Part shown: positions 1-64,000 of the stretch, piece after piece
Numbering within the stretch: position 1 is the first letter of the stretch
How the letters are laid out: every line of letters begins with the position of its first letter
Virus record (IMG/VR): IMGVR_UViG_3300042290_000544
DNA length: 64,000 bases
Source of the DNA: a virus
Strand: one strand, 5' to 3'
Program-made: the position numbers and the translations under genes
Notes under the pieces: generated by a model
Told to the model about the DNA's origin: nothing
What the model saw: only the letters and a program-made list of their open reading frames with translations
Databases searched by the model: none

Positions 1-511
1 AAACTGTGGCTGCACTAGAAATAATGACCTTTTTAGGATCGACTCCGAGGTCGGTAATAAGAACACCCTTCACAAAGTCTCCGATATTTCCCGAATATGC
101 ACGGGAAATACGTTTCAGTTTTGAGATAAATGCAAATGGTGAAATACCTGTAATGCTATACACCTGCAAACGGTTATTCATTTTACCGAGAAGAGGGTAT
201 TCGCTTACATAGAAATTTAAATTAATAATCTCCTCGTCATTGGATCCAAAGTCTTTTCGGGCAAGAATAACGTTGATCTTTTCTTGGCCCGTAAATTGGT
301 ATTCTTCAACTAAATTTACTGGGTCCTTTACATTCATTGTAAGCACCAGAGATGATCTATAGATGCTTTCAGTAATTGTAAAATCGGTTACTAATGACCG
401 AATATCAGCCTGGTCACCCGAATGATTCGTAATTGTGACCTCTTGTAAAGAATACGCCGTAGGCAATAATGCCACCGACGAATTAATTGAAATGCCTGTA
501 ATATTAGCCAT
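1..511 (-). CDS. Probable baseplate hub protein (gp27-like), C-terminus runs off the window
   Basis: Open frame MANITGISINSSVALLPTAYSLQEVTITNHSG... overlapping the gp53 stop (ATGGCTAA). Its position after gp53 and the FTITESIY/KDPVNLVE motifs resemble T4-like hub proteins. Not in the ORF track. Confidence 0.5.
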   Translation of the reverse strand, partial: MANITGISINSSVALLPTAYSLQEVTITNHSGDQADIRSLVTDFTITESIYRSSLVLTMNVKDPVNLVEEYQFTGQEKINVILARKDFGSNDEEIINLNFYVSEYPLLGKMNNRLQVYSITGISPFAFISKLKRISRAYSGNIGDFVKGVLITDLGVDPKKVIISSAATV

Positions 512-1388
512 TTAACAGATTCTTGTATGCCTGCGCAAACTGATAAATTGCTTTTGGACGAACTACTCGGATTTTTGATCTTTCTTCATTCAGAGTTGTT
601 TCATGCTGAAAATTAGAAATTGCCGTAAGGTCTCCGTCTGTGGTTCCGGGTTGTACTCCGGGTCCGCCATTATCTATGGTTTTACTTTCATCAATGTTTA
701 AGGCATTATATGAAATAAGACCATTCGCATCTTCGTAGTGGTGCGGAGCATCACGATGAGAATATACCTCATACGTTGAAACAATATCACCTGATAAGTT
801 ACCTCTGATGTTTTCGGAGATTAACTGATTGGGATTTCTTGTATCGGCAAGAAAGGTACCCGTTACACTTCTTAGTACCAATTGACACATCTGAACATTC
901 TTTTCTTTTAGAATACCAGTGGCTCCCGAAGTCATACCAACAATAGTCTCACCCCGGAAATATGAATGTGATGCCACATCAAATCTGTCAATAAGGTTGA
1001 ATCTATCTGCCAGAGAATTTGCAACCTGGGCGATCAGACCATCTCCCGTGACAACGTATTTTGGACGAGTCTGAATAACTGTGCCACCATATTCAAGATT
1101 CATATAGTCTTCAAACTGAGTTCCCGTCATCGGCCAACCGGAAAGACCATTCTTTAAGTGATCGTTACAAAGAAAAAAGGTCCAATAGTATTCTGGGGTA
1201 CCGTAAAGAGCATTTGATACGATGTCGGGACGGTCGCCGTCCTTAATGTCGTAATACTCATATGTTGCAAGGTCATCAAAAAAGGTCTCATCAATTTTGA
1301 TAAAACGAAATAAATCAACGATTGTTGTATCTATTCCATTCTGTTCAAAATCATAGGTGGTTTTCGGAAACTGTCTGAAGAAGGCCAT
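504..1388 (-). CDS. gp53: Baseplate wedge subunit gp53
   Basis: MAFFRQFP start; YDIKDGDRPDIVSNALYGTPEYYWTFFLCN and C-terminal NEERSKIRVVRP motifs. Confidence 0.85.
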   Translation of the reverse strand: MAFFRQFPKTTYDFEQNGIDTTIVDLFRFIKIDETFFDDLATYEYYDIKDGDRPDIVSNALYGTPEYYWTFFLCNDHLKNGLSGWPMTGTQFEDYMNLEYGGTVIQTRPKYVVTGDGLIAQVANSLADRFNLIDRFDVASHSYFRGETIVGMTSGATGILKEKNVQMCQLVLRSVTGTFLADTRNPNQLISENIRGNLSGDIVSTYEVYSHRDAPHHYEDANGLISYNALNIDESKTIDNGGPGVQPGTTDGDLTAISNFQHETTLNEERSKIRVVRPKAIYQFAQAYKNLLNG

Positions 1389-1392
1389 TGTA

Positions 1393-2163
1393 TTATTTTG
1401 TTGAGAGCGCTGCAATTTCCTGACGGGTCAGAGCTTTAATCTCTTGGAATTGAATGGCAACATCAACCTCAAGAGGGCTTCCATCATCATGGAACATATT
1501 AGTCGAAGAATTAAATGTAGTGGTAAGACCCGTAAGGTATGAAGTATAAATTCCTGGAATGTGTTTATTATTTTCAATACCTTTACCGTCAAAAAATTTA
1601 ATCGACCAGGTAGGAGGATATGCCATGATCACGTCGGTACCGATCGGATACATTTTTTCTTGAAATGTCCGTATAATTTCTCTGGCGGCATACGAATCTT
1701 TTAAGGTTCTGCTTACCAACTTAAAATTAAATTGGAATGAACGTATATTAGAATTTTGAAAGGTCGTATTAGTATTTGGAGCAATTACTTGCTTATTTGC
1801 AAAATCAATCACGTTTGCGACCTGTTCTTGTCTAAGAAGCTGTCGTGCGGCAATTGATGCTGCTGCCGCTACATTTGCACTTTTAGCTTTTGCTAAAAGT
1901 TCATTTCCCGCGGTTTTAGCCCCTGCCCCAATTGCGTTTGCTAGATTACCCTCTCCAGCAGCAGCAACCATACCCTTTGCCGCAACATCGCCTAAAATTC
2001 CTAAATCAATCGTCGAATACGTCATCGAATCGGAGAAAGTAAGACCCTGTGGGATGGGAAAAAAGATAGGTTTAGCATCATTATCCGCACACGTAAAATT
2101 GACACAGGGCCAAGCCTTAAAATCATCTCGGAGTTCTTGGGGGAATGCTAGAATAGAAGACAT
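1393..2163 (-). CDS. gp48: Baseplate tail tube cap gp48
   Basis: PNT..F....RSFQFNFKL and final QFQEIKALTR motifs; synteny with gp53 and gp4. Confidence 0.75.
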   Translation of the reverse strand: MSSILAFPQELRDDFKAWPCVNFTCADNDAKPIFFPIPQGLTFSDSMTYSTIDLGILGDVAAKGMVAAAGEGNLANAIGAGAKTAGNELLAKAKSANVAAAASIAARQLLRQEQVANVIDFANKQVIAPNTNTTFQNSNIRSFQFNFKLVSRTLKDSYAAREIIRTFQEKMYPIGTDVIMAYPPTWSIKFFDGKGIENNKHIPGIYTSYLTGLTTTFNSSTNMFHDDGSPLEVDVAIQFQEIKALTRQEIAALSTK

Positions 2164-2177
2164 AAATATCTATTTAT

Positions 2178-2618
2178 ATGACATATAAGGGCACCTTCAC
2201 ACCTAAGAATCCATCCAAATATCGAGGCAATGTGTCGAACATTGTCTATCGTTCTCTCTGGGAGCGACAGCTCTTTAGATGGCTCGACGAACAGTCATTC
2301 ATTGCGTCATGGTGCTCGGAAGAGGTTGTGGTACCGTACCGCTGTAAGACGGACGGACGGATTCATCGGTACTTTGTCGATGTCAAGTTTGAATTTACCG
2401 ATGGGCGCGTAATGTTGATCGAGGTAAAACCCAAGAAAGAAGTGAGTCCACCCAAGAATCCTGGTAAAAAGACTAAGAGATACATTACCGAGGTCATGAC
2501 ATATGCAAAAAACATCTCTAAATGGGAAGCGGCAACCGAGTACGCGAGCGACCGAGGGTGGATTTTTGAGATTTGGGACGAAGACATGCTCCGTAAGTTG
2601 GGCATTAAGATACTCTAA
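2178..2618 (+). CDS. gp4: Head completion nuclease gp4 (TnsA-like)
   Basis: YKG.F.PKNP.KY.G, YRSLWE, HRYFVD, IEVKP and N..KW.AA motifs. Confidence 0.92.
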   Translation: MTYKGTFTPKNPSKYRGNVSNIVYRSLWERQLFRWLDEQSFIASWCSEEVVVPYRCKTDGRIHRYFVDVKFEFTDGRVMLIEVKPKKEVSPPKNPGKKTKRYITEVMTYAKNISKWEAATEYASDRGWIFEIWDEDMLRKLGIKIL

Positions 2619-2637
2619 ACACATATAAATAGAACTA

Positions 2638-3237
2638 ATGCCAGTCTCACTCTTCACAACACTTGAAAAAGAATTCAACTCCACGGGGTTTGAAAAGCGT
2701 TCGATTGAGGCAAAGGATTGGTTCATTCAGAGAGTAAAGGAGCTAAATGGTAGAATCAATCGTAGGGCGCTCCTCAACGACGATAAGGTGCAACAGCGTT
2801 CAAAGGCAATTTGGGGCAATATGTACATGTTTGCCTATGATCCTAAGTTCAAAGAGGAACTTCCGTATTACGATAGATTTCCGTTGGTTTTAGTAATCGG
2901 TCCCGCGACCGGAGGTTTCCTTGGTCTCAACCTACACTACCTACATCCAAAGATCCGGGCCAAATTTCTTGATAAACTGCTTGGCACCCTTTCCGATGAT
3001 AAACTTACAGAGAAAACTCGGCTCAAGATTCGTTATAGCCTCCTTGCAAGTGCCCGAAGACTCCGTGAATTTGCACCTTGCCTCAAGCACTATCTTACGG
3101 GTCATATGAAAACCCGCCCATCTCAGGTATTCGCACCCGACTGGGAAACAGCAATCTTCCTACCAACCGAACACTTTAAAGGTGGCACAAAGACTCAGAT
3201 TTGGTTGGACTCTCGCAAACAGTATTCCGCGCGATAA
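2638..3237 (+). CDS. gp2: DNA end protector protein gp2
   Basis: YDPK.K..LPYYD.FPLV and GLNLHYL motifs; late promoter TATAAATA upstream. Confidence 0.92.
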   Translation: MPVSLFTTLEKEFNSTGFEKRSIEAKDWFIQRVKELNGRINRRALLNDDKVQQRSKAIWGNMYMFAYDPKFKEELPYYDRFPLVLVIGPATGGFLGLNLHYLHPKIRAKFLDKLLGTLSDDKLTEKTRLKIRYSLLASARRLREFAPCLKHYLTGHMKTRPSQVFAPDWETAIFLPTEHFKGGTKTQIWLDSRKQYSAR

Positions 3238-3240
3238 TTT

Positions 3241-3762
3241 ATGTCATCAATTAACGACTTAAAATCCCAGTTAATTAAAAGAAGCGGTCCTGCTCATCAG
3301 AATCGGTTTAAGCTCATGGCCACGCTACCACCGGCGGTGAGGTCACTTACAAACTCAGAGGATCTAAATATCCTATGTGAGAATTGTACACTTCCGGGAA
3401 GACAGATCAATACCTTCGACTATCAGCTATTGAGACAGTCTATTAAAATTCCGAATGGATACATTAACGAAGATGTAAATTTTACTTTTCTTCTTACAAA
3501 CGACTACCACATTAAAAAGGTATTTGATCTTTGGTCTTCAAGCACCATTGATTTTTCAACATACCGAGCCAAGTACCTTGATAGTTACGCTGGCACATTT
3601 GAAATTTGGCAATTGGATAAAAATGACAGAAAGGTTTATGGTGTTCGTTTAAATAATGCATTTCCTATTTCTCTGACGGGTATTGGTCTTGACAATAATG
3701 CAGAGAATACCATTCAGAAATTTAATGTAACAGTAGCATACGAGGACTTTGCTACAATCTAA
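3241..3762 (+). CDS. Tail tube family protein (gp54/gp19-like)
   Basis: C....LPG, Y...L.NAFP and FNVTVAY tail-tube-fold motifs; synteny. Confidence 0.7.
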   Translation: MSSINDLKSQLIKRSGPAHQNRFKLMATLPPAVRSLTNSEDLNILCENCTLPGRQINTFDYQLLRQSIKIPNGYINEDVNFTFLLTNDYHIKKVFDLWSSSTIDFSTYRAKYLDSYAGTFEIWQLDKNDRKVYGVRLNNAFPISLTGIGLDNNAENTIQKFNVTVAYEDFATI

Positions 3763-3804
3763 TTAGTCCTCATTGAGTGAATCACTCTACAAAATCATAA
3801 TACT

Positions 3805-4512
3805 ATGGCACTACCAATCATTGAAACACCGAAATATGAAACAAAACTTCCTTCCAGCGGAAAGAAGTTGGTCTACCGTCCGTATCTGGTAAAGGAAGAA
3901 AAGATCCTAATGATGGCGATTGAATCTGAGGATCAAAAGCAGATTATGCAGGCAATGAAGGATACTATTGCTTCCTGCACCTTTGGTAAAATTGATCCCA
4001 ATACCCTACCGATTTTTGACCTGGAATACATTTTTCTAAAACTACGTTCAAAATCCGTGGGCGAAGTTGCCAAAATTGGTATCAAGTGCACAAGTTGTGA
4101 AAAATCAACTGTGAATGAAGTAAATCTTGATGAAATCGCTGTGAATACAGAGAACGCTCCGTCCAATAAAATTAAACTGAATGACAAAATCGGAGTTATC
4201 ATGCGTTGGCCCGATGTAAATTTCATTACGGAAATGACGGGCAAATCAAAGGTCGAACAAAAAGCTGCGGCATATGACGTGCTTGTTCATTGTATTGAAT
4301 CCATTTTTGATGACAAAAAGGTATATCCAACCTCAGAACAGTCTCGGGAAGAGGTTATTACCTTCATTGAATCATTGAATCAGGTCCAATTCCAGAAGAT
4401 TCAAGAATTCATTGAGGCAATGCCAAAGCTTGAACATGAAGTTTCTTTTACCTGCAAACACTGCCAACATGAAAACAAGGTAATGCTCAGAGGACTCCAG
4501 AATTTTTTCTAA
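3805..4512 (+). CDS. gp26: Baseplate hub subunit / assembly chaperone gp26
   Basis: MALP...P.Y...LPS.GK...YRP.LVKEEKIL, LRSKSVGE, two CxxC pairs, ends GLQNFF. Confidence 0.88.
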   Translation: MALPIIETPKYETKLPSSGKKLVYRPYLVKEEKILMMAIESEDQKQIMQAMKDTIASCTFGKIDPNTLPIFDLEYIFLKLRSKSVGEVAKIGIKCTSCEKSTVNEVNLDEIAVNTENAPSNKIKLNDKIGVIMRWPDVNFITEMTGKSKVEQKAAAYDVLVHCIESIFDDKKVYPTSEQSREEVITFIESLNQVQFQKIQEFIEAMPKLEHEVSFTCKHCQHENKVMLRGLQNFF

Positions 4513-4697
4513 TAGCCCTCTCCCACGATACACTGGTTAACCACTATCAAACGAACTTTGCAATGATGCAACATCATAAATACAGTCTTACAGAACTTGA
4601 TCATATGATGCCTTGGGAGAGGGAAATCTACGTTTCACTATTAGTTGAGCATATCAAGGAAGAAAACGAAAGAGCTAGAAAGAAATCTCAAAAATAA
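4512..4697 (+). CDS. gp51: gp51-like baseplate hub assembly catalyst in the -1 frame of gp26, possibly reached by frameshift
   Basis: Open frame IALSHDTLVNHYQTNFAMMQHHKYSLTELDHMMPWEREIYVSLL...; slippery TTTTTTC at 4503-4509. Confidence 0.7.
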   Translation: MALSHDTLVNHYQTNFAMMQHHKYSLTELDHMMPWEREIYVSLLVEHIKEENERARKKSQK

Positions 4698-4705
4698 CAA
4701 CACCC

Positions 4706-6892
4706 ATGGCCGACGATAAAGACAGCACATTTAAAGATATTCTATATCAACTTCAGGTTGCGAATGAAGGCATGTTTGATAATATCTCGGTACTCAATAA
4801 GATTGAAAAACTTCTTGATGTGGGAAATATGCAGTCGTTGGCTTTCCAAACCGCCGAAAAAGAGGGTCCGAAAACTGAAACATCGGACGTCGGCGATAAT
4901 AAGGAGGTTGTTGCGGGATTGAGTTTTCTGGCTGATATAGGCACCTCAAGTCTAAAAACTCTAAACAGAATAGACTTTGCATCAGATATTACGATGCAAA
5001 GAATTGTGGAAATGACGGATGCAGCAAAAGCAAGCGGTCTTCAGGCATTAGAAAATAATAGGGAGATGTTTGAAGTATTTGAAAAAATTCAAGAAGCTCT
5101 AAAAAACAAACCAGAAAACCCAGAGAAACCAGACAAATCAGATAAACCAGAAATGAGTTGGGCCACATGGGCAGTTGCCGTGGGTGCAGCTCTATTGGGT
5201 TTTGTCGAAGGCTTTGTGGCAGAATTGGCAATTCAAGCCAAAGCTCTATTCACTAGACTCACTAAACTTTTAGACTTTGGTCCTCTATTAGCAAAAATTA
5301 AAGGTTCAAAGTTTGTTCTTACGATAACAAGAGCATTTGAATCCATTGTTTTATTTGGCGAACGTCTTGGTGCCAAAATGGGTGACTTGTTTAAGATGTT
5401 CAAAAACTCGAACTTTGTTACGAAAATTACCGAAGGATTCACCAAGGTTTTAGATATCGGTAAGGACTTTGGTGCAAAGGTTAAAGGTATTTTTACCTCA
5501 GTTAAGAGTTTCTTTACTAATATAATACTAAAAATTAAAAATATTGCAACAGGTATTTCTACGGCATTTGCTCCGGTAAGAGCTGCATTTGATGCGGTAA
5601 TGAAATCTTTAGGGTTTGTGGATGAAGGAGCAAAATCAGTAGGTTTCTTTGGAAGAGCCATTAAAAGTATATCGGAAAAATTCGGGTTCTTAAAAAATAT
5701 TGCAACTAAATTTTTTGGATTGGGCAAAGCATTTGGATCATTTCTAGGAAAATTCATGAAATTCATTCCTGGCATAGGAGCTGTTGTAGCAGTTATTGTG
5801 GGTATATTTGATTCAATTACAGGCTTCATCGATGGGTTTACAAAAACCGAAGGCAGTCTTATTGATAAGATTGTGGGCGGACTTAAAGGTGGTTTAACCG
5901 GACTTGTTAACGGTTTAATTGGAGGTCTCCTTGATATGCTCAAGGGTGCAGTTTCATGGATTGCAAAGGCTCTTGGTTTTGACGGTATTGCGGCAGCCCT
6001 GGACAGCTTTAGTTTTAGTGAAATTCTCGGTAAACTAATCGGCAATCTTGTCGATGGTGTTGTAGGATTCTTTACCGATCAATTTGCGGTATTTAAAGTT
6101 CTATTCGATAACATTAAAAAGATGTTTAGCGGAGAGATTGATTTTAAAACGCTATTCCTTGAACTAATGGGTGGTATCATTAGAACCTTATTGGCACCAG
6201 TAAATGCCATTGGCAAATTAGCTGGGTTCGACATTACCAAGAAGGCTCTGAGTCTATTGGGCCTTCCAGATACAGGAAGAACCGATGTTGGTGGTACTCC
6301 TAAAGCTCCAAAGGTTAAAGCCGATGCAGAAGTAAAGCCGGGAGAAAATGCTACTGAAACAAATACCGTAACAACTTCTACATCCGAAAGCATTTCTCTA
6401 TCCGACAGAGAACGTCTTGAAAAAGAAGCACTCACTTCTACATCTGCGCTAGTAACAAATAATTCTATAATTGCCGCGCCGGGACAAGTTCAAACCTTGG
6501 TTGCACCAGCAGACATTAATTTAACACCAATTGCAAATGTTAATGCGCCGATGGTCGGTAGCGATGCCGAAGTTCTAAATCGCTATGCCGAAACTGCTGA
6601 ACTTGAGGCTCCGATGGTCGGTAGCGATGCCGCAGTTCTAAGTCGCTATGCCGAAACTGCTGAACTTGAAGCAATTGATAGTCCTATTGTCGGCGCCGAA
6701 ATGAATGCACTTCAGTCAGACACGGCTCAAGCAGAAGCAGAACGTGCATCTACTCCTATTGTGATTCCTGCACCTGCATCGGGTCGAGGTGGCGACCGTA
6801 AGGTTATCAATAACTCACAGGCAATTACCTACAACTCCAATAATATGCCCGACCGTACGGGCTGGATGTTGACTCCACAATTCGGGTACTAA
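4706..6892 (+). CDS. Tape measure-like / gp29-like baseplate hub protein
   Basis: Long helical protein with Gly/Ala/Phe amphipathic repeats, directly after gp26/gp51. Confidence 0.6.
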   Translation: MADDKDSTFKDILYQLQVANEGMFDNISVLNKIEKLLDVGNMQSLAFQTAEKEGPKTETSDVGDNKEVVAGLSFLADIGTSSLKTLNRIDFASDITMQRIVEMTDAAKASGLQALENNREMFEVFEKIQEALKNKPENPEKPDKSDKPEMSWATWAVAVGAALLGFVEGFVAELAIQAKALFTRLTKLLDFGPLLAKIKGSKFVLTITRAFESIVLFGERLGAKMGDLFKMFKNSNFVTKITEGFTKVLDIGKDFGAKVKGIFTSVKSFFTNIILKIKNIATGISTAFAPVRAAFDAVMKSLGFVDEGAKSVGFFGRAIKSISEKFGFLKNIATKFFGLGKAFGSFLGKFMKFIPGIGAVVAVIVGIFDSITGFIDGFTKTEGSLIDKIVGGLKGGLTGLVNGLIGGLLDMLKGAVSWIAKALGFDGIAAALDSFSFSEILGKLIGNLVDGVVGFFTDQFAVFKVLFDNIKKMFSGEIDFKTLFLELMGGIIRTLLAPVNAIGKLAGFDITKKALSLLGLPDTGRTDVGGTPKAPKVKADAEVKPGENATETNTVTTSTSESISLSDRERLEKEALTSTSALVTNNSIIAAPGQVQTLVAPADINLTPIANVNAPMVGSDAEVLNRYAETAELEAPMVGSDAAVLSRYAETAELEAIDSPIVGAEMNALQSDTAQAEAERASTPIVIPAPASGRGGDRKVINNSQAITYNSNNMPDRTGWMLTPQFGY
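6545..6670 (+). repeat. In-frame 63-bp tandem duplication (APMVGSDAxVLxRYAETAELE x2)
   Basis: Units at 6545-6607 and 6608-6670 are nearly identical. Confidence 0.95.
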
Positions 6893-6920
6893 AAAGAGGG
6901 TCCCCTTTCGAGGACCCTCT
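6891..6920 (-). terminator. Intrinsic terminator between convergent genes
   Basis: AGAGGGTCC/GGACCCTCT stem flanked by an A-run (U-tail on the minus strand). Confidence 0.8.
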
Positions 6921-6951
6921 CATCATAATATAAAGATCAAGCCGATACGGA

Positions 6952-7881
6952 TTAGTCTTCCTTTGCTAGCTTGGCAAAGTAACTAAGGGTGTCCCCTGTA
7001 TCTTCTTCATCATCGCTGCCTGCCTCAACAGGCTTAAATGCTTCTCTTGGAGCAGCCGCTTCAACAGTGGCCTTTCGCGGAGCCGGTTGGGATTCGCTCA
7101 ATTCAACCGCTTCCGCAGTTGTAAGGACCTGACCTTCTTCACCGAGAACTTCATACAATTTACGTTTGAGTTCGGCGTATGACTTGTAGTTCTTAGGATC
7201 AACAAAGTCCTTAAGTGCGTGCATTGAGTTGTAGATGGCTTCCAACTTAGCTTCATCTCCACCGAAGAGAGGAGCCGCAGGAGCAAACTCCGATTTGTCG
7301 TAGTTGCGGTAACCCTCAACATTACGAATCTTGAGCTTAAAATCGGCACCCGACCAGAAGTCAAATGGATTCACCGGCTTCTCATCTTGGAAGGCTGGTT
7401 GCATTACATCCAGCATCTTATCGAAGATTTTCTTGCCGAATTTATAGAGGAATACCTTACCTTCGTTGGCTGGATTTGCTGGGTCGGAAATCACGAGGAT
7501 GTTTGAAACATAGTGAAGACGGCGTTTCTGAGTACGAGCGACTTCCTTATCCTTCTCATCACCAGAATTCCAGAGCTTGGAGTTGAGTTCACCAACGGGG
7601 TCTTGCTGACCAATTGAACTGAGAGAGTTCTCGATGTACCAACGTCCGGTTGGACCCTTGAAGCCATGGTCCCAGTAACGGACCCATGGAAGTTCCTCAC
7701 CAGCCTTAGCCGGAAGGAAACGAATAACTGCATAACCGTTACCAGCTTTGTCTACAATAGGAGCCCAGAGGCGGTCGTCCGTGTAGGATTTCTTCTCGCC
7801 GCCACCGGCGACTTTTTGAGCAGCCGCTGTGAGGCTACTGATTGCATTATTGCGATTATTTTTGAGTGCTGCGAATGACAT
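6952..7881 (-). CDS. gp32: Single-stranded DNA binding protein gp32
   Basis: DKAGNGYAVIRFLP, WYIENSL, EGKVFLYKFGKKIFDK and YRNYDKSEF motifs; acidic tail. Confidence 0.96.
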   Translation of the reverse strand: MSFAALKNNRNNAISSLTAAAQKVAGGGEKKSYTDDRLWAPIVDKAGNGYAVIRFLPAKAGEELPWVRYWDHGFKGPTGRWYIENSLSSIGQQDPVGELNSKLWNSGDEKDKEVARTQKRRLHYVSNILVISDPANPANEGKVFLYKFGKKIFDKMLDVMQPAFQDEKPVNPFDFWSGADFKLKIRNVEGYRNYDKSEFAPAAPLFGGDEAKLEAIYNSMHALKDFVDPKNYKSYAELKRKLYEVLGEEGQVLTTAEAVELSESQPAPRKATVEAAAPREAFKPVEAGSDDEEDTGDTLSYFAKLAKED

Positions 7882-7926
7882 AGTATTTTAGTATGGTTGT
7901 ATGATTGACGTATATGATAATATCCT

Positions 7927-8547
7927 TTATTCCCTATTTGTAAACCTCAAAAGTACGATTTCTCGTAACTTTTTTATGTCTACCTTCTGTCTTAGGAATG
8001 GCTTGAACTTTAGAACTTTCTTGGAAAACTCGGGCCATAGAATGGTCTCCGTAATCTTCGAGCGTTTCATAAAGCCCACCATAATGTCGAGAACTACCAA
8101 GGTTTCAAGCTCAATAGTTTTGTCCATCACCAGTGTGGCAATTCGTGGATGAGCTCCATTCTCCGACTTGAATAAGTCATCAAATGAAATCCCACTACCC
8201 CTACAGTGCTCCACCAGTCTGTCTACTTGATCGCCAAAGAAATAACTCATTGACTCTATCCGTTTGAGATAGAACTTGTAGTTATCGTCTGCCGATTGTT
8301 CAACTAGATTGCCTGCCCAGCACTTACCCGTATCCAAGGATGCAAAGTTCGCAACCAGGAAGTCAATCAAAATTTGTTTGTCGGGATACTTCTTGGCCAA
8401 TTTAGCAAAGAAGTATTTGTCCTTACGTTGAAAGAACGACTTCTGGGTCGCAGAAGTTTTAAAACTGTATTTGAGTGCGTCATAAGAATCGCTCTCAAAG
8501 TGCAGTTTAACACTAGTATATATCAAATATGAGTCCCAGGGCTGCAT
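7927..8547 (-). CDS. gp59: Helicase loader gp59
   Basis: Y..Y..KLHF...YD..KY and RKDKYFF.KL motifs; adjacent to gp32. Confidence 0.85.
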   Translation of the reverse strand: MQPWDSYLIYTSVKLHFESDSYDALKYSFKTSATQKSFFQRKDKYFFAKLAKKYPDKQILIDFLVANFASLDTGKCWAGNLVEQSADDNYKFYLKRIESMSYFFGDQVDRLVEHCRGSGISFDDLFKSENGAHPRIATLVMDKTIELETLVVLDIMVGFMKRSKITETILWPEFSKKVLKFKPFLRQKVDIKKLREIVLLRFTNRE

Positions 8548-9023
8548 TTTAATTTGTCAATTTCCTGTTTAATATGATCCCTTAGCCTGCATTCAAGGTC
8601 AGACGCAAGGTTAATGATTTTGTTATCGATGTAGTGTTTAAGACTGGTCTCATAGGAATTATTACACTCCTTAACATACATCTGTTCCAAAATCGGAACA
8701 TGATTTTCTAGAACGGATTGGGCAATCTTTTCCACATACTTATCTAAGGGGTATATACCCGAAACTGTTCCTCTTGTGGCTTGAACTTGAATATGATCCT
8801 CGCTATAGGTAACACGTTGCGTGGTTGTTGAATTCCACGTGGAGGGAAACGAAAGACTATTAGCTCCAACAGAATATAGCGATGAGGCGCCGTTAGCCCA
8901 ATCATTGGTCATCTGAATCGCCGGCGACTGAACTGCAACGGCTGGAGGCTCTTCCTTTACAGGCTTGGGCTTCGGATATAGCTCCTCAAGTTTTTCAATG
9001 AGACTGTCACTGATTGTATTCAT
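8523..9023 (-). CDS. Hypothetical protein
   Basis: ORF tightly packed in the operon. Confidence 0.6.
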   Translation of the reverse strand: MNTISDSLIEKLEELYPKPKPVKEEPPAVAVQSPAIQMTNDWANGASSLYSVGANSLSFPSTWNSTTTQRVTYSEDHIQVQATRGTVSGIYPLDKYVEKIAQSVLENHVPILEQMYVKECNNSYETSLKHYIDNKIINLASDLECRLRDHIKQEIDKLKCSPGTHI

Positions 9024-9024
9024 A

Positions 9025-9258
9025 TTACATGAAGGAATCTAATGAGTTGCTTTTGGGTAATAGATTGCGTGTCATTGCTTCGGCTTCAATCTTTGATTTA
9101 ATGACGGGAGAGATGAGTTTACCAATGTCCAATGGGTCAATTTGCTTCTCTTCACAATAATGAAGAACTGCTTCCATATAGGTCATCTTTTCATCAATAA
9201 CCAATTTTTCAATGATGGTTGCAAGACTTTGTTTCGTGAGGATATTATCGAGGAGCAT
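9025..9258 (-). CDS. gp33: Late transcription coactivator gp33
   Basis: YMEAVLHYCEE..ID, LIS..IKSKIEAEA...NLL motifs; gp33-gp59-gp32 synteny. Confidence 0.85.
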   Translation of the reverse strand: MLLDNILTKQSLATIIEKLVIDEKMTYMEAVLHYCEEKQIDPLDIGKLISPVIKSKIEAEAMTRNLLPKSNSLDSFM

Positions 9259-9265
9259 GGTGGTA

Positions 9266-9613
9266 TTAACGGTGGAGTTCTACGCGTTGAATACGGTAGT
9301 TAATGACCGTTTCAGGAAGGTTCATGTCCTTTACAATTTTGGCACGTTCGGGAGAATTGTCAGTTTCATAGTAGTACATGATACCATATACAAAATGGCT
9401 GTTCTTGTACTTATTAAAGTTGAGTAACTTTTCAATCTGCGCCTCGAACGGCATATCCGAATAGAATTTTGGTGACGGATTCGTCTCACTCTTGACTTCA
9501 AGAGGATATAATTCATTCAGTTTATCTAAGACGGATTTCTTGCTTCCGATGATGACGGTGCTCATGCGAGCAATCGCCATTACATCTGTTGGTTCTTTTA
9601 CTGGAGTGTCCAT
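9266..9613 (-). CDS. Hypothetical protein
   Basis: ORF in the operon. Confidence 0.55.
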   Translation of the reverse strand: MDTPVKEPTDVMAIARMSTVIIGSKKSVLDKLNELYPLEVKSETNPSPKFYSDMPFEAQIEKLLNFNKYKNSHFVYGIMYYYETDNSPERAKIVKDMNLPETVINYRIQRVELHR

Positions 9614-9619
9614 AATTTT

Positions 9620-9997
9620 TTAGATTGATACTAACTTGTACTTCTTACCGTCGATCTCAACAACCTTGCCTTCGCAAGATGGTTTGGGTTTAGTGTATTC
9701 GTTGAACTCTTTTTCGGACATTAGTTCACCATTAACCCACCATTCTTTATAACTATTAGCCCATTCAATAGCTGGTCCATCAAGGCGATGACGTTTATCA
9801 TTCACATACCATTCTTTATCACCATCGGCGCATTCGATAGCGGGACCATCTAACCGATGTAATTTATCATTTACCCACCATTCTCTATCGCCGTTAGCGC
9901 CTTCAAAGGCGGGTCCGTCAAGGCGGTGCCGTTCCTCTTTATCGTTGAACCATTGAATGTTTTTACCACAGTCGACCGTTACTTTATATGTTTGCAT
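9620..9997 (-). CDS. HRLDGPA-repeat (MORN-like) protein
   Basis: Three 23-aa HRLDGPA.E...G.KEW repeats; likely start MQTYKVTVD. Confidence 0.8.
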   Translation of the reverse strand: MQTYKVTVDCGKNIQWFNDKEERHRLDGPAFEGANGDREWWVNDKLHRLDGPAIECADGDKEWYVNDKRHRLDGPAIEWANSYKEWWVNGELMSEKEFNEYTKPKPSCEGKVVEIDGKKYKLVSI

Positions 9998-10001
9998 AAT
10001 T

Positions 10002-11249
10002 TTAAAGGATTCTGAGGAGCACAATGTCACCATTGATGCGCCCATTTGGTTTTGCAATCTTTGTGGTGAGTTTTTCCCACGCTTTTTCAAGTTGTTTCTC
10101 TGTGCTTCCTACGGCAATAGGAATAAATTCATCGGGCTTGCGGAGACGAATGCAGCGGGAAGACACCTCATCATAGTTCTGGATAGTGGTACCCTTGATA
10201 GTAAACCCAGTGGTTACCGTGCAAACATAGTCAAACAGTACCCGGGTCTTCACATTAAAGGCAAGGAGACGATAGGCTCCGACAATCCGAATAGGATTGA
10301 TGGAGGTAATCTTAAACTCCTCACTGTGCTTGAGGTACTGGAGCTTGGCAATCTGCTTTGTGGCAGCCGTGGGTTTCTTCTCACGTGGAGCCTTTGCCGC
10401 TTTGACACTCGTCTTAAACATCGTTAGATCGTCGACCATCGATGATAGTGCATCAATACGTGCGAGCATCTGCTTCTTGGTATAACAGCTGTAGGCTTCA
10501 GCAAGATACTCGCTGGCACCGGTCTGGGCATCGCTCATTTCCTTAAGTACGTCTTGAAGGTATTCTTCCACAAAGGTACACGCAGCCGCAGGGAGTTCAT
10601 AGTGCTGCATTGATTTGTAGATGGATAAACACTTTACCTCATCACCCGACTTGCACCATTCATCCATAAGCAGCTCAAGGTCCATAATGATGGTCTTGTT
10701 GCACTTTGCCCGAAGACGATCCATGGGAGAAATACCACTTGGTTTTTCGGCTACGATAGTTTGCACGGTATCCTTTTGCTTTGTTTTCTTACCTTCGATG
10801 ATGGCGTTTGCAATGGCTTCTTTTACAAAGATATCGCAGGGTTCAACCTTAGCCGCATCCTCGCGAAGTGTCTTAAGATACTCATTGATACCAGGATGAA
10901 TTGTTGGCATACCTTTATTGAGACACGTGCAAAGTGCACCGGTGGTCATACCAGGAAAGTAGTCGGGTGCAGCTTTTACTGCTGAAATATCTTCCTTGGT
11001 ATAGCCATTGTTACCCATCCATTCCAGAACGGCGGGCTTGGTGTCCTTTGCCGTTAGGTAATAGTTGTAGAAATTAAACAACCGAGAATACTCCTTCCAG
11101 AATTGTTCCACTGGCCAGGTCTCCCAACCATCCCAGATTGGTTCTTCGCCGGTATAACGAGAGTCGACCGCAGCAACGCCATTTCCCGACTTGCGCCCTT
11201 TCTTGCGGTTCTTTGCCGCAGCAGCTTTCAGAATGTGTTCGACAGACAT
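10002..11249 (-). CDS. Conserved hypothetical protein of T4-like phages
   Basis: Likely start MSVEHILK; GFTIKGTTI, LRKP and PNGRIN.D..LL C-terminal motifs. Confidence 0.7.
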   Translation of the reverse strand: MSVEHILKAAAAKNRKKGRKSGNGVAAVDSRYTGEEPIWDGWETWPVEQFWKEYSRLFNFYNYYLTAKDTKPAVLEWMGNNGYTKEDISAVKAAPDYFPGMTTGALCTCLNKGMPTIHPGINEYLKTLREDAAKVEPCDIFVKEAIANAIIEGKKTKQKDTVQTIVAEKPSGISPMDRLRAKCNKTIIMDLELLMDEWCKSGDEVKCLSIYKSMQHYELPAAACTFVEEYLQDVLKEMSDAQTGASEYLAEAYSCYTKKQMLARIDALSSMVDDLTMFKTSVKAAKAPREKKPTAATKQIAKLQYLKHSEEFKITSINPIRIVGAYRLLAFNVKTRVLFDYVCTVTTGFTIKGTTIQNYDEVSSRCIRLRKPDEFIPIAVGSTEKQLEKAWEKLTTKIAKPNGRINGDIVLLRIL

Positions 11250-11250
11250 A

Positions 11251-11508
11251 TTAGAGGGTCTCAATAGAGGTAACCGAATCAACTCGGAACGAGCGCCAAC
11301 CATCATTCTCAATGTCGTAGACGCGAACGGCATCTTCCGACAGATTTAGCTTCTTCTCACCCTTGGGCCAATGGTCCTCTGGAATAAAACGAGCATCCAG
11401 AGTTCCGCGGAGTGCCCGAGCCGTACCATCAACCTTAGTAAAGTTGATCAGCACCAGCTTATTATTTTGCAGCGTATCCTTGATTTCAGCGTATGTGTAT
11501 TTTTTCAT
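11251..11508 (-). CDS. WYL_2/DUF2693-like Sm/SH3 beta-barrel protein
   Basis: FTKVDG..R...GTL and VYD.E..GWRSFR motifs. Confidence 0.75.
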   Translation of the reverse strand: MKKYTYAEIKDTLQNNKLVLINFTKVDGTARALRGTLDARFIPEDHWPKGEKKLNLSEDAVRVYDIENDGWRSFRVDSVTSIETL

Positions 11509-11551
11509 TATGTAGATATATTAAAGTGAAGTCGGTCGAATGTAAACAACA

Positions 11552-11676
11552 AAAGCATCGTTTCAAAGGAGCCTACTCAAAGAAGATTCTTTATAAAAGA
11601 TAAACCACCATAAGTGGTCGTAATTGATCGATGATCTACTTCTGAGTGAAAGTAAGCTCTTTTGAAACGATGCTTT
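11552..11676 (-). ncRNA. Candidate ~125-nt structured ncRNA
   Basis: 21-bp terminal inverted repeat with one mismatch enclosing small hairpins; late-promoter-like AATAAATA just upstream on the minus strand. Confidence 0.5.
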
Positions 11677-11715
11677 CAGAGGTTATTTATTACTTTAGGT
11701 TTTTGTAATCTGATA

Positions 11716-12099
11716 TTAGGCCATTACTAGCCGATATTTCACACCATCTACCTCAACAAACTTACCTTCACAAGATGATTTTGGCTTGGGTTTAGTGTAT
11801 TCGTTGAACTCTTTTTCGGTCATTTTTTTATCATCCACCCACCACGCTTTATAACCATTGGCACATTCAATAGCTGGTCCATCAAGGCGATGGAGTTTAC
11901 CATCAATATACCATGATTTAGAGCCATCGGCACATTCAACAGCAGGACCATCAAGGCGATGACGTTCGCCATCAACATACCATTCTTTAGAGCCATTAGG
12001 CCATTCAAAAGCTGGACCATCAAGGCGATGAAGTTCCTCTTTATCGTTATACCAACGAATGTTTTTATTTTCGTCAACAGTTACTTTATAAGTTTGCAT
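11716..12099 (-). CDS. HRLDGPA-repeat protein, paralog of 9620-9997
   Basis: Same N-terminus, repeats and EKEFNEYTKPKP tail. Confidence 0.85.
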   Translation of the reverse strand: MQTYKVTVDENKNIRWYNDKEELHRLDGPAFEWPNGSKEWYVDGERHRLDGPAVECADGSKSWYIDGKLHRLDGPAIECANGYKAWWVDDKKMTEKEFNEYTKPKPKSSCEGKFVEVDGVKYRLVMA

Positions 12100-12107
12100 T
12101 TTATAGA

Positions 12108-12545
12108 TTATTTAAGGTTTTTGTAGACCTTGGCCCAATAGGCTTCCAGATTCTTTTGCTTGGTGTCCGAAATCGGAGCCGCCACACGGCGCCAAGAACT
12201 ACCGCCACCGTTCCAAATAAAACCAAGCTCTTTTTCGGTTGCTTTACGGTTCATGGTTTTTTCAATGTGTTTTGAGTAGAAATTCAGAACGCCTCTGGCG
12301 ACCTCCCGAGAGGTAATTTCGTCGAACATGTCAGCATGTCTGTAATTCTTACCGGTGATACGGTTAAAGTCCTTGACCATCACATCATGAATCTGAAGGA
12401 TTCCAAAGGCCTTACCGCGGTCACCGATGGCAGCGGCATTGCCGTTACTTTCGGTACGAACGAGGGCTTCCACCAAGCGGTCGATATTTTGACCCGAAAC
12501 AGTCGCGGTAAGAGCAAGAATTGCCAAGATGTGTTTGACTTTCAT
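12108..12545 (-). CDS. Secreted lysozyme-like / lytic transglycosylase
   Basis: Signal peptide; ES.G...A.GD.G...G.LQI and WNGG motifs. Confidence 0.75.
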   Translation of the reverse strand: MKVKHILAILALTATVSGQNIDRLVEALVRTESNGNAAAIGDRGKAFGILQIHDVMVKDFNRITGKNYRHADMFDEITSREVARGVLNFYSKHIEKTMNRKATEKELGFIWNGGGSSWRRVAAPISDTKQKNLEAYWAKVYKNLK

Positions 12546-12612
12546 TATGATACAATCATAAACAAAACCACGCGGAAGTAAATCAAATAGATTGTCCTAA
12601 GCGATTGATTAG
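12543..12612 (-). promoter_or_regulatory. Repeated early promoter cassette
   Basis: IHF-like AATCAATCGCTTA, then TTTAC -35, TATGAT -10, 9 nt, ATG. Related copies at ~12838, 22886, 25473, 27570, 29103, 35446, 35716, 40005, 41981, 42417, 42659 and 42972. Confidence 0.75.
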
Positions 12613-12627
12613 CAACAACCGTTGTTT

Positions 12628-12840
12628 TTAGTTACGATCAAAGCCGGTGAAAGCCTGAACCATAGGGTTCCAACACACATCCATCTTCATCTGAGCAAAT
12701 TCTAATTGAAAGGTCACCGTCCAAGTATTGAATCTTGGGTTGCTGAGTTTGCCTTTTCGAATGACTGTGGCCTTGACGTCGTCACCCATAGAGTAAACAG
12801 TAATTATGTCGCCGACATTTGGATTTGGTACGTTATTCAT
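12628..12840 (-). CDS. Hypothetical early protein
   Basis: ORF directly behind a promoter cassette. Confidence 0.6.
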   Translation of the reverse strand: MNNVPNPNVGDIITVYSMGDDVKATVIRKGKLSNPRFNTWTVTFQLEFAQMKMDVCWNPMVQAFTGFDRN

Positions 12841-12913
12841 TATGATACAATCCTACAACATTCCAGCTAAAAGTAAATCAAATAGAATGACCTAAGTGAT
12901 TACCAATCAACAA

Positions 12914-14953
12914 TCATTTAGAATTTGCACGGAAAACACCATCCCAGAGCGGTCCAGGATCGGCTTTTTCGAGGTCATCTATACGTTCTATCATCATGTC
13001 GTAGTAATCACTTAGAAAAGTCATATGTGATTTTAGATCAACGGCTAATGCACGTGCCTTGGTCCATTCTCTGGCACGGTAGAAATCGAGAAATTTGTCG
13101 TGGGAATCTGAATAGACGCGCGTACCCTTATCAAATACGGTATAAATCTTCACGCCTTCCTTCTTACCCTTTACCGCGATGCAATCAAGTTCCAGCGTGG
13201 GATACACGTCCTTCACATATTCTCGGGTGATGGGACCAATTACAAATTTCACGCCGTACGGTTTCGACTGACCTTCCAGGCGAGAGGCAAGATTCACCGA
13301 ATCTCCGAGGCAGGTATAGTCGAAGCGTTGAGTCGAGCCCATATTACCCACAACAACGGTACCAGTATTCACGCCAAGACCCATTCCGAATGCCGGGATA
13401 CCTTCCTTCATTACCTCATCGTTGAATGCCTTGAGACTTCCCAGCATTGTAAGACCCGTTTCAACTGCGTGTAAAGCATGGTCCTTATCATCAAGTGGTG
13501 CGTTCCAGAAAGCCATCTGAGCATCACCAATGTACTTATCCAGGGTCCCTTGGCTATCCAGAATGGCCTGTGTCATTGCCGTCATATACCGATTCATAAT
13601 CTTCGTGAGACCCTGAACGTCTTTTCCGTAGTGTTCGGAGATTGCGGTAAAGCCACGAACATCGGTAAACATAATGGATAGTTCTCTTGACTCACCACCC
13701 AGTTGTAGAAGGTCGGGATTCTTTTGCAGTTTCTCAACCATGGCCGGAGATAGGTACGTGCCAAACTGTTTCTTGATCTGCTGTTTTAATTTAAACTCCA
13801 TGACGAACCGCATGAAGAGTGAACCTGCCCATACAAGGGATGACGTACCCACAATCCAGGTATAGTCGGCAAGGAGTCCTTTATCGAATAAATGAAAGCC
13901 GTAATACACTGGAAGGCATACGGCAATAAGATAGATGCCAAGATTCAAGGCATAGCCCAAAAAGGAGATTGCTCCGATTAGAATAAGTGCTGCGCCTACG
14001 CCGATTGCAATTTCATATAGATCAAATTCTGCGCGGCGTTCAAGTCGGTTACCATCAAGAAGCATCTGAAGAGTCTGAAGGCTGAGTTCGTGTCCGTACG
14101 CCGTACCCAATGGAGTCGCAACGGTATTTGCAAGCCCCTCGGCCGTAAGGGCGATCACTACAATCTTGTCCTTCACGTGCCATTCATCATCGGTGTATGG
14201 AACTGATTTAAAGGTATATTTAAAATTGATCCAGACCCGACCATTGCCATCGGTCTTAATTGGAGAGGTACCCGGAACTCGAATGGCAGACACACCCGAT
14301 TCTGTAACCTTGACCTGGAAGCTGGGTTGATCGCCAAAGACGCGGAGAATTTCCAGTGGCATTGTGGGATACTTTTCCTTTTCAATCTGAATCATGAGCG
14401 GTAATCTACGCACCACACCATCAAGCTCCGGAGCCGTCAGCAACATACCCACGCCCGCGGAAGCCTCACCGATTTCCTTTAAAGGTCCGATCGCCGCTGG
14501 GTAATCAAATAGCCAGTCATCCGTGGTGCCGCCGATTGTTGCAACGCCTCTTGGAATTGGAACGCCCTTACCCTTTAATGAAGCTGATTGGCCTGTAATG
14601 ACGGGCGACTGACTCAGCATCTCAACGAATTCTTTATCTCCACCCAAACGGTCGGGCTCAGCAAAAATGATGGGTAACACAACACCGGTGGCGCCTGACT
14701 CCATGGCTTTTCTGATTGCGCCTGCCAGTTCGGTACGCTTCCATGGCCACTGTCCGTTCTTTTCCAGCGCCTTTTCATCAATTTCCACGATTACAATGTT
14801 ATCCGATACCACCTTGTCCTGCTCTCGTTGATAGTAATCCAGACCCTTGAGACGCATTACCTCAATGGGATATGGGTTGGTAATACGGAGACCCACAGCA
14901 ACCGTGAGAAGCATAAGACCAACAAGAAGGATTCTGAATGTGTGTTTGTTCAT
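12914..14953 (-). CDS. CHASE2-domain membrane adenylate/guanylate cyclase (class III)
   Basis: IDEKAL...GQWPW.R and DGVVRR (CHASE2), 3 TM helices, FTDVRGFT, DKYIGDA.MAFW, GNMGS..RFDYT.LGD.VNLASRLE. Confidence 0.95.
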   Translation of the reverse strand: MNKHTFRILLVGLMLLTVAVGLRITNPYPIEVMRLKGLDYYQREQDKVVSDNIVIVEIDEKALEKNGQWPWKRTELAGAIRKAMESGATGVVLPIIFAEPDRLGGDKEFVEMLSQSPVITGQSASLKGKGVPIPRGVATIGGTTDDWLFDYPAAIGPLKEIGEASAGVGMLLTAPELDGVVRRLPLMIQIEKEKYPTMPLEILRVFGDQPSFQVKVTESGVSAIRVPGTSPIKTDGNGRVWINFKYTFKSVPYTDDEWHVKDKIVVIALTAEGLANTVATPLGTAYGHELSLQTLQMLLDGNRLERRAEFDLYEIAIGVGAALILIGAISFLGYALNLGIYLIAVCLPVYYGFHLFDKGLLADYTWIVGTSSLVWAGSLFMRFVMEFKLKQQIKKQFGTYLSPAMVEKLQKNPDLLQLGGESRELSIMFTDVRGFTAISEHYGKDVQGLTKIMNRYMTAMTQAILDSQGTLDKYIGDAQMAFWNAPLDDKDHALHAVETGLTMLGSLKAFNDEVMKEGIPAFGMGLGVNTGTVVVGNMGSTQRFDYTCLGDSVNLASRLEGQSKPYGVKFVIGPITREYVKDVYPTLELDCIAVKGKKEGVKIYTVFDKGTRVYSDSHDKFLDFYRAREWTKARALAVDLKSHMTFLSDYYDMMIERIDDLEKADPGPLWDGVFRANSK

Positions 14954-16104
14954 TTCTGAATGATGTTTACTTTAAGTTTGTCTCCGAAGTTGAGTGGGTA
15001 TACCGTTGTCCCATTGGAGTCGGTAATCTTAAATGTTGCGCTTGTGTCGGCTTTTAATTTATACTGAATAGTCCCTTTGGATGTCGAGAGATTCATTATA
15101 GCGTTTGTACCGTCGGTTGTAAATCCATTATTGACGGTGGCGGTGACAATAAGAGTGGGTAATGTATTTGTCGGTGTTGCAACGGTGACCTCTGGATTCT
15201 TGGAGATAACCTCTGCTACGGCTTGCAGTATTTCTGGTTGCATTGCCTTTACATCAATAATGGCGGTTTTAGTTTCCTCAATAGGGCTTTCTTCAGCCTT
15301 AACCTGAGTAGCCGCACTAGGCTCGACCTGAGAAACCGCAGTAGGGGAATCGCTCTTGCCGCTTGATTTTTTGTTTGGTTTATCATCTACGGAATCCGAT
15401 GTATTTGCCTGTGTCTGTTTCTTTGCTTCTTTGACGGCACCAGTGACGGGTTTTGGAGTTTCAACGAGAATTAGATTATTGATTTTGCTTTCATCCTGGA
15501 AATTAAGTACAACGGGATTTGTAGGAACGGACTGCATTGACGCGATAAAGGTCGCCTGATATGCCTGAGTCATAAGGACACTACCCGCTGCATTTGAAAC
15601 CTCGATTACACCTACGATGCCCGGTGTCGCGCTATACTCGGGGCGTGAAGGTAACAGAATGACAAGACTCTTACCATCCTCCGAAACCGTCATTGAGAAG
15701 TCGGTACCGCGAACAGAAATCTTTGCCGTAGGAGTTTGGACCTTAATGTTTTCTCTGCTGTTCTTTGCAATCATGCCCGACGCATAACGAACGGTACCAA
15801 ACGCCGTCTTCATTCCGACCTTACCCTTACCACTTGCAGGATCATATACAAACTCATCAATCTTGAGCTTCGAGAACTCGGTTATCTGCATCAATGTATT
15901 ATCTTCAAATGTAATGGATACCCGAGCCTTTAATGTCTCAATGGTATCATACTGTTCTATCTCGGTTCCGATCTTACCTTCCAGCCTATCATTACCACGA
16001 ACAATCTGAGTGGGTCCGGTAACCTCGGTCAGTTTTCCGACCGAGGCACCGGCTTCAGATACAAAAATAGCCGCAATCAAAAACAGTACTGCGGCTATGC
16101 GCAT
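14950..16104 (-). CDS. FecR-domain periplasmic protein
   Basis: Signal peptide; I.F.D.T and TPTA.I.VRGTDF FecR motifs. Confidence 0.88.
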   Translation of the reverse strand: MRIAAVLFLIAAIFVSEAGASVGKLTEVTGPTQIVRGNDRLEGKIGTEIEQYDTIETLKARVSITFEDNTLMQITEFSKLKIDEFVYDPASGKGKVGMKTAFGTVRYASGMIAKNSRENIKVQTPTAKISVRGTDFSMTVSEDGKSLVILLPSRPEYSATPGIVGVIEVSNAAGSVLMTQAYQATFIASMQSVPTNPVVLNFQDESKINNLILVETPKPVTGAVKEAKKQTQANTSDSVDDKPNKKSSGKSDSPTAVSQVEPSAATQVKAEESPIEETKTAIIDVKAMQPEILQAVAEVISKNPEVTVATPTNTLPTLIVTATVNNGFTTDGTNAIMNLSTSKGTIQYKLKADTSATFKITDSNGTTVYPLNFGDKLKVNIIQK

Positions 16105-16107
16105 ACA

Positions 16108-16908
16108 TTAGGGAGTCGGAGGCGAGATGGTCGCAGTTGGATTTGCTGCACCATAGTTTGATGTACCCGTGGTCATAATCGGAGCAGCAGCCGTTGTGGT
16201 CTGGATAATCTTAACGGTATTGTTGCTACCAGTTAAGCTATAGACGAGGGTCTGTTGTTCCACACCAGCCTGATAGACGGTGAGGTTGTTCGTGCTACCC
16301 AGGATGGTAATATCTTGAAAATGCCCACCTTTCTGAGTCGACGCGCCGACGCTTCCGATCTGAGTAGATTTAACAATGTTTGAATTACCAGTAATGTTGT
16401 AATCAATCCAGTTGTATGAAGCATTCTCGAATCCTAATTTCAGTGTATTTGAGTTACCAACTACGTCGATGGTCACATCGCTGTTCGCAATGGTCGCCTT
16501 CGATGTATTGTTATCGGAGGTGTGATCAACGCTTACATCCTTATTCACGGTGAGTGAATTTGTGTTTCCGACCAATGACACATTGAATGTATTGCTGGCA
16601 CCGTCCATGAAGTATTTCTGGGTGTTCGCATTACCGGTAACAACTGAAAGTAAGCTCAGATTGTTGGCTCCGATAATAGAGAAATCAGTATTGTTGTTGT
16701 CTCCCATCTGGCGTGTTTCAAAGGTGATATTGTCACCCGTAATGTTGCTTGGTGTTCCAGACGAGCCAATTTTATTCAGGCTACCGACCTGAATAAGGGT
16801 TGTGGTACCCGCGGTTGTGATCTGATTGACATAGATTTGATTCTGAGCAAAGGCTGGAGTGAATAGCATAAGCCCAAGAATGAATCCTAGTATTAGTTTT
16901 GTTTTCAT
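16108..16908 (-). CDS. Secreted curlin-like beta-solenoid protein (CsgA/CsgB-like)
   Basis: Signal peptide; Asn/Gln/Thr-rich QxGxxN / GxxN repeats; adjacent to csgG. Confidence 0.7.
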   Translation of the reverse strand: MKTKLILGFILGLMLFTPAFAQNQIYVNQITTAGTTTLIQVGSLNKIGSSGTPSNITGDNITFETRQMGDNNNTDFSIIGANNLSLLSVVTGNANTQKYFMDGASNTFNVSLVGNTNSLTVNKDVSVDHTSDNNTSKATIANSDVTIDVVGNSNTLKLGFENASYNWIDYNITGNSNIVKSTQIGSVGASTQKGGHFQDITILGSTNNLTVYQAGVEQQTLVYSLTGSNNTVKIIQTTTAAAPIMTTGTSNYGAANPTATISPPTP

Positions 16909-17720
16909 TTCTTTTTAGCGTTATTGTTGGTTGCGTCTTTGAATTGCCAAAGACCTGCTGTTTGCCCCTGCTTAATAATTTCAATTACTGCCTGATCAAT
17001 AGCGCTCCGTACGGCAATGCCATTCGGTTCATTTGCAGTGAGACCAAGTTCTGACTCAATCGGGGTTGTTCCGTGATCATAAAATTTAAATAAATTGCCC
17101 GAGAGGGCAATACTCGTAATGGTTTTAGTAACAGCCACGCTCAGTAGGACCTCTCCTGTTTGAACGCTTACAAGCCTCAGTGACACTGTTACTACGTCCT
17201 TACGATATTGAGTGCTACCGGAGATACCAAGAACACTGGCGCCCGCGCCTCCCGTAAGGATATTGCTATCATATCCGATGATGCCGCCTTGCGCTATAAT
17301 GCCGGCAAATAACATCGGAGTGAGTTTCTCGGCGTCTTTACCGAGGAAAGTTTCTCTTGTCTGTGAAATGAGTTGGCGTTCCTTAATAATGTCATCAAGG
17401 CTTGCACGTTCAAGTACCTGAAACCACGTGCCATTACTTGCAAGACGTAATGCATCGATGAGCCAACTCTCCGCGCCCTGCGTGACGGCAGAAGAGAATG
17501 TGGCATACGCGTCTGCGGTCTTTCTCTGTCCCGTCTTATCCGCAAAGCCATAGACTGCAATTGTCATCCGAGGACCATCAATTGGTGGAAGCTCCGATAG
17601 CTGCTTTGCCAATGGGGATATCTGGACCTTGGGTATCTCGAGGATGGTGGGCTTGGATGGTACCGAAGCACAACCCCCGAACAACAGAGACAGTAAGAGT
17701 ATGGAAATAAATTTTACCAT
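16905..17720 (-). CDS. csgG: Curli secretion channel lipoprotein CsgG
   Basis: Lipobox FGGC; AVY.F.DKTGQRK, S.AVTQGA, WF.VLER..L....KERQ and GGIIGYDSN motifs. Confidence 0.95.
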   Translation of the reverse strand: MVKFISILLLSLLFGGCASVPSKPTILEIPKVQISPLAKQLSELPPIDGPRMTIAVYGFADKTGQRKTADAYATFSSAVTQGAESWLIDALRLASNGTWFQVLERASLDDIIKERQLISQTRETFLGKDAEKLTPMLFAGIIAQGGIIGYDSNILTGGAGASVLGISGSTQYRKDVVTVSLRLVSVQTGEVLLSVAVTKTITSIALSGNLFKFYDHGTTPIESELGLTANEPNGIAVRSAIDQAVIEIIKQGQTAGLWQFKDATNNNAKKK

Positions 17721-17723
17721 TGA

Positions 17724-18182
17724 TTAGCCGCCGGCGGGTTTCAATGTTCCCACAGGAACCTGAATCGTCGTAGTATTACCGGTTGCAGGATCAACAATGT
17801 AAAGAGTCACCATATCACCATTTTTTTGCCAGGTGACTGTCGATCCGCCCTGAAGATTAATGATACCAAAGTTGGCTCCATCCGAGTTAAAGATGGCATC
17901 CGTGACCTGAGATGCTAGTTGAGAATAGATTCGAGCCTGCAGGTTATTAATGAATGCATTGAGCGGTGTATTTTGCGCCGCCACTTTTGCAGTTTCAGCG
18001 TCTGCTTTTGCTTGATCTTTGAATGATTGCTTTCGGGTGCGTGCAAGGTTTTCAATGGTGATTTGATGAGAAGAAAATCCAACGCCGTTAAACATTGGAG
18101 ACTTAAAACCATGCACCATATCCGATGCAAAGACAACCTTAAACAGGAGGGCGAGGAGTAGGAATAGTAGCAGGTTTTTCAT
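17724..18182 (-). CDS. csgF: Curli assembly protein CsgF
   Basis: Signal peptide; F.SP.F.G, F..NLQ.RIYSQL and G.TT.I.VP motifs. Confidence 0.85.
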   Translation of the reverse strand: MKNLLLFLLLALLFKVVFASDMVHGFKSPMFNGVGFSSHQITIENLARTRKQSFKDQAKADAETAKVAAQNTPLNAFINNLQARIYSQLASQVTDAIFNSDGANFGIINLQGGSTVTWQKNGDMVTLYIVDPATGNTTTIQVPVGTLKPAGG

Positions 18183-18453
18183 TGGTGATTGATGCGGTTG
18201 GTACGACATGCGGACCTCCGCGTTGCATTTCGATGGCTGTATTAATCTTTTGCTCCAATCTAATTAGATCATTATCAAGCATACGAATTCGGTCAATCAA
18301 CGCAATCATAGTTTTCTTTGCTTCCGACAGCTCAGAATTAATGTTCTCCGTCACAAATTTCCAAACAAAGTAAATAAAGTAGCCCATACCAGCGGCAGCC
18401 ATCATTGGCATACCGTACTGGTTGATCATCTGTTTTAATTCAATAGGATCCAT
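18139..18453 (-). CDS. Small membrane protein (TM plus coiled coil)
   Basis: YG.P..AA.GMGYFIYFVW and LIDRIRMLDNDLIRL. Confidence 0.7.
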   Translation of the reverse strand: MDPIELKQMINQYGMPMMAAAGMGYFIYFVWKFVTENINSELSEAKKTMIALIDRIRMLDNDLIRLEQKINTAIEMQRGGPHVVPTASITNEKPATIPTPRPPV

Positions 18454-18456
18454 AGT

Positions 18457-18741
18457 TTAATCCTTTCTGGCATCCGTCTTACCATCACTGCGTGCCAGAC
18501 GTTCAAGGTCGACGCGTAATCCGAAACGTGATGAGATGAGTGCATCAATACGAATAAGGTCATTATTCATTGTGCGCACACGGTTGTTCAACATACCGGC
18601 AAGACCATTTAATGATTTCACATCATCCACAACTCCCGCAAGGATATACTTGAGGAGAATGACGATGAAGACGCCGCCAGCAATAACTGCTGCAACAGAG
18701 AATCCAAGGTCCGCAAATGATTTCAGTGTTTCAAAACTCAT
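18457..18741 (-). CDS. Small membrane protein, paralog of the neighbour
   Basis: TM helix and NRVRTMNNDLIRID, resembling DRIRMLDNDLIRL. Confidence 0.7.
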   Translation of the reverse strand: MSFETLKSFADLGFSVAAVIAGGVFIVILLKYILAGVVDDVKSLNGLAGMLNNRVRTMNNDLIRIDALISSRFGLRVDLERLARSDGKTDARKD

Positions 18742-19004
18742 TATCCATTTACAATCTTAGAAATCTTAGATTCAAACTCTTCGATCTTTTTAATACGGTT
18801 GGGCCATTTAATGTATTCCTTCTCTGGGTTCTTCTTCAGATTCTGAAGGAGTGGAAGGATTGCTTGGTATAATCGATTCAGTTTATCTTCGTGATACGCA
18901 GCAGCCTTCTCGGCTACGTCAACTTGTTTTGTTACGTCAAGTTCGTCTTCGGCGATCGTTGTGAAACCAAAGTCAAAGGGGTCTATAGAATTATTTGTGG
19001 CCAT
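18741..19004 (-). CDS. Conserved hypothetical phage protein
   Basis: FDFGFT and PLL.NL.KNPEK.YI.WPNR motifs. Confidence 0.7.
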   Translation of the reverse strand: MATNNSIDPFDFGFTTIAEDELDVTKQVDVAEKAAAYHEDKLNRLYQAILPLLQNLKKNPEKEYIKWPNRIKKIEEFESKISKIVNG

Positions 19005-19186
19005 TGTAATAAGAGTGTAAATAAAAATGCTACCTCATCAATAAAGACAAGGTAGCATTCAGTATTGCTATTTATAAAATAAACAGTTTGTAGTATTACG
19101 GTATTTGAATCCTATGAGACATTATGTTGAATAGAGATACATTATAACGTATCTAAGCAGAATGTAAACAATAAAGCGCCGTCGTA

Positions 19187-19771
19187 TTACTTAGTTTTAA
19201 TGAATGAGCCAGCTTCTACAGGTTTGAATATGTTCTTGATACCGCGTGTTTGAATGGCGCGAAAAACGAAATATGGCCACCAGATAATTTTTGGAATCTT
19301 GACGACCTTAATGTTGGAGTCGGTAATCACAGGAACCTCAGCGTCCCAGACTTTCAGCACAAGCGGTTCGCCGCTCACAGAGTTGGTGAGGTTGATTTTA
19401 CCGTTACGTGTTGGCGGGCGACCGATGTACCAATAGTTGTCGTATTGACCGAATTCAATATCGCAGTCGGAGCCCGATGTGACAAACGATACCTCATTAA
19501 TTGAGTAACCATTGACTGAACCCTTGATGGTGATGCCATTCTTGCGTGGAGCCAGGACGGTATTGTTGAACGTATAGTTTGAACCTCTTACGGCATCGAT
19601 GCAGTCTTCCTTGCCGCCTTCAATGGTGCAACCATCGACAACGACATTGGTGCAATTGGAGAATTTAAGGACATCGGAGGTTTGAGTCCAATCATCCGGC
19701 GCAATGACCCGATTGGAAATTACTGTTCCGTCCTCACCAGCGTAGGACTCTAGGTTTTTATCGGCGGCCAT
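19187..19771 (-). CDS. Parallel beta-helix (pectin lyase-like) protein
   Basis: CTNVVVDGCTIEGGKEDCID beta-helix pattern. Confidence 0.6.
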   Translation of the reverse strand: MAADKNLESYAGEDGTVISNRVIAPDDWTQTSDVLKFSNCTNVVVDGCTIEGGKEDCIDAVRGSNYTFNNTVLAPRKNGITIKGSVNGYSINEVSFVTSGSDCDIEFGQYDNYWYIGRPPTRNGKINLTNSVSGEPLVLKVWDAEVPVITDSNIKVVKIPKIIWWPYFVFRAIQTRGIKNIFKPVEAGSFIKTK

Positions 19772-19773
19772 GT

Positions 19774-20028
19774 TTAGAATGATACGGCGACCATACGGAT
19801 TGTTGCACTACCGAAGATGTTTTCGGCTGGTAGTTTTCTGACAAATGCCGTTTCATATGCGCGAAGGGTAAAGCTACCAGTAGTGACTACTGCAGCATCT
19901 TTTACAAGAACAGAAACGTCTGAAGCAGTATTGTTGTATACGCGGATCAGAGTCTTTCCGCTGAAATTGTTACCGCCCGTTCCTACTGCGGCTTCTTCGC
20001 CTAATACTTTGAGGATTGTTGAGACCAT
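19774..20028 (-). CDS. Small late (likely virion) protein
   Basis: Late promoter TATAAATA at 20058-20065 (minus); beta-rich. Confidence 0.6.
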   Translation of the reverse strand: MVSTILKVLGEEAAVGTGGNNFSGKTLIRVYNNTASDVSVLVKDAAVVTTGSFTLRAYETAFVRKLPAENIFGSATIRMVAVSF

Positions 20029-20091
20029 AGAATTAATTGTTTGAGGTTAAGTCTATCTATTTATAAACATCGGTCGGTTATAAATAGGGTT

Positions 20092-21051
20092 ATGCGTTTT
20101 GTCGTTTCATTATTATTTGTAATGAGTCTGACTGGTTGCACCATGCTCGGTGGGTTAAAGATGCCCAGTCTTGGCGGAGGTAAAACCGGAGACTCTGCCG
20201 GATCCGTAGCTGCTGCTCAAAACACTGCGGAAGCCGTCGACCGTATGGCAGAGATTAGTAAACGGAATGAGGAAGCACGCAAAGCAATGGAAATAGAGTA
20301 CGCTAAGTTCCGTGAACAATTGACGGCAGCCTACGCCAACCGTGAAAGGCTGGACAACGAAAATTTTGACCGCATCTCCGAGATCAACTATGGTATCTTT
20401 AAAGCCACAGAGGATGTTACCAAACTGGATGCTCGGGTACTGATTGCAAATTTAAAGTCAAAGGAAAACATGGCTCGTTTAATGCCGATTGGTGAAGCCA
20501 AGAAGAAAGAGATCATTGCCGAGCTTGAAGGCGACCGTAAAAAGCTCGAGGCTGAAATCGTAAAGAAGTACGAAGTTAGGATCAAGGAAGGCGAAGCCGC
20601 TGCTGCCGCCTACGAGGAAGCCGATAAACAGGTCAAACTCAAAGAGGCCGAGAAAGGTAAATTACGCGATCAGCAAGCAACCATCCTTGAAAAGCTAAGA
20701 GCCGATCAGGAAGCCGAAAGAGAAAAGCTCCGTAAAGAAGCAGCAGATGCTGTCGCCATTGCCAAAGAGAAACAACGCCTCGAGATGGTTGGCTGGATTG
20801 TAAAGGCTCTATTGGGTGTCGGAATTGTAATCCTAGTGATTGGCTTCCTCATGAAATCTCCAACCTTTATTGTGTCGGGCATTGCAATGCTCGGACTCGC
20901 CTACGTTGCGGCAACCATTCCATTCTGGGTCGTGGCAAGTATTATGGGTGTCTTTGTAATCGTGATGGTAATGATGGACCCAAAGACGGGCAAGATTTCA
21001 TTACCAGGCAAAAAGAAAGCGGAGTCAATTACGACTCCGCCTGCTCCTTAA
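20092..21051 (+). CDS. Late lipoprotein with coiled coil and C-terminal TM helices (spanin candidate)
   Basis: Lipobox LTGC, long E/K/A coiled coil, hydrophobic C-terminus; TATAAATA at 20079-20086. Confidence 0.6.
   Translation: MRFVVSLLFVMSLTGCTMLGGLKMPSLGGGKTGDSAGSVAAAQNTAEAVDRMAEISKRNEEARKAMEIEYAKFREQLTAAYANRERLDNENFDRISEINYGIFKATEDVTKLDARVLIANLKSKENMARLMPIGEAKKKEIIAELEGDRKKLEAEIVKKYEVRIKEGEAAAAAYEEADKQVKLKEAEKGKLRDQQATILEKLRADQEAEREKLRKEAADAVAIAKEKQRLEMVGWIVKALLGVGIVILVIGFLMKSPTFIVSGIAMLGLAYVAATIPFWVVASIMGVFVIVMVMMDPKTGKISLPGKKKAESITTPPAP
21010..21041 (-). terminator. Terminator for converging minus-strand early genes
   Basis: GCGGAGTC/GACTCCGC stem plus U-rich tail on the minus strand, inside the 3' end of the plus-strand gene. 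Confidence 0.6.
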
Positions 21052-21071
21052 TAGCCAGTAACGGCTGAGGG

Positions 21072-24000
21072 TCACTCCAGGTCGTCAAGAACGACTTTGG
21101 CTGGGTTTGTTCCTCCTACAATTACACAATTGCGGTATTGCTCCAATGCCTCCCGCAGCTTTACATTTTTTCCAATAAGATCATCGGCGTGCTGCGAGTG
21201 ATGATCCACCCAGTTTTGTGCAATGCGAAGTTCAGCCTCGGCTTTCTCGGCACGAATCAGAGCGGCGTCACGTTGCTTCATTAACTCGGCTACTTTCTCT
21301 TCCGCAGTAATGAGATTTTTACTATAGTTTGATGCGTACATAAATTTAAATAATATAAGGTCCACAATTCGCAAAATCATTAGGAGACATAACTTTTGGG
21401 TTAACTATATCTATAGCACCAAGAGAAAATACCCTATCATACGATTCGTTATGTATTTTCTTGCTATGTTCACGCACATAATCCCCCATCTCCATATGAT
21501 TCATTTCTGATTTAACAGCTACGGCTTTAAAACAATCTCCTTTGATAATGTATTGAAACATAAATTTTACCCTTCCTCCTCCCATTTGCCAACCGTTTTC
21601 AAGAATGCCTCTGCGCGTTGGGCGGCGGTGGCGTTTGCAACGTGACCCACTTCATTACTTGTTAAATCCCACCAATACTTTTCACGATTTTCTAAGACAA
21701 TACCGGAAAGATTTGCTGCAAATTGATTTACCTGTTCCGGCTCTAAGTGAGCCATAGCCTCGTGCATGGCGTTGAGGTCGTGGATGTAGTCGGGGATGAA
21801 CTGCGCGACAAGTTGCCCCAATTCGTGCGAGTCTTCGCTACATTTCCATCCACACGCTTCCGCGATGGCTATTCTTTGTTTTTCAGCTTTCATTTGTTAT
21901 CAACTAAAGCAGCAACAATCTTCTCTGCATTCTCTTGAATAGAAGGATAGCAAAGAGTATTAAACGAGTCACCGTGTTTTGCAATGAATTTATCCCAGTC
22001 TTTCTTTTCTTCGGGAGTTAAGGCCATGTTAACTGGACGAGCCGCTGATGCCTCGCGAATAATTTTAATAAGTTTTTCTTCCATAAGACGAGCCGCAGCA
22101 GTAATTGCAGACTTCTCTGGGTGAATTTGCTGACGAATAGAAGTGCATCCTTGTGTAATATGAATGAGCCAAAAGCCTTCGCGCAGACCATCATAAGCGT
22201 ATGGGTCATTTACAGGAACAAACTTCTTGCCTACCTTACGGTAAAGGCGCTGGTCTTCTTTAGCAGCTGCGCTTGCAGTTACCGGATCAATCTGGAACTT
22301 ATAGTTAAGCTGGAAACGAAGACGCTCGCATTCGTTCTTGTAATGTTCTAAATCTTTATTCTTTTTCATTTTATTTAAAAGTTATTTTTTTAGGTTTCAT
22401 AAAAATTGTTCCTCTATTGATATTTCCAAGAAGACAGTCGTAAGCATCAAATCGTCCTTCGTCTCGTCCTCGCTGAACATCATCTCGATGAAGATTGTTT
22501 TTATAAAGCATATTTAAAGCCCTTAAATGCTTCAACCATTTTACTAATTTCTTCTGATCAATCTTATAGTATGTGTCATTGGGGTCAACTACTTCGTCTT
22601 CCCAAGTTTTTACATATGTTTTCATTTTAAATCTTTTTCAATTTCAAAGGTGAATGGCTTAACCGGTTTCCCACCATCAAATCGTTTAATAAAAGTTTGC
22701 GCCTTTTTAGGCAGTGTGTATGTGTCCCATGAACATCCATTGCGATGAAGTATTCGTGTCGCGCCGATATTTAACCCAGTATGAGATGTTGGTTTAACTT
22801 CCCGTTTAACCGCATGAGCTATAGGGCAATCATAACAACTCCCTCTATATCCTTCTTCAATATCCTTAAGAGTAACTTTAATTTTCATTATGATACAATC
22901 ATACACCAAACCATGCAAAAGTAAATCAAATTGATCGTCCTAAACTATTCATGTCCAACATCAATCTTATTAAGTAAAAATTGGCATTTTCGAGGGGTCA
23001 TAATCATTCGGACCCTTAATGTAAGGTTCGTGCAGAGGAGTTATAACAGGTGTGCTGTATGTAATTACAGATATCTTACCGAGTTCTTCTCTTAAAATAT
23101 CGGTTTCCTTCGTGCAAAGGTATTCTTTGCCAGCAATAAAACCGCGGAGCCAATAAATGAATTGTTCTTGTGACATCATTTTAAGTTACCTCCGTAATAG
23201 TCGAATACTTCCTCCATGGCATTTAAAGCTACAATAAGTTCGGCCAATTCACGTTTTTGGTAATCTTGGAGTTTCCTTGTTTTCTTAAGGACGGTAATGT
23301 CTTCGCGAAGGTATTCAATCGTTTGTTTTACGGAAGCACGGACAATACCGTCGGCTGTTTCTGGGTCAATTTCTACATTCATATTTTTAATTTTCATATT
23401 AATTCCAAGTTCTGTGTTTTTCAGCAATCCATTCGTCCCCGTCGTATTCTTGAATCTGCCATTGGACATCATCGGGAATCTTTACAACTTTAAGTTCAGC
23501 AAATTCACCGTTGGCAGCTTCACCAAGTTGTTCCACAATTTCTACTAGAATAGGATTGTTGCGCTTGATGTCATCTTCATTGGTAATAATCGCACCGGCA
23601 CGTTCATTAAAAAGAGCAAGAGCAGTCTTAGAAAGCCCAAAGGCACCGTGGCAATCATTAATTACAATTTTCATTTTTTATTGAGTACAACTGAACAGCT
23701 GATTTTATCGCGAGTGCAGCCGCGCACGGAAACTGTTCGCCTTTCTTAAAAGAAAGTTTGTTAAGTTTAAATGGTTTTAGAACTATATCTCCGTTCCAAT
23801 ACGTAGGTTCGACGGAGATGTAACCCAGCTCACAAAGCCTATTGCGCAACTTTGTAAATTCTGGATGATCCTTGCACGCATACGAATCTCCTTTTAAAAT
23901 AATTTTGCCAACAAGATCGCTCAGAACCAGGTACTTCTCATCGGGTACCGAACTCAGGTATTCTTTCTTGAGTCTAAATTGTTTAATTGGTTTCTTCATT

Positions 24001-25475
24001 TTTAGGAATCTCCGAGTAAGGAATATAGTTTTGCGTCGTTACATTGGTCTTTGCGAATTGTTTGTTCAGCGTCTTTAACCATCCACCAGACGAATGCAGT
24101 TCACCAAGTTGACCCGTCGCTTCACAAGTTCTACCAGAAGCAGTTTCAGCAAAGTGAATGATACCCTCAATGTAATTATAAAACCGTTCATTAGCCTTTT
24201 CGATAGCAGGATACTTTTCAGTTTCTACTAGAGAGGTATTTTTTTCGTCAAGCTCAAACCTGTAATAAAACCGAAGTGTGCCGAACTTCTCTTTAACTTG
24301 CGTTGCGATCACTTGAGGTGGCCCTACTTTAAAGTAGTAGATAGCTTCTCCGTCCTTCTTGTTAATATACGGTGTGATACCAAGACGCTCACCATCTTCT
24401 TTATCCACCGGTACGCTGGTAGTATAAGTGTGGGTAAGAGCTTCGCAAAGAATATCAATAAGATCGTACCAACCATCACCTACCTCAAGACCCCAGAACA
24501 TACAGCTCTCGGTCTTTGGCTTGGTACGGTCGCCGAAAATCTTTGGATACTTCTCAAATAGTTTTTGTTCTAGTTCTGTTTTCATTCGAATAATGTGGTG
24601 GCATTTAAAAATTTAGCAAGAGGTTTAATCCAAAATGGAAGAGCCAGTATAAAAAGCCAGATCATTTGAATAACGATAATATCTGTAAACCTATAGATGA
24701 ATCCGTTATAGAGACCTACACAAAGGTACACGAACGTAACCCAAACGGCGTAATGGACTAAAGAGCGTTGAAATAGTTTCATAAAATTATTCTTTTGTCA
24801 TCCAGCGATAAAATGGAGTTAGGACTACCTTTAAAAATATGAAGCCCCATGGAATAGGACCACAAATGATAAAGAATACGAGTCTCTGAGGAAACCGATT
24901 TACCGAATCGTGTAGAACGATAAATGCCAGAGTTCCAAGCCCCAACCAATACATAAGTACCGCATTAATAAATTCAGGCATTGTCATAAAGTTATTCTTC
25001 GACCTGATGAAGAGCATTTCCTGCTTCGGTGCGAATAGCTTGGGCAAGTTCTTCTACCGTTTTAAAACGATCGGTACCGTGCTTCAATATATTGCGACAC
25101 ACGGAATCAATTTCATACAATGACGCCCAAGCTTGATTGCAATGAACGGCTCGCATATGTTCGTAATTATCATCGGGTAGGTTAAATTCCAGTATTGCTT
25201 TCATAAAGTTATTCCAGTTCGATCATCCAATGTGAATTGTTGTAAATGTAGTCCCATACGATGGTATCTTCTGGTTCTTTACCCGAGAATCCCATGGACT
25301 CAATGAAACCATCAACAAGTTTATCTTGCTCCGCGTGATGAGCAGCAATTACCTTGCGGATCTTTGCGATTTCCTTCTGCTGCTTTTTAGTGAATTTGAC
25401 TTTTAGTTTATGGTCCATTGCTGAAACGGAATACATTTGGTCGATTGCTTTTTGCTGGTTTTTAGTGGTTTTCAT
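21072..25475 (-). other. Run of about 14 small co-oriented hypothetical early ORFs
   Basis: Abutting minus-strand ORFs, e.g. 21567-21893, 21890-22369, 22371-22625, 23399-23674, 23658-23999, 23983-24585, 24582-24782, 24992-25204, 25209-25475. Confidence 0.7.
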
Positions 25476-25517
25476 AATACAATCATATACTGAAAGTGCT
25501 GAAAGTAAACAACAAAG

Positions 25518-25883
25518 TTACTTCTTGGAGTTTTCAATGTATTGAATGATGTTTTGCTTACCAATAATGTTCATCGAATGAACCTCATAGTCGGGAAACT
25601 CAACGCCTTTTTCATGGCAGTAGTTCACTAGCCATTTAGCGCAGTCGTATCCAGTTTTCTCCTTATAGGAGTCATACGTCGGTTCGGTACCAGCAATGCC
25701 AGCGGCATAGTGTTCCTGTCCCAGGTCGTGATCAAAGGTCACGAATGAAGGTATACCAAGCCGTTCAATACATTCAACGAATTTTTTATAGCTTCGCACC
25801 GTGGTATAAGGTCCCAGGGGTAATTGTACCCATTTTACCTGAGAGGGAAGGCGTTCGTCATCCAGAAATAGTTTGTAGCTCAT
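25518..25883 (-). CDS. Cyclic-phosphate-processing receiver-like domain protein
   Basis: LFLDDER, FDHDLG, TGYDCAKWL and VHSMN..G motifs. Confidence 0.75.
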   Translation of the reverse strand: MSYKLFLDDERLPSQVKWVQLPLGPYTTVRSYKKFVECIERLGIPSFVTFDHDLGQEHYAAGIAGTEPTYDSYKEKTGYDCAKWLVNYCHEKGVEFPDYEVHSMNIIGKQNIIQYIENSKK

Positions 25884-25887
25884 ATAG

Positions 25888-26439
25888 TTATGTTGTGTGT
25901 GGACCGTGATGGTCAACGGGCTTATAAGTTTTAGTCTTCATCTTATCCCGAAGCTGCTCCATAGATACTGGAAAGTAGTTCCAGCAATCTACACCAACAT
26001 CACAGCTAAGAGTGGTAGGATCATCCGGAAGAGTGCCGTGCGAGTGTCCGTAAAGTTGCCAGTGCCCTTTGTGGCTGCCGTTCCATACCTTCATGGCATA
26101 GTGACAGAGAATGATTTCTTGTTTGTCAACTGTTACTTCTCGAAGATGTGGTATATCAAACTCCCATCCAGAATCTAGGTAGCTCCGCATGAGCCGTTTA
26201 TCATGGTTGCCCAAGCAGAATTGAATTTTACCATTTAAACGCCGGAGATAGGGAGCGGCAGGACCGCCACCCACCGCAAAATCACCGAGATGGTACACGG
26301 TATCTTCTGGACGAACAATAGCGTTCCAATTATGAATGAGTGTATTGTCCATCTCTTCTACCGAGGCAAAAGGACGTTTACAGTATTTAATGATGTTTGC
26401 GTGCCCAAAATGGGTATCGCTTGTGAAGAATGTGTTCAT
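25888..26439 (-). CDS. Calcineurin-like metallophosphoesterase
   Basis: SDTHFGH, LGDF, GNHD, CHY and GHSH motifs. Confidence 0.9.
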   Translation of the reverse strand: MNTFFTSDTHFGHANIIKYCKRPFASVEEMDNTLIHNWNAIVRPEDTVYHLGDFAVGGGPAAPYLRRLNGKIQFCLGNHDKRLMRSYLDSGWEFDIPHLREVTVDKQEIILCHYAMKVWNGSHKGHWQLYGHSHGTLPDDPTTLSCDVGVDCWNYFPVSMEQLRDKMKTKTYKPVDHHGPHTT

Positions 26440-26441
26440 AG

Positions 26442-27002
26442 TTAAAATACAATTCGGCGAGCCTCAGCAAGAATCTCATTGAGTCTCTTACCGTCCATTG
26501 CTCGACAGCTGCTGATTTTGTTGGGACGAAACTCGTTTCCAGAATCGCTTTCCTCGGTGATTTCCATTAGGGTAATGAACTCTTTCCAGAGACGCTCCGT
26601 TATCTGGGCGCATTGTTCGGCTATGTCGGCACAAGCCGATTTATCTGCAGCAAACCGTGCCCAAGTTAAAGCTGAGGATTGCATATGTTTTAGATCAGCC
26701 TCGGCACGTTCGGCGCGGGCTACCTGTAAGCTGATGTGCTTTCCTGCGTCCCGGTAGTCGTCTTTATACCGCTCCACCTCGGCGCGAAGGCGGGAATTTT
26801 CTTCAAGCACAAACCTTAGCCTTTCGGCTCCCGTTGCATTTACGCTAAGTAGCTCCTCGCACTCCGCTTTCGCGGCGGTGAGTTCGCGTTCAAGCGTGCG
26901 ACATAGAGCGGTATGCGCTTGGTCCTGCCTGTTGCCCCACTCGCATCCATTGAGCATGGCATCCGTGCGTGGCGTGTCGGTGGGTTGGTCGGGTGGGTTC
27001 AT
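26442..27002 (-). CDS. Hypothetical coiled-coil protein (GC-rich)
   Basis: MNPPDQPTDTPRTDA start. Confidence 0.6.
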   Translation of the reverse strand: MNPPDQPTDTPRTDAMLNGCEWGNRQDQAHTALCRTLERELTAAKAECEELLSVNATGAERLRFVLEENSRLRAEVERYKDDYRDAGKHISLQVARAERAEADLKHMQSSALTWARFAADKSACADIAEQCAQITERLWKEFITLMEITEESDSGNEFRPNKISSCRAMDGKRLNEILAEARRIVF

Positions 27003-27385
27003 TTGATTTCCTCCGTCGCGGCAAGGGCGGCAAGAAACGCCTGCTCATGTTTTGCGAAAACCGCTACCGAGTCGGGCGAGAGCTTGTCTCCCCAAACCAT
27101 TTGCCAAGATCGCGCGATCATAAGGGATTCGACGCCGTGCTCCCTTAGCACGCGCACCCGCTCGCGCTCGGCGGTGAGGGCGGCAAGCGCGGCAGTCCCT
27201 TCGTCATGGTAAAGCGTCTCGCTCGCCTTGGTGTAGTTGAGTTCACTGCGTAGTTGAGCCACCGCCCACGCCTCGGAGTCGGCGATGAGTTGGGCGGCTG
27301 CGGTCAGGTCGCGGTTGTGAACCATGCGGAAAACATCGGCGGCAAGTTGCTTGTGTGTCTCGCTCGGTTGATCGGGTGGGTTCAT
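26999..27385 (-). CDS. Hypothetical protein (GC-rich)
   Basis: MNPPDQPSE start, same N-terminus as the neighbour. Confidence 0.6.
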   Translation of the reverse strand: MNPPDQPSETHKQLAADVFRMVHNRDLTAAAQLIADSEAWAVAQLRSELNYTKASETLYHDEGTAALAALTAERERVRVLREHGVESLMIARSWQMVWGDKLSPDSVAVFAKHEQAFLAALAATEEIK

Positions 27386-27646
27386 ATTAGTTTGGATTGG
27401 TTTTAGAGTATTCCTTGGCCAACTCATTGGCTCTAGCCAATTCTCTTTCAAGAAATTCTTCAAAGAGGCCATGGTTCGTAATTTCTACGCCTGGTATTGA
27501 AAAGCGATACTTGAAAGATTTGATAGTGCCTTCAAGCACGCCGCATTTGTAAGCCAGATCGATGTTATTCATTATGATACAATCCTACAACATTCCATCA
27601 AAAAGTAAACCACAAAGATGTGGTCTAAGTGATTGATAGTCAACAC

Positions 27647-28738
27647 TCACTCATAATTTCTGATAGAAGTGACGTATGGAAACCGTGGAATACCGTATGG
27701 GCTGAGGTGGAAGAACTGGCACGTGGCTTTCTCACCGATGTATCGATCCTTGTTCTGGAATAGATCGGCAAGGAATTCGTGAGAACCCTTGATGTTGGAA
27801 TTGAAGTTCTCACCCTTATCATTTTTGAGTACCATGAATCCAGCCATGCCCGTGCGGTTACCCGTACCCTCACCGATTTCAAGGATTTCATATTCGGCGT
27901 CCTGGAATTCTTTGCGCTTCAGCAGAGTCTTTGACCGTTTGCGTTCATAGAGACCATCCGTGCGAACCATCTGACCCTCATAACCGTCGCTCATATAGCT
28001 TTCATATTCGGTATCAAGGTCCTTTTTGTCGAAGGCGACCGAAGTTTCCACGAGGACAATGGTATCGTCTTCCGGAAGGTTTCCGCAAAGCCACTTACGA
28101 CGGTCGCTAAATGTCTTATCGGTATCAATGACATCATAGACCCAATACTGAATCACATTGGCAGATTCATCTAGATCAGCCTGAGTCGGCTTGGTCTTAC
28201 GGACCAGCGATACAATCTTATTGAAATCATTATTTAACTTGTCGCAGTAAAGCTCACCGTCCAAAACGGCATCGGGAAACTCTTGAAAGAAGGACTCCAG
28301 AGCCTTAAGGACATGCGGAGCCGATTTAAAAATCTTGCCCTGACGACTAAACATCGTCGTAGAAGTGCAGAGGCAACGAATGCCATCTAGCTTGGGCTGT
28401 GAAAAGACGGGGTATTTAAGGTCGTCTTCACGGTCCTCAAACTTCTGCGCCAGCATACAGTCGATCATCGTGGGCTTGTCGATGTTTTTAATGTCGAGAT
28501 GGTAACCTGTTTCCTCACGTTTACGGAAGATTGCATCGGCCTCAAAGCGCGCCTGCATTTCCGCATTACGTTCATTTGCGCGGCCGACATTGGTGGGCTG
28601 GGCATAGTACCATTCGGTCGTGGTTTTCTTACCATCGACCTGACCATAGATGGTGCGGTAACGACCGCCGTCAATTTCGATGGTCCAGGTCTGCGTGGCA
28701 CCCGTAGAAGTGCGTGAATAAAGTGTTGGAAGTTTCAT
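27647..28738 (-). CDS. ATP-dependent DNA ligase
   Basis: QPKLDGIRC, LDGELY, GYEGQM, KRS..LLKRK and PRFP motifs. Confidence 0.92.
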   Translation of the reverse strand: MKLPTLYSRTSTGATQTWTIEIDGGRYRTIYGQVDGKKTTTEWYYAQPTNVGRANERNAEMQARFEADAIFRKREETGYHLDIKNIDKPTMIDCMLAQKFEDREDDLKYPVFSQPKLDGIRCLCTSTTMFSRQGKIFKSAPHVLKALESFFQEFPDAVLDGELYCDKLNNDFNKIVSLVRKTKPTQADLDESANVIQYWVYDVIDTDKTFSDRRKWLCGNLPEDDTIVLVETSVAFDKKDLDTEYESYMSDGYEGQMVRTDGLYERKRSKTLLKRKEFQDAEYEILEIGEGTGNRTGMAGFMVLKNDKGENFNSNIKGSHEFLADLFQNKDRYIGEKATCQFFHLSPYGIPRFPYVTSIRNYE

Positions 28739-28745
28739 GTTAAAA

Positions 28746-29105
28746 TTAAGCCGCGTAGGCATTCTGCAATTTATAGGGCGACTTGGTTGGCTCCTTGACG
28801 GAACCATACCACTCAACTTGCTGTTTCTCCTCGTGAGTCAGTTCGCCCACGGGAAGAAGGTACCAGTCAATGACGTACTCCTGCCACGAGTCATCGTTGC
28901 GGGTTACCGCAATACGAAGCTCTTCCACAAAGGAACTGACCTTTGACCGATCCTGGACCTCGGTGAGGTCTAGAGCAATCGGATGGCGGTACTCATAACC
29001 ACCCTTGGCTTTCCAGTACTGCGGGCACTGGCCTTTGCCGTCCCAGTCATGGGCTCCGTAGTTCTCGTGAACCTGAGTGGAAACGACAATGTTAAATTTG
29101 ATCAT
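28746..29105 (-). CDS. Conserved hypothetical early protein
   Basis: TQ..ENYGAHDWDG.G.CPQYWK.KGG motif; behind a promoter cassette. Confidence 0.7.
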   Translation of the reverse strand: MIKFNIVVSTQVHENYGAHDWDGKGQCPQYWKAKGGYEYRHPIALDLTEVQDRSKVSSFVEELRIAVTRNDDSWQEYVIDWYLLPVGELTHEEKQQVEWYGSVKEPTKSPYKLQNAYAA

Positions 29106-29210
29106 GCATACATCCTACATCAATCCATCAAAAAGTAAACCACAAAGATATGGTCTAAGTTGTTGATAGTCAATATGAGCAATATTAATATGCCCAAAAA
29201 ACCAAGAGTA

Positions 29211-29966
29211 TCAGAAAATCTTCTCTAACTTGTTGATTATGTTGGCCCTCTTGTCGCGGGCGTGTTTTTCACCAGGATCAAAGTTACCCCACTTCTGTTT
29301 TACATTGATTTCAGCTAGGCGAGTGCGTTGGACATCATACTTCTTTCCCACCCGAGCTATGGGTCCGAGGTGTTTGCAATGAAGCAACCAGCACGTTGGT
29401 ACCGTGAACTTATGGTTCTTATTGTCTATCAGATACCGTTCACCCAACTTAGAGGTCACGTGGCACTGGTGAGCGCCAGGAGCAAACTCCAACTTGGTGA
29501 TTCGCTTTGGCGCAAACAGAATCGGCTTGGAGTACCATCTGTCATCTCTGGCTCCATGGACCACCTCATCATAAATCTGACCCGAGCCCGTGGGAAAGTT
29601 TTCCGAATACATTTCGTAGCCATAGGGCTGTACGATATGAACATTGTTGCGGTCGTATTCCTCCAATGTCTTGGTAACACCATTCGGAAAGTAGATCAGT
29701 TCATCGGCATCCGCAGTAATGACCCAATCGGCGTCGGTTCCAATCCATGCTGTGCTTTTGAGTTCACGGCTTAGATCGTCATTGAGCACGCCGCCCGTAT
29801 CCCAATCACGTACCTCTGCACCATACTCCTTACAGATTTCTCTCGTTCTATCCGTGCTAAAGGAGTCATGAACTATGATTCGAGTCGCAAATTGGGAGTA
29901 ATGCCTTAACGTGTAGGGCAGAATATCCTCCTCATTGTAGGTAAGGATATGAACCTGAATCTTCAT
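29211..29966 (-). CDS. Glycosyltransferase family 2-like
   Basis: YNEE..LP...HY, D..STD.T and DADE motifs. Confidence 0.85.
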   Translation of the reverse strand: MKIQVHILTYNEEDILPYTLRHYSQFATRIIVHDSFSTDRTREICKEYGAEVRDWDTGGVLNDDLSRELKSTAWIGTDADWVITADADELIYFPNGVTKTLEEYDRNNVHIVQPYGYEMYSENFPTGSGQIYDEVVHGARDDRWYSKPILFAPKRITKLEFAPGAHQCHVTSKLGERYLIDNKNHKFTVPTCWLLHCKHLGPIARVGKKYDVQRTRLAEINVKQKWGNFDPGEKHARDKRANIINKLEKIF

Positions 29967-30550
29967 TCTTTAATCTTCTTGAGGGCGACCTGGTAACCAC
30001 GACCCGGAAGAAGTTCCATTTCCTTGGCATAGCAATTGATGAAAGCATCAACAGCCATCTTGGGGCGGTCAATCTCCTTTGGCAATGCTGTCCATTGATA
30101 GTCGTCAAAGATCATGATACCGCCGACCTTGAGCAGCTCAAAACCAATGACGGCATCACGGAGACAACCACGCGCCGAATGGTCGGCATCGACATAAAGG
30201 AAGTCAAAGGTACCGGAACCCACACTCGTCACAGATAGCATCTGTTTGTGGGACATGTTCTCGATGAATGCCTTATTGGTGAAACGGGCTAAACGTTCCT
30301 CTGCAATCTCATAGTTCCTCGATACATCAATTCCATGGAGATGATGTTCGTCACTACCTTTAAAGGTATCGACGCAATACAGAAAAGAATCTTTATGGGT
30401 GCAGATGTTATCCAAAAACCATTCGGCAGAAGAACCCTGGAAGGTTCCAAGCTCCATGCCTTTACACGGTGTGTCCTTGAGATGGCCGAGCCATTCAATC
30501 CAGCGCGGTCCTCTTACAGTTCCTGTTTCCGATTTTGCAATGTGTTCCAT
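29963..30550 (-). CDS. SAM-dependent methyltransferase (Methyltransf_24-like)
   Basis: ELGTFQG.S, FDFLYVDADH and LK.GGIMIFDDY motifs. Confidence 0.88.
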   Translation of the reverse strand: MEHIAKSETGTVRGPRWIEWLGHLKDTPCKGMELGTFQGSSAEWFLDNICTHKDSFLYCVDTFKGSDEHHLHGIDVSRNYEIAEERLARFTNKAFIENMSHKQMLSVTSVGSGTFDFLYVDADHSARGCLRDAVIGFELLKVGGIMIFDDYQWTALPKEIDRPKMAVDAFINCYAKEMELLPGRGYQVALKKIKE

Positions 30551-31453
30551 GGGTTTATTTAGGCTGTTTTAAAGGTTTGTTTTTCTTGACTACTTCCTTG
30601 TGCTCCTTGGGAATCTTCTTGAAGATGTCGTCCCAGGTTGAATTAAACTCATCTCGCGATACAGAGAATGGTCGCGGCTTTGATCCTTTGCCATTTGTGC
30701 TCATTTTAGTTTCTTACCGTAAAAAGCCCCGACCCTGCGTATTGCGGGCAATAAGTTTTCAAGGTATTTAAGTTCTTGGATATAAACCAGTTTTCCTGAT
30801 TTCTCTGCTTTCTTACGGAGCTTTCGGATGTCCTCCGACATTAACGTATAATGGTACTGAAGGTCATTTGCCACAATGTGATCAAATACCTCAACCTCAA
30901 GTTCCATCTGGAAAACCTTCTTTTTCATATTAATCAGTACAATCCATCGCCAGGCACATTTGTATCAAGGTACTCTTTGAGTTCAATGTTCTCGTTATAC
31001 AGTTCTTCTAATCTTTGAGCGGCTTCAAATATGGCTGCATTGGCTACTCCATCGTCGCTTTGTATATCTCTTGCGAGTATGTGCATAGCCGCTATTAAAG
31101 TTTCGGTGGATGATTTCACAGCTTCGTCCACTTGGTACCAAGGAAGAATCGTTGGCATTGTCTACGGAACCAATTCGGTACATGCTTTTTTTCATAGACA
31201 AAACAGACTACGAGCCAATTATCTCCAAATACATCGCACTTATAGATGGGCTCTTTCTTTTCCCGGAACGTCAACGGTTCAACGGTACTAGTTTTATAGA
31301 TTAGGGTATTGTCGGCACGAGTCTCAGTCATAGTAGCCGTCCTCTCTAAGTTCTTTTTCAATTTTTTTGTTTTTTTCATTTAGAACTGATATAAAGACAA
31401 TTAGCACCACTACGGCACAAAGCGCAATAAGACCTCCAATAATGAGAATGCTT

Positions 31454-31951
31454 TTAATCATTGATAAAATCCACAATTTCTTGGATCATTTCTGGAGTGA
31501 GGTCCTGAGCTTCATAACCGTAATACGGCTTGATGTTAAAATACTTTGGAATCGGATCAATGAGGTTAAGAAATTCAATCTTGCTCATATTGTCTCTCCT
31601 AGGAAGGTTATCAATAAGGTATGATTGTGCATTTGGAAATCCAGACAGCTCAATTCCTCCGCGGATATGAATGTCGTCCCGATGATAGATTTGTGAATTC
31701 TTAAACCCTAATTTAAATACTTCATTCCAGCTTTCCGCATATTCCTGCGTTGCAGCGGTAAGAATGTAACAGGGTGCAATTTCTCTGAGTACCTTTAATA
31801 GGTCGAGTGCTCCGGGGCGGAGCACCGCTCTATAGGTATCATTATGGTCAATTTTAATGACCTTGGAACCTTCACGCGGCTCATCATTCCATGGGTCGCA
31901 ATGAATCAGAGTTTCATCAAGATCAACAAAAATGTATTTAGTTTTAGCCAT
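31454..31951 (-). CDS. HAD phosphatase (FCP1/NIF-like)
   Basis: DLDETLIH, LRPG, T.A...YA and LIDN motifs. Confidence 0.8.
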   Translation of the reverse strand: MAKTKYIFVDLDETLIHCDPWNDEPREGSKVIKIDHNDTYRAVLRPGALDLLKVLREIAPCYILTAATQEYAESWNEVFKLGFKNSQIYHRDDIHIRGGIELSGFPNAQSYLIDNLPRRDNMSKIEFLNLIDPIPKYFNIKPYYGYEAQDLTPEMIQEIVDFIND

Positions 31952-31987
31952 AAAAGAATACTATATTACTTATCCAAATTTGTAAAC

Positions 31988-32028
31988 AAAAAAGGACCCA
32001 ATGAATTTATTTTTTCATTGGGTCCTTT
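31988..32028 (-). terminator. Terminator at the end of the tRNA island
   Basis: AAAGGACCCAATGAA/TTCATTGGGTCCTTT stem with U-run. Confidence 0.85.
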
Positions 32029-32031
32029 AAG

Positions 32032-32107
32032 TGGTGGACCAGACAGGGATCGAACCTGCGACCGTCTGCTTGCAAAGCAGCCTCTCTACCAACTGAGATA
32101 CTAGCCC
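32032..32107 (-). tRNA. tRNA-Ala(UGC)
   Basis: Cloverleaf, G3:U70, CCA end. Confidence 0.92.
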
Positions 32108-32114
32108 GAATTAA

Positions 32115-32780
32115 TTAGAACTTGAGGGTAACAGCCGAACGGAGACCAACCGTGGTCTTATCGAGATTGCCGTCCTGGAGGACAACAAAACCGGCTGATA
32201 GGACCTTCCATGAAGCATCAAGTGAACCGCCGTAGTAGGCATTGGTGTATTTGATTTCCTTGACGGTGCGTGGGAAAACATCATTTGCGTCGGTATAACC
32301 AGCAAATACTGTACCCGTGAGACCGAAGTCGCCAGCAAACTTGGCAGTTTGTGCAAACTTAGCTTCAACATTGGAGAGGTCGGATTCAACATCATAGCGT
32401 CCGGTAACGGTCACTGGACCCTTACCAACGGTAACGAATGGACGGAAGTGTCCATTTGAATCCTTACCCGGACGATTCTTCATTGCATACTCGGTACCAA
32501 CTTTTACGTCGGCAAGAGTTGAGACGAATGTATAACCGCCAAGGAATTTGAACTGGTAGAAATCGACAGAATCAATACCATTGAGATGGGTATCTGCCGA
32601 TGCTCCGACATTGAAACTGCCGATTGAGTAGTCGACTGCGGTAACAGCCGAACCCTTCGTATCAGTGACTTTGCCGAAGTCAATTCCTTTTTCTTGGTAT
32701 CCAACCGAAACCGTGCCGCCAGCAAAGGCAGACGCAACAGCAAGAACCGAGATGAGTGTGAGTTTGATTAGTTTATTCAT
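32115..32780 (-). CDS. Outer-membrane beta-barrel protein
   Basis: Signal peptide ending AFA, amphipathic strands, terminal Phe; late promoter upstream. Confidence 0.7.
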   Translation of the reverse strand: MNKLIKLTLISVLAVASAFAGGTVSVGYQEKGIDFGKVTDTKGSAVTAVDYSIGSFNVGASADTHLNGIDSVDFYQFKFLGGYTFVSTLADVKVGTEYAMKNRPGKDSNGHFRPFVTVGKGPVTVTGRYDVESDLSNVEAKFAQTAKFAGDFGLTGTVFAGYTDANDVFPRTVKEIKYTNAYYGGSLDASWKVLSAGFVVLQDGNLDKTTVGLRSAVTLKF

Positions 32781-32809
32781 ACGTTATTATTTATATTTCC
32801 TATCCAAAG

Positions 32810-32904
32810 TGGACCGCGTGTAGGGCTCGAACCTACATCTTCAGTTTCGTTCAGGGTGTACTTGACCTGTAACACTGAAATCTTATCCTTTAGACGAACG
32901 CGGT
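32810..32904 (-). ncRNA. tRNA-like RNA with expanded anticodon arm
   Basis: Acceptor, D and T arms present; 28-nt structured insert in place of the anticodon loop. Confidence 0.65.
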
Positions 32905-32923
32905 TTATGCTTTACTTTGCCGT

Positions 32924-33042
32924 ATTCCATAGCCTCATATTCGATCAATAATAGATCACATCCGATTCGCTACTTAGCCGATGGACTTTATTTAAAGACC
33001 GCGGATACGCATAATATCCGCGTGAGGTTCAGTACCTGGAAT
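32924..33042 (-). ncRNA. Candidate structured ncRNA
   Basis: ATTCCA/TGGAAT and CCTCA/TGAGG closing stems, CGCGGATA hairpin; follows a promoter and boxA-like site. Confidence 0.45.
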
Positions 33043-33113
33043 CTTTTGAGAATGACTGTAAAAGAACTATGATAGAACTATATCTCAACGCCGTCAAAAG
33101 TAAACAACAAAGT

Positions 33114-33350
33114 TCACTTTTTCTGCAATTCAATAAGTCTATCTAAAATGTAAAGAGCCATTTGAAAGTTTCCACAGTCAATGGCCGCAATTAGTTCTTT
33201 TTTCAAATTCCACGCCTTTTCAGCATCGGTCCACGCATCCATGCTATATGCAAGAGAGTTTGGCGTCAATGGAGAGTTTCTCGCATACGCATTGGCAACC
33301 GTCTTCATGGACGGATTCATTGCCATTGGTTGTATCGGTGCTATCTCCAT
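33114..33350 (-). CDS. Hypothetical protein
   Basis: ORF between RNA genes. Confidence 0.5.
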   Translation of the reverse strand: MEIAPIQPMAMNPSMKTVANAYARNSPLTPNSLAYSMDAWTDAEKAWNLKKELIAAIDCGNFQMALYILDRLIELQKK

Positions 33351-33382
33351 CTATCTATTTATTATTTTGTAACATTTAGAAG

Positions 33383-33459
33383 TGGTGCTCATTGTAGGAC
33401 TCGAACCTACGACCCTCTCGGTGTAAGCGAGATGCTCTAACCAACTGAGCTAAACGAGC
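33383..33459 (-). tRNA. tRNA-Val(UAC)
   Basis: Cloverleaf; loop CUUACAC. Confidence 0.9.
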
Positions 33460-33463
33460 AAAA

Positions 33464-33542
33464 TGGTTCACTATGGAACTGGAAGCCGTGTTCCTCCTTT
33501 TTGCCGGCATGGCAAACTGCTCTCCGTTGAGCTATTAGTGAA
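33464..33542 (-). ncRNA. tRNA-like RNA with non-canonical T and anticodon loops
   Basis: UUCACUA/UAGUGAA-CCA acceptor and GCUC/GAGC D arm; no TTC loop. Confidence 0.55.
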
Positions 33543-33544
33543 AA

Positions 33545-33915
33545 TGGTGGACCTGAGGGGAGTTGAACCCCTGTGTTCAATAATTTTTCCGATAATTTTC
33601 TACAAGCTTAGTACTACTTAACTGTCGCCATGATACCGTAATACTGTATCATGATTGTTTTGGTGAGGATACACATCTTGTACACCACTTCAAGACGGTC
33701 TCGCTTTTTATGACGAGTGTAACACTTAGCGAGAATCTGTGTTATCTACTCGATCACAGTTTTTAGGCTGCGAGTGGCATTTCTTCGGCGAAACCGAAGA
33801 AATTGCTGAGGGCTTTATTAATGCCGTTTAACTTTTTACCAGTTTTTAAAAGGTATCCGGAGAACCTTGCTTGCTTACTATAAGTCTATTACTGAGTCGA
33901 ATCCAGTACAGGCCC
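33545..33915 (-). ncRNA. ssrA: tmRNA
   Basis: 5' GGGCCUGUACUGGAUUCGAC, 3' T arm plus GGUCCACCA; internal tag GINKALSNFFGFAEEMPLAA*. Confidence 0.92.
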
Positions 33916-33936
33916 ATAAATTTAAAAGAACGAAAT

Positions 33937-34010
33937 TGGATGCTGGGGATGGAATTGAACCATCAGCTCCGCGTTATGAGCGCGACGAGTTACCGTTACT
34001 CTACCCGGCA
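33937..34010 (-). tRNA. tRNA-Met(CAU), initiator-like
   Basis: Loop CUCAUAA; GAGU/ACUC D stem as in initiator tRNAs. Confidence 0.8.
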
Positions 34011-34020
34011 GGAAAATGAA

Positions 34021-34269
34021 TTTGGGAGGATTAATGATTACCTCCATCGTCCTAGTGTTTTCAGTTATTCAGTCATATGGTGCCGTCGCACCTTAATAGT
34101 CCGCTTGTCATTGTATTTCATGCTTACAAGACTATACCTCTGGTTGCTTAGGTTGGCCGACCCAAGTTTTCAGCGTAGTACCTTACCTACTTACACATTG
34201 TAGAACTGAGTGATGTTCTTCACACCACCCATGCGTTAGCCCCATTAGAAAGGCTTATTCCGCCACAAA
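34021..34269 (-). ncRNA. Candidate ~250-nt structured ncRNA
   Basis: Multi-hairpin region without a credible ORF, flanked by U-rich spacers and a boxA-like site. Confidence 0.45.
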
Positions 34270-34291
34270 AATTAAAAAAGAACAAAAATTA

Positions 34292-34576
34292 GTGGGACCG
34301 TGGATTAATGCCACGCACCGGTCTGTCCCGTAACCTGCTGGTAGAACTTGTATCCAGCCAAGGCATTGGTTTAAAGAGTGACAATGCTTCCTCTCCAGGG
34401 TGTCGGGCAGTTTAAGTGCACCGACAAAATTTCTCTCATTCCGGCAACGTCAGCATACAGTCCCGACCAGTGCCTATTCCACTATTATCGAGATTCTACA
34501 ACTGTTGCAGACCGTGGTGACAATAGGTTCGTGAAACCAGTTGCAGAATGAGAGTCCAAGGAGATCAAGCCTTGGA
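34292..34576 (-). ncRNA. Candidate structured ncRNAs (34292-34426; 34433-34554)
   Basis: CTCTCATTC..GCAAC/GTTGC.GAATGAGAG closing stem plus a series of hairpins. Confidence 0.45.
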
Positions 34577-34643
34577 AAGTTTTTAGAAAGAACAAAACCG
34601 AATTGTAACGAGTGAGCCTCTATTCGTGGCTTTATATAAAAAG

Positions 34644-34817
34644 TCAAGATTTAAAGAATGCCGTTAGTAAAGTTCCGAAAAAGCAAACAACATTACCAAC
34701 AAGCAAAGAGATAGAATATTTGTTCCAGCTCCGCATAAAGCCTGGGCGGTCCACGATGACTTTCCAGAAGGTGAATAACCAACCAGCGAAGAACAACAAA
34801 GTTAATATTAGTTTCAT
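34644..34817 (-). CDS. Small 2-TM membrane protein (57 aa)
   Basis: MKLILTLLFFAGWLFTFWKV...FFKS; below the ORF-track cutoff. Confidence 0.55.
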   Translation of the reverse strand: MKLILTLLFFAGWLFTFWKVIVDRPGFMRSWNKYSISLLVGNVVCFFGTLLTAFFKS

Positions 34818-34861
34818 AAAAGTAATAGTGAAGGGAATTTATAAAGAAAGTCAAGAAAAAA

Positions 34862-35239
34862 TGTCCACGGAGTCGAACCGTTTTTCACATAATATGATTA
34901 TGGGCCACCACCTTCTAGCTAGAAAGGCTGGACAAAAATGAATCAAGTAGATGTTCGGTGTATTTGTCAATTTCCGCACCGTAGCCAATCAGCCCTAGAC
35001 ATATTAGGCGATTATTTTCATTAAACGGGTATCTACTTGAAATTGAATCAGTGGTGAAGTTGCAGCAATTTATCTTCACTTTACATATACCTGCTTGGAT
35101 AGTATCCTCACTGAAAATTAGATAGAATCGTATAGGCCGTGAAGATTTCAAGAGTCTTTGGGTCTTGCCATCCGTCGCACCCTGCGAAGTCCAATTAGGC
35201 CGAAAGAGCGGCATTTTTGTAACCTCTGATACGATTCTA
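34862..35239 (-). ncRNA. Four tandem stem-closed small RNA candidates (34862-34934, 34943-35040, 35048-35114, 35123-35239)
   Basis: Terminal inverted repeats TGTCCA, TCAAGTAGAT, TCAGTG and TAGAATCGTAT; the first has a GGUUCGACUCC T-loop. Confidence 0.55.
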
Positions 35240-35342
35240 AAAGTTTTTAAAGAACAAAAATTGGTGGACTTTATCGTTGCCCGACGACGGTGGATTTATA
35301 CCACAGGCTCCGTACTGATTACCGTTTGCCATTTTTTCAAAT

Positions 35343-35419
35343 TGGTGCCTCCTCCGAGATTCGAACTCGGAACCCACTGATTAAAAGTCAGCAGCTCTGA
35401 ACCGTTGAGCTAAGGAGGC
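35343..35419 (-). tRNA. tRNA-Lys(UUU)
   Basis: Loop CUUUUAA. Confidence 0.92.
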
Positions 35420-35490
35420 GTAAATTGTAAATGAACGAAATTAATTATGGTACAATCATACACATATTCATTTAAAAGTAAACAACAAAA

Positions 35491-35566
35491 TGGTGCCCCC
35501 GAGGGAATTCGAATCCCTGTATGCACCGTGAAAGGGTGATGTCCTAGGCCACTAGACGACGGGGGC
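35491..35566 (-). tRNA. tRNA-Glu(UUC)
   Basis: Loop CUUUCAC. Confidence 0.92.
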
Positions 35567-35595
35567 AATAAAAATGTGTTTTAAAAGAACAAAAG

Positions 35596-35670
35596 TGGTG
35601 CCCCGAGAGGGAATCGAACCCCCATTAACCGCTTAGAAGGCGGTGGTCCTATCCGTTGAACGACCGAGGC
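35596..35670 (-). tRNA. tRNA-Arg(UCU)
   Basis: Loop CUUCUAA. Confidence 0.92.
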
Positions 35671-35808
35671 ATTAAAAAGAACTAAAACCGAGACACTTGA
35701 AGTGTTGCTCAATTTCATAATACAATCATACATCAATGTCGGTCAAAGTAAAACAAATAATGCAACTTCGACTGTGTTTAAGTTGTTGATGGTCAACAAC
35801 CGCACAAA

Positions 35809-36303
35809 TTAATGGATAATGACTCTACATTTTTTTGAGGAATCTGATTTTAGAAGTGTGTCCCAGGACTTTCTCCAGCGTTTGTAATTCGTGGGGCAAA
35901 AGCTACCCTCTGGAATTTTCTGGTGGGTATCAGATTCAACACTATCCTTCTTCATGGAATCAAACCCCCACATATGAATCTCCGTGTAACCGTTCTGCAT
36001 TAACCAGAACACTCCACGATGCCCAGTGGATTCACCAGCCCTCAGTTGATGATGCATTACATCTCGAATCTCGGGAGCCGGATTGCATTGAGTCGCAATC
36101 TTTTTAATTGCATTCGGGATGATGACGGGAAAATTCAACTTCAGTTTATTGTTATGGATGTGGTTGATCACCACCTTGTCCATAATGAAGGTCGCCTTGA
36201 GCGGCAACGCAGGGTCCGACAGGTTACATCCAAAGATGTCACCCTGAGGCGTATTGATAAAATCCTTTCGAGAAGGACCGTTTCCGAGAATATGTGCAAT
36301 CAT
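35809..36303 (-). CDS. GNGPS-motif glycosyltransferase-like (Maf/sialyltransferase-fold) protein
   Basis: ILGNGPS, GCN, STG and WGFD motifs. Confidence 0.6.
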   Translation of the reverse strand: MIAHILGNGPSRKDFINTPQGDIFGCNLSDPALPLKATFIMDKVVINHIHNNKLKLNFPVIIPNAIKKIATQCNPAPEIRDVMHHQLRAGESTGHRGVFWLMQNGYTEIHMWGFDSMKKDSVESDTHQKIPEGSFCPTNYKRWRKSWDTLLKSDSSKKCRVIIH

Positions 36304-36307
36304 AGAG

Positions 36308-36382
36308 TGGAGCGGAAGAAGGGACTCGAACCCTCAACATCTTCGTTGGCAACGAAGTGCTCGACCATTGAGCTACTTCCGC
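36308..36382 (-). tRNA. tRNA-Gly(GCC)
   Basis: Loop UUGCCAA. Confidence 0.92.
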
Positions 36383-36394
36383 AAATTGTTTAAG

Positions 36395-36470
36395 TGGAGC
36401 TTCCAATCAGGGTTGAACTGATGACCTCGTCCTTACCAAGAACGTGCTCTACCAGCTGAGCTATGGAAGC
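36395..36470 (-). tRNA. tRNA-Thr(GGU)
   Basis: Loop UUGGUAA. Confidence 0.92.
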
Positions 36471-36495
36471 GTTTGGTATATGTATACATGATAAA

Positions 36496-36572
36496 TGGTG
36501 CCTCAGGTGGGAGTCGAACCCACAAAATTTAGATTCTAAATCTAACACGTATGCCAATTCCGTCACCGAGGC
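36496..36572 (-). tRNA. tRNA-Leu(UAG), short variable loop
   Basis: Loop UUUAGAA. Confidence 0.85.
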
Positions 36573-36580
36573 TAAAAAAG

Positions 36581-36657
36581 TGGTGCTCGGAGAGAGATTC
36601 GAACTCTCAGCAGCTACTCCCTCAAAGTAGTGTGTTTACCAATTTCACCATCCGAGC
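36581..36657 (-). tRNA. tRNA-Leu(GAG), short variable loop
   Basis: Loop UUGAGGG. Confidence 0.85.
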
Positions 36658-36668
36658 AAAAAGTTATA

Positions 36669-36746
36669 TGGTACCCACGGTGGGAGTCGAACCCACAGTT
36701 GAACAGATTTTAAGTCTGTTGTGTCTACCAATTCCACCACGAGGGC
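36669..36746 (-). tRNA. tRNA-Leu(UAA), short variable loop
   Basis: Loop CUUAAAA. Confidence 0.85.
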
Positions 36747-36757
36747 ATAACATAAAA

Positions 36758-36831
36758 TGGCTCCCCAACTAGGGTTCGAACCTAGACTAGGTGAGTCAAA
36801 GTCACCTGTGCTACCATTACACAATCGGGGA
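36758..36831 (-). tRNA. tRNA-Gln(UUG)
   Basis: Loop CUUUGAC. Confidence 0.9.
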
Positions 36832-36835
36832 AAAG

Positions 36836-36912
36836 TGGTGGACCCGGTGGGATTTTAACCCACGATCTAGGGATTATGAGTCCCTTGCTTTAGGACGCTA
36901 AGCTACAAGTCC
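36836..36912 (-). tRNA. tRNA with CAU anticodon (Ile2- or Met-type)
   Basis: Loop CUCAUAA; T-loop UUAAAAU is atypical. Confidence 0.75.
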
Positions 36913-36919
36913 TCGAAAT

Positions 36920-36994
36920 TGGCTGGCAAAGTAGGACTCGAACCTACAACCCTCGCATTAACAGTGCGATGCTCTGCCATTGAGCTATATGCCA
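36920..36994 (-). tRNA. tRNA-Asn(GUU)
   Basis: Loop CUGUUAA. Confidence 0.92.
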
Positions 36995-36998
36995 AAAG

Positions 36999-37076
36999 TG
37001 GTCCGAGCGGCGGGATTTGAACCCACAGTCTTCTGCTCCCAAAGCAGACGCGATAGCCAAGTTACGCTACGCTCGG
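36999..37076 (-). tRNA. tRNA-Pro(UGG)
   Basis: Loop UUUGGGA. Confidence 0.9.
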
Positions 37077-37083
37077 ATGAAAT

Positions 37084-37161
37084 TGGTGGTGCCGGAGGGA
37101 GTTGAACCCTCACGCTATTCCGGGTAAGAACCGGATGCCCGTCCACTGTGGCTTCAGCACC
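37084..37161 (-). tRNA. tRNA-Lys(CUU)
   Basis: Loop UUCUUAC. Confidence 0.8.
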
Positions 37162-37171
37162 GAAAATAATT

Positions 37172-37255
37172 AACGTCCGACCGATGGGTTTGCACCACGA
37201 GAGGTTCCTGAGTCAACTGTACCTCTTTGCTATCGACTTTAACGTATCGGACGTT
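37172..37255 (-). ncRNA. Stem-closed small RNA candidate
   Basis: AACGTCCGA/TCGGACGTT terminal stem between tRNAs. Confidence 0.5.
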
Positions 37256-37283
37256 TAATTCCGGTAATTAATCGGAATCAAAA

Positions 37284-37361
37284 TGGCGGGATGGACGGGA
37301 CTCGAACCCGCGACCTTCTGCGTGACAGGCAGACGCTCTAAACCAGCTGAGCTACCACCCC
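37284..37361 (-). tRNA. tRNA-Asp(GUC)
   Basis: Loop CUGUCAC. Confidence 0.92.
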
Positions 37362-37427
37362 TAAAGTTTCACACAGCCATTATTGTCATTGATATAAATC
37401 GAGAGGACTACTGTGTATGTTAAATTA

Positions 37428-37899
37428 TTTGAATAGATGTAGCTTTGCTTTATATGACTACACTCCAGCGAGTTTCTTATTTACGCATAAGCTCCAACAC
37501 GTTTAATGTTTCCCAATAAACGTACTGTTATGAACTCAGAGGCTTTTCGTTACTTCCATGTTTTTCCGCTGACGGTTAGACCCCGTGCTCGTACCGAAGA
37601 TGGAAACAATCTTCTACATTCCGAGCTGCTATTCAAAATTGGATCCTTCTGCCATACAAGTCTTCCAGAACATTTCCAGAAGATGAATGCACTTGTATGC
37701 GTTACACTCTTAAACCCCCTAAAGGAACGCAACCTTTTACACAGGTATAAGATTGCCCAGTTTCTTAGCAACATGGAGCTTTACCTTAGCGCCGGCGAAT
37801 GTAACGGTCTGCATAAACACAGAAGAAATTAATTTGATAGTTGATTCCGTACCCAAGACTATTAAAGCTGTCCTCATTAAGGGTGTGCTAACTATCAAA
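37428..37899 (-). ncRNA. Three stem-closed RNA candidates (37428-37637, 37640-37825 with 3' CCA, 37833-37899)
   Basis: Terminal stems TTTGAATAG/CTATTCAAA, CTTCTG/CAGAAG and TTTGATAGTT/AACTATCAAA. Confidence 0.5.
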
Positions 37900-37901
37900 A
37901 T

Positions 37902-38013
37902 TGGATTGCGGGCTGGACTCGATACCAGCTGACAGCGCCAAATATCCGCGACTTAGCGGGGTCCCTTGCTGCCGTGGACTCGGAAGGCTGCGTGTCCTTC
38001 CACGCCGCCGCAA
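37902..38013 (-). ncRNA. ~112-nt tRNA-like RNA
   Basis: UUGCGG/CCGCAA-UCCA acceptor, GCGUG-GAAGGA-CACGC D arm, GCUGG/CCAGC T arm, branched central domain. Confidence 0.65.
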
Positions 38014-38019
38014 ATTGAA

Positions 38020-38079
38020 TGCGATTGTGACCGCTTATCAGGTCACTACAAGCGTGGAGACTAAGATCCCTCTATCGCA
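38020..38079 (-). ncRNA. Small stem-closed RNA candidate with possible pseudoknot
   Basis: TGCGAT/ATCGCA terminal stem; GTGACC hairpin whose loop GCTT matches AAGC. Confidence 0.4.
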
Positions 38080-38082
38080 AAT

Positions 38083-38157
38083 TGGCACGGACGGAGGGAA
38101 TCGCACCCTCATAAGGCAGTTTTGGAGACTGCTGCACTACTAATGTACCACGTCCGT
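38083..38157 (-). tRNA. tRNA-Trp(CCA)
   Basis: Loop CUCCAAA; T-loop UGCGAUU. Confidence 0.85.
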
Positions 38158-38166
38158 AAAAATAAA

Positions 38167-38244
38167 TGGGGCGATCAACGGGGCTTGAACCCGTAACCCC
38201 GAAAATCACAATCTCGTGCTCTGGCCAATTGAGCTATGATCGCC
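38167..38244 (-). tRNA. tRNA-His(GUG)
   Basis: Loop UUGUGAU; 8-bp acceptor with G-1. Confidence 0.9.
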
Positions 38245-38249
38245 GTAAA

Positions 38250-38327
38250 TGGAGCGCCAGACAGGACTCGAACCTGCATGTAACTGTTTTGCAAACAGAA
38301 GTTTAGCCTTTCAACAACACTGGCGCC
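38250..38327 (-). tRNA. tRNA-Cys(GCA)
   Basis: Loop UUGCAAA; U73. Confidence 0.85.
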
Positions 38328-38332
38328 TAAAA

Positions 38333-38408
38333 TGGTAGTAGCGGTGGGAATTGAACCCACATAAAAGAGCTTATGAAACTCTTGCCTTGACCAATCGACC
38401 TCGCTACT
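38333..38408 (-). tRNA. tRNA with CAU anticodon (Met- or Ile2-type)
   Basis: Loop UUCAUAA. Confidence 0.75.
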
Positions 38409-38417
38409 GTAAATTAA

Positions 38418-38528
38418 TTATTCGGTCGGAACTTCAATCGAAGGTCTTATCGACCCGCGCGGCTCACTAGGCCGTCCTACGTCGTTAAGTGTGTACGACA
38501 ACACGGACTTTTACCGTTAACCGAATAA
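38418..38528 (-). ncRNA. Stem-closed small RNA candidate
   Basis: TTATTCGGT/ACCGAATAA terminal stem with internal hairpins. Confidence 0.5.
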
Positions 38529-38634
38529 ATTTTTGCTAAGATAAAAAATTAGTTACTTCTGTAATTATCCGTTAATCGCTACCCTGATGCGGTAGAGTTT
38601 TCACTGACGCCTTACCGTCCCGATATGCAAAAAA

Positions 38635-38710
38635 TGGTGGGAGCTTCTGGTAACGATCCAGATTCTTGCCGTCTTCAGCGGCACGTGAGCACCTGCTTCA
38701 CCAAACTCCC
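38635..38710 (-). tRNA. tRNA-Phe(GAA)
   Basis: Loop CUGAAGA. Confidence 0.85.
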
Positions 38711-38719
38711 GTAAATGAA

Positions 38720-38804
38720 TTTGTCGTCTCACATGGAGATAAGTTTTTCCTGTTTGAGATTAAAACTACTTGCGGCCTATCAGTCCGCGTTTTTCGTTGA
38801 CAAA
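38720..38804 (-). ncRNA. Stem-closed small RNA candidate
   Basis: TTTGTC/GACAAA ends with internal hairpins. Confidence 0.35.
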
Positions 38805-38806
38805 AG

Positions 38807-38882
38807 TGGTAGACCCGGAAGGATTCGAACCTTCAATACAACGTTCGTAGCGTTGCGTGATAATCCGTTTCACTACGGGTCT
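38807..38882 (-). tRNA. tRNA-Arg(ACG)
   Basis: Loop CUACGAA. Confidence 0.88.
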
Positions 38883-38889
38883 ATAAAAA

Positions 38890-38986
38890 TGAGTAGTACC
38901 GATTGTTCCGAGCACGGTTACCTGTTGTTCAACATACTGAATGATAACACCGACTCCTGTTTTACGAACAACTGGATTTCTACTCA
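38890..38986 (-). ncRNA. Stem-closed small RNA candidate
   Basis: TGAGTAG/CTACTCA 7-bp terminal stem between tRNAs. Confidence 0.45.
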
Positions 38987-38989
38987 AAA

Positions 38990-39075
38990 TGGTGGGCACG
39001 CTTGGACTCGAACCAAGGGTTATCCGAAGAGGGGACATTTACAGTGTCCTGCAATAGCCGCTATGCGACGCGCCC
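38990..39075 (-). tRNA. tRNA-Tyr(GUA)
   Basis: Loop CUGUAAA; long variable arm. Confidence 0.9.
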
Positions 39076-39081
39076 GAAAAA

Positions 39082-39157
39082 TGGAGCGGTAGACAGGGAT
39101 CGAACCTGCGACATCAAGTTTGGAAAACTCGCTCTCTACCAACTGAGATACTACCGC
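39082..39157 (-). tRNA. tRNA-Gly(UCC)
   Basis: Loop UUUCCAA. Confidence 0.9.
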
Positions 39158-39162
39158 AAAAA

Positions 39163-39239
39163 TGGTGGTCCAGGTCGGATTCGAACCAACGACCCCCGCC
39201 TTATCAAGACGATGCTCTAACCAACTGAGCTACTAGACC
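39163..39239 (-). tRNA. tRNA-Ile(GAU)
   Basis: Loop UUGAUAA. Confidence 0.9.
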
Positions 39240-39244
39240 GAAAA

Positions 39245-39334
39245 TGGCGGAAATAGAAGGATTCGAACCTTCGGGGCTTTTGAGGACCCGAGACTTTAGC
39301 AAAGTCTTGCCTTAAACCACTCGGCCATATTTCC
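39245..39334 (-). tRNA. tRNA-Ser(GCU)
   Basis: Loop UUGCUAA; long variable arm. Confidence 0.92.
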
Positions 39335-39341
39335 TAAAATT

Positions 39342-39428
39342 AGGAAGGGGTGGGATTCGAACCCACGGTCGTTTTTAGGCGACTCAAGTTTTCAAGACTA
39401 GCGCCTTAAACCACTCAGCCACCCTTCC
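39342..39428 (-). tRNA. tRNA-Ser(UGA), CCA not encoded
   Basis: Loop CUUGAAA; long variable arm. Confidence 0.88.
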
Positions 39429-39437
39429 GTAAAATAA

Positions 39438-39509
39438 CAGTAGTTACATTGGGTTGTAACCTTCCCCAGACTCAACAGGTTTGGAGTTCTTCTGTGGAAG
39501 AACTTACTG
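39438..39509 (-). ncRNA. Stem-closed small RNA candidate
   Basis: CAGTAGTT/AACTTACTG and CTTCC/GGAAG nested stems. Confidence 0.4.
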
Positions 39510-39513
39510 AAAA

Positions 39514-39588
39514 TGGAGCCCCCGATGGGATTTGAACCCGCAACCGCTTGTTTACAAAACAAGTGCTCTACCATTGAGCTACAAGGGC
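39514..39588 (-). tRNA. tRNA-Thr(UGU)
   Basis: Loop UUUGUAA. Confidence 0.92.
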
Positions 39589-39597
39589 AAACTAACA

Positions 39598-39662
39598 TCC
39601 CACCATGCACCTAGAAGCATTGCTGCTTTCACGGATGAACCCGACATTCAGTGCAGGTAGGA
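39598..39662 (-). ncRNA. Stem-closed small RNA candidate
   Basis: UCCUACCUGCAC/GUGCAUGGUGGGA stem on the minus strand (G-U pair supports this strand). Confidence 0.45.
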
Positions 39663-39821
39663 AAAATTGCCCGGCTGTTATTTAAAGACGTCCGGGGCTC
39701 GTCTGTTTTTATTTGAAAAAAGAACTAATTTTACCCCTCTCAGCCTTTGCTGGTTTGGATACCCTTTGTCGGTCGTTTGGACTCCTTAAAGCCGGAGTCT
39801 GGCAGTGAAATTGAAAGTGAT

Positions 39822-39854
39822 AAAAAAACCTCTGAGCTTTATGGCCCAGAGGTT
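39822..39854 (-). terminator. Attenuator terminator upstream of the tRNA array
   Basis: CCUCUGGGC-CAUAAA-GCUCAGAGG-UUUUUUU on the minus strand. Confidence 0.85.
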
Positions 39855-39887
39855 AAAGATAATTTCGATTTTAGATCGACCTTATTT

Positions 39888-39980
39888 TTAACCCCTGTAA
39901 CCTGTTCCGCGTACGGACCAGAACAAGCCACAGCTATGTGGATATTGTTCTGTATTTGATTTAATCTGTACTGAAAGCAT
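39888..39980 (-). CDS. Putative attenuator leader peptide MLSVQIKSNTEQYPHSCGLFWSVRGTGYRG (30 aa)
   Basis: First ATG after the promoter; its stop region pairs with the 5' arm of the terminator. Confidence 0.65.
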   Translation of the reverse strand: MLSVQIKSNTEQYPHSCGLFWSVRGTGYRG

Positions 39981-39998
39981 TTGAAGTGTTTGTTGATT

Positions 39999-40040
39999 TA
40001 TTTATAAGACAATCATACCCTATTTCCATCAAAAGTAAAC
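39999..40040 (-). promoter_or_regulatory. Tandem early (GTTTAC-17-TATGAT) and late (TATAAATA) promoters of the RNA island
   Basis: -35 at 40035-40040, -10 at 40012-40017, TATAAATA at 39999-40006. Confidence 0.75.
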
Positions 40041-40374
40041 AACAAAAGCACTTATTTTTAAAGTAATTGAAGCCATCCATTGATCGTCCAAACCTTCAAG
40101 ACGCCTTCTTCCTCATCATGCCACACCGCCCCGACGATCACATTGGGTGTAACTACAGACGATACCACAGTTAGCTCCGTAGGTTTATCAAGATATGGAT
40201 TGCTCATTGCCGGTGACAACAACCCCGTCATGGTCCGGGGTATCGCAATCTTTCGTACATCGTATGGACGATCCAGATCTTTATAATACGGATACGATTG
40301 AGCACGATAAGAAACCTTAAATTCTGCCGGCGGTGGCTTTGGAAGATGCTTGGCTAGATTGTCAATTAACGAAC

Positions 40375-41058
40375 TCATTGTAGATAAAGATATGGCTTCC
40401 ATTCCTCGCGGATACCCATATCCTCGGGAATTTGAACACCGATTCGGATACGGTTCTTTGGAACCACTTCCTTGCCATTGATGTCGAAGTATGGAAAAAT
40501 GTTGTCCTTGGCAGCATTACAGTCGCGGCAGGCAAGAACAAGGTTGAACCCGTCATTGGTACCACCCTTCGACTTGGGATGCACGTGATCCTTGGTGGCA
40601 ACGCAGAAAGGTATCTTTTTGAGGCAGTACTGACAGGTGCCCTTATAGATGCTGTAAAGACTCCGAAGTGAGGTTTGCTGACCACGACGAACAGTATGTC
40701 CGAAGTGAGTAGTGCAGACGACGATGGTCGGAATTGCCCATTGCTTTTCTTCACCGCTGATACGGTCGGGAGCCGAACGTAAACAGGGCTGATTAGAAAA
40801 TAGTTCTATGGTGTTCTTCGACCAAGAATAGCCGTCATTGTCTTCACGACCGTCCCATGGAATTGTGTTACCACTGGCGTCAATACCGTGAGCCCTACCA
40901 TTCATCATATGACGCATGCACGCACGCGCAGTAAAGAAGGCATAGGCTTGGTACGAACCGTCAAGCACCAAGGTGGTCCGTGCGGTTGCATCAACGGGCG
41001 TCAATACATTAACCTGTAATTGATTTAACAACTGAAGAGAAGCCTTTTCGTGGGACAT
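40375..41058 (-). CDS. HNH endonuclease
   Basis: CQYC, T.DHV.PKSKGG....NLVLAC..CN..K motifs. Confidence 0.88.
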   Translation of the reverse strand: MSHEKASLQLLNQLQVNVLTPVDATARTTLVLDGSYQAYAFFTARACMRHMMNGRAHGIDASGNTIPWDGREDNDGYSWSKNTIELFSNQPCLRSAPDRISGEEKQWAIPTIVVCTTHFGHTVRRGQQTSLRSLYSIYKGTCQYCLKKIPFCVATKDHVHPKSKGGTNDGFNLVLACRDCNAAKDNIFPYFDINGKEVVPKNRIRIGVQIPEDMGIREEWKPYLYLQ

Positions 41059-42080
41059 TGTATTTGCGAGCGTTAGAGTAGGATTCACCATTGAGCACTT
41101 GGCAGTGGCCAGCGGTTTTGTGGTCCCAGATCATGATACCAAAGCGGTTGACCTTGGTCTCACGTGGGACGAAGTTAGGGTCGGGTAGGATACCAGACCG
41201 AATAAGACTTTGAATGATTTTGTCGTTGGACATTTTAGTAAGTGGTAAAACAAACACCCCAAGCGGGCGCGTTTTCATCTTTTTTAAGACCTGGATAACC
41301 TGGATAAACAGGATGGGTACGCGCAATTGTATCATAGTTAGCATACTCAGAATTGTAGACTACTGCTTCGACGTCTCCATGTTTGGCCTTAACAGCATTG
41401 AGTTCGTTAATTAATTCGGAGATTTTCATATTTAAGAAAGTAGCAGAGTTTTTATAAATGTCGAGACTTATTTTTTCTTTTTAAACAAAATGTTATGGAT
41501 CGCATTTATGTCGTCGGCTGAAATTTCGTCGGTTTTGAGAAATGAAGCGAACACATTTCGGATGTCTCTTTTCATTGCGTCAAGTTCGATCCACTCTGCA
41601 ATGTCAATGTTTTTTTGATTTGGTTTCATTTTTCAAACTTTGAATTTTTGCCTTCACTTGGTCAATTCTTTTTTTCGTAGCTTCGATTTTTTCTTGGCTT
41701 GGGTTTACGTCGGTCAACAGATAACGAAGATTTGTTTCGTTCCAAGTCAATTCAAATTCCGCATTTCTTAAATCGGTGTTGTGTTTCATTTGTAGAATTT
41801 ATGATTTTCGATTGTTTGTTACTTCTTTTCCTTTTCGAGAATCTCCTTCAATTCCTTGGCGAAATCAAGGACAAAGTATTCATCCAATCCAAGATCGCCC
41901 TTACACCAATGATCCCCACCGAGGCGCTTTGCGTGCTTATTGAAAAGCTTATCCACTAGTTCTTGAAATTCGTCGTTGGTCATTATGATATAATCCTACA
42001 CTAAATTGGCTAAAAGTAAATCAATTAGATTGTCCTAAGTTGTTGATTAGTAATGTCAATGTTTTTTTGTTTTGGTTTCA

Positions 42081-42419
42081 TTAGCTTTCTTCCCATTTGC
42101 CAATCGTGCGGAGAAAAGCCTCGGCGCGTTGCGCGGAGGTTGCGAAATGACCGCCATTCCCATCGTCTAGGGCATCAGCGTAATCCCTGCGCTGTTGCGC
42201 GCTTCTAAGAACTAAATTCTCCGCCTTGTGCATAGCATTGAGGTCGTTGAGGTAGTTGGGGATGTCATGCTTGAACACTAAAAGCCCACTAGGATTCATA
42301 ACCCAAGTTTCCCAAGCACGGGAAACCCAGCCTTCTTTCTTGGCTAGGCAGTCGGGGTGATCGTGCATCTTCCATCCACACGCTTCCGCAATGGCTATTC
42401 TTTGTTTTTCAGGTTTCAT
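42081..42419 (-). CDS. Hypothetical protein, paralog of 21567-21893
   Basis: Shared EKQRIAIAEACGWK, DLNAMH and AQRAEAFL.T.GKWEE. Confidence 0.75.
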   Translation of the reverse strand: MKPEKQRIAIAEACGWKMHDHPDCLAKKEGWVSRAWETWVMNPSGLLVFKHDIPNYLNDLNAMHKAENLVLRSAQQRRDYADALDDGNGGHFATSAQRAEAFLRTIGKWEES

Positions 42420-42728
42420 TATGATGTAATCCTACACTAAATTGGCTAAAAGTAAATCAATTAGATTGTCCTAAGTTGTTGATTAGTAATGTTACCATCC
42501 AACAATGCAGCTATCATATTGACCAAAATAGAAAACTCTACCAGTGCTGACAAGTGCTGCGGTTCTGGTCGACTTCTTCTTAAAGATGGCGCCGCTGGAA
42601 ATAAAGTGCTCGCCGATTGTAACGGTACGGAATGTGAGGTTAAGTTTGGTCGTGTTTTTCATTATGATGTAATCCTACACTAAATTGGCTAAAAGTAAAT
42701 CAATTAGATTGTCCTAAGTTGTTGATTA

Positions 42729-42974
42729 TCACTTGTTGTCCAACTTGTTCATGGTCACCCATTTAGCACGGTTGATCATGTAACGGACCCGAAGTTCGTT
42801 TTCGGAGTCACCCATAAGATGTTGAACATCAGAGAGAAGGGACATCACAAGGTCCTGAGCCGAGACACGGTATTCCGTGGCTCTTTCGTACCAAACATCA
42901 ATGTTCGTGACGCCGAACTGTTCCATGTCGGTAACAGTTGATTCATACTTTTTGAAGGTTGGGTTGTTTAACAT
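42729..42974 (-). CDS. Hypothetical early protein
   Basis: Cassette ORF between repeats. Confidence 0.65.
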   Translation of the reverse strand: MLNNPTFKKYESTVTDMEQFGVTNIDVWYERATEYRVSAQDLVMSLLSDVQHLMGDSENELRVRYMINRAKWVTMNKLDNK

Positions 42975-43060
42975 GCTACCATCCTACAACAAACCTTCAA
43001 AAAGTAAATCACTTAGAATTACCTAAGTGATTGACCCTCAACATTAGCTAAAAATAGTGC

Positions 43061-43669
43061 TTATTTTGCAGTCTTTTTTCGCTTATTTTGAAGGGCTTTC
43101 TTCCGTTTATTGAGACGGTTGACCACTTCCTCTCCACCCATCCAAATATCCTTATTGTCCAAAATTGCTTGAATTTCATCGGGATTCAAGAAATTGGAAT
43201 AGATTTCATTAAGGAGACTCTCCGACCACTTACGTTCGTGTTTAATCTGGTCGATCATCTCTCCGCCCTTACCGATTGTCCCACCGGAATAGTTGTGAAA
43301 CATAAACATTGAGTGAGCCGAGATTTCAAATTCATCTGCCATAAGAAAAACAATTGTGGCTGCCGACATACAGGCGCCTTCAACGGAGACCATTACGGGA
43401 GCCTTACACTCACGAATGACACGCATGAATTGAATTGCCGACCAGAGGTCGCCGCCGCAGGAGTTGATGTAAATCTTGATGAAGTCGTTCGCGGGACAGT
43501 GCCGCATCTGGTTGAACCATTCGGTGTATTTCGAGGCTTCTTCGATTTCACCCACAAGATAATACTCATGTAAATGTGCAATGGCTTTATCAGTAAAAGA
43601 AGTGGTTTGCTTCTTTTCAACATTTAGCATATCGAGCAATGGATTACCAAGTTTAGGTTCATTCATCAT
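43061..43669 (-). CDS. clpP: ClpP-family serine protease
   Basis: INS.GG, G.CMSAA (Ser), FMFHN (His) and D.W motifs. Confidence 0.8.
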   Translation of the reverse strand: MMNEPKLGNPLLDMLNVEKKQTTSFTDKAIAHLHEYYLVGEIEEASKYTEWFNQMRHCPANDFIKIYINSCGGDLWSAIQFMRVIRECKAPVMVSVEGACMSAATIVFLMADEFEISAHSMFMFHNYSGGTIGKGGEMIDQIKHERKWSESLLNEIYSNFLNPDEIQAILDNKDIWMGGEEVVNRLNKRKKALQNKRKKTAK

Positions 43670-43680
43670 AATTGTTTTAT

Positions 43681-44361
43681 TTATACCCGTCCGAAGATTC
43701 TCATCCGAGTGTATTCTGCAATTGTTTCGCGGAGAGGTTTTACCCAGTTATCACGGTGTTCCTTAAATACCCGTGGTTCGTTCTCATCAATGGCCATAAT
43801 GGTCACAATGTTGGTAATAGGAATCCCAGTGCGCTCCTCGAACATAATCGCGTAGGATGTTTCCTGCATGAAGTAACTGTGAATGTCTTCCTTCTCCTTC
43901 ACTCTCTTGGATGTTTTAATGTCAATAATCGACAGCACACTATCAAACTCTGCAATAAGATCAACTCTTCCTGCAAGACCCAGATGATCGGAATACAGAG
44001 GACACTCTTGAAGTACTATGTTATTGACTCTCTTCTCGAGGATGGGTTTAATCGTACCAAAGGTATGCCATAGATGCGGCATATATTTCTTTGGATCCAA
44101 TGTCTCATTATTCAGATAACGTTCTGCCATCTTATGGACATCTTCACCGCGAGCAGCAGCCCTACGAGAAATACGGTTGGCTTCTTCTTCACCGACACGT
44201 TTGCGCCATGCAAGAATGTCATTCTTACTCAGTATCCCAAGGACCGTAGTGACGGATGGGTACTTGGTACCTTTCGGCGTCATGTATGTGCGCCCTGTTT
44301 CTAGGGTCTCACATACTAGGTCTTTATATCCTAGATCAATGGGTTTATGCGTAAAAATCAT
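43681..44361 (-). CDS. PD-(D/E)XK exonuclease (Cas4-like phage exonuclease)
   Basis: YPSVTTVL, RG..VH, AGRVD, IID.KTS and YF.Q...YA motifs. Confidence 0.88.
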   Translation of the reverse strand: MIFTHKPIDLGYKDLVCETLETGRTYMTPKGTKYPSVTTVLGILSKNDILAWRKRVGEEEANRISRRAAARGEDVHKMAERYLNNETLDPKKYMPHLWHTFGTIKPILEKRVNNIVLQECPLYSDHLGLAGRVDLIAEFDSVLSIIDIKTSKRVKEKEDIHSYFMQETSYAIMFEERTGIPITNIVTIMAIDENEPRVFKEHRDNWVKPLRETIAEYTRMRIFGRV

Positions 44362-44545
44362 TTAGTATCTTCGTATTCTTCGTAGCTCTTGAAAACCTCT
44401 TCGGCATCAATGGGACCGCTCAAACGGAAGTCCTCTTCGTCCTCATTCGTATGAGTAGGACGAGCATTTTTCTTTTTGTTCTGGCGACGAAAATTACGAT
44501 CGAATTTGTCCGATTCGTCAGATTTGCCTTTGTTGTACATATTGC

Positions 44546-45268
44546 TTATTTTTCTTTGCGAAGGAGTTCTTTTGTCATGATATAGTCTCGTACGATTCCG
44601 GATCGCACGATGTCCTGCCAGCCGAACTCGGACTGATGGAAGTATTTCATCTGAGAAATGATTTTCATAAAGTCGACGATACCGCTCTTGTCCTTGGATT
44701 TCTCAAGGTCGGATTGGTAATAGTCGCCGCACATAATGAATCGGCAGTCCTCACCCAATCGAGTAATGATCGAATCAAGTTCATGGAATGTGAGGTTCTG
44801 CATTTCATCCACAATCACAATAGACTTGCGCAGAGTGATACCACGAATAAATGAGGTTGTGAGGAATTCCACGGTACCCTTGGCCACCAGTTTATTCCAT
44901 GCCAGTTTATCACCAAACAGTTCCGCAAGGATACTAATGTAGGGTGTAAGATATGTTGCTTCCTTTTCGGAACGGTCGCCCGGAAGGAAACCAATGTCAC
45001 GTGTCGGAACAACCGAACGAACAATAATGATTTTCTCGTAGGGAGATTCACCCTTCATTACCTCCTCAAGTGCAAGGTACATTGCCATAAAGGTCTTACC
45101 CGTACCCGCTGCACCAGAAAGGCATAGATGATTCTTTTTCTTGTACGCAGCAAACACTTTCTTTTGAGTCAGAGTCAACGGTTCAACAACCCTTAGATTG
45201 TTGTAGGAAATCAAAGGAATTACCGTTGACGGTTGTTTGTTTTTCTGTTTGTTTTTCAGTTTGGCCAT
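44546..45268 (-). CDS. phoH: PhoH family ATPase
   Basis: G.AGTGKT, IGFLPG, RG.T, DE.QN and GD..QSD motifs. Confidence 0.93.
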   Translation of the reverse strand: MAKLKNKQKNKQPSTVIPLISYNNLRVVEPLTLTQKKVFAAYKKKNHLCLSGAAGTGKTFMAMYLALEEVMKGESPYEKIIIVRSVVPTRDIGFLPGDRSEKEATYLTPYISILAELFGDKLAWNKLVAKGTVEFLTTSFIRGITLRKSIVIVDEMQNLTFHELDSIITRLGEDCRFIMCGDYYQSDLEKSKDKSGIVDFMKIISQMKYFHQSEFGWQDIVRSGIVRDYIMTKELLRKEK

Positions 45269-45272
45269 GAGA

Positions 45273-45533
45273 TTATTTTGTTTTGATGGAATTCTTGCGA
45301 CCCGAACCCTTCTTAATTCTCTGTTGTATTTCCTTCCAGCCATTTCCGGCACGGTTGTACATATCCTTAAAACCAGAATAGCTCACTTTCACTGCGGTGA
45401 CTCCGCGGGACACGGCACCAATCTTATGGCAGGATGGGCATTCGGCGGTCGTGGGCTTATCGCGGTCATCAATAGGAGTCATTTGGGTGAACTCGTGTCC
45501 ACATTCTTTACAGTGATAGTCGTAGTTTGGCAT
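45273..45533 (-). CDS. FmdB-family zinc ribbon protein
   Basis: MP.Y.Y.C..CGH.F ... CP.C. Confidence 0.85.
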   Translation of the reverse strand: MPNYDYHCKECGHEFTQMTPIDDRDKPTTAECPSCHKIGAVSRGVTAVKVSYSGFKDMYNRAGNGWKEIQQRIKKGSGRKNSIKTK

Positions 45534-45534
45534 A

Positions 45535-46110
45535 TTAGGTAACAATGAACCATTCTGGAACATTGCGGTTTGACCAGGTCATTTTAAACCGATCCTGCTT
45601 GGTCTGATAGAACTCACGGTATGAACGCACGGGATCATCGGGGTGCATACATTGAGGAAAGGATTTCATGGCAAGTTTAAACTGCGTCATGGGACCGCTG
45701 GGAATGGAAGTTGGTGGGTCAATAAGGTCTTCGAGTAACAGTTTTTCCGTATTGTGGACCTTGCCGTAACGATGAGTGTATTCGGTGCACAGAGCATCGA
45801 AGTGCTGGTGATGCCATTCGTAGTTGGCAATACTTTCCATGGTCCATATTGTGCACGGATGGTGCATATGAACGGCTTTGTAGAACTTGGCGTCTTTTTC
45901 TGCATTCGGAAGCAGCCATTCCTTACCCTTGCGCCAACGAGCGGGAAGAGAACCGGCAACATATTTCTTGGTCTCGCGCATTGTACCATCGAGCAAACGA
46001 TGTGCAGTGCAGAGCATCTGCGCCGATTCGACAATCATTTTGACGACGTGCTTATCGCATTGCAGCTGAGCCGCAATGACAGGGTCACGGTCTAAAACAA
46101 AGATATTCAT
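45535..46110 (-). CDS. Pyrimidine-dimer glycosylase-like (DenV-related) protein
   Basis: MNIF.LD, DKHVVKM..ESAQML, H.HHPCT.W and EYT.RYGK.H motifs. Confidence 0.75.
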   Translation of the reverse strand: MNIFVLDRDPVIAAQLQCDKHVVKMIVESAQMLCTAHRLLDGTMRETKKYVAGSLPARWRKGKEWLLPNAEKDAKFYKAVHMHHPCTIWTMESIANYEWHHQHFDALCTEYTHRYGKVHNTEKLLLEDLIDPPTSIPSGPMTQFKLAMKSFPQCMHPDDPVRSYREFYQTKQDRFKMTWSNRNVPEWFIVT

Positions 46111-46400
46111 AATGTAGTGTATATCCTATACGGATACGGTCAAATGTAAACCATTAATTATGCCGCTTGCATAATCTCTTCTGATTGGAGAGATTCAATT
46201 ACTTCCTTGATAAACTGTTGCTTCTTTTGCATACCGGTAATGGATAGGGTATTTCCTTCTTTTTGCAATCTCTGGATATAATAGTCTAGATCAGTATAAT
46301 CTTGCTTGAGTCTTTCCAGTTGTGAAGCGATCATGTGTTTTTTGGTTTGTTTACTACCCGACATGATATAGAAGACGCAATTGCGCCTTTCAAGAAAGTG

Positions 46401-46832
46401 TTAGAGCTCAATGAGTTTTGGCCAAACTTCTTGGACCAAAGCCTTAGTGAGACCTTTGTATTTGCCCGCAAACTTCTTATCCTTTACGGCAAGCAGAATC
46501 TCTGCATCCTTTGGATGGATACCTTCAAGCACTTGAAGAAATATACGTTCACGCTTGACCGGCATTAATTTGTCTCCCTGACCCTTCTTTACAAAGTAGG
46601 TCATCATCTTGGTCTGGCGGAGAAGTGATGTCGGAGTGAGACCTTCCTTTGATACATTTGATTTGTATTCGGGGACTCCTGGAGGAAGATTAAATTCAAT
46701 GAAATCATCATAGGCGGCACGGAGAATATCCCTGAGACCAAGTGAGTCATACTTTTTGAGGACATTAATTTTCTCCACTCTCGTTGGAGCAGCGGCAGCC
46801 TTTTCAAGGATTTCGTAGATTTCTAGTTTCAT
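46401..46832 (-). CDS. Conserved T4-like phage hypothetical protein
   Basis: LP.G.P.Y and KRE..F.Q.LEG.HP.DAE motifs. Confidence 0.75.
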   Translation of the reverse strand: MKLEIYEILEKAAAAPTRVEKINVLKKYDSLGLRDILRAAYDDFIEFNLPPGVPEYKSNVSKEGLTPTSLLRQTKMMTYFVKKGQGDKLMPVKRERIFLQVLEGIHPKDAEILLAVKDKKFAGKYKGLTKALVQEVWPKLIEL

Positions 46833-47674
46833 AGTGAATTAAATTCCTCTGCACATTCAATAAGTTGAGTGCATCGTTTTGATATAAGATAGTTTAGGAC
46901 GTTTGAATTGGGTTTCACCGATTCAAAGGTATTTATAATAAGCGCCTTCTTGTCCCGAGGTACTTTGTTTAGGTCAATAAGAGCTTGGTTACGCTGGAAG
47001 TTACGGTAGGTCGCTTCGTCCATTACCTTATCAAGGTTATCATAAGAAGCAATCCATTGCTCGATTTTCTTGGTAGAAATAGGCTTCTGACGAATCTTAT
47101 CGACAAACGTATTGTCGGGAGAAAGGACATTGGGAATACCATCGCCACTGTCTCCACGCATAATATGCTCGTAAAGATAATTAAAAGGCTTGTTTTCCTT
47201 CACAAAGGCTTTCGTCATAGGGGAGAATTGACGAACATTGGGGTACCGCTGGAGCTGAATAAAATCCTTGTCGGCAGAAATGATCATGACGGGCCCGCGC
47301 TCGAGGTACCAATGATTTTCGGTTAAGGTACCAATGATGTCATCGGCTTCGATATTCTGGATATGAACCACTTTGTAGGGAAGGTGTTCCTTGACCTCGT
47401 CACGAACCACACTCAGGATGCGGAAGAATTCATTCCAATCAAGCCCACTGGCGTCACGGCTGGTCTTACGGCTGGCTTTGTATTGCGGAAAGATTTCCTT
47501 GCGCCATGAACCACCGTCACACGCAAGAACCATTGTACCGTATTCCTTGCGGTATTTAAGGTTGTACATCCGCAAAGAGTTTAGGATCATGTGGCGTACC
47601 ATATCCTCGGAGACGGTAACTTTTTGTGCAAAGATGTTGGAAATGGCAATGCCGGAATAGTCGATGAGTATCAT
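46829..47674 (-). CDS. rnh: T4-type RNase H (5'-3' exonuclease)
   Basis: WR....P.YKA.R, EADDII, SADKDF.QL and GD.GDGIPN motifs. Confidence 0.93.
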   Translation of the reverse strand: MILIDYSGIAISNIFAQKVTVSEDMVRHMILNSLRMYNLKYRKEYGTMVLACDGGSWRKEIFPQYKASRKTSRDASGLDWNEFFRILSVVRDEVKEHLPYKVVHIQNIEADDIIGTLTENHWYLERGPVMIISADKDFIQLQRYPNVRQFSPMTKAFVKENKPFNYLYEHIMRGDSGDGIPNVLSPDNTFVDKIRQKPISTKKIEQWIASYDNLDKVMDEATYRNFQRNQALIDLNKVPRDKKALIINTFESVKPNSNVLNYLISKRCTQLIECAEEFNSL

Positions 47675-47769
47675 TATGAATCAATCATACCATATTACGG
47701 CTCCTTGTAAACCATAAAATTCATCTATTTGATGGTTTACATTTAACCTGTAACCGTTATAATGAATCT

Positions 47770-48204
47770 CTATTCAACTGTATTAACCAATAAGGACTTA
47801 CGGTACTTTGTGAGTTGAACACGAGTCACTCTTACACGAATCTGGTCATTGTAGTACTCGTCGGAGAGAATGGCATTTCTTTCCACCTGTTCCTTCATTT
47901 CTAAATAGGAACACTCGCTCTTGCTGGTGCATAGGTGCAGAATAATCCTACGGAAATTTATTTTGCCTATTTCATCTAAATCCTTTTGAAGTGCATTGCT
48001 GGAACCATAATAGGTCTTCCAGTCCGACTCAACAAGGATGCGCTTCTTTTTCTTCTTGACCGTTTTAAAGCCCTTAAAGAAAAAGAGTTTCTTTCCGACG
48101 TACTTACGACCATTCACGAGGTTCTCTATTAAATAGACGAACCCGTAAATTTTTTTTGGGTCTAATTCAATTGGTTCAAACGGAGAGTCATGATGAAGCC
48201 ACAT
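47770..48204 (-). CDS. GIY-YIG nuclease family protein
   Basis: GFVY.I.N..NGRKYVGKK, ESDWK.YYGSS and YYN motifs. Confidence 0.85.
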   Translation of the reverse strand: MWLHHDSPFEPIELDPKKIYGFVYLIENLVNGRKYVGKKLFFFKGFKTVKKKKKRILVESDWKTYYGSSNALQKDLDEIGKINFRRIILHLCTSKSECSYLEMKEQVERNAILSDEYYNDQIRVRVTRVQLTKYRKSLLVNTVE

Positions 48205-48217
48205 AATGGCTTATTTA

Positions 48218-48400
48218 TCATTCCTCGTCGATGTCGCCTTCTTCGCTGCAATGATTGCCGCACATTGGGCAATACTCGGGATAGTTCTCTACCGAAGTAT
48301 CCTCCTCACCTTCATCCACATCAGGATCGATAATCTCCTCTATGAATGAAATGGTGGAGGTGCAACCGCAGCAATAGCAATTAATTTGTACTTTAGGCAT
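48218..48400 (-). CDS. Small zinc-ribbon protein
   Basis: CxxC ... YCPMCG, acidic. Confidence 0.6.
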   Translation of the reverse strand: MPKVQINCYCCGCTSTISFIEEIIDPDVDEGEEDTSVENYPEYCPMCGNHCSEEGDIDEE

Positions 48401-50058
48401 TAGGCTTCGCAGGACGCGCAGTTAAGTAGGTTACGACCAAGCTCCTGAGCCGGGTGCGTTCCACGTTGGTAATAGAGTGTCTTAATCTTGTTCTCCCAGG
48501 CGTAGATCATAAGCTGATTTACTTCCTTCGGAGAGGTCTTTGGATGGACCATAAGGTTCAAGGACTGACCTTGATCAATGTATTTCTGGCGAGCAGAGGC
48601 TTGGATAATAATTTCCTTTTGAGAAATCTCACCGAATGTCTTGAAGACTTCTTTTTCCTCATTCGTGAGGAACTTTAGATGAAGTACCGAACCACCATGG
48701 GTCAGGATTGACTTCCATGTATCCTCATCGTTTCTATCGTGCTTCTTGAGCACGTCCTTGAGATATGGATTCTTATAGGTAAAGGAACCCTTGGCCAATT
48801 TCTTTACGAAGTAATTAGAATTCAATGGCTCAATTGACGGAGAAACCTGACCCAGAATAAAGCTGGATGAAGTGGTCGGAGCCACGGCAAGCGTGGTCAC
48901 ATTACGGCGACCGGTACCCTTCAAGAGTTCCGGCTCACCAAACTTTGCACCAAGCTCCAGAGTGGCTTTATCGGCACGTTCACGAATGACGCGCCAGATG
49001 CCCGTATTGAGCAGTTTGGCTTCAATGGATTCAAAACCGATGGACTTGGACTGTAGCAATGAGTGCCAGCCAAGAACACCAAGACCCAATGCGCGTTGAT
49101 TCTTTGCAAACTGGTGCGGAGCCTCCATAAACTTCATATCTGAAGTCTTATCCACGAACTCTTGGTTCACGGAATCAAGGAAGTAGATCATTGTCTCAAC
49201 GGCATCGGTCTCCTTAATTTCTTCCCAATGTAGGAGATTCAGAGAGGAAAGGACGCAGACGAATGACTCATCCTCATTGGATGAAAGACAGATTTCGGAA
49301 CAAAGATTGCTTGAATTAATCTTGCGCTTCTTTTCTTTGTAAATTGCAGGAGCTCCTTTATTGACGGTATCCGTAAAGAAGATGTAGGGATAACCAGTCT
49401 CAAAGCGTTTCTTAATGACATTCGTCCATGTCTCACGTTTATCCTTATCACCGGCAATCATGGACTCCATCCACTTGTCTGTAATGGTAATACCAATTGA
49501 CATATTCTGAATGGCATGACCGTCCGAACGAATCTGAAGGAATTCTGCCACATCTGGATGCTCGATTGGTAGATACGCAGCAAAGGAACCACGACGGGCG
49601 GAACCCTGTGAGATGACTTCGGCAATGGTATCAAACAGTTCCATGAAATGAACGGGACCCGAAGATTCACCGCCGACAGAGATGGGAGTACCGCGAGCAC
49701 GAAGGTCTCCGAAGTAACCCGAGGTACCTCCGCCATGCTTCGACATAATACCAACTTCTGCGGCCTTATTCAGGATGACTTCCATCTTGTCGCCAATATG
49801 GGAATTGAAGCAGGAGACTGGAAGACCGCGGTCATTACCATAGTTGGTCCATACCGGAGTGGAAAGTGAATAGAATCCACGTGCCATATAGTCCTCGAAC
49901 TTATCGGCAAAACCTTCAATATCCAACAGTTTCTCTGCACGGTCGGCAATCTGACGAATACGCTTTTCCGGAGTCATTCCTTCCTTCAGGTATCCTCTTT
50001 CAAGGAACTGACGCGAGTGCGTGTTTAGCCAATAGTATTTTTCTTGCGTGGAACTCAT
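48400..50058 (-). CDS. nrdA: Ribonucleotide reductase class I alpha subunit (no ATP cone)
   Basis: SCF, GGG, RRG..A, SNLCSEI, APT.SSS and KTLYY motifs; C-terminal CxxC. Confidence 0.95.
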   Translation of the reverse strand: MSSTQEKYYWLNTHSRQFLERGYLKEGMTPEKRIRQIADRAEKLLDIEGFADKFEDYMARGFYSLSTPVWTNYGNDRGLPVSCFNSHIGDKMEVILNKAAEVGIMSKHGGGTSGYFGDLRARGTPISVGGESSGPVHFMELFDTIAEVISQGSARRGSFAAYLPIEHPDVAEFLQIRSDGHAIQNMSIGITITDKWMESMIAGDKDKRETWTNVIKKRFETGYPYIFFTDTVNKGAPAIYKEKKRKINSSNLCSEICLSSNEDESFVCVLSSLNLLHWEEIKETDAVETMIYFLDSVNQEFVDKTSDMKFMEAPHQFAKNQRALGLGVLGWHSLLQSKSIGFESIEAKLLNTGIWRVIRERADKATLELGAKFGEPELLKGTGRRNVTTLAVAPTTSSSFILGQVSPSIEPLNSNYFVKKLAKGSFTYKNPYLKDVLKKHDRNDEDTWKSILTHGGSVLHLKFLTNEEKEVFKTFGEISQKEIIIQASARQKYIDQGQSLNLMVHPKTSPKEVNQLMIYAWENKIKTLYYQRGTHPAQELGRNLLNCASCEA

Positions 50059-50060
50059 AA

Positions 50061-51032
50061 TTAAAATAGATCAGATTGATTGAAGCTCTGCCCCTTCTTG
50101 GAGTATTCAATAGGACGTGAATGGAAGAAGTCGGTCATATTGTTACCGAGAATCTGTTCATCGAACCAAAGTGTTTTCTTAACCATTTCCTTATTGACAT
50201 CAAACAGCTTTTCAAAGCCAATCTGGACGAGGGATTCATTCATACGGTTCTTAATGAACTCTCGGAGAATGGGTGTGTTGAGACTTTCAACGCTATAACC
50301 ATTCATAATCCAATCAATGATCTTGCACTCATATTCAATGGCAAGGAGTGATTCAGAAATGATTTTCTCTTTGAGTTCGGCATCGAATAACTCGGGGTGC
50401 TCGTCGCGGATCGTATTAATGAGCTTAATGCCGATCATGGCATGGAGGTTCTCTTCACGAGAAGTATATTCCACTTGCTTATTGGTATCCTTAAGGAGAT
50501 TGCGGAAACGACCAAAGTAGCTAATAGTGTAGAACTGACTAAAAAGAGCAATGTTCTCAACGAACAGTGTGAACAGAATCAGCGAATAAACGAACTGTTT
50601 TTTCTTGTCGGGAGTAAATGGCTGGAGGTACTTACGAAGGTAGGTAACACGACCGCGAATAATGTCCTCTTGAAGAATACGATCGAACGAATCATCAATA
50701 CCTAAAACATCCAGGAGGCGTTCGTACGCATCACCATGGACAACTTCGGAGTTGGCCATTACATAACCGAGGTCGGTGATTGTAGGATGCGGAAGATTTT
50801 CACCCACCTTGGCCCAGAACTTCTTGACTGAAATCTCAAGCTGTCCGATGGTAGAAAGGGCACGAACAATAATCTCGCGTTCCTGAGGAGTCAGAGTGAC
50901 TTTGTAGTCCTGAATATCACTTTGAAAATTGAATTCTCTATGGGTCCAAAAACCATTTTGCATTGCCTCAATGTAGTCCTGCGTCCAAGGATAGTAGTCG
51001 GGTTTCCGGGAGATTTGTTCTTCAAAAATCAT
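50061..51032 (-). CDS. nrdB: Ribonucleotide reductase class I beta subunit
   Basis: E..H..AY, EE.LH and DFF..R..EY motifs. Confidence 0.95.
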   Translation of the reverse strand: MIFEEQISRKPDYYPWTQDYIEAMQNGFWTHREFNFQSDIQDYKVTLTPQEREIIVRALSTIGQLEISVKKFWAKVGENLPHPTITDLGYVMANSEVVHGDAYERLLDVLGIDDSFDRILQEDIIRGRVTYLRKYLQPFTPDKKKQFVYSLILFTLFVENIALFSQFYTISYFGRFRNLLKDTNKQVEYTSREENLHAMIGIKLINTIRDEHPELFDAELKEKIISESLLAIEYECKIIDWIMNGYSVESLNTPILREFIKNRMNESLVQIGFEKLFDVNKEMVKKTLWFDEQILGNNMTDFFHSRPIEYSKKGQSFNQSDLF

Positions 51033-51179
51033 AAGTCGTTAAAGTTTTGTTGTTGGGTTAATTAATTTGAATGTTGGTACAACAGTATATTGCCTACCCC
51101 TATTTGTAAACATCAAAATACGTTTAAGGTAGGTTATGTATATCATAACGCACCTTAGACCACAAGCTATTTTTTCTTT

Positions 51180-52641
51180 TTAGCGTCGGCGGATTGCTCT
51201 CAGAGCTCCGTTATCCGAATTACGAAGAACAATCACATGGTTGGGATTCTTCTTGGCGTATTCATAAATGCTGGTATGACCTTCGTTTTGCATATCAAGG
51301 TACTTTGACCAGTGTTCAAACTTAACCTTACCCTTTTCAAATTTATTGAACAATTTTGAATCAACATTGAACGCTTTGTATTTGCGGCGCATAAGCCCAC
51401 CCGATGTCGGTGGCATTGCCATGGTGGAACTATCTCCCGTTACATTTGCCGCAACTCCGCCTTCGTCTTCTTTAATGTTGCTCACAGCTTTTTAATGTTG
51501 TGGTTCGTTCCGTGGAAACCTTTACCCGATGCCGTACGGTTTACTTCAAACTTATCGCCGGTAGTTTTATGTTGGTATACGCTGGTACCAGAACCACCAA
51601 ATCCAGTGCGCACATGATTTACGCTATATGTTGAATGAAAGTGTTCGGCGTCCTTTTCATGTTTCGGAGTCGGAGCCGAAGTGGAATGATCACCCTTATG
51701 TCCGGCAACATAGTGCTTTGCAAACTCGGCAGACGCGGCATCGTGTTCAACGCGATTGTCCTTATCAAGGTTGTAACCCTCGGCGATTTCGTTGTACTGT
51801 TGAACTAGTGATTGTAAAAGTTTTGTTTCCATGTTAGATTTTTCTGAGAATTGAAACTACGTATTCATCTACTGGTACCTCGATCTTATCCGCTTCAGGA
51901 AGATAGTTGAGATAAACAAGAAATGTCTTTAGAACGGGCCATAACTCCTTTTCGATCTTGTAAAAGATCATCCGGTTTGCGGCTTCGATTCCGAAGACAT
52001 TATAGATAACAATGATGTGGTTGAGAACGAGCCTTTCCTGAACGATACCCGACTGCTGATATTTTCTTAGCAGTCTCTTGATATACTTGAACCTTGATAG
52101 GTCATCATAAAACTCATCAACGTCGAGACATTGTGGGTTGTCATAATTCTTTGCCGCGAACAACAAAAAATTCTCTTCATTTAGTTCTTCAAATACTTTC
52201 ATCGTGTTTATTTATCACGATGAAAGGTGAGATTTAAAGAGCAAGATGTTTTGCCAGTTTTGAGACCAACTGAGATTTCTTTTCCTTACCCGTGAGGATG
52301 ACTCCCGCATTTTTTGCCATAACCTGAAGTTCAAGTTTGGACATTTTTGTGAGGTCGGCTTTTGATACAGATTTGACACTGGGTGCTGGAGCTTCGGGTA
52401 CTGGATCCAACGCTTCGTCAAGAACTACTGGAGCATCGTCACACTTGAATTCTTCGTCGTATGTAAAATCCGATGTCTGTTTGCACCCACATTTGTTAGG
52501 GCAATCTGAATCCCCTGGGGTGCAAACTTTCACCGGTTCATTCTTTTCATCCAGCTTGTAATAATAGGATGCTGGTTCATCCTTGAAAAGATTAGTAATA
52601 CCTTTCCAACAATCTTTAATTGATTCAATCACGTTTTTCAT
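51180..52641 (-). other. Four small conserved late ORFs (51180-51485, 51482-51832, 51834-52202, 52234-52641)
   Basis: Abutting ORFs; 51834-52202 has the F..DL.RFKYIKRL and ERL.LNH motifs seen in T4-like phages. Confidence 0.65.
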
Positions 52642-52662
52642 ATCTTTTATTTTGTGGTTATG

Positions 52663-54726
52663 TTATTCCGAGTGGATTACTTTATGCGGTGAACCGTGGC
52701 CAATACGATCCCCGTGAAATAATTCAACACGGTGAGGTCCTTTTGCATATTCTTTTGCTTTTTTTAGTATATTAGAGTGCGATCCGCGTACAACGGTCTT
52801 ATTGCTCATTCCAACCTCATCATACGATCCGTCGGAATTTTTACGAGTTACAATTGCTGTCATGCCCTCATTTGTCATCGCATTTTCATGGATATCAGCG
52901 TAGTCATTATGCTGTTTAGAAATAGCTAAGTGTTTATGGCTCATTTTATTCTCAGCATCGCTTGATGAAGCGGCAGTGTGCATATGCACTAAATCATGAA
53001 GATTTGCTGCGTGGCTGTGTGCTTTCTTAGAGCCAAGCCTATGAGCCAAAGTACTAGCAGTATTTGCTGCATGTACTAGAGCTTTAAGATGGTCTGTGTC
53101 GACTGCATCAATCGGACGAACATCTTCATTTGTCATTACGGGAGCTGTAATAACTTTGACCTTTGGAAGAGCAGCAGATGAATTGGCTGCGGCTGGTTTA
53201 TCAGCTGGGCTTACCTTATCACCACCGTCCTGAGCAGCGCCTGGAACACCATCTTTGATTTCTGTTTCATCATCGGCGTCATCTTTCATCTTCTGTGTTG
53301 CAGGATCCATGACTTCCGGACCCGCTTCTGCATCAGCCGCGGTACCTTCCTCAACTGATTTCTTTCCGTAGTGTTTTGCTGCTGCATCGCTTGCCTCTCT
53401 GTCTTGATCCGCCGAAACAAGATGAAGCATATGATGGTTGTACATACTCCGATGGAATTCATGATGGATATTAGCTGCGCCTCGAACCATCGGATCGTGG
53501 TGTTGGTGAGCGTACACGCGGTAGTGTTCTGCTGCTAGATGGTGAGCATGCTGAGCATCCTCATGATGCGTGTCCGACCCGGACGAATGAGCCAGGGCGG
53601 TTAACTCATTTGCTTTGTTCGTGAGGTTATGTGCATGAGGATCTCCTGCAACATTTTCATTAACCATTTCGGTATCTGAAAAATTAGTGGATTCATTAAA
53701 ACTATGCCAGTGATTCATATCATGCGAATCTTGCGGAAATCCATGATGAGGAATACCGTGTTTATTTCGAAGAGAACGCATCTTAGAAAGTTTATTATCG
53801 ATTACCTTGCGTGAAGGGTTTTGTGCATAAGACACTGCATTATGAAGTCTGCTATGAGCCATCATATCAGCTTTATGTTCGGCTCCGTGTTTCTTTTCAA
53901 CGTGCTTTTCAATAGCTTTCTTTTTACTGTGTGCACGGTCGTCATCGGCCATATAACCACCAGAAGCAGCATCAGCATGACGGCCATGAAGGTGCCAAAT
54001 GGAATGTGTGTTGGCAGCTTCATTAATAGATTCATTCTCATTGACCATTGCAGCGTATGTTGCAGCAACGGAAGCAATGGTTTGTTCACCCGTCATTTTT
54101 GGCTTCTCATCTTCGTTTTCATCTTCGCCCTTGTTATCGGCGTCATGGTCGCTTGGACCACCCATGTTGTCTGCATCGGGTTCTGGATGTTCTTCTTCGG
54201 AATCTTCTTCCTTTTCTTCGCCGCGAAGTTTCTTGAGGTCTTCACCATCAATTTTACCGTTCTTATTCACATCAAGCTTGTGTTGATTTCCGACAAGCTT
54301 TTCGGCCATTTCTGCACGTTTGTCGCCTGGTGCTTCGGAAGCAGAAATTCTCTGCATTTCTTCTGCATCCTTTTCTTTTTCATCGTGATTGTCCATCTTG
54401 ATCTCTTCTGCATCCTCTTCCTTGACTTCGGAAGGAACCTCATCGGATGCTTGCTTTAATGCATTTTCTGTATCCATGTCCTGAATCTTTTTGGACTTGT
54501 TGTCGTCTTCTTTATTGGTTTCTTCTTTAACAGTGATACCGTATCTCTTACCATCAAATTTAACAATGGACTTATTGGCCTTACGGGCTTCGGTTACGGC
54601 TTGAACAAATGCTGGTACACTTTCTTCGGTAATGGAAGCTGGTACCCACTTTGGACGGGCAACTGCTTGTGGAGGATTTACCATCTTGCGATAGGCATCG
54701 GCGATAATCTGAGTGATTGTTGACAT
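52663..54726 (-). CDS. Acidic/His-rich modular protein, probable internal head protein
   Basis: Low-complexity modules, LDVNKNGKIDGEDLKKLR motif, repeated xNE/xEE sites. Confidence 0.6.
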   Translation of the reverse strand: MSTITQIIADAYRKMVNPPQAVARPKWVPASITEESVPAFVQAVTEARKANKSIVKFDGKRYGITVKEETNKEDDNKSKKIQDMDTENALKQASDEVPSEVKEEDAEEIKMDNHDEKEKDAEEMQRISASEAPGDKRAEMAEKLVGNQHKLDVNKNGKIDGEDLKKLRGEEKEEDSEEEHPEPDADNMGGPSDHDADNKGEDENEDEKPKMTGEQTIASVAATYAAMVNENESINEAANTHSIWHLHGRHADAASGGYMADDDRAHSKKKAIEKHVEKKHGAEHKADMMAHSRLHNAVSYAQNPSRKVIDNKLSKMRSLRNKHGIPHHGFPQDSHDMNHWHSFNESTNFSDTEMVNENVAGDPHAHNLTNKANELTALAHSSGSDTHHEDAQHAHHLAAEHYRVYAHQHHDPMVRGAANIHHEFHRSMYNHHMLHLVSADQDREASDAAAKHYGKKSVEEGTAADAEAGPEVMDPATQKMKDDADDETEIKDGVPGAAQDGGDKVSPADKPAAANSSAALPKVKVITAPVMTNEDVRPIDAVDTDHLKALVHAANTASTLAHRLGSKKAHSHAANLHDLVHMHTAASSSDAENKMSHKHLAISKQHNDYADIHENAMTNEGMTAIVTRKNSDGSYDEVGMSNKTVVRGSHSNILKKAKEYAKGPHRVELFHGDRIGHGSPHKVIHSE

Positions 54727-54756
54727 ATTTTTAACTATTGATTGTTGGAGAGTCTA

Positions 54757-55194
54757 TTAGCAATTCCATTTGCGTAGGGCAAGAGCCTTACGTGTGGGTC
54801 TACCTTTTTTATCCTTCATGGGACCTTTGACGCCGCTCATTCTGGCGCAAAAACTCTTACGGCGACCTGCAGCTTTGCTACCCGGTTTTAGCTTGCTCGG
54901 CTTTGTTGTGACGGGCGCCTTTAGATTGCTGCCAGTCTCTCTATTGTATGCGTCACGACCTTTTTGAGTGAGACCACCAGTAGAACTTTTATGGCCTTTG
55001 GCGTCGATTGCAGCCTCGAAGAGTTCGGTATCATCTACCGATTCAAAATCTTCCCAGATGACTTCAGGATCTACGTTGTTCTTTTCGGCAAGGTCCATTA
55101 CCATTTCCTCAATGGTATCAAATTGTTCATCAAGAACAATCATCTGTTTGTAGGATTCTGCGACGGATAAAATGGTGTTTGGAAGTTGAGCCAT
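54757..55194 (-). CDS. Conserved virion-type protein (DUF6321-like)
   Basis: GGL..KG, RRKSFCARM.G and ALRKWNC motifs. Confidence 0.7.
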   Translation of the reverse strand: MAQLPNTILSVAESYKQMIVLDEQFDTIEEMVMDLAEKNNVDPEVIWEDFESVDDTELFEAAIDAKGHKSSTGGLTQKGRDAYNRETGSNLKAPVTTKPSKLKPGSKAAGRRKSFCARMSGVKGPMKDKKGRPTRKALALRKWNC

Positions 55195-55213
55195 GGGAAA
55201 CTATATTTATATT

Positions 55214-55504
55214 TTATTTGCGAGCAAACCACATACCGATGACGGTTGCACCGATTGCCGACATTCCGATCCAGAAGAATCGGTTAATAAAGGATAGACC
55301 TGATGCCGTCTCGCTGGTGTTTCTTTCTACCTGGAGTAGGCGTTCCTCAAATTTGAGCATTTTCTCCATAAGGAACTTCTTGTCATTTTCGAGTTGAATC
55401 AGTTTTTCTTCGGCACGGGCCAATGAAATAATTGCCTCGGCAAGCTTGTCGATCTTCGACTCAATCCGATCAAGTCGTTGTTGGGTTTCTACTGTTTTAG
55501 TCAT
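55214..55504 (-). CDS. Coiled-coil plus C-terminal TM protein
   Basis: RLDRIE.KIDKL; hydrophobic C-terminus. Confidence 0.65.
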   Translation of the reverse strand: MTKTVETQQRLDRIESKIDKLAEAIISLARAEEKLIQLENDKKFLMEKMLKFEERLLQVERNTSETASGLSFINRFFWIGMSAIGATVIGMWFARK

Positions 55505-56895
55505 TATGATTTATTGGCAACGTTATATTTGACTTTTCTGAAGATGCTTTCATCTGAACTAATGGCTCCAATAAGGTTCTGGAGCAATTCAAAGAGAACG
55601 TCTTTTTCAGCAGTTGTTGTAACCGGAATTTTGTTATCCAGTTTCTTAATCGCACGTGTAACAGTATTTAGTTTAAGGCGGTCAAGGAGACCAAGACGGA
55701 CAAGCATCTGCATATGGGCAAGTTCCTTTGCATCGTTATTAGAAGCAACATCCTCATTTACCTGCTCGGTGGCATATTCCTTCTCTGCTTCCGGTTGGTC
55801 GTCGTAGAGGTCCTGAGTGTACTCAACATATGAATGAACGTCATCCATTTGATCACGCGCACTTGTAATTTTTGCTTGGATCCAGGCTTCCAGTTCATCC
55901 TCATCATCCATTGAATCGGCAAGGTCCTTGGCCATATCGGCAATCTTAAGGAGCTGTCCCTTGGCCATAATGATTTCCTCTTGATCGTCGTCATGCTCGG
56001 CTTCCTCATTTACTGAACCTTCGCCAGCCTTCAGCTTGCTTACCATATCTAAATGGAATTTCTGAGCAGCAGTATCACCACGTTTACCGGCATTCACTGC
56101 CATCTGTGAATGTTTTGTGATTTTAAGGTTTAGTTTCTCATCGGCTGCTTCGGCTGCCATTTCCACGGCTTCCTTGAGCCCCTGTTTCACAAGGCGATGT
56201 GCCATAAACTTGTGAAGTGTTGACGAACGATTATGGCTTTTTGCCATAGCCTCAAGTGGCTTCAATTCGCTTGCTTCACCACCCGATTTAATATGGGCCG
56301 CAATCTTCTTTTCATACGCCGATGCAGCTTTTGCGTGTGCATCGGAAGCGCGGACGTGCGTTGAGATTGACGGGTTCAGTTTGGCTTTCTGAGAGAACTT
56401 AGCAGCCTTGACTCCGTGTGCCGATTCATCAAGACTTTCCTCGGTGCCTTCTTTAACACCTTCTTTTGGTACGCAGTTTGGAACCTTTCTGCCATTCTTC
56501 ATCTTCATTCCGATTGCTTCATAACCCTTCCAGCACGCATTTTCAAGGTCCTCTTCCATACGAGTGACGGGCTTCTTTGCATTTTCTGCATCCCGGTTTT
56601 TGGCAACTTCAAACTTAGCATCCATGTGTTTATGGAACGCATCATTGTCACCGGCAGCCTTTGCTGCTTGAGCTGCTGCGTGATGCTTGGCCATATCTTC
56701 GGCTGAACCTTCTTTTACAAGATTCTTGTAGAGCCCACCCGGACCAGCTAAACTCTTTTTCTTGGCTGGCTTCTTCCATTTAGAATCAAATTCTGATTTG
56801 GACATTGCACCTGCATTGACGCGTGCCATGTCTGAGCTCTTTTTCTTTGAGGCTTCTTCTAAGTTAGATTCGCGGATTTGTTTGATGCTTTTCAT
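55504..56895 (-). CDS. Modular probable internal head protein
   Basis: CWKGY..IG.K.K.G..VPNCVP and LEAW.Q.KIT modules; MKSIKQIRE start. Confidence 0.65.
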   Translation of the reverse strand: MKSIKQIRESNLEEASKKKSSDMARVNAGAMSKSEFDSKWKKPAKKKSLAGPGGLYKNLVKEGSAEDMAKHHAAAQAAKAAGDNDAFHKHMDAKFEVAKNRDAENAKKPVTRMEEDLENACWKGYEAIGMKMKNGRKVPNCVPKEGVKEGTEESLDESAHGVKAAKFSQKAKLNPSISTHVRASDAHAKAASAYEKKIAAHIKSGGEASELKPLEAMAKSHNRSSTLHKFMAHRLVKQGLKEAVEMAAEAADEKLNLKITKHSQMAVNAGKRGDTAAQKFHLDMVSKLKAGEGSVNEEAEHDDDQEEIIMAKGQLLKIADMAKDLADSMDDEDELEAWIQAKITSARDQMDDVHSYVEYTQDLYDDQPEAEKEYATEQVNEDVASNNDAKELAHMQMLVRLGLLDRLKLNTVTRAIKKLDNKIPVTTTAEKDVLFELLQNLIGAISSDESIFRKVKYNVANKS

Positions 56896-57797
56896 GATTG
56901 TTTACGGAATTTGCTTAATGGAATACCTTGACTCGATGGTATTCTAATTTTTGGTTGATAGATTGGAAATGCTTTTTCTTCTAATTTCTGGTCTTCCTGA
57001 ATGATGACCTTTTTCTCGACAAGCTCCACGGCATTCAGCCATTTACGGACCTTCTTGCCATCCGTGAGTTCGACAATAAGATAATTGGATCCACAGTGAG
57101 TAATCTTGCCAACCTCTTCGGATTCCTTAATGACAACATCGTCGCCAATTTCAAAGAGTTCTCCAGACACATATGCTTCTCTACGGTCGCCAACGGATTC
57201 CAGCTGGATGTGTTTACGGAAGTTGCGTGATTCCTTGAGGCCAAGCCCATTACGGACGGCATTAAAATAATCTTCGCATTCCGCAAAGTCGGCTGGAAGC
57301 CCCTTTGAAAAGGTCTCAAGGTCATTTGCAATCGCAGCAGCACGTAATTTTGATTCCGAAAGGATATTGTTGCATTCTGTTGCCGCAACAACCTTGACGC
57401 CACCTTTAAAGGTAAATGCAAAACCATTATAGCTATCGAGGAGTGCTTGGTACTCAACCACTCTGTCGGCAGGAGCAACCATGGTGGCACCAGTAAATCC
57501 TTGTTCAAACAGTTTTGTGCAGATGGCAAGAGGACCATCAACATCATCGCTCATAATGTTCCGAGCATATTTCGGAGACATTTTGCGCATCCACTTCACC
57601 TTTTCTTCAAGCTTGAGCGGATTGTTCTTTTGGTCATCGACATGAGAAGTATAGATGCGATATGTTTTACCGTTCGCAATCTTTGCTACATTCTCAATGA
57701 GGTCTTCACTCTCGATCGTGGGCGGATTAAATTTGCCAAAGGTAAAAACAACTTCCTTTGTCACCGACTCACTTACAAATTGTATAAAGGACTTCAT
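56892..57797 (-). CDS. Cytidylyltransferase-like (HIGH-fold) virion protein, degenerate motif
   Basis: FTFGKFNPPT, KNNPL, S.SKLR motifs; MKSFIQFVSE start. Confidence 0.75.
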   Translation of the reverse strand: MKSFIQFVSESVTKEVVFTFGKFNPPTIESEDLIENVAKIANGKTYRIYTSHVDDQKNNPLKLEEKVKWMRKMSPKYARNIMSDDVDGPLAICTKLFEQGFTGATMVAPADRVVEYQALLDSYNGFAFTFKGGVKVVAATECNNILSESKLRAAAIANDLETFSKGLPADFAECEDYFNAVRNGLGLKESRNFRKHIQLESVGDRREAYVSGELFEIGDDVVIKESEEVGKITHCGSNYLIVELTDGKKVRKWLNAVELVEKKVIIQEDQKLEEKAFPIYQPKIRIPSSQGIPLSKFRKQS

Positions 57798-57799
57798 TA

Positions 57800-58252
57800 T
57801 TACTTAGAAGGCTTCTTTTTCAGACGGTTCCGCTTTTTTTCACGATCCTTATCCGCTAAACCGTGGAGAGTTTTAATAATCGCTAGCTCGCGGCTTCTTC
57901 CAACACTTACGTTATCCGTTTCTTCTTCGAGACCAAAGTGTTTTGCAACATGTCTATCGCCGTGGCGGTAGCGAAGAATATCACCGATCATTGCTCTTTT
58001 ACCACCAACCTCAGCTGGAGTGTATTTTGAATGAACCCTACCTAGTGTTCCCTGATGAATCTTATGGACTTCATCGGTGGATTTGCTCTTTAGGTTCTCG
58101 TGATCTTTCTTGATGTCGGCCTGTCTACGGGTATCAAGAGCATCATTCTCTTCATCCATAGGACGGCGCTTACGCTTCATTGCGTTAAGGTCCTGCTGTT
58201 CTGATTCGCCGCCGGTATACTGTACTGGAGTAAAGTCTTTAAAGCTTAACAT
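57800..58252 (-). CDS. Hypothetical late protein
   Basis: MLSFKDF start; late promoter at ~58314-58321. Confidence 0.6.
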   Translation of the reverse strand: MLSFKDFTPVQYTGGESEQQDLNAMKRKRRPMDEENDALDTRRQADIKKDHENLKSKSTDEVHKIHQGTLGRVHSKYTPAEVGGKRAMIGDILRYRHGDRHVAKHFGLEEETDNVSVGRSRELAIIKTLHGLADKDREKKRNRLKKKPSK

Positions 58253-58357
58253 GATAGTTTCGAGTTTCCCATAGGTAACAATGGAATTACTGTTACCCGT
58301 TTATGTAGAATACTATTTATACATTGTCAATGCTTTCGGTTTTATAAATATACCTGC

Positions 58358-58663
58358 ATGAAATACACTACACTTCTTATCCTTGCAGTTATTACTGCTC
58401 TCCTCACCGGTTGCGGAACTGTTGATTCGGCGTACCAATCCACAAAGGGTATTGGTTCTGCTGCTATCGGCGGCGTAGGCAATATCGTCGGCAATGGCGC
58501 GTCGGATGCTTCCAAGACTCTTGGAGTCGCTTCTGAAGCCACCGGCAAAGTTGTTTCTGGCGCGGGTAGAGTTGTTGGCGGCGGTCTCGATCTTATTGGC
58601 GGCGTCGTAAAAGGCACCTCCGACATTATTGCTCCTTCGACACCAGCTCCAAAACAGTACTAA
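58358..58663 (+). CDS. Gly-rich lipoprotein
   Basis: Lipobox LTGC; TATAAATA upstream. Confidence 0.75.
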   Translation: MKYTTLLILAVITALLTGCGTVDSAYQSTKGIGSAAIGGVGNIVGNGASDASKTLGVASEATGKVVSGAGRVVGGGLDLIGGVVKGTSDIIAPSTPAPKQY

Positions 58664-58711
58664 TCGTTTAGGTAAATCTTAACAACATTGACCCCGGGAG
58701 CAATCTCGGGG

Positions 58712-59419
58712 TTATTTGTTTTCGTAAAAGCCGCGGTACAATTCGGTTTCTTCGGCTCCGATATTCTTTCTGAGGAATTCAAGTGCTGGGTCTCGGGTAC
58801 CGTCGATACGATTGTGTCCGTTACCGTAACCACCACTGACTCCATACATACCTTTGATTCCGATAAGAGTTCTCTCGAAATCTTTGGGTTCATGGATCTT
58901 TTTACTTGCCTTCTTTATGTTCCAGAGGCGAACATCAACAAATGGGCACGTATCTTTTAAGATATTGGGCATCTCGTGGAATAGATTGCGATTAAACGAG
59001 CTCTGACAGAGACTGCAATGGGTCATATTGCTATGGATCGACCACGTTCTTTTAAGCACATTGTAATAAAGAGCGCGACCCTCTCCGACTAGATCGTAGG
59101 TGCCCGAATTAAACCAGCCTATTGTTTTTTCAAGATAGTCCTTGGAATACCAGTCATCGTCCTCGATAATGACCACGGCATCTCCCGTAATCATTTCCTG
59201 ATGCTCAAATAGATTCCTTAACTTTAACACCAAACTCTGTTTTCCCTTGGTCTCGGGCGTATGGATATGCTGCTGACCGAGTGTGCAATTGACGGGCATT
59301 GTGCTATCGTCCAAGACAATCCATTGATGGTAAGGCACCGTCTGTCGAGCCATAAATCTTTCACAGAGTTTAAATGCTTCTTGACGGTTGCATGTGGGAG
59401 TCACGAGAGTAAGTTTCAT
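58712..59419 (-). CDS. Glycosyltransferase family 2-like
   Basis: VTPT.NR, W.VLDD and EDDDWY motifs. Confidence 0.8.
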   Translation of the reverse strand: MKLTLVTPTCNRQEAFKLCERFMARQTVPYHQWIVLDDSTMPVNCTLGQQHIHTPETKGKQSLVLKLRNLFEHQEMITGDAVVIIEDDDWYSKDYLEKTIGWFNSGTYDLVGEGRALYYNVLKRTWSIHSNMTHCSLCQSSFNRNLFHEMPNILKDTCPFVDVRLWNIKKASKKIHEPKDFERTLIGIKGMYGVSGGYGNGHNRIDGTRDPALEFLRKNIGAEETELYRGFYENK

Positions 59420-59449
59420 AAATGGTTATTTATTATAAATAGAACATCC

Positions 59450-60673
59450 ATGTTTGAACTACTTTCACTCCAATCTGTTGCCGATACGTACATCGATATG
59501 TTGTCGGAAGCAACGAATCCCAATCAGCTGACTCATATTCATCATCCGGAAGACCGACCGTTAATGCACGGCTCACAGGGATTTGAACATGCACACGCGG
59601 CTCTCATGCATGCGCACGAGCATATGAAGGCGAAGAAACATAGTTCCGACCTTACCATGAAGTATGACGGTTCTCCGTCATTGGTCTTCGGACATCATCC
59701 AGTCACCAAGAAATTCTTTGTTGCGACCAAGTCGGCTTTCAATAAGAATCCAAAATTAAACTATTCTGATTCCGACATTGAAAAGCATCATGGTCATGCT
59801 CCGGGCTTGGTCGGTAAGTTGAAACATGCTCTGAAGCATCTTCCAAAGGTTGCTCCAAAACAAGGCGTCTATCAAGGCGACCTCATGCACACCCGTGAAG
59901 ATCATAAACTGCATGAAGCAGTCTCATTCACTCCCAACACTATTACCTACACGGCACGCGGAGATGAAGAAAAAAAGGTAAAGAAATCTCATGTCGGTAT
60001 CGTAGTGCACCAACAGTATCATCCGCATCCGAATAAGCCGGGCGTCGAGCATATGTCGGTGAGCCCGCATCCCGACACCCACAATTTTAAACAGCATCCC
60101 GACGTTCATCTCAAGACTGCCGAACACGATACAAGTAAAGTTGAATACGGTAAATCGGATCAAAGTGCGTTCCATAAACATATGGGAGCAGCCAAGGCAA
60201 TTCACGACAAGCACGGCGCCTCAATGTACAAAGCAACCGCGCGGCACCAGGGCGAGGCAGGACATCTTTCAACGTACATTAATCAGACCGTCCGTACCGG
60301 CGAGACGCCAAATGCACAGGGCTTCCAAAAGCATCTTATGGGTCATCATGCCAAACTGGCATCAAAGGTAAAGACTCCGGCTGCAGTTGCAAGACACCAC
60401 GCAACCGGCGCCGAACATGTCTCCCACGTGTCGAAACACGCTGGACACTACAATAATCTTCTTTCAATGCACAGTCATCTGGCTGCCGCAAAGAATACCC
60501 TTGTAAAGAACCTTGAGACCCATGAAGGCGGTCTGGAGCATCATATCGATGGTGCCAAGTCGAAGCCCGAAGGTTTTGTCGTGAATCACAAATTCAAGGG
60601 TAAGACTCATCCGACCAAACTGGTGAATCGTGCCGAATTTGCAAAAGCAAACTTTGCCAAAGTAAGAGGATGA
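59450..60673 (+). CDS. His-rich ATP-dependent ligase-fold protein (DUF6267-like)
   Basis: KYDGSP, QGD, EGFV and KLV.R.EF motifs; TATAAATA at 59434-59441. Confidence 0.7.
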   Translation: MFELLSLQSVADTYIDMLSEATNPNQLTHIHHPEDRPLMHGSQGFEHAHAALMHAHEHMKAKKHSSDLTMKYDGSPSLVFGHHPVTKKFFVATKSAFNKNPKLNYSDSDIEKHHGHAPGLVGKLKHALKHLPKVAPKQGVYQGDLMHTREDHKLHEAVSFTPNTITYTARGDEEKKVKKSHVGIVVHQQYHPHPNKPGVEHMSVSPHPDTHNFKQHPDVHLKTAEHDTSKVEYGKSDQSAFHKHMGAAKAIHDKHGASMYKATARHQGEAGHLSTYINQTVRTGETPNAQGFQKHLMGHHAKLASKVKTPAAVARHHATGAEHVSHVSKHAGHYNNLLSMHSHLAAAKNTLVKNLETHEGGLEHHIDGAKSKPEGFVVNHKFKGKTHPTKLVNRAEFAKANFAKVRG

Positions 60674-61293
60674 AATCATTCCTTGAGTTTTTAGCCGAAG
60701 CAGGTGAACACGGAACACTTCATTCATTTGATGTGGACGAAACTCTATTCAAGACAAATGCAAAGGTGCACGTGATGCACGGAAATAAGCACGTTACATC
60801 CCTAAGCAATTCGGAATACAATACTCATAAATTGTCTCCTGGTCACCACTACGATTATAGCGAATTTCAAGATTCTAAAAAGTTTCATGATGAATCGCAT
60901 CCCATCCATAAGATGTTGGCCAAGGTAAAGGCGATTCATAATAACATTAGGAACTCTCCGCAGCATAAGATCATTATCAATACCGCCAGAGGCGATATGA
61001 ATGATAAGGAAAAGTACCTTGCTAAATTTAAAAAGCACGGTCTACCGATTCATGATATTCACGTAAACCGAGCAGGTAATGACAAGACTCCAGGTAGCGT
61101 TGCAGAAAGGAAAGCACGTGTAATCGACCATCATATCGCTCAACATAAATTTAAGAGTGTGCATGTGTACGACGACGACACTAAGAATTTAGATCACTCT
61201 TTAGCTTTGGGTAAAAAGCATCCTAATACAAAAATTCACGCATGGCACGTGCAGCACAACGGAAGTATTAAGGCGTATCACGGAGCACAATAA
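60670..61293 (+). CDS. His-rich HAD phosphatase (PNKP phosphatase-like)
   Basis: FDVDETL, TAR, K and YDDD..NL motifs; MKSFLEFLAE start. Confidence 0.75.
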   Translation: MKSFLEFLAEAGEHGTLHSFDVDETLFKTNAKVHVMHGNKHVTSLSNSEYNTHKLSPGHHYDYSEFQDSKKFHDESHPIHKMLAKVKAIHNNIRNSPQHKIIINTARGDMNDKEKYLAKFKKHGLPIHDIHVNRAGNDKTPGSVAERKARVIDHHIAQHKFKSVHVYDDDTKNLDHSLALGKKHPNTKIHAWHVQHNGSIKAYHGAQ

Positions 61294-61295
61294 TT

Positions 61296-61916
61296 ATGCT
61301 ATCATTCAAACAATTTGTCACTGAAGCCGCAGCAGCCGATTCGCACCATGTATTGGCATTCGGTCGTATGAATCCTATTACCAACGGACACGAGACTGTG
61401 GTGAATAAGGTCCACGAAATTGCAAAGAAGCATAATGCCGGACACACCGTTGTGGTGTCTCACTCGCAGGACGCAAAGAAGAATCCGCTCACAGGCGCAC
61501 AGAAAGTAAAGCACGCCAAGCACGCTTTCCCGGGTACTAATGTTGTTGCTTCCAGTAAGGAAAGCCCAACGATTCTGCATCACGCGGCTCATCTATCCGA
61601 CAAAGGTGTAAAGCATCTACACGTGATTGTCGGTTCCGACCGCGCCAAGGAGATGCACGGTTTACTCCACAAGTACAATGGAAAGCCATCGGCTGGTGGA
61701 CACAAGGGTTACAATTTTAAATCCATTACTGTACATTCTGCCGGACAACGTGATCCGGATGCAGAAGGTGTGAGTGGTATTTCAGCAAGCAAGATGCGCG
61801 CTCATGCTGCCGAGGGTAACAAGAAAGCCTTCCATGCAGGAGCACCCTCAAAAATGTCGGCTGATCATAAGGACGCCATGTACCACGATGTCCGTAAGGG
61901 AATGGGTATTGGTTAA
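61296..61916 (+). CDS. His-rich cytidylyltransferase-like nucleotidyltransferase
   Basis: FGRMNP.T.GH, KNPL, VGSDR, SAG.RDPD and SASKMR motifs; MLSFKQFVTE start. Confidence 0.85.
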   Translation: MLSFKQFVTEAAAADSHHVLAFGRMNPITNGHETVVNKVHEIAKKHNAGHTVVVSHSQDAKKNPLTGAQKVKHAKHAFPGTNVVASSKESPTILHHAAHLSDKGVKHLHVIVGSDRAKEMHGLLHKYNGKPSAGGHKGYNFKSITVHSAGQRDPDAEGVSGISASKMRAHAAEGNKKAFHAGAPSKMSADHKDAMYHDVRKGMGIG

Positions 61917-62821
61917 AGCTGAGTTTTAAATGTTCTGCCGCCAGAGGGGTAAATCGAAACTCTGGCTCCTTTAATATCAAATTGGCTTCTATCGCCTTTA
62001 TAAATCATTGCAAGTACAGGATCAAATCCGCCAGACGGTATATCGCCATGATAATGAACATGTCCGGTTGCAGTTAATCTAAAAACACCATTGGATAATT
62101 GTTCAAGACCCGGGTCGCCTTGTAATAAAACATCTACTTTATTTTCATTAATACCGCCCGTATCATAATTGACGCCGAATACCGACATCATTTTTAGATT
62201 TTTATCTTTTATCGGCATATACGCGGATTCACCGTTAGGCATTTGTTCACCGTATAATGCCTTGCATTTTACAGCAAATTGTTTAACCTCTGGATGAGCA
62301 GCAATTCTGTCTTCCGTAACTCCGCCCCATTGTTGAAAGTCTCTTGGGGTCGAACCTTTTTTATGTGAAATATGCACAAGAGGTCTACCATTTGAGTCAG
62401 CTAAATGGAAATCACTTTTTGGTGTTCCATTTGTTTTAGCGACCTTACAGACTCCTTTAACAATTCTGTTTTTTAATTTAACAGTGATTGGACCGCCATT
62501 CGCCGTAACGGCGTTCAATACAGCAGTGGTTAATTTATTAATTGCATCCAGTTCGACATCAAGCCCGCCTGTTCTACCGTCGGCTTTAACGTAGATTTTT
62601 ACATCTCCGACTATCACACCACCAATCGATGAGCCACTTAGATTTTTATTTACTTTTGCTCCTAAATTAGAAAGTGTCGTTGCAATATCTTCTAATTTTG
62701 CAATTCTATCACCGTTTACCATTACGGTTATTTTTGTACTGGTTACGTCCTTAACTTTAAATTTTTTCTTTTTAAGGATTTCAGCTATATCTTTTCCGGT
62801 AATTTTTAGGTCTTTAGCCAT
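61913..62821 (-). CDS. Hypothetical protein, possible restriction-endonuclease-like fold
   Basis: TPKSDF...ISHK and FQQWGG motifs; late promoter upstream. Confidence 0.5.
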   Translation of the reverse strand: MAKDLKITGKDIAEILKKKKFKVKDVTSTKITVMVNGDRIAKLEDIATTLSNLGAKVNKNLSGSSIGGVIVGDVKIYVKADGRTGGLDVELDAINKLTTAVLNAVTANGGPITVKLKNRIVKGVCKVAKTNGTPKSDFHLADSNGRPLVHISHKKGSTPRDFQQWGGVTEDRIAAHPEVKQFAVKCKALYGEQMPNGESAYMPIKDKNLKMMSVFGVNYDTGGINENKVDVLLQGDPGLEQLSNGVFRLTATGHVHYHGDIPSGGFDPVLAMIYKGDRSQFDIKGARVSIYPSGGRTFKTQL

Positions 62822-62839
62822 AGTACCTATATTTATAGG

Positions 62840-63319
62840 TCAATAGTCTGGGTCCTTAGAGTACCACGGTTTCTTGTTGTACCGCTTGTCGGTCACAAAC
62901 ATTTCGTAGAGACCCACCTCGCGCCCATACGCATCAATTTCCCACGGTAGTTCCCAATAACTACCGACATTGACGTGGTATTCTTTTCCCTTCCACTTAA
63001 CGATAAAGCAATTGTCGGTATCGCACATTTCTCGTTTCACAAACTGTTTGACGTGGACGCACTCGTGAGCCAGTGCCCGTAGGACGCCGTGCATTTTCAT
63101 GCTGGAATCAATTGTGATATTGAATTCTCGCGGCTTATCCCTGTCATCCTCCCAGATACAATCTGCTTTCAGCCCATCCTTCTTAAAGAGACCCTTACGC
63201 AGTTTGATCAGTAGCATGACTGAGTACGCTGGGATGAGGTCCTTGAGGTAATTGTTGGCGGCTTCTTTGACCAGCTTCTTTTGTAGCTTGGTACCGCCGG
63301 AGACGATGATTTCATTCAT
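62840..63319 (-). CDS. HEXXH metallopeptidase-like protein
   Basis: LAHECVHVKQ and PWEIDAY motifs. Confidence 0.8.
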   Translation of the reverse strand: MNEIIVSGGTKLQKKLVKEAANNYLKDLIPAYSVMLLIKLRKGLFKKDGLKADCIWEDDRDKPREFNITIDSSMKMHGVLRALAHECVHVKQFVKREMCDTDNCFIVKWKGKEYHVNVGSYWELPWEIDAYGREVGLYEMFVTDKRYNKKPWYSKDPDY

Positions 63320-63834
63320 GGTAATGGTTTCCAGTTGATGGGAGACTTGGAATTGACGCGGAATACGGCATACGTTCGACTAAAGAATTCCTTGGCGGTA
63401 ATGCGTTCGGTGTGATAGACCCCTTGGTCCACTGTATGGAATATGATGTAGTCCTCCTCCGAGGTGACTATGACGATGGCGGCATGAACCATATCCCTAT
63501 TCACATTTCCGGGTACTCTTGCAGCAAGCTCGTCGGGTATTAGACCGATCCAGAAATAAGGCATACCGAAGTCCACATTGCAGTCAATGACATCGAGCCC
63601 CTTTGAGACCACATAGATGCACTGGAGTTTGGCAGTTGGCATCCGTTTGTTCCATGCTTCTATCGAAGCAAAGAATGTGGGAGCCGTTCGCCTATCCGGA
63701 ACTAATTTCTGCACCCATTCCTTATAGGATACCGGTGCATCCATAAGGCCCGAAAGAGTCTGATAGGTGAGCGGTACACAGTCGTTGGCCCGTAGCGAAC
63801 CAATAAGGAGTAGGATGCAGAGGGGGAGTCTCAT
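63316..63834 (-). CDS. Hypothetical secreted protein
   Basis: Signal-like N-terminus; NDC and HA motifs hint at a papain-like fold. Confidence 0.5.
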   Translation of the reverse strand: MRLPLCILLLIGSLRANDCVPLTYQTLSGLMDAPVSYKEWVQKLVPDRRTAPTFFASIEAWNKRMPTAKLQCIYVVSKGLDVIDCNVDFGMPYFWIGLIPDELAARVPGNVNRDMVHAAIVIVTSEEDYIIFHTVDQGVYHTERITAKEFFSRTYAVFRVNSKSPINWKPLP

Positions 63835-64000
63835 ATTCCGTGTTCTTTACGCCAAAGGCCAAACAGACTTTGCGAGTCGAGCGGACTACAACCAATTCGA
63901 TCGGGCATGCAAAGATCGATCCAGATACGAATATCCTCGGGAGTCATCTTCTCGTATGGTGAAAAGTCACAAAAGACGGTAGTACCGTTTTCATGAACGA

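What the first reader, a model, noticed from the sequence alone, without database searches (positions are those of the whole stretch)
32810..39662. About 20 unidentified stem-closed small RNAs interleaved with the tRNAs
Seen: almost every gap between tRNAs holds a 60-250 nt unit whose ends form a 6-11 bp inverted repeat, separated by the same short U-rich spacers as the tRNAs. Examples: 34433-34554, 34943-35040, 35048-35114, 35123-35239, 37172-37255, 37428-37637, 37640-37825, 37833-37899, 38418-38528, 38890-38986, 39438-39509, 39598-39662. They do not resemble one another and carry no credible ORFs. Inference: a library of discrete ncRNAs released by tRNA processing, possibly decoys or antitoxin-like sponges against host defence. 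T4 species 1/2 RNAs and GOLLD/ROOL RNAs are precedents for RNAs in phage tRNA clusters, but this number and diversity is unusual.
Basis: partly seen in the sequence, partly recalled or inferred. Interest (0 to 1): 0.75.

Follow-up and report, generated by a model that had tools for sequence, protein, structure and literature searches.

The report
RNA cassette library inside phage tRNA array
The gaps in this lake phage's tRNA gene array hold about 22 different folded small-RNA genes, punctuated like the tRNAs and swapped one by one between related phages; most belong to no known family, and no RNA data could be obtained to show that they are made or what they do.

Summary
Observation confirmed. 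On the minus strand between 39662 and 32812, besides 29 tRNAs and a tmRNA, lie 22 non-coding units of 48-261 nt plus 3 mini-hairpins and one tRNA-shaped RNA. Each is closed by its own terminal helix and set off by about 7-nt, 86% A+T linkers, as between the tRNAs.

Terminal inverted repeats alone are no better than chance. Three independent tests support the units:
- Whole inter-tRNA gaps fold into stem-closed domains far more than shuffles (76% vs 26%, 0/300).
- Substitutions in relatives preserve pairing (42 compensatory changes vs 11.6 expected, 34 of them in internal helices).
- Indels and transfers between relatives start and stop exactly at unit ends; one 85-nt unit is 100% identical in an array with a different tRNA order.

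The units do not resemble each other or T4 RNAC/RNAD. One is manA-like and several are tRNA mimics. Sister phages carry pistol ribozymes, and a more distant phage carries GOLLD, within their tRNA arrays.

Best reading: one rrn-like untranslated operon (early promoters, boxA-like sites, one terminal terminator) delivers an exchangeable library of small RNAs released by tRNA-processing nucleases. Expression, processing and function are untested. The decoy idea is untested.

The scan has noted this theme in at least 55 other genomes.

The parts
39598..39662 (-). Unit U39662, 65 nt, just upstream of tRNA-Thr(tgt)
   Evidence: 7-bp terminal stem, MFE z -2.47. Identical or near-identical copies in L004, L086, L087, L088 and L092. 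Only one variable column, so no covariation test.
39438..39509 (-). Unit U39509, 72 nt, between Thr and Ser(tga)
   Evidence: Ends pair by only 4-5 bp, z -1.39. Only an identical copy in L004. L002 has a different unit in this slot and L087 has none. Weakly supported.
38890..38986 (-). Unit U38986, 97 nt, between Tyr and Arg(acg)
   Evidence: 7-bp stem, z -1.69. In L101 it sits between Arg(acg) and Glu at 94% identity, with identity bounded by CCA-TTTT and the stem end. No net covariation signal on the window MFE.
38720..38804 (-). Unit U38804, 85 nt, between Arg(acg) and Phe
   Evidence: A 100% identical copy lies between Leu(tag) and Leu(caa) in L097, L098, L100 and L101, whose tRNA order differs. 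Identity starts right after the tRNA CCA and ends at the stem end. L004 has two other units in this slot.
38530..38633 (-). Unit U38633, 104 nt, after tRNA-Phe
   Evidence: 6-7 bp stem, z -1.34. Only the L004 copy is known.
38418..38528 (-). Unit U38528, 111 nt, before tRNA-Met
   Evidence: 8-9 bp stem kept in 4 distinct homologs. Relocated to the Tyr-Arg slot in L002. 2 compensatory pairs vs 0.4 expected.
38019..38080 (-). Unit U38080, 62 nt, after tRNA-Trp, followed by TTCA (TCCA in L002)
   Evidence: 6-bp stem, z -1.93. Present in L002; absent in L006 and L087.
37907..38011 (-). Unit U38011, 105 nt, tRNA-like end: closing stem, T-arm-like hairpin, then ATCCA
   Evidence: Fold. L002 lacks exactly these 105 nt. 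L014 has a 72-nt version without the 5' hairpin and with a G-U-compensated closing stem.
37833..37899 (-). Unit U37899, 67 nt
   Evidence: 9-10 bp stem. 97% identical in L014 and L002, with 1 compensatory pair.
37640..37825 (-). Unit U37825, 186 nt, ends GGATCCA
   Evidence: z -2.83; sense fold is 17 kcal/mol more stable than antisense. 6 distinct homologs with indels of 1, 4 and 19 nt, so the 25-codon ORF is not kept. No compensatory pairs on the MFE structure.
37428..37637 (-). Unit U37637, 210 nt
   Evidence: 8-bp stem invariant in the six sequences aligned (a seventh, from L101, was added). 4 compensatory pairs vs 0.6 expected and 6 broken vs 14.5 (P about 0.004 and 0.002). z -2.71.
37370..37417 (-). 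Unit U37417, 48 nt, before tRNA-Asp
   Evidence: 8-bp stem with one compensatory A-U to G-C change in L002. Absent in L006.
37256..37280 (-). 25-nt hairpin after tRNA-Asp
   Evidence: 8-bp hairpin. Travels together with U37255 in L101.
37172..37255 (-). Unit U37255, 84 nt, between Asp and Lys(ctt)
   Evidence: 10-bp stem. The 90% homolog in L097, L098 and L101 has a compensatory change in the closing stem.
35262..35338 (-). Unit U35338, 77 nt, ends CCACCA; weak
   Evidence: z +0.47, ends not paired in the MFE. T-arm-like hairpin and CCA tail followed by a boxA-like site. No distinct homolog.
35123..35239 (-). Unit U35239, 117 nt
   Evidence: 11-bp stem, z -3.3. Only an identical L004 copy, so no covariation test.
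35048..35114 (-). Unit U35114, 67 nt, followed by TTCA
   Evidence: 6-bp stem, z -1.3. No distinct homolog.
34943..35040 (-). Unit U35040, 98 nt, followed by TTCA
   Evidence: 10-bp stem, z -2.04. 93% homolog in L014, downstream of that phage's tmRNA.
34864..34935 (-). Degenerate tRNA-like unit
   Evidence: GGTTCGACTCC T-arm. ARAGORN calls it tRNA-Met only when its score threshold is lowered to 75%. z about 0.
34556..34577 (-). 22-nt hairpin after a boxA-like site
   Evidence: Identical in L005, L006, L007 and L010. Always precedes the U34554 family.
34433..34554 (-). Unit U34554, 122 nt; best-supported new RNA family
   Evidence: z -3.79. 6 distinct homologs, 94% of cells paired. 14 pairs changed on both sides vs 5.0 in shuffles (0/500) and 0-3 in slid controls. 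The closing stem is rewritten yet complementary in L014.
34400..34425 (-). 26-nt hairpin
   Evidence: Identical in 5 relatives. Absent, together with U34396, in L091 and L092.
34290..34396 (-). Unit U34396, 107 nt; the 3' half is a minihelix (5-bp stem plus T-arm-like hairpin, then ACTA)
   Evidence: Fold. 97-98% identical in 5 relatives, too few changes to test. z about 0.
34015..34275 (-). Unit U34275, 261 nt, manA-like RNA
   Evidence: Rfam manA 22.2 bits, below the gathering score of 55.2. 8 distinct homologs including a 76% one in L017. 14 covarying pairs in RNAalifold. 9 compensatory pairs vs 2.1 expected.
33467..33542 (-). Unit U33542, 76 nt, cloverleaf-like with encoded CCA, between tmRNA and tRNA-Val
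   Evidence: z -2.45. The L006 homolog (81%) has 3 compensatory pairs, 2 of them in the closing stem. Not called a tRNA by Rfam or ARAGORN.
32812..32904 (-). tRNA-shaped RNA whose anticodon arm is replaced by a long covarying helix
   Evidence: Rfam tRNA 41.6 bits. ARAGORN -i reads tRNA-Val(tac) with a 21-nt insert. 6-7 compensatory pairs, with the apex of the long arm covarying.
40012..40039 (-). Promoter-like site (TTTACT-16-TATGAT) ahead of the array; similar sites at 35717-35752, 35455-35482 and 33069-33104
   Evidence: The extended repeat GTTTACTTTTR occurs 3 times vs 0.1 expected.
39827..39854 (-). Terminator-like hairpin upstream of the array
31991..32028 (-). Strong terminator-like hairpin right after the last tRNA (Ala)
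   Evidence: 15-bp stem plus T run, the strongest minus-strand terminator-like site downstream of 39827. The scan also lists three weak minus-strand sites of 5-6 stem pairs (36208-36191 inside the 164-aa ORF, 38034-38021 inside U38080, 39941-39928 upstream), and the total count is not above shuffles (12 vs 8.7 +/- 2.6).
33921..35682 (-). Six boxA-like sites GTTCTTT(T)AA(A) at 33921, 34273, 34583, 35246, 35580 and 35672; a variant lies near 39725
   Evidence: 5 matches vs 0.8 expected (0/100), all on the minus strand inside the array. Conserved in the linkers of relatives.

Best explanation
The region from about 40040 to 31990 (minus strand) is one long, mostly untranslated RNA operon built like an rRNA operon. 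It has several T4-early-type promoters, repeated boxA-like sites that would keep RNA polymerase from terminating on untranslated RNA, and one strong terminator after the last tRNA.

Besides 29 tRNAs and a tmRNA it encodes at least 22 other self-contained RNAs. Each folds on itself, closes with its own terminal helix, and is separated from its neighbours by the same ~7-nt U-rich linkers that separate the tRNAs.

I infer that host tRNA-maturation nucleases cut the precursor in these linkers. RNase E would cut the A/U-rich single strands. RNase P would cut where the closing helix plus a T-arm-like hairpin and an N-CCA tail mimic an acceptor end. The terminal helix would then protect each released RNA from exonucleases, giving discrete stable small RNAs, as for T4 RNAC and RNAD.

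The RNAs are accessory cargo. Units, and individual tRNA genes too, are gained, lost, moved and replaced one at a time between closely related phages and even between arrays with different tRNA order. Breakpoints fall in the linkers, probably by recombination at the short shared CCA-TTTT-like sequences.

The cargo is mixed:
- tRNA mimics;
- a manA-like RNA;
- many RNAs of no known family;
- pistol self-cleaving ribozymes in sister phages' arrays, and GOLLD in a more distant phage's array.

The most likely general role is to act on the host's translation or RNA-processing machinery, or on tRNA-directed defences, during infection.

Shown: modular anatomy, conserved folds, cassette exchange. Inferred: co-transcription, excision, stability. 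Unknown: the function of any unit.
For: - Anatomy and chance: 76% vs 26 +/- 10% of gap bases in stem-closed domains, 0/300; mean z -1.69; tRNAs -2.0; identical linker statistics.
- Conserved folds: pooled over 16 families, with the structure taken from the window sequence alone, there are 42 compensatory pair states vs 11.6 expected, 34 of them internal. There are 84 broken vs 127 +/- 7. Both are 0/2000 (earlier run).
- Single families: U34554 has 14 vs 5.0 pairs changed on both sides, 0/500, with slid controls 0-3.
- Non-coding: indels are not multiples of 3.
- One transcription unit: promoter-like sites and the two strong minus-strand terminator-like hairpins that flank the array, against only three weak ones elsewhere; boxA-like sites enriched and confined to this strand of the array.
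- Cassette exchange:
  - L004, 99% identical, has units inserted or replaced exactly at the linkers.
  - L002 lacks exactly U38011, and L006 lacks exactly three units plus U37417.
  - U38528 is relocated.
  - U38804 is 100% identical between different tRNAs in an array of different order, with identity bounded by CCA and the stem end.
  - tRNA identities are bimodal: 58-72% against 93-100%.
- Known RNAs in other arrays of this phage group: pistol in L007, L010, L014 and L017; GOLLD in the more distant L035.
- Precedent: T4 rnaC and rnaD abut tRNA-Arg, with roles unknown (PMC3014915).
Against: - No RNA data: no run could be searched, so transcription, ends and stability are all inferred.
- Terminal inverted repeats as such are not beyond chance.
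- Seven units have no distinct homolog and so no covariation test. U37825 and U38986 show no covariation on the MFE structure. U35338, U34935 and U34396 have z about 0.
- Sense and antisense folds are equally stable for the small units: the sense fold is the more stable in 10 of 23. Strand is therefore assigned mainly by context.
- Only about 5 of 26 units carry CCA after the stem, so RNase P recognition is plausible for only a minority.
- Presence or absence differing between 99%-identical phages shows that each unit is dispensable.
Confidence: 0.7

Rival explanations
1. Insulated filler. The units are decayed tRNA genes and other junk that persists in the array only if it folds on itself, so that it does not disturb folding and processing of neighbouring tRNAs. 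They have no function of their own.
For: Each unit is dispensable, since content differs between 99%-identical phages. At least one unit is a degenerate tRNA (34864-34935). Several have tRNA-like ends with decayed CCA (TTCA, TCTA). Some have z about 0.
Against: 34 of 42 compensatory changes lie in internal helices, not in the insulating closing stem. Long single-stranded blocks are invariant in U37637, U37825 and U34275. Identical or near-identical units have spread into arrays of different tRNA order, which is unexpected for junk. The corresponding part of sister phages' arrays holds bona fide RNAs such as pistol.
Confidence: 0.13
2. Cis-acting processing or regulatory modules. The units serve the array itself, as self-cleaving ribozymes, nuclease entry sites or pause and antitermination structures that set tRNA maturation or dosage. 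They are not trans-acting RNAs.
For: Pistol ribozymes occupy slots in sister arrays. Theta ribozymes are proposed to cut the 3' trailers of phage tRNAs (PMC10879173). boxA-like sites lie in the linkers.
Against: In the same array 15 tRNA pairs abut with only 4-12 nt between them, so tRNAs need no such module. No window unit matches any ribozyme family even at E<=5. Runs of 5-6 units follow each other with no tRNA between them. Units move independently of particular tRNAs.
Confidence: 0.12
3. DNA-level mobile elements, MITE-like or integron attC-like, whose terminal inverted repeats act in DNA.
For: Units move as discrete blocks bounded by their inverted repeats.
Against: The terminal repeats all differ and share no core site. 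There are no target-site duplications beyond the common linker. Internal helices covary, and G-U pairs are conserved on the tRNA strand. The large units fold 10-17 kcal/mol better in sense.
Confidence: 0.04
4. Small protein-coding genes.
For: Short ORFs can be drawn in some units, for example 25 codons in U37825.
Against: Indels of 1, 2, 4, 7 and 19 nt among homologs. The substitution pattern follows base pairing.
Confidence: 0.01

Closest known systems
Phage T4 RNAC (species 1) and RNAD (species 2), small stable RNAs of the T4 tRNA cluster
   Same: A T4-like phage. Non-tRNA RNAs of 119-139 nt lie on the tRNA strand, abutting tRNA-Arg with 1-6 nt linkers. rnaC has a T-arm and rnaD ends in ACCA, like units U38011, U33542 and U35338 here. 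Function is still unknown (PMC3014915, PMC9697503).
   Different: There is no sequence similarity beyond the T-loop. T4 has two; this genome has about 22, and a handful of relatives add dozens more families. T4's RNAs are not closed by long terminal helices in their MFE folds. Cassette exchange has not, to my knowledge, been described for them.
GOLLD and ROOL large RNAs near phage tRNA islands
   Same: Structured RNAs of unknown function that sit in or beside phage tRNA arrays and may be co-transcribed with them (PMC5737381, PMC12286853). GOLLD with a nested tRNA is present in the array of a distant relative, L035.
   Different: No GOLLD or ROOL hit in the window. The units here are 48-261 nt and unrelated to each other, rather than one large conserved family.
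Self-cleaving ribozymes in phage RNA operons: pistol (RF02679) and tRNA-linked theta ribozymes
   Same: Pistol ribozymes occupy slots of the same syntax in L007, L010, L014 and L017, at 38-54.5 bits against a gathering score of 34.5. Theta ribozymes flank phage tRNAs (PMC10879173). New ribozyme classes were found by searching near known ones (PMC6765202).
   Different: No window unit matches any ribozyme model. Self-cleavage of the units is untested.
manA RNA motif (RF01745)
   Same: U34275 shares the GAAUAA-containing stem and the GGUA...UAAUCC hairpin with the manA consensus.
   Different: It scores 22.2 bits against a gathering score of 55.2. It is about 70 nt longer, and the middle of the model is unmatched. 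It lies inside an RNA operon rather than in a 5' UTR.
Bacterial rRNA operons (boxA antitermination, several RNAs cut from one untranslated precursor)
   Same: A long untranslated multi-RNA transcript. Repeated GTTCTTT(T)AA(A) sites resemble rrn boxA, UGCUCUUUAACAA (consensus from my own knowledge). Products are bracketed by helices formed from their two ends.
   Different: boxA function and Nus-factor binding are untested here. The cargo is an exchangeable set of unrelated small RNAs, not a fixed set.

Membership tests
T4-type tRNA-cluster stable RNAs (RNAC/RNAD class; defined by position, not sequence) | Non-tRNA RNA gene inside the tRNA cluster, on the same strand, with tRNA-like short linkers | tested here: met
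T4-type tRNA-cluster stable RNAs (RNAC/RNAD class; defined by position, not sequence) | Sequence homology to T4 rnaC or rnaD | tested here: not met
   blastn finds only T-loop matches, and those fall on tRNAs. There are no hits in related arrays.
T4-type tRNA-cluster stable RNAs (RNAC/RNAD class; defined by position, not sequence) | Accumulates as a discrete stable RNA cut from the tRNA precursor | not testable with these tools
manA RNA (RF01745), for 34015-34275 | Score at or above Rfam's gathering score | tested here: not met
   22.2 bits vs 55.2.
manA RNA (RF01745), for 34015-34275 | Conserved terminal hairpin GGUA..UAAUCC and GAAUAA stem | tested here: met
   Aligned with high posterior probability and invariant in 8 homologs.
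tRNA (RF00005), for 32812-32904 | Cloverleaf score above the gathering score | tested here: met
   41.6 bits vs 29. Acceptor, D and T arms covary or are conserved.
tRNA (RF00005), for 32812-32904 | Canonical 7-nt anticodon loop | tested here: not met
   The anticodon arm continues into a 13-14 bp helix with a variable, covarying apex. ARAGORN needs a 21-nt 'intron' to call it.
Pistol ribozyme (RF02679) | Covariance-model match in the window | tested here: not met
   None at gathering or at E<=5. Met only in relatives L007, L010, L014 and L017.
GOLLD / ROOL | Covariance-model match in the window | tested here: not met
   GOLLD is found only in L035.
MITE / integron attC-type DNA elements | Shared terminal repeat or core site among copies | tested here: not met
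   The terminal stems all differ and no unit resembles another.
Retron msr-msd RNA (ends paired by a1/a2 repeats) | Adjacent reverse transcriptase gene | not tested
   I did not scan all window ORFs for a reverse transcriptase. No retron RNA family was hit in Rfam.

The most novel reading that the evidence does not exclude
The tRNA arrays of these lake phages are a shared, horizontally traded library of RNA accessory genes. The unit of DNA exchange equals the unit of RNA processing. The unclassified units would include new functional classes. Some would be new self-cleaving ribozymes or ligand- or protein-binding RNAs, which fits their sharing array syntax with pistol cassettes. Others would be tRNA mimics that decoy tRNA-targeting defence nucleases or titrate tRNA-handling enzymes. 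Exchange would be driven by a dedicated mechanism acting at the CCA-TTTT linkers, such as an endonuclease-stimulated or RNA-mediated one, rather than by chance recombination.
Probability: 0.2. Interest if true: 0.9.

Novelty: new variant of a known kind. Interest (0 to 1): 0.68.

Why it matters
T4's two tRNA-cluster RNAs have had no known function for fifty years. Here the same kind of gene appears as about 22 unrelated folded RNAs in one genome, with dozens more in a few relatives. They are under selection for structure and are traded like accessory genes.

This gives many independent, compact test cases, each 50-260 nt with defined ends, for three questions:
- what phages do with non-tRNA RNAs in tRNA operons;
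- whether new ribozyme or tRNA-mimic classes can be found there;
- how long untranslated phage RNA operons are transcribed and cut.

The cassette behaviour also shows that tRNA arrays evolve gene by gene, including xenologous replacement of single tRNAs. That bears on how phages tune tRNA sets against host defences.

Tried and rejected
- Inverted-repeat tiling test. Repeats of 7-9 bp or more, G-T allowed, cover shuffled gaps almost as well as the real ones (P about 0.07, 0.4 and 0.07). I dropped it as evidence.
- Strand from folding energy. Sense and antisense do not differ overall.
- Rfam at E<=5 on the array. Apart from tRNA, tmRNA, the weak manA hit and the tRNA-shaped 32812-32904, every other row overlaps an annotated tRNA or the tmRNA, or lies outside the array.
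- GenBank phages. No match to the Trp-Asp or Lys-Met gaps. The whole-region search returned only tRNA matches.
- G001, the nearest held record, does not cover the array.
- A tRNA-Lys(ttt) anchor scan of viral contigs found nothing.
- The supplement of PMC10690425 is not held. I could not check whether any unit is among its 10,006 candidate viral RNAs.
- Coding reading rejected because of the indel lengths.
- MITE or attC reading rejected because the units share no ends.
- GTTCTTT motif as a promoter for the next RNA: rejected, because it lies only about 10 nt from the tmRNA 5' end. boxA-like is the better reading.
- The 164-aa protein inside the array has no Pfam or PHROG hit. Its fold resembles CstII/MptE-type nucleotide-binding transferases only weakly. 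No link to RNA processing was found.

Full report
**What is there**

ARAGORN and Rfam find 29 tRNAs and a tmRNA, all on the minus strand, between 39588 and 32032. The window belongs to an uncultured T4-like freshwater phage (proteins; earlier notes).

Read in the direction of transcription, the gaps longer than 40 nt that hold no ORF break up into units. Each unit has paired ends and is separated from the next by a few A/T-rich bases.

Folding the gaps whole, or with a 280-nt span limit, recovers the same units plus others. The total is:
- 22 units of 48-261 nt;
- three hairpins of 22-26 nt;
- one tRNA-shaped RNA at 32812-32904.

Linkers beside units have a median of 7 nt and 86% A+T. That is the same as between abutting tRNAs. 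The units show no similarity to one another.

**Is it more than chance?**

A plain search for terminal inverted repeats is not. Repeats of 7-9 bp tile dinucleotide shuffles nearly as well. Three tests that do not depend on picking stems by eye are positive.

(i) I took 17 non-redundant inter-tRNA gaps from the window and three relatives, bounded only by ARAGORN calls. 76% of their bases lie in MFE domains of at least 45 nt closed by at least 6 bp. Shuffles give 26 +/- 10% (0 of 300). Unit MFE z-scores average -1.69, against -2.0 for the array's own tRNAs.

(ii) Covariation. For 16 unit families with distinct homologs I took the structure from the window sequence alone and permuted alignment columns within nucleotide classes.
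- There are 42 compensatory pair states vs 11.6 expected.
- There are 84 broken pairs vs 127 +/- 7 expected.
- Both results are 0/2000 (earlier run).
- 34 of the 42 compensatory states are in internal helices and 8 are in closing stems.

Several families stand out:
- The U34554 family has 14 pairs changed on both sides vs 5.0 in shuffles (0/500), with 0-3 in slid controls. In L014 its closing stem is entirely rewritten yet still complementary.
- U34275, U37637, U33542 and the tRNA-shaped RNA are individually significant.

Indels among homologs are 1, 2, 4, 7 and 19 nt, so the units are not coding.

(iii) Boundaries defined by other genomes.
- L004 is 98-99.7% identical over the shared region, yet it has three extra units between Gly and Tyr. 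It has one extra unit plus TCCATTTT inserted directly after the CCATTTT of tRNA-Tyr. It also has two different units in place of U38804.
- L002 lacks exactly the 105 nt of U38011 and has one extra unit between U37825 and U37637.
- L006 lacks exactly three units plus U37417.
- U38528 sits in a different slot in L002.
- A lineage with a different tRNA order (L097, L098, L101) carries seven of the window's units at 90-100% identity.
- In that lineage U38804 is 100% identical between Leu(tag) and Leu(caa) rather than Arg and Phe. Its identity starts right after the CCA and ends at the last pair of the closing stem.

The tRNA genes behave the same way. Identities between orthologous arrays are bimodal, at 58-72% or 93-100%.

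**Limits**

- Seven units have no distinct homolog.
- U37825 and U38986 show no covariation on the MFE fold.
- Three units have z about 0.
- Folding energy does not tell sense from antisense for the small units. The four largest favour the tRNA strand by 10-17 kcal/mol.

**How the region is probably expressed**

On the minus strand there are promoter-like sites of the T4-early type (GTTTAC...TATGAT). They lie at 40039-40012, 35752-35717, 35482-35455 and 33104-33069.

The strong terminator-like hairpins on this strand lie at 39854-39827 (11-bp stem), upstream of the first unit, and at 32028-31991 (15-bp stem), right after the last tRNA. The same scan lists three weak minus-strand sites of 5-6 stem pairs. 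They lie at 36208-36191 inside the 164-aa ORF, at 38034-38021 inside U38080, and at 39941-39928 upstream of the array. The scan's total is not above shuffles (12 found vs 8.7 +/- 2.6).

- Five or six copies all lie on the minus strand between 33921 and 35682. About 0.8 are expected by chance (0/100).
- A variant lies near 39725.
- The motif is conserved in the linkers of relatives, as far out as L014 and L017.
- It resembles rrn boxA; that consensus comes from my own knowledge.

A long untranslated transcript would need protection from Rho. So the motif fits co-transcription of units and tRNAs, but it is not proof.

Excision is inferred. The linkers are A/U-rich single strands of the kind RNase E cuts. 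About five units carry CCA, and five more TTCA, just after the closing stem. Several combine that with a T-arm-like hairpin, as RNase P substrates do. No RNA data could be obtained.

**What the units are**

None reaches an Rfam gathering score except the tRNA-shaped 32812-32904 (41.6 bits). In that RNA the anticodon arm continues into a long helix whose apex covaries. It is therefore a tRNA mimic rather than a decoder.

- U33542 is cloverleaf-like and has an encoded CCA.
- U38011, U34396 and U35338 have acceptor/T-arm-like 3' modules.
- 34864-34935 is a degenerate tRNA.
- U34275 shares signature hairpins with the manA motif but scores 22 against a gathering score of 55.

The remaining units match nothing, and neither large gap has a match among GenBank phages.

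Other phages of this group carry pistol self-cleaving ribozymes in the corresponding part of their arrays: L010:1043-1108, L007:1478-1543, L014:12670-12736 and L017:2595-2654. A more distant phage carries GOLLD with a nested tRNA.

Pistol itself was discovered by searching near other ribozymes, and some RNAs found that way remain unexplained (PMC6765202). Theta ribozymes flank tRNAs in gut phages (PMC10879173).

**Comparison with the known**

The closest precedent is T4 RNAC and RNAD. They abut tRNA-Arg with 1-6 nt linkers and have tRNA-like features. Their roles are unknown (PMC3014915, PMC9697503). The window's units are not homologous to them.

GOLLD and ROOL are known neighbours of phage tRNA islands.

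Relative to the papers I could search, these points appear new:
- the scale: about 22 unrelated RNAs in one array, and more than 40 families in about six lineages;
- the uniform tRNA-like punctuation;
- unit-by-unit horizontal exchange.

I could not check the 10,006 candidate viral RNAs of PMC10690425, because its supplement is not held.

This scan has noted the same theme in at least 55 other genomes, including the same Trp-Asp units in sister phages. Unlike some of those cases, the closing stems here are all different rather than one shared stalk.

**Verdict**

I class it as a new variant of a known kind.

Noticed in passing
window 32812-32904 (-): tRNA-shaped RNA with intact acceptor, D and T arms. 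Its anticodon arm runs on into a 13-14 bp helix with a variable, covarying apex. ARAGORN -i reads it as tRNA-Val(tac) with a 21-nt insert at 37/38. It is conserved in L005, L006 and L091.
   Followed up: partly
L010:1043-1108, L007:1478-1543, L014:12670-12736, L017:2595-2654: Pistol self-cleaving ribozymes (Rfam 38-54.5 bits, gathering score 34.5) sit as cassettes in the tRNA arrays of sister phages, between the manA-like or U34554-like units and tRNA-Met. The window has none.
   Followed up: partly
L035:563-1022: GOLLD RNA (182 bits) with a tRNA nested at 625-696, in the tRNA array of a distant phage that also carries a homolog of the 164-aa protein.
   Followed up: no
window 33921-35682 (-), variant near 39725: The boxA-like motif GTTCTTT(T)AA(A) is repeated six times in the linkers, usually right after a CCA end. 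It is confined to the array and conserved in relatives as far out as L014 and L017.
   Followed up: partly
window 35809-36303 (-): A 164-aa protein embedded in the array. Homologs occur in many environmental phages, often next to tRNAs (47 proteins, 72 viral loci). It has no Pfam or PHROG family. A confident model (pLDDT 94) weakly resembles CstII sialyltransferase and MptE-type nucleotide-binding folds.
   Followed up: partly
window array vs L002, L006, L014: Single tRNA genes are replaced by xenologs of the same anticodon. Identity is bimodal: for example Lys(ctt) 58%, Cys 68% and Thr(ggt) 66%, against 97-100% for their neighbours. tRNA-Trp is 100% identical to that of L014, whose 164-aa protein is only 60% identical.
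   Followed up: partly
window 34644-34817 (-): A 57-aa hydrophobic ORF with its own TTGACT...TATAAAT promoter-like site lies in the middle of the non-coding Lys-Met gap. A 78-aa ORF (33114-33350) and a 221-aa ORF with a signal-peptide-like start (32115-32780) also lie inside the array.
   Followed up: no
window 40375-41091 (-) and 31454-31951 (-): An HNH endonuclease gene lies just upstream of the array, and a NIF/HAD-type phosphatase gene lies just downstream. T4 has the SegB homing endonuclease inside its tRNA cluster. A role in cassette exchange is conceivable but untested.
   Followed up: no
window 40012-40039, 35455-35482, 33069-33104 (-): Extended repeat TTGTTGTTTACTTTTGA...TATGATTGT (3 exact GTTTACTTTTR vs 0.1 expected). 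These are probably the phage's early promoters, firing into the array at several points.
   Followed up: partly

Follow-up and report, generated by a model that had tools for sequence, protein, structure and literature searches.

Why phages carry tRNA genes, and how the expression of these genes is timed, is debated; the proposals include matching of codon usage, substitution for host tRNAs that have been degraded, and evasion of defences that cut tRNAs. The locus described here raises the question of whether the output of a phage tRNA array is tied to translation itself. The window (the whole stretch of 64,000 nt that was analysed, from virus record IMGVR_UViG_3300042290_000544) carries on its minus strand, from 39588 down to 32032, an array in which 29 tRNA genes are accompanied by a one-piece tmRNA. 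It also contains genes for ribonucleotide reductase, DNA ligase, exonuclease and HNH endonuclease, and among cultured phages it is closest to Methylophilales phage Melnitz and Pelagibacter phage HTVC008M, with a protein identity of about 43%. Based on this gene content and these relatives, the window was assigned to an uncultured T4-like myophage. The related contigs come from lake metagenomes, and the phage is a freshwater one. An initial annotation had read the region ahead of the array as a leader-peptide attenuator in which stalling at almost any codon switches the phage tRNAs on.

The elements of the leader all lie on the minus strand. An early and a late promoter had been claimed, and both were found. 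The early promoter is of sigma-70 type (40012-40039), with the -35 element TTTACT at 40039-40034, a spacer of 16 nt and the -10 element TATGAT at 40017-40012. The T4-type late promoter box TATAAATA, identified by sequence match, is located at 39999-40006; elsewhere in the window, late boxes with a nearby ATG occur, for example, at 2624, 20079, 43685, 55211 and 62837. The early promoter box belongs to a family (D5) with four copies in the tRNA region. The three others lie within the array at 35760-35711, 35490-35441 and 33112-33063, which accounts for the internal promoters that had been placed near 35716, 35446 and 33080. The leader ORF (39888-39980) begins at the first ATG of the transcript and consists of 30 codons and a TAA stop, with a second in-frame TAA at 39884-39882. 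As had been reported, 26 different codons occur in it and 18 amino acids are represented; the 22 tRNAs said to decode it correspond to 22 of the 27 distinct anticodons found among the 29 tRNA genes. Within the ORF, a two-tier hairpin is predicted (39919-39952; outer stem of 8 bp, 39952-39945 with 39926-39919, and inner stem of 5 bp). This hairpin, already noted in the initial annotation, appears in the same predicted fold as the structures described below and is a possible polymerase pause site. The long antiterminator hairpin (39843-39902) has a 5′ arm at 39897-39887, which includes the stop codon, and a 3′ arm at 39857-39847, which overlaps the 5′ arm of the intrinsic terminator. The terminator (39822-39854) is formed by an 11-bp stem (39854-39827) and a run of seven U ending at 39822, in agreement with its earlier description as strong.

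On the other side of the promoters, the HNH endonuclease gene was found at 40375-41091 (minus strand), and at the homologous place in all lineages an HNH gene lies directly upstream of the head promoter of the RNA operon. Between the HNH gene and the head promoter, the window has an intervening ORF of 114 codons (40058-40402), whose identity with L001 is only 43%. The leader region is absent from the closest virus record (G001).

Related leaders were then compared. Exact-word scans at first returned only near-identical leaders. Because the phages carrying them are close overall, with flanks of 73-99% identity, these leaders say little, and the high nucleotide conservation among the first relatives was weakened as a sign of function. 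Five further lineages were fetched via the neighbouring exonuclease gene, a conserved word of the downstream RNA and the terminator pattern. The attenuator was thus found in six lineages of uncultured freshwater T4-like phages (the window group, L030/L097, L099/L105, L101, L106 and L107). All six share one order of elements: HNH gene, early promoter, late box, start codon, an ORF of 23-35 codons with an internal hairpin, a stop codon in the 5′ arm of the long hairpin, a terminator sharing the segment ACCUCUG, a conserved structured RNA termed ncRNA2, and the tRNA array. The promoter of early sigma-70 form was at the same place in every one of them, and a hairpin was predicted at the same place within the ORF in all six, with quite different sequences. 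Three other lineages (L098/L103, L100/L027 and L104/L033) have ncRNA2 and the array with the attenuator absent, and there the promoter stands directly before ncRNA2.

Wider searches added no further attenuators. No match to the leader or to ncRNA2 was obtained in the GenBank phage collection, where the tmRNA/tRNA query gave generic tRNA matches only. One scan of the metagenome collection returned the window's own lineage only, and a covariance model of the 3′ domain of the leader, applied to 44 other sources that total 0.62 Mb, detected no additional copy. Pattern matches L091-L096 were chance hits in coding DNA. Because the 16 matches in prokaryote genomes were unrelated terminators, they provided no clue to a host or a prophage.

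The competition between the two hairpins was analysed by folding and by covariation. Starting at the late start and ending with the terminator, the RNA was predicted to fold at -52.5 kcal/mol (z = -6.1 versus shuffles), with the antiterminator formed and the terminator excluded. The pairing of the ORF end and stop codon with the 5′ arm of the terminator, as claimed earlier, is a real helix of 11 bp (39897-39887 with 39857-39847) within this minimum-free-energy fold, and the two hairpins, which share ACCUCUG, are mutually exclusive in folding. The forced terminator fold reached -46.4 kcal/mol, a cost of about 6 kcal/mol, and the unmasked probability of the terminator in the window was 0.001. 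When a ribosome footprint was placed on the stop codon in the folding models, this probability was 0.95-0.97 in all six lineages. The models also indicated that in the nascent RNA of each lineage the antiterminator is formed before the 3′ arm of the terminator exists. With the footprint 10-14 codons upstream, the antiterminator was clearly favoured in four lineages and balanced in two. The terminator was already favoured at equilibrium without a ribosome in L099 and L101, so the predicted default state differs between lineages.

Covariation was scored on an alignment of the 3′ domain of the leader. Four of the 21 antiterminator pairs showed compensatory changes, and 89.7% of the cells were paired, compared with 29-46% when the partners were slid; only 2 of 500 shuffles scored as high. 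Every terminator cell was paired (100%); one pair was compensatory, and two wobble changes were seen as well. Eight alignment columns belong to both helices, and since both are kept, the competition between them is itself conserved. Because the alignment holds only six distinct sequences, this covariation is supportive rather than conclusive.

Known RNA elements were considered for the same region. No Rfam family matched at the leader, and the T-box model gave no match at E up to 10. The best Rfam resemblance was to the PyrR-binding attenuator, which was rejected as not significant (23.8 bits against a gathering threshold of 54, E = 0.44). The 3′ arm in the window matches the rrn boxA sequence at 9 of 13 positions; a boxA/boxB (nut-type) antitermination reading was rejected because the bases of this arm are not conserved, changing together with their pairing partners in other lineages.

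We were particularly interested in whether the short ORF is a real part of the switch. All three frames of the leader stretch contain few stop codons, and a 30-codon ORF is not unusual there, so an open frame alone is weak evidence. More informative is where the frame begins and ends. The stop codon occupies the same structural position, in the 5′ arm of the long hairpin, in all six lineages, and the frame through the codon GGT is identical in every one. The transcript's first ATG shares its frame with this conserved stop in five lineages, giving ORFs of 23-30 codons. The sixth, L099/L105, has no in-frame ATG and would need a TTG, which is present at the usual spacing and gives 35 codons. The start context is also that of a gene. 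The late genes of this phage have hardly any leader: at nine of the ten TATAAATA boxes that precede a long ORF in the window, the ATG lies 5-9 nt past the box; the leader ORF starts 6-8 nt past the late box in five of the six lineages and 18 nt past it in the window. A Shine-Dalgarno core was found before only 10 of the 76 long ORFs of the window. Its absence is thus normal in this phage, and a missing Shine-Dalgarno sequence was dropped as an argument against translation of the leader ORF. Among L101, L106 and L107, the indels inside the ORF are of 6 and 3 nt, whereas the two 5′-UTR indels, which fall between the late box and the start codon, are only 1 nt long. In the window group, all 11 variable sites fall within the ORF and none in the other 92 nt, and 7 of the 11 change the residue. 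The frame is thus kept, and the peptide is not. Taken together, ORF, antiterminator and terminator in six lineages, the covariation, the frame-conserved stop and the gene-like start uphold the trp/his-type geometry that had been proposed, and short upstream ORFs with covarying stems do precede the arrays of related phages.

The proposal that the leader is built to sample as many codons as possible did not hold up. Codon and amino-acid diversity is mildly raised in the window lineage, compared with windows of the phage's own genes (P about 0.03-0.04). It is ordinary in the other five lineages (P 0.16-0.52), and a pan-codon design is therefore unsupported. No runs of codons for one amino acid were found in any of the leader ORFs, whose peptides contain 14-18 different amino acids each.

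The main alternative is that the ORF is incidental and that the leader acts without translation, as an RNA switch or else a leaky terminator whose outcome depends on folding kinetics, on a protein of phage or host, or on a second RNA that binds to the 5′ arm or to the conserved apical hairpin. Several observations are in its favour. Conservation is much stronger in the 3′ domain than in the ORF part, since nhmmer aligned only model positions 106-183 between lineages; the apical hairpin has a semi-conserved sequence; and the nearest Rfam resemblance, non-significant as it is, is to a protein-controlled attenuator. The lack of variable sites outside the ORF in the window group and the frequency of open frames in this stretch point the same way. 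However, this alternative leaves unexplained why the first start always opens the frame of a stop that sits at one fixed point of the structure, why the start spacing copies that of real late genes, and why indels come in multiples of three in the ORF but not in the UTR. Moreover, no candidate factor was identified. We consider a translation-independent switch unlikely.

The leader is instead probably a ribosome-mediated transcription attenuator that senses general translation speed and heads an RNA operon of ncRNA2 and tRNAs. Transcripts would start at the early or the late promoter and carry the short ORF near the 5′ end. During synthesis the long hairpin would form first and occupy the 5′ half of the terminator, so that polymerase would read on. 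A ribosome that reaches the stop codon in time would cover the 5′ arm of the hairpin; the terminator would then fold, and transcription would end about 180 nt from the start. Fast translation would give less ncRNA2 and fewer promoter-proximal tRNAs (22 genes, up to the next copy of the promoter), and slow translation, whatever its cause, would give more of both. Because slowing from any cause would raise the output, the circuit would act as feedback on translational capacity and not as a sensor of a single amino acid. This feedback logic, in which keeping pace stops transcription and lagging permits read-through, is likely from the geometry of the leader. We infer translation of the ORF, the timing and the physiological signal; the leader may respond to starvation or to anticodon nucleases. 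A more specific role can be put forward tentatively. The leader may gauge decoding capacity: if host tRNAs run short or are cleaved, through starvation, host shut-off or an anticodon-nuclease defence, the leader ribosome would lag and ncRNA2 and the tRNAs would be switched on, and recovery would switch them off again. If true, this would be a self-correcting circuit of tRNA supply in a virus, of which we found no published description.

What would come under this control lies past the terminator. ncRNA2 is a conserved structured RNA of about 150 nt (39657-39805, minus strand) with 24 predicted pairs, six of them with compensatory changes, and no Rfam family matched it. It ends in a terminator-like hairpin (39697-39669) followed by a short U run, which is weak in the window and strong where a protein gene comes next. 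It also carries a GTTCTTT motif. Counterparts were located at L030:5871-6029, L098:3636-3788, L100:5493-5646 and L104:4776-4934, and ncRNA2 precedes tRNA arrays in at least nine lineages, three of them without the attenuator, so that it is spread more widely than the switch. Between ncRNA2 and the first tRNA, a long hairpin was read from the sequences (39599-39661, minus strand); its stem persists in L001 and L030 although the bases differ, and the L002 group has an extra insert of about 85 nt just upstream. The first array gene by tRNA call is tRNA-Thr(UGU) (39514-39588, minus strand). The same tRNA is the first after ncRNA2 in L001, L002, L098, L099, L100, L101 and L107, and what precedes it elsewhere is only a tRNA-Val in L030 and L026 and an odd tRNA-like gene in L106.

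The earlier view that the attenuator gates the tRNA island is thus right in that the attenuator precedes the array, and has to be amended in that ncRNA2 lies between the two and three lineages do without the attenuator. Because ncRNA2 lies between, the switch would control ncRNA2 first and then the tRNAs by read-through as far as the next promoter at 35760. No promoter was seen, by eye or by scan, in the approximately 230 nt between the terminator and the first tRNA, and downstream of the leader the repeated promoter box first recurs at 35760. About 22 promoter-proximal tRNA genes therefore appear to depend on read-through, and the three internal promoters feed the distal tRNAs.

These observations also bear on a second alternative, in which promoter, mini-ORF and terminator form a small stand-alone unit that yields an sRNA or a micropeptide, much like known attenuator-derived sRNAs, and the tRNAs are expressed by occasional read-through and from promoters of their own. 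Such a unit would fit the distance of only about 180 nt between its own promoters and a strong terminator, the compact fold of the full-length RNA (the z-score given above), the presence of a further structured RNA, ncRNA2, in the tRNA region and the existence of the internal promoters. However, an upstream arm of the same RNA captures the terminator in every lineage, which would be a poor design for constitutive termination, and the dependence of the proximal tRNA genes on read-through and the unconserved peptide also argue against it. A stand-alone unit is, in our view, quite improbable.

An arrest peptide, whose nascent chain would stall the ribosome at or near the stop codon in response to a small molecule, as in TnaC, and so set the fold, is very improbable: a Pro followed by a Trp 2-6 residues on recurs in all six leader peptides and Gly-x-Lys stands before the stop in four, but this similarity is not independent evidence because CCA and UGG sit in hairpin stems and the C-terminal residues in the conserved hairpin arm, so that RNA constraints explain it, and both the residue changes in the window group and the free variation of lengths and spacings speak against it.

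Ribosome-mediated attenuation, the preferred reading, has well-known precedents in cells. In phage T4, tRNA genes are co-transcribed with the small stable RNAs C and D, which are of unknown function, and we know of no leader ORF or attenuator described for that cluster. ncRNA2 shows no sequence similarity to it, as judged from the absence of a match in the phage collection. The trp, his, leu, phe, thr and ilv attenuators of enterobacteria share with the phage leader a leader ORF, an intrinsic terminator and an overlapping antiterminator whose 5′ arm is covered by the ribosome when it is at the ORF end, as well as a distance of about 65-70 nt from stop codon to terminator end and a possible pause hairpin within or just after the ORF. 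The phage leader differs in having no codon run for a single amino acid, no sequence homology and, except in one lineage, no obvious pairing that captures the arm when the ORF is untranslated. Its targets also differ, being a structured RNA and tRNAs in a virus and not biosynthetic enzymes.

Closest in logic is the whiB7/wblC attenuator of Actinobacteria, where no single type of codon is regulatory and stalling anywhere leads to antitermination (PMC10274678). The initial annotation knew of no sensor of many amino acids; this has to be corrected, as the whiB7 uORF attenuator is activated by depletion of 18 of the 20 amino acids, or of tRNAs or synthetases, with a specificity that follows the composition of the uORF (PMC10274678). 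The sequence and length of that uORF vary between species and the switch is kept; the ORF part of the phage leader has likewise diverged past nhmmer detection. In contrast, whiB7/wblC controls a bacterial transcription factor for the antibiotic and starvation response, and its uORF is enriched in alanine. The phage leader has no sequence relation to it, has RNA genes and no WhiB-like regulator downstream, and belongs to a different host lineage, and its output would feed back on the very decoding capacity that is sensed.

Two further systems resemble parts of the phage leader. In Anabaena sp. PCC 7120, the supernumerary tRNA genes of the trn operon form an array that spreads horizontally and is induced under impaired translation (PMC8421152), but it is cellular and is controlled at its promoter by the repressor TrcR (PMC10272220), without a leader ORF or terminator. 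The E. coli toiL uORF before topAI-yjhQ senses general ribosome stalling and relieves premature termination (PMC12121999); however, that termination is Rho-dependent, with antibiotics as the studied trigger, whereas the phage leader has an intrinsic terminator and a competing hairpin. For Melnitz, the published account lists four tRNAs and a tmRNA linked to a riboswitch but no leader attenuator, and in our literature search no paper was found on control of phage tRNA genes by a uORF attenuator. The mechanism is already known; what would be new is its target, RNA genes, and its viral setting. A leader-ORF attenuator before the array would provide a concrete control point and predicts that phage tRNA output is tied to the decoding speed of the ribosome. 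It would carry classical attenuation beyond protein-coding operons, to RNA genes and into a virus, and it draws attention to ncRNA2, a conserved unnamed structured RNA that would be under the same control.

Some features of the arrays themselves were also recorded. The one-piece tmRNA gene lies inside the array at 33545-33915 on the minus strand (105.6 bits); the tmRNA of the marine relative Melnitz has been reported as two-piece. A 93-nt stretch at 32812-32904 (minus strand) scored 41.6 bits against the Rfam tRNA model with no ARAGORN call; it may represent either a tRNA-like RNA or a tRNA carrying an insert. ARAGORN also called tRNA-like genes with four-base anticodons (cctg, gcca and ataa) at L026:13545-13621 and at L106:8180-8255 and 8563-8652. 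Finally, L023:6430-6996 holds the 5′ half of a tRNA-Thr, an insert encoding an HNH-like protein and then a full tRNA-Thr, which suggests that the tRNA heading that array contains an intron or has received a homing-endonuclease insertion.
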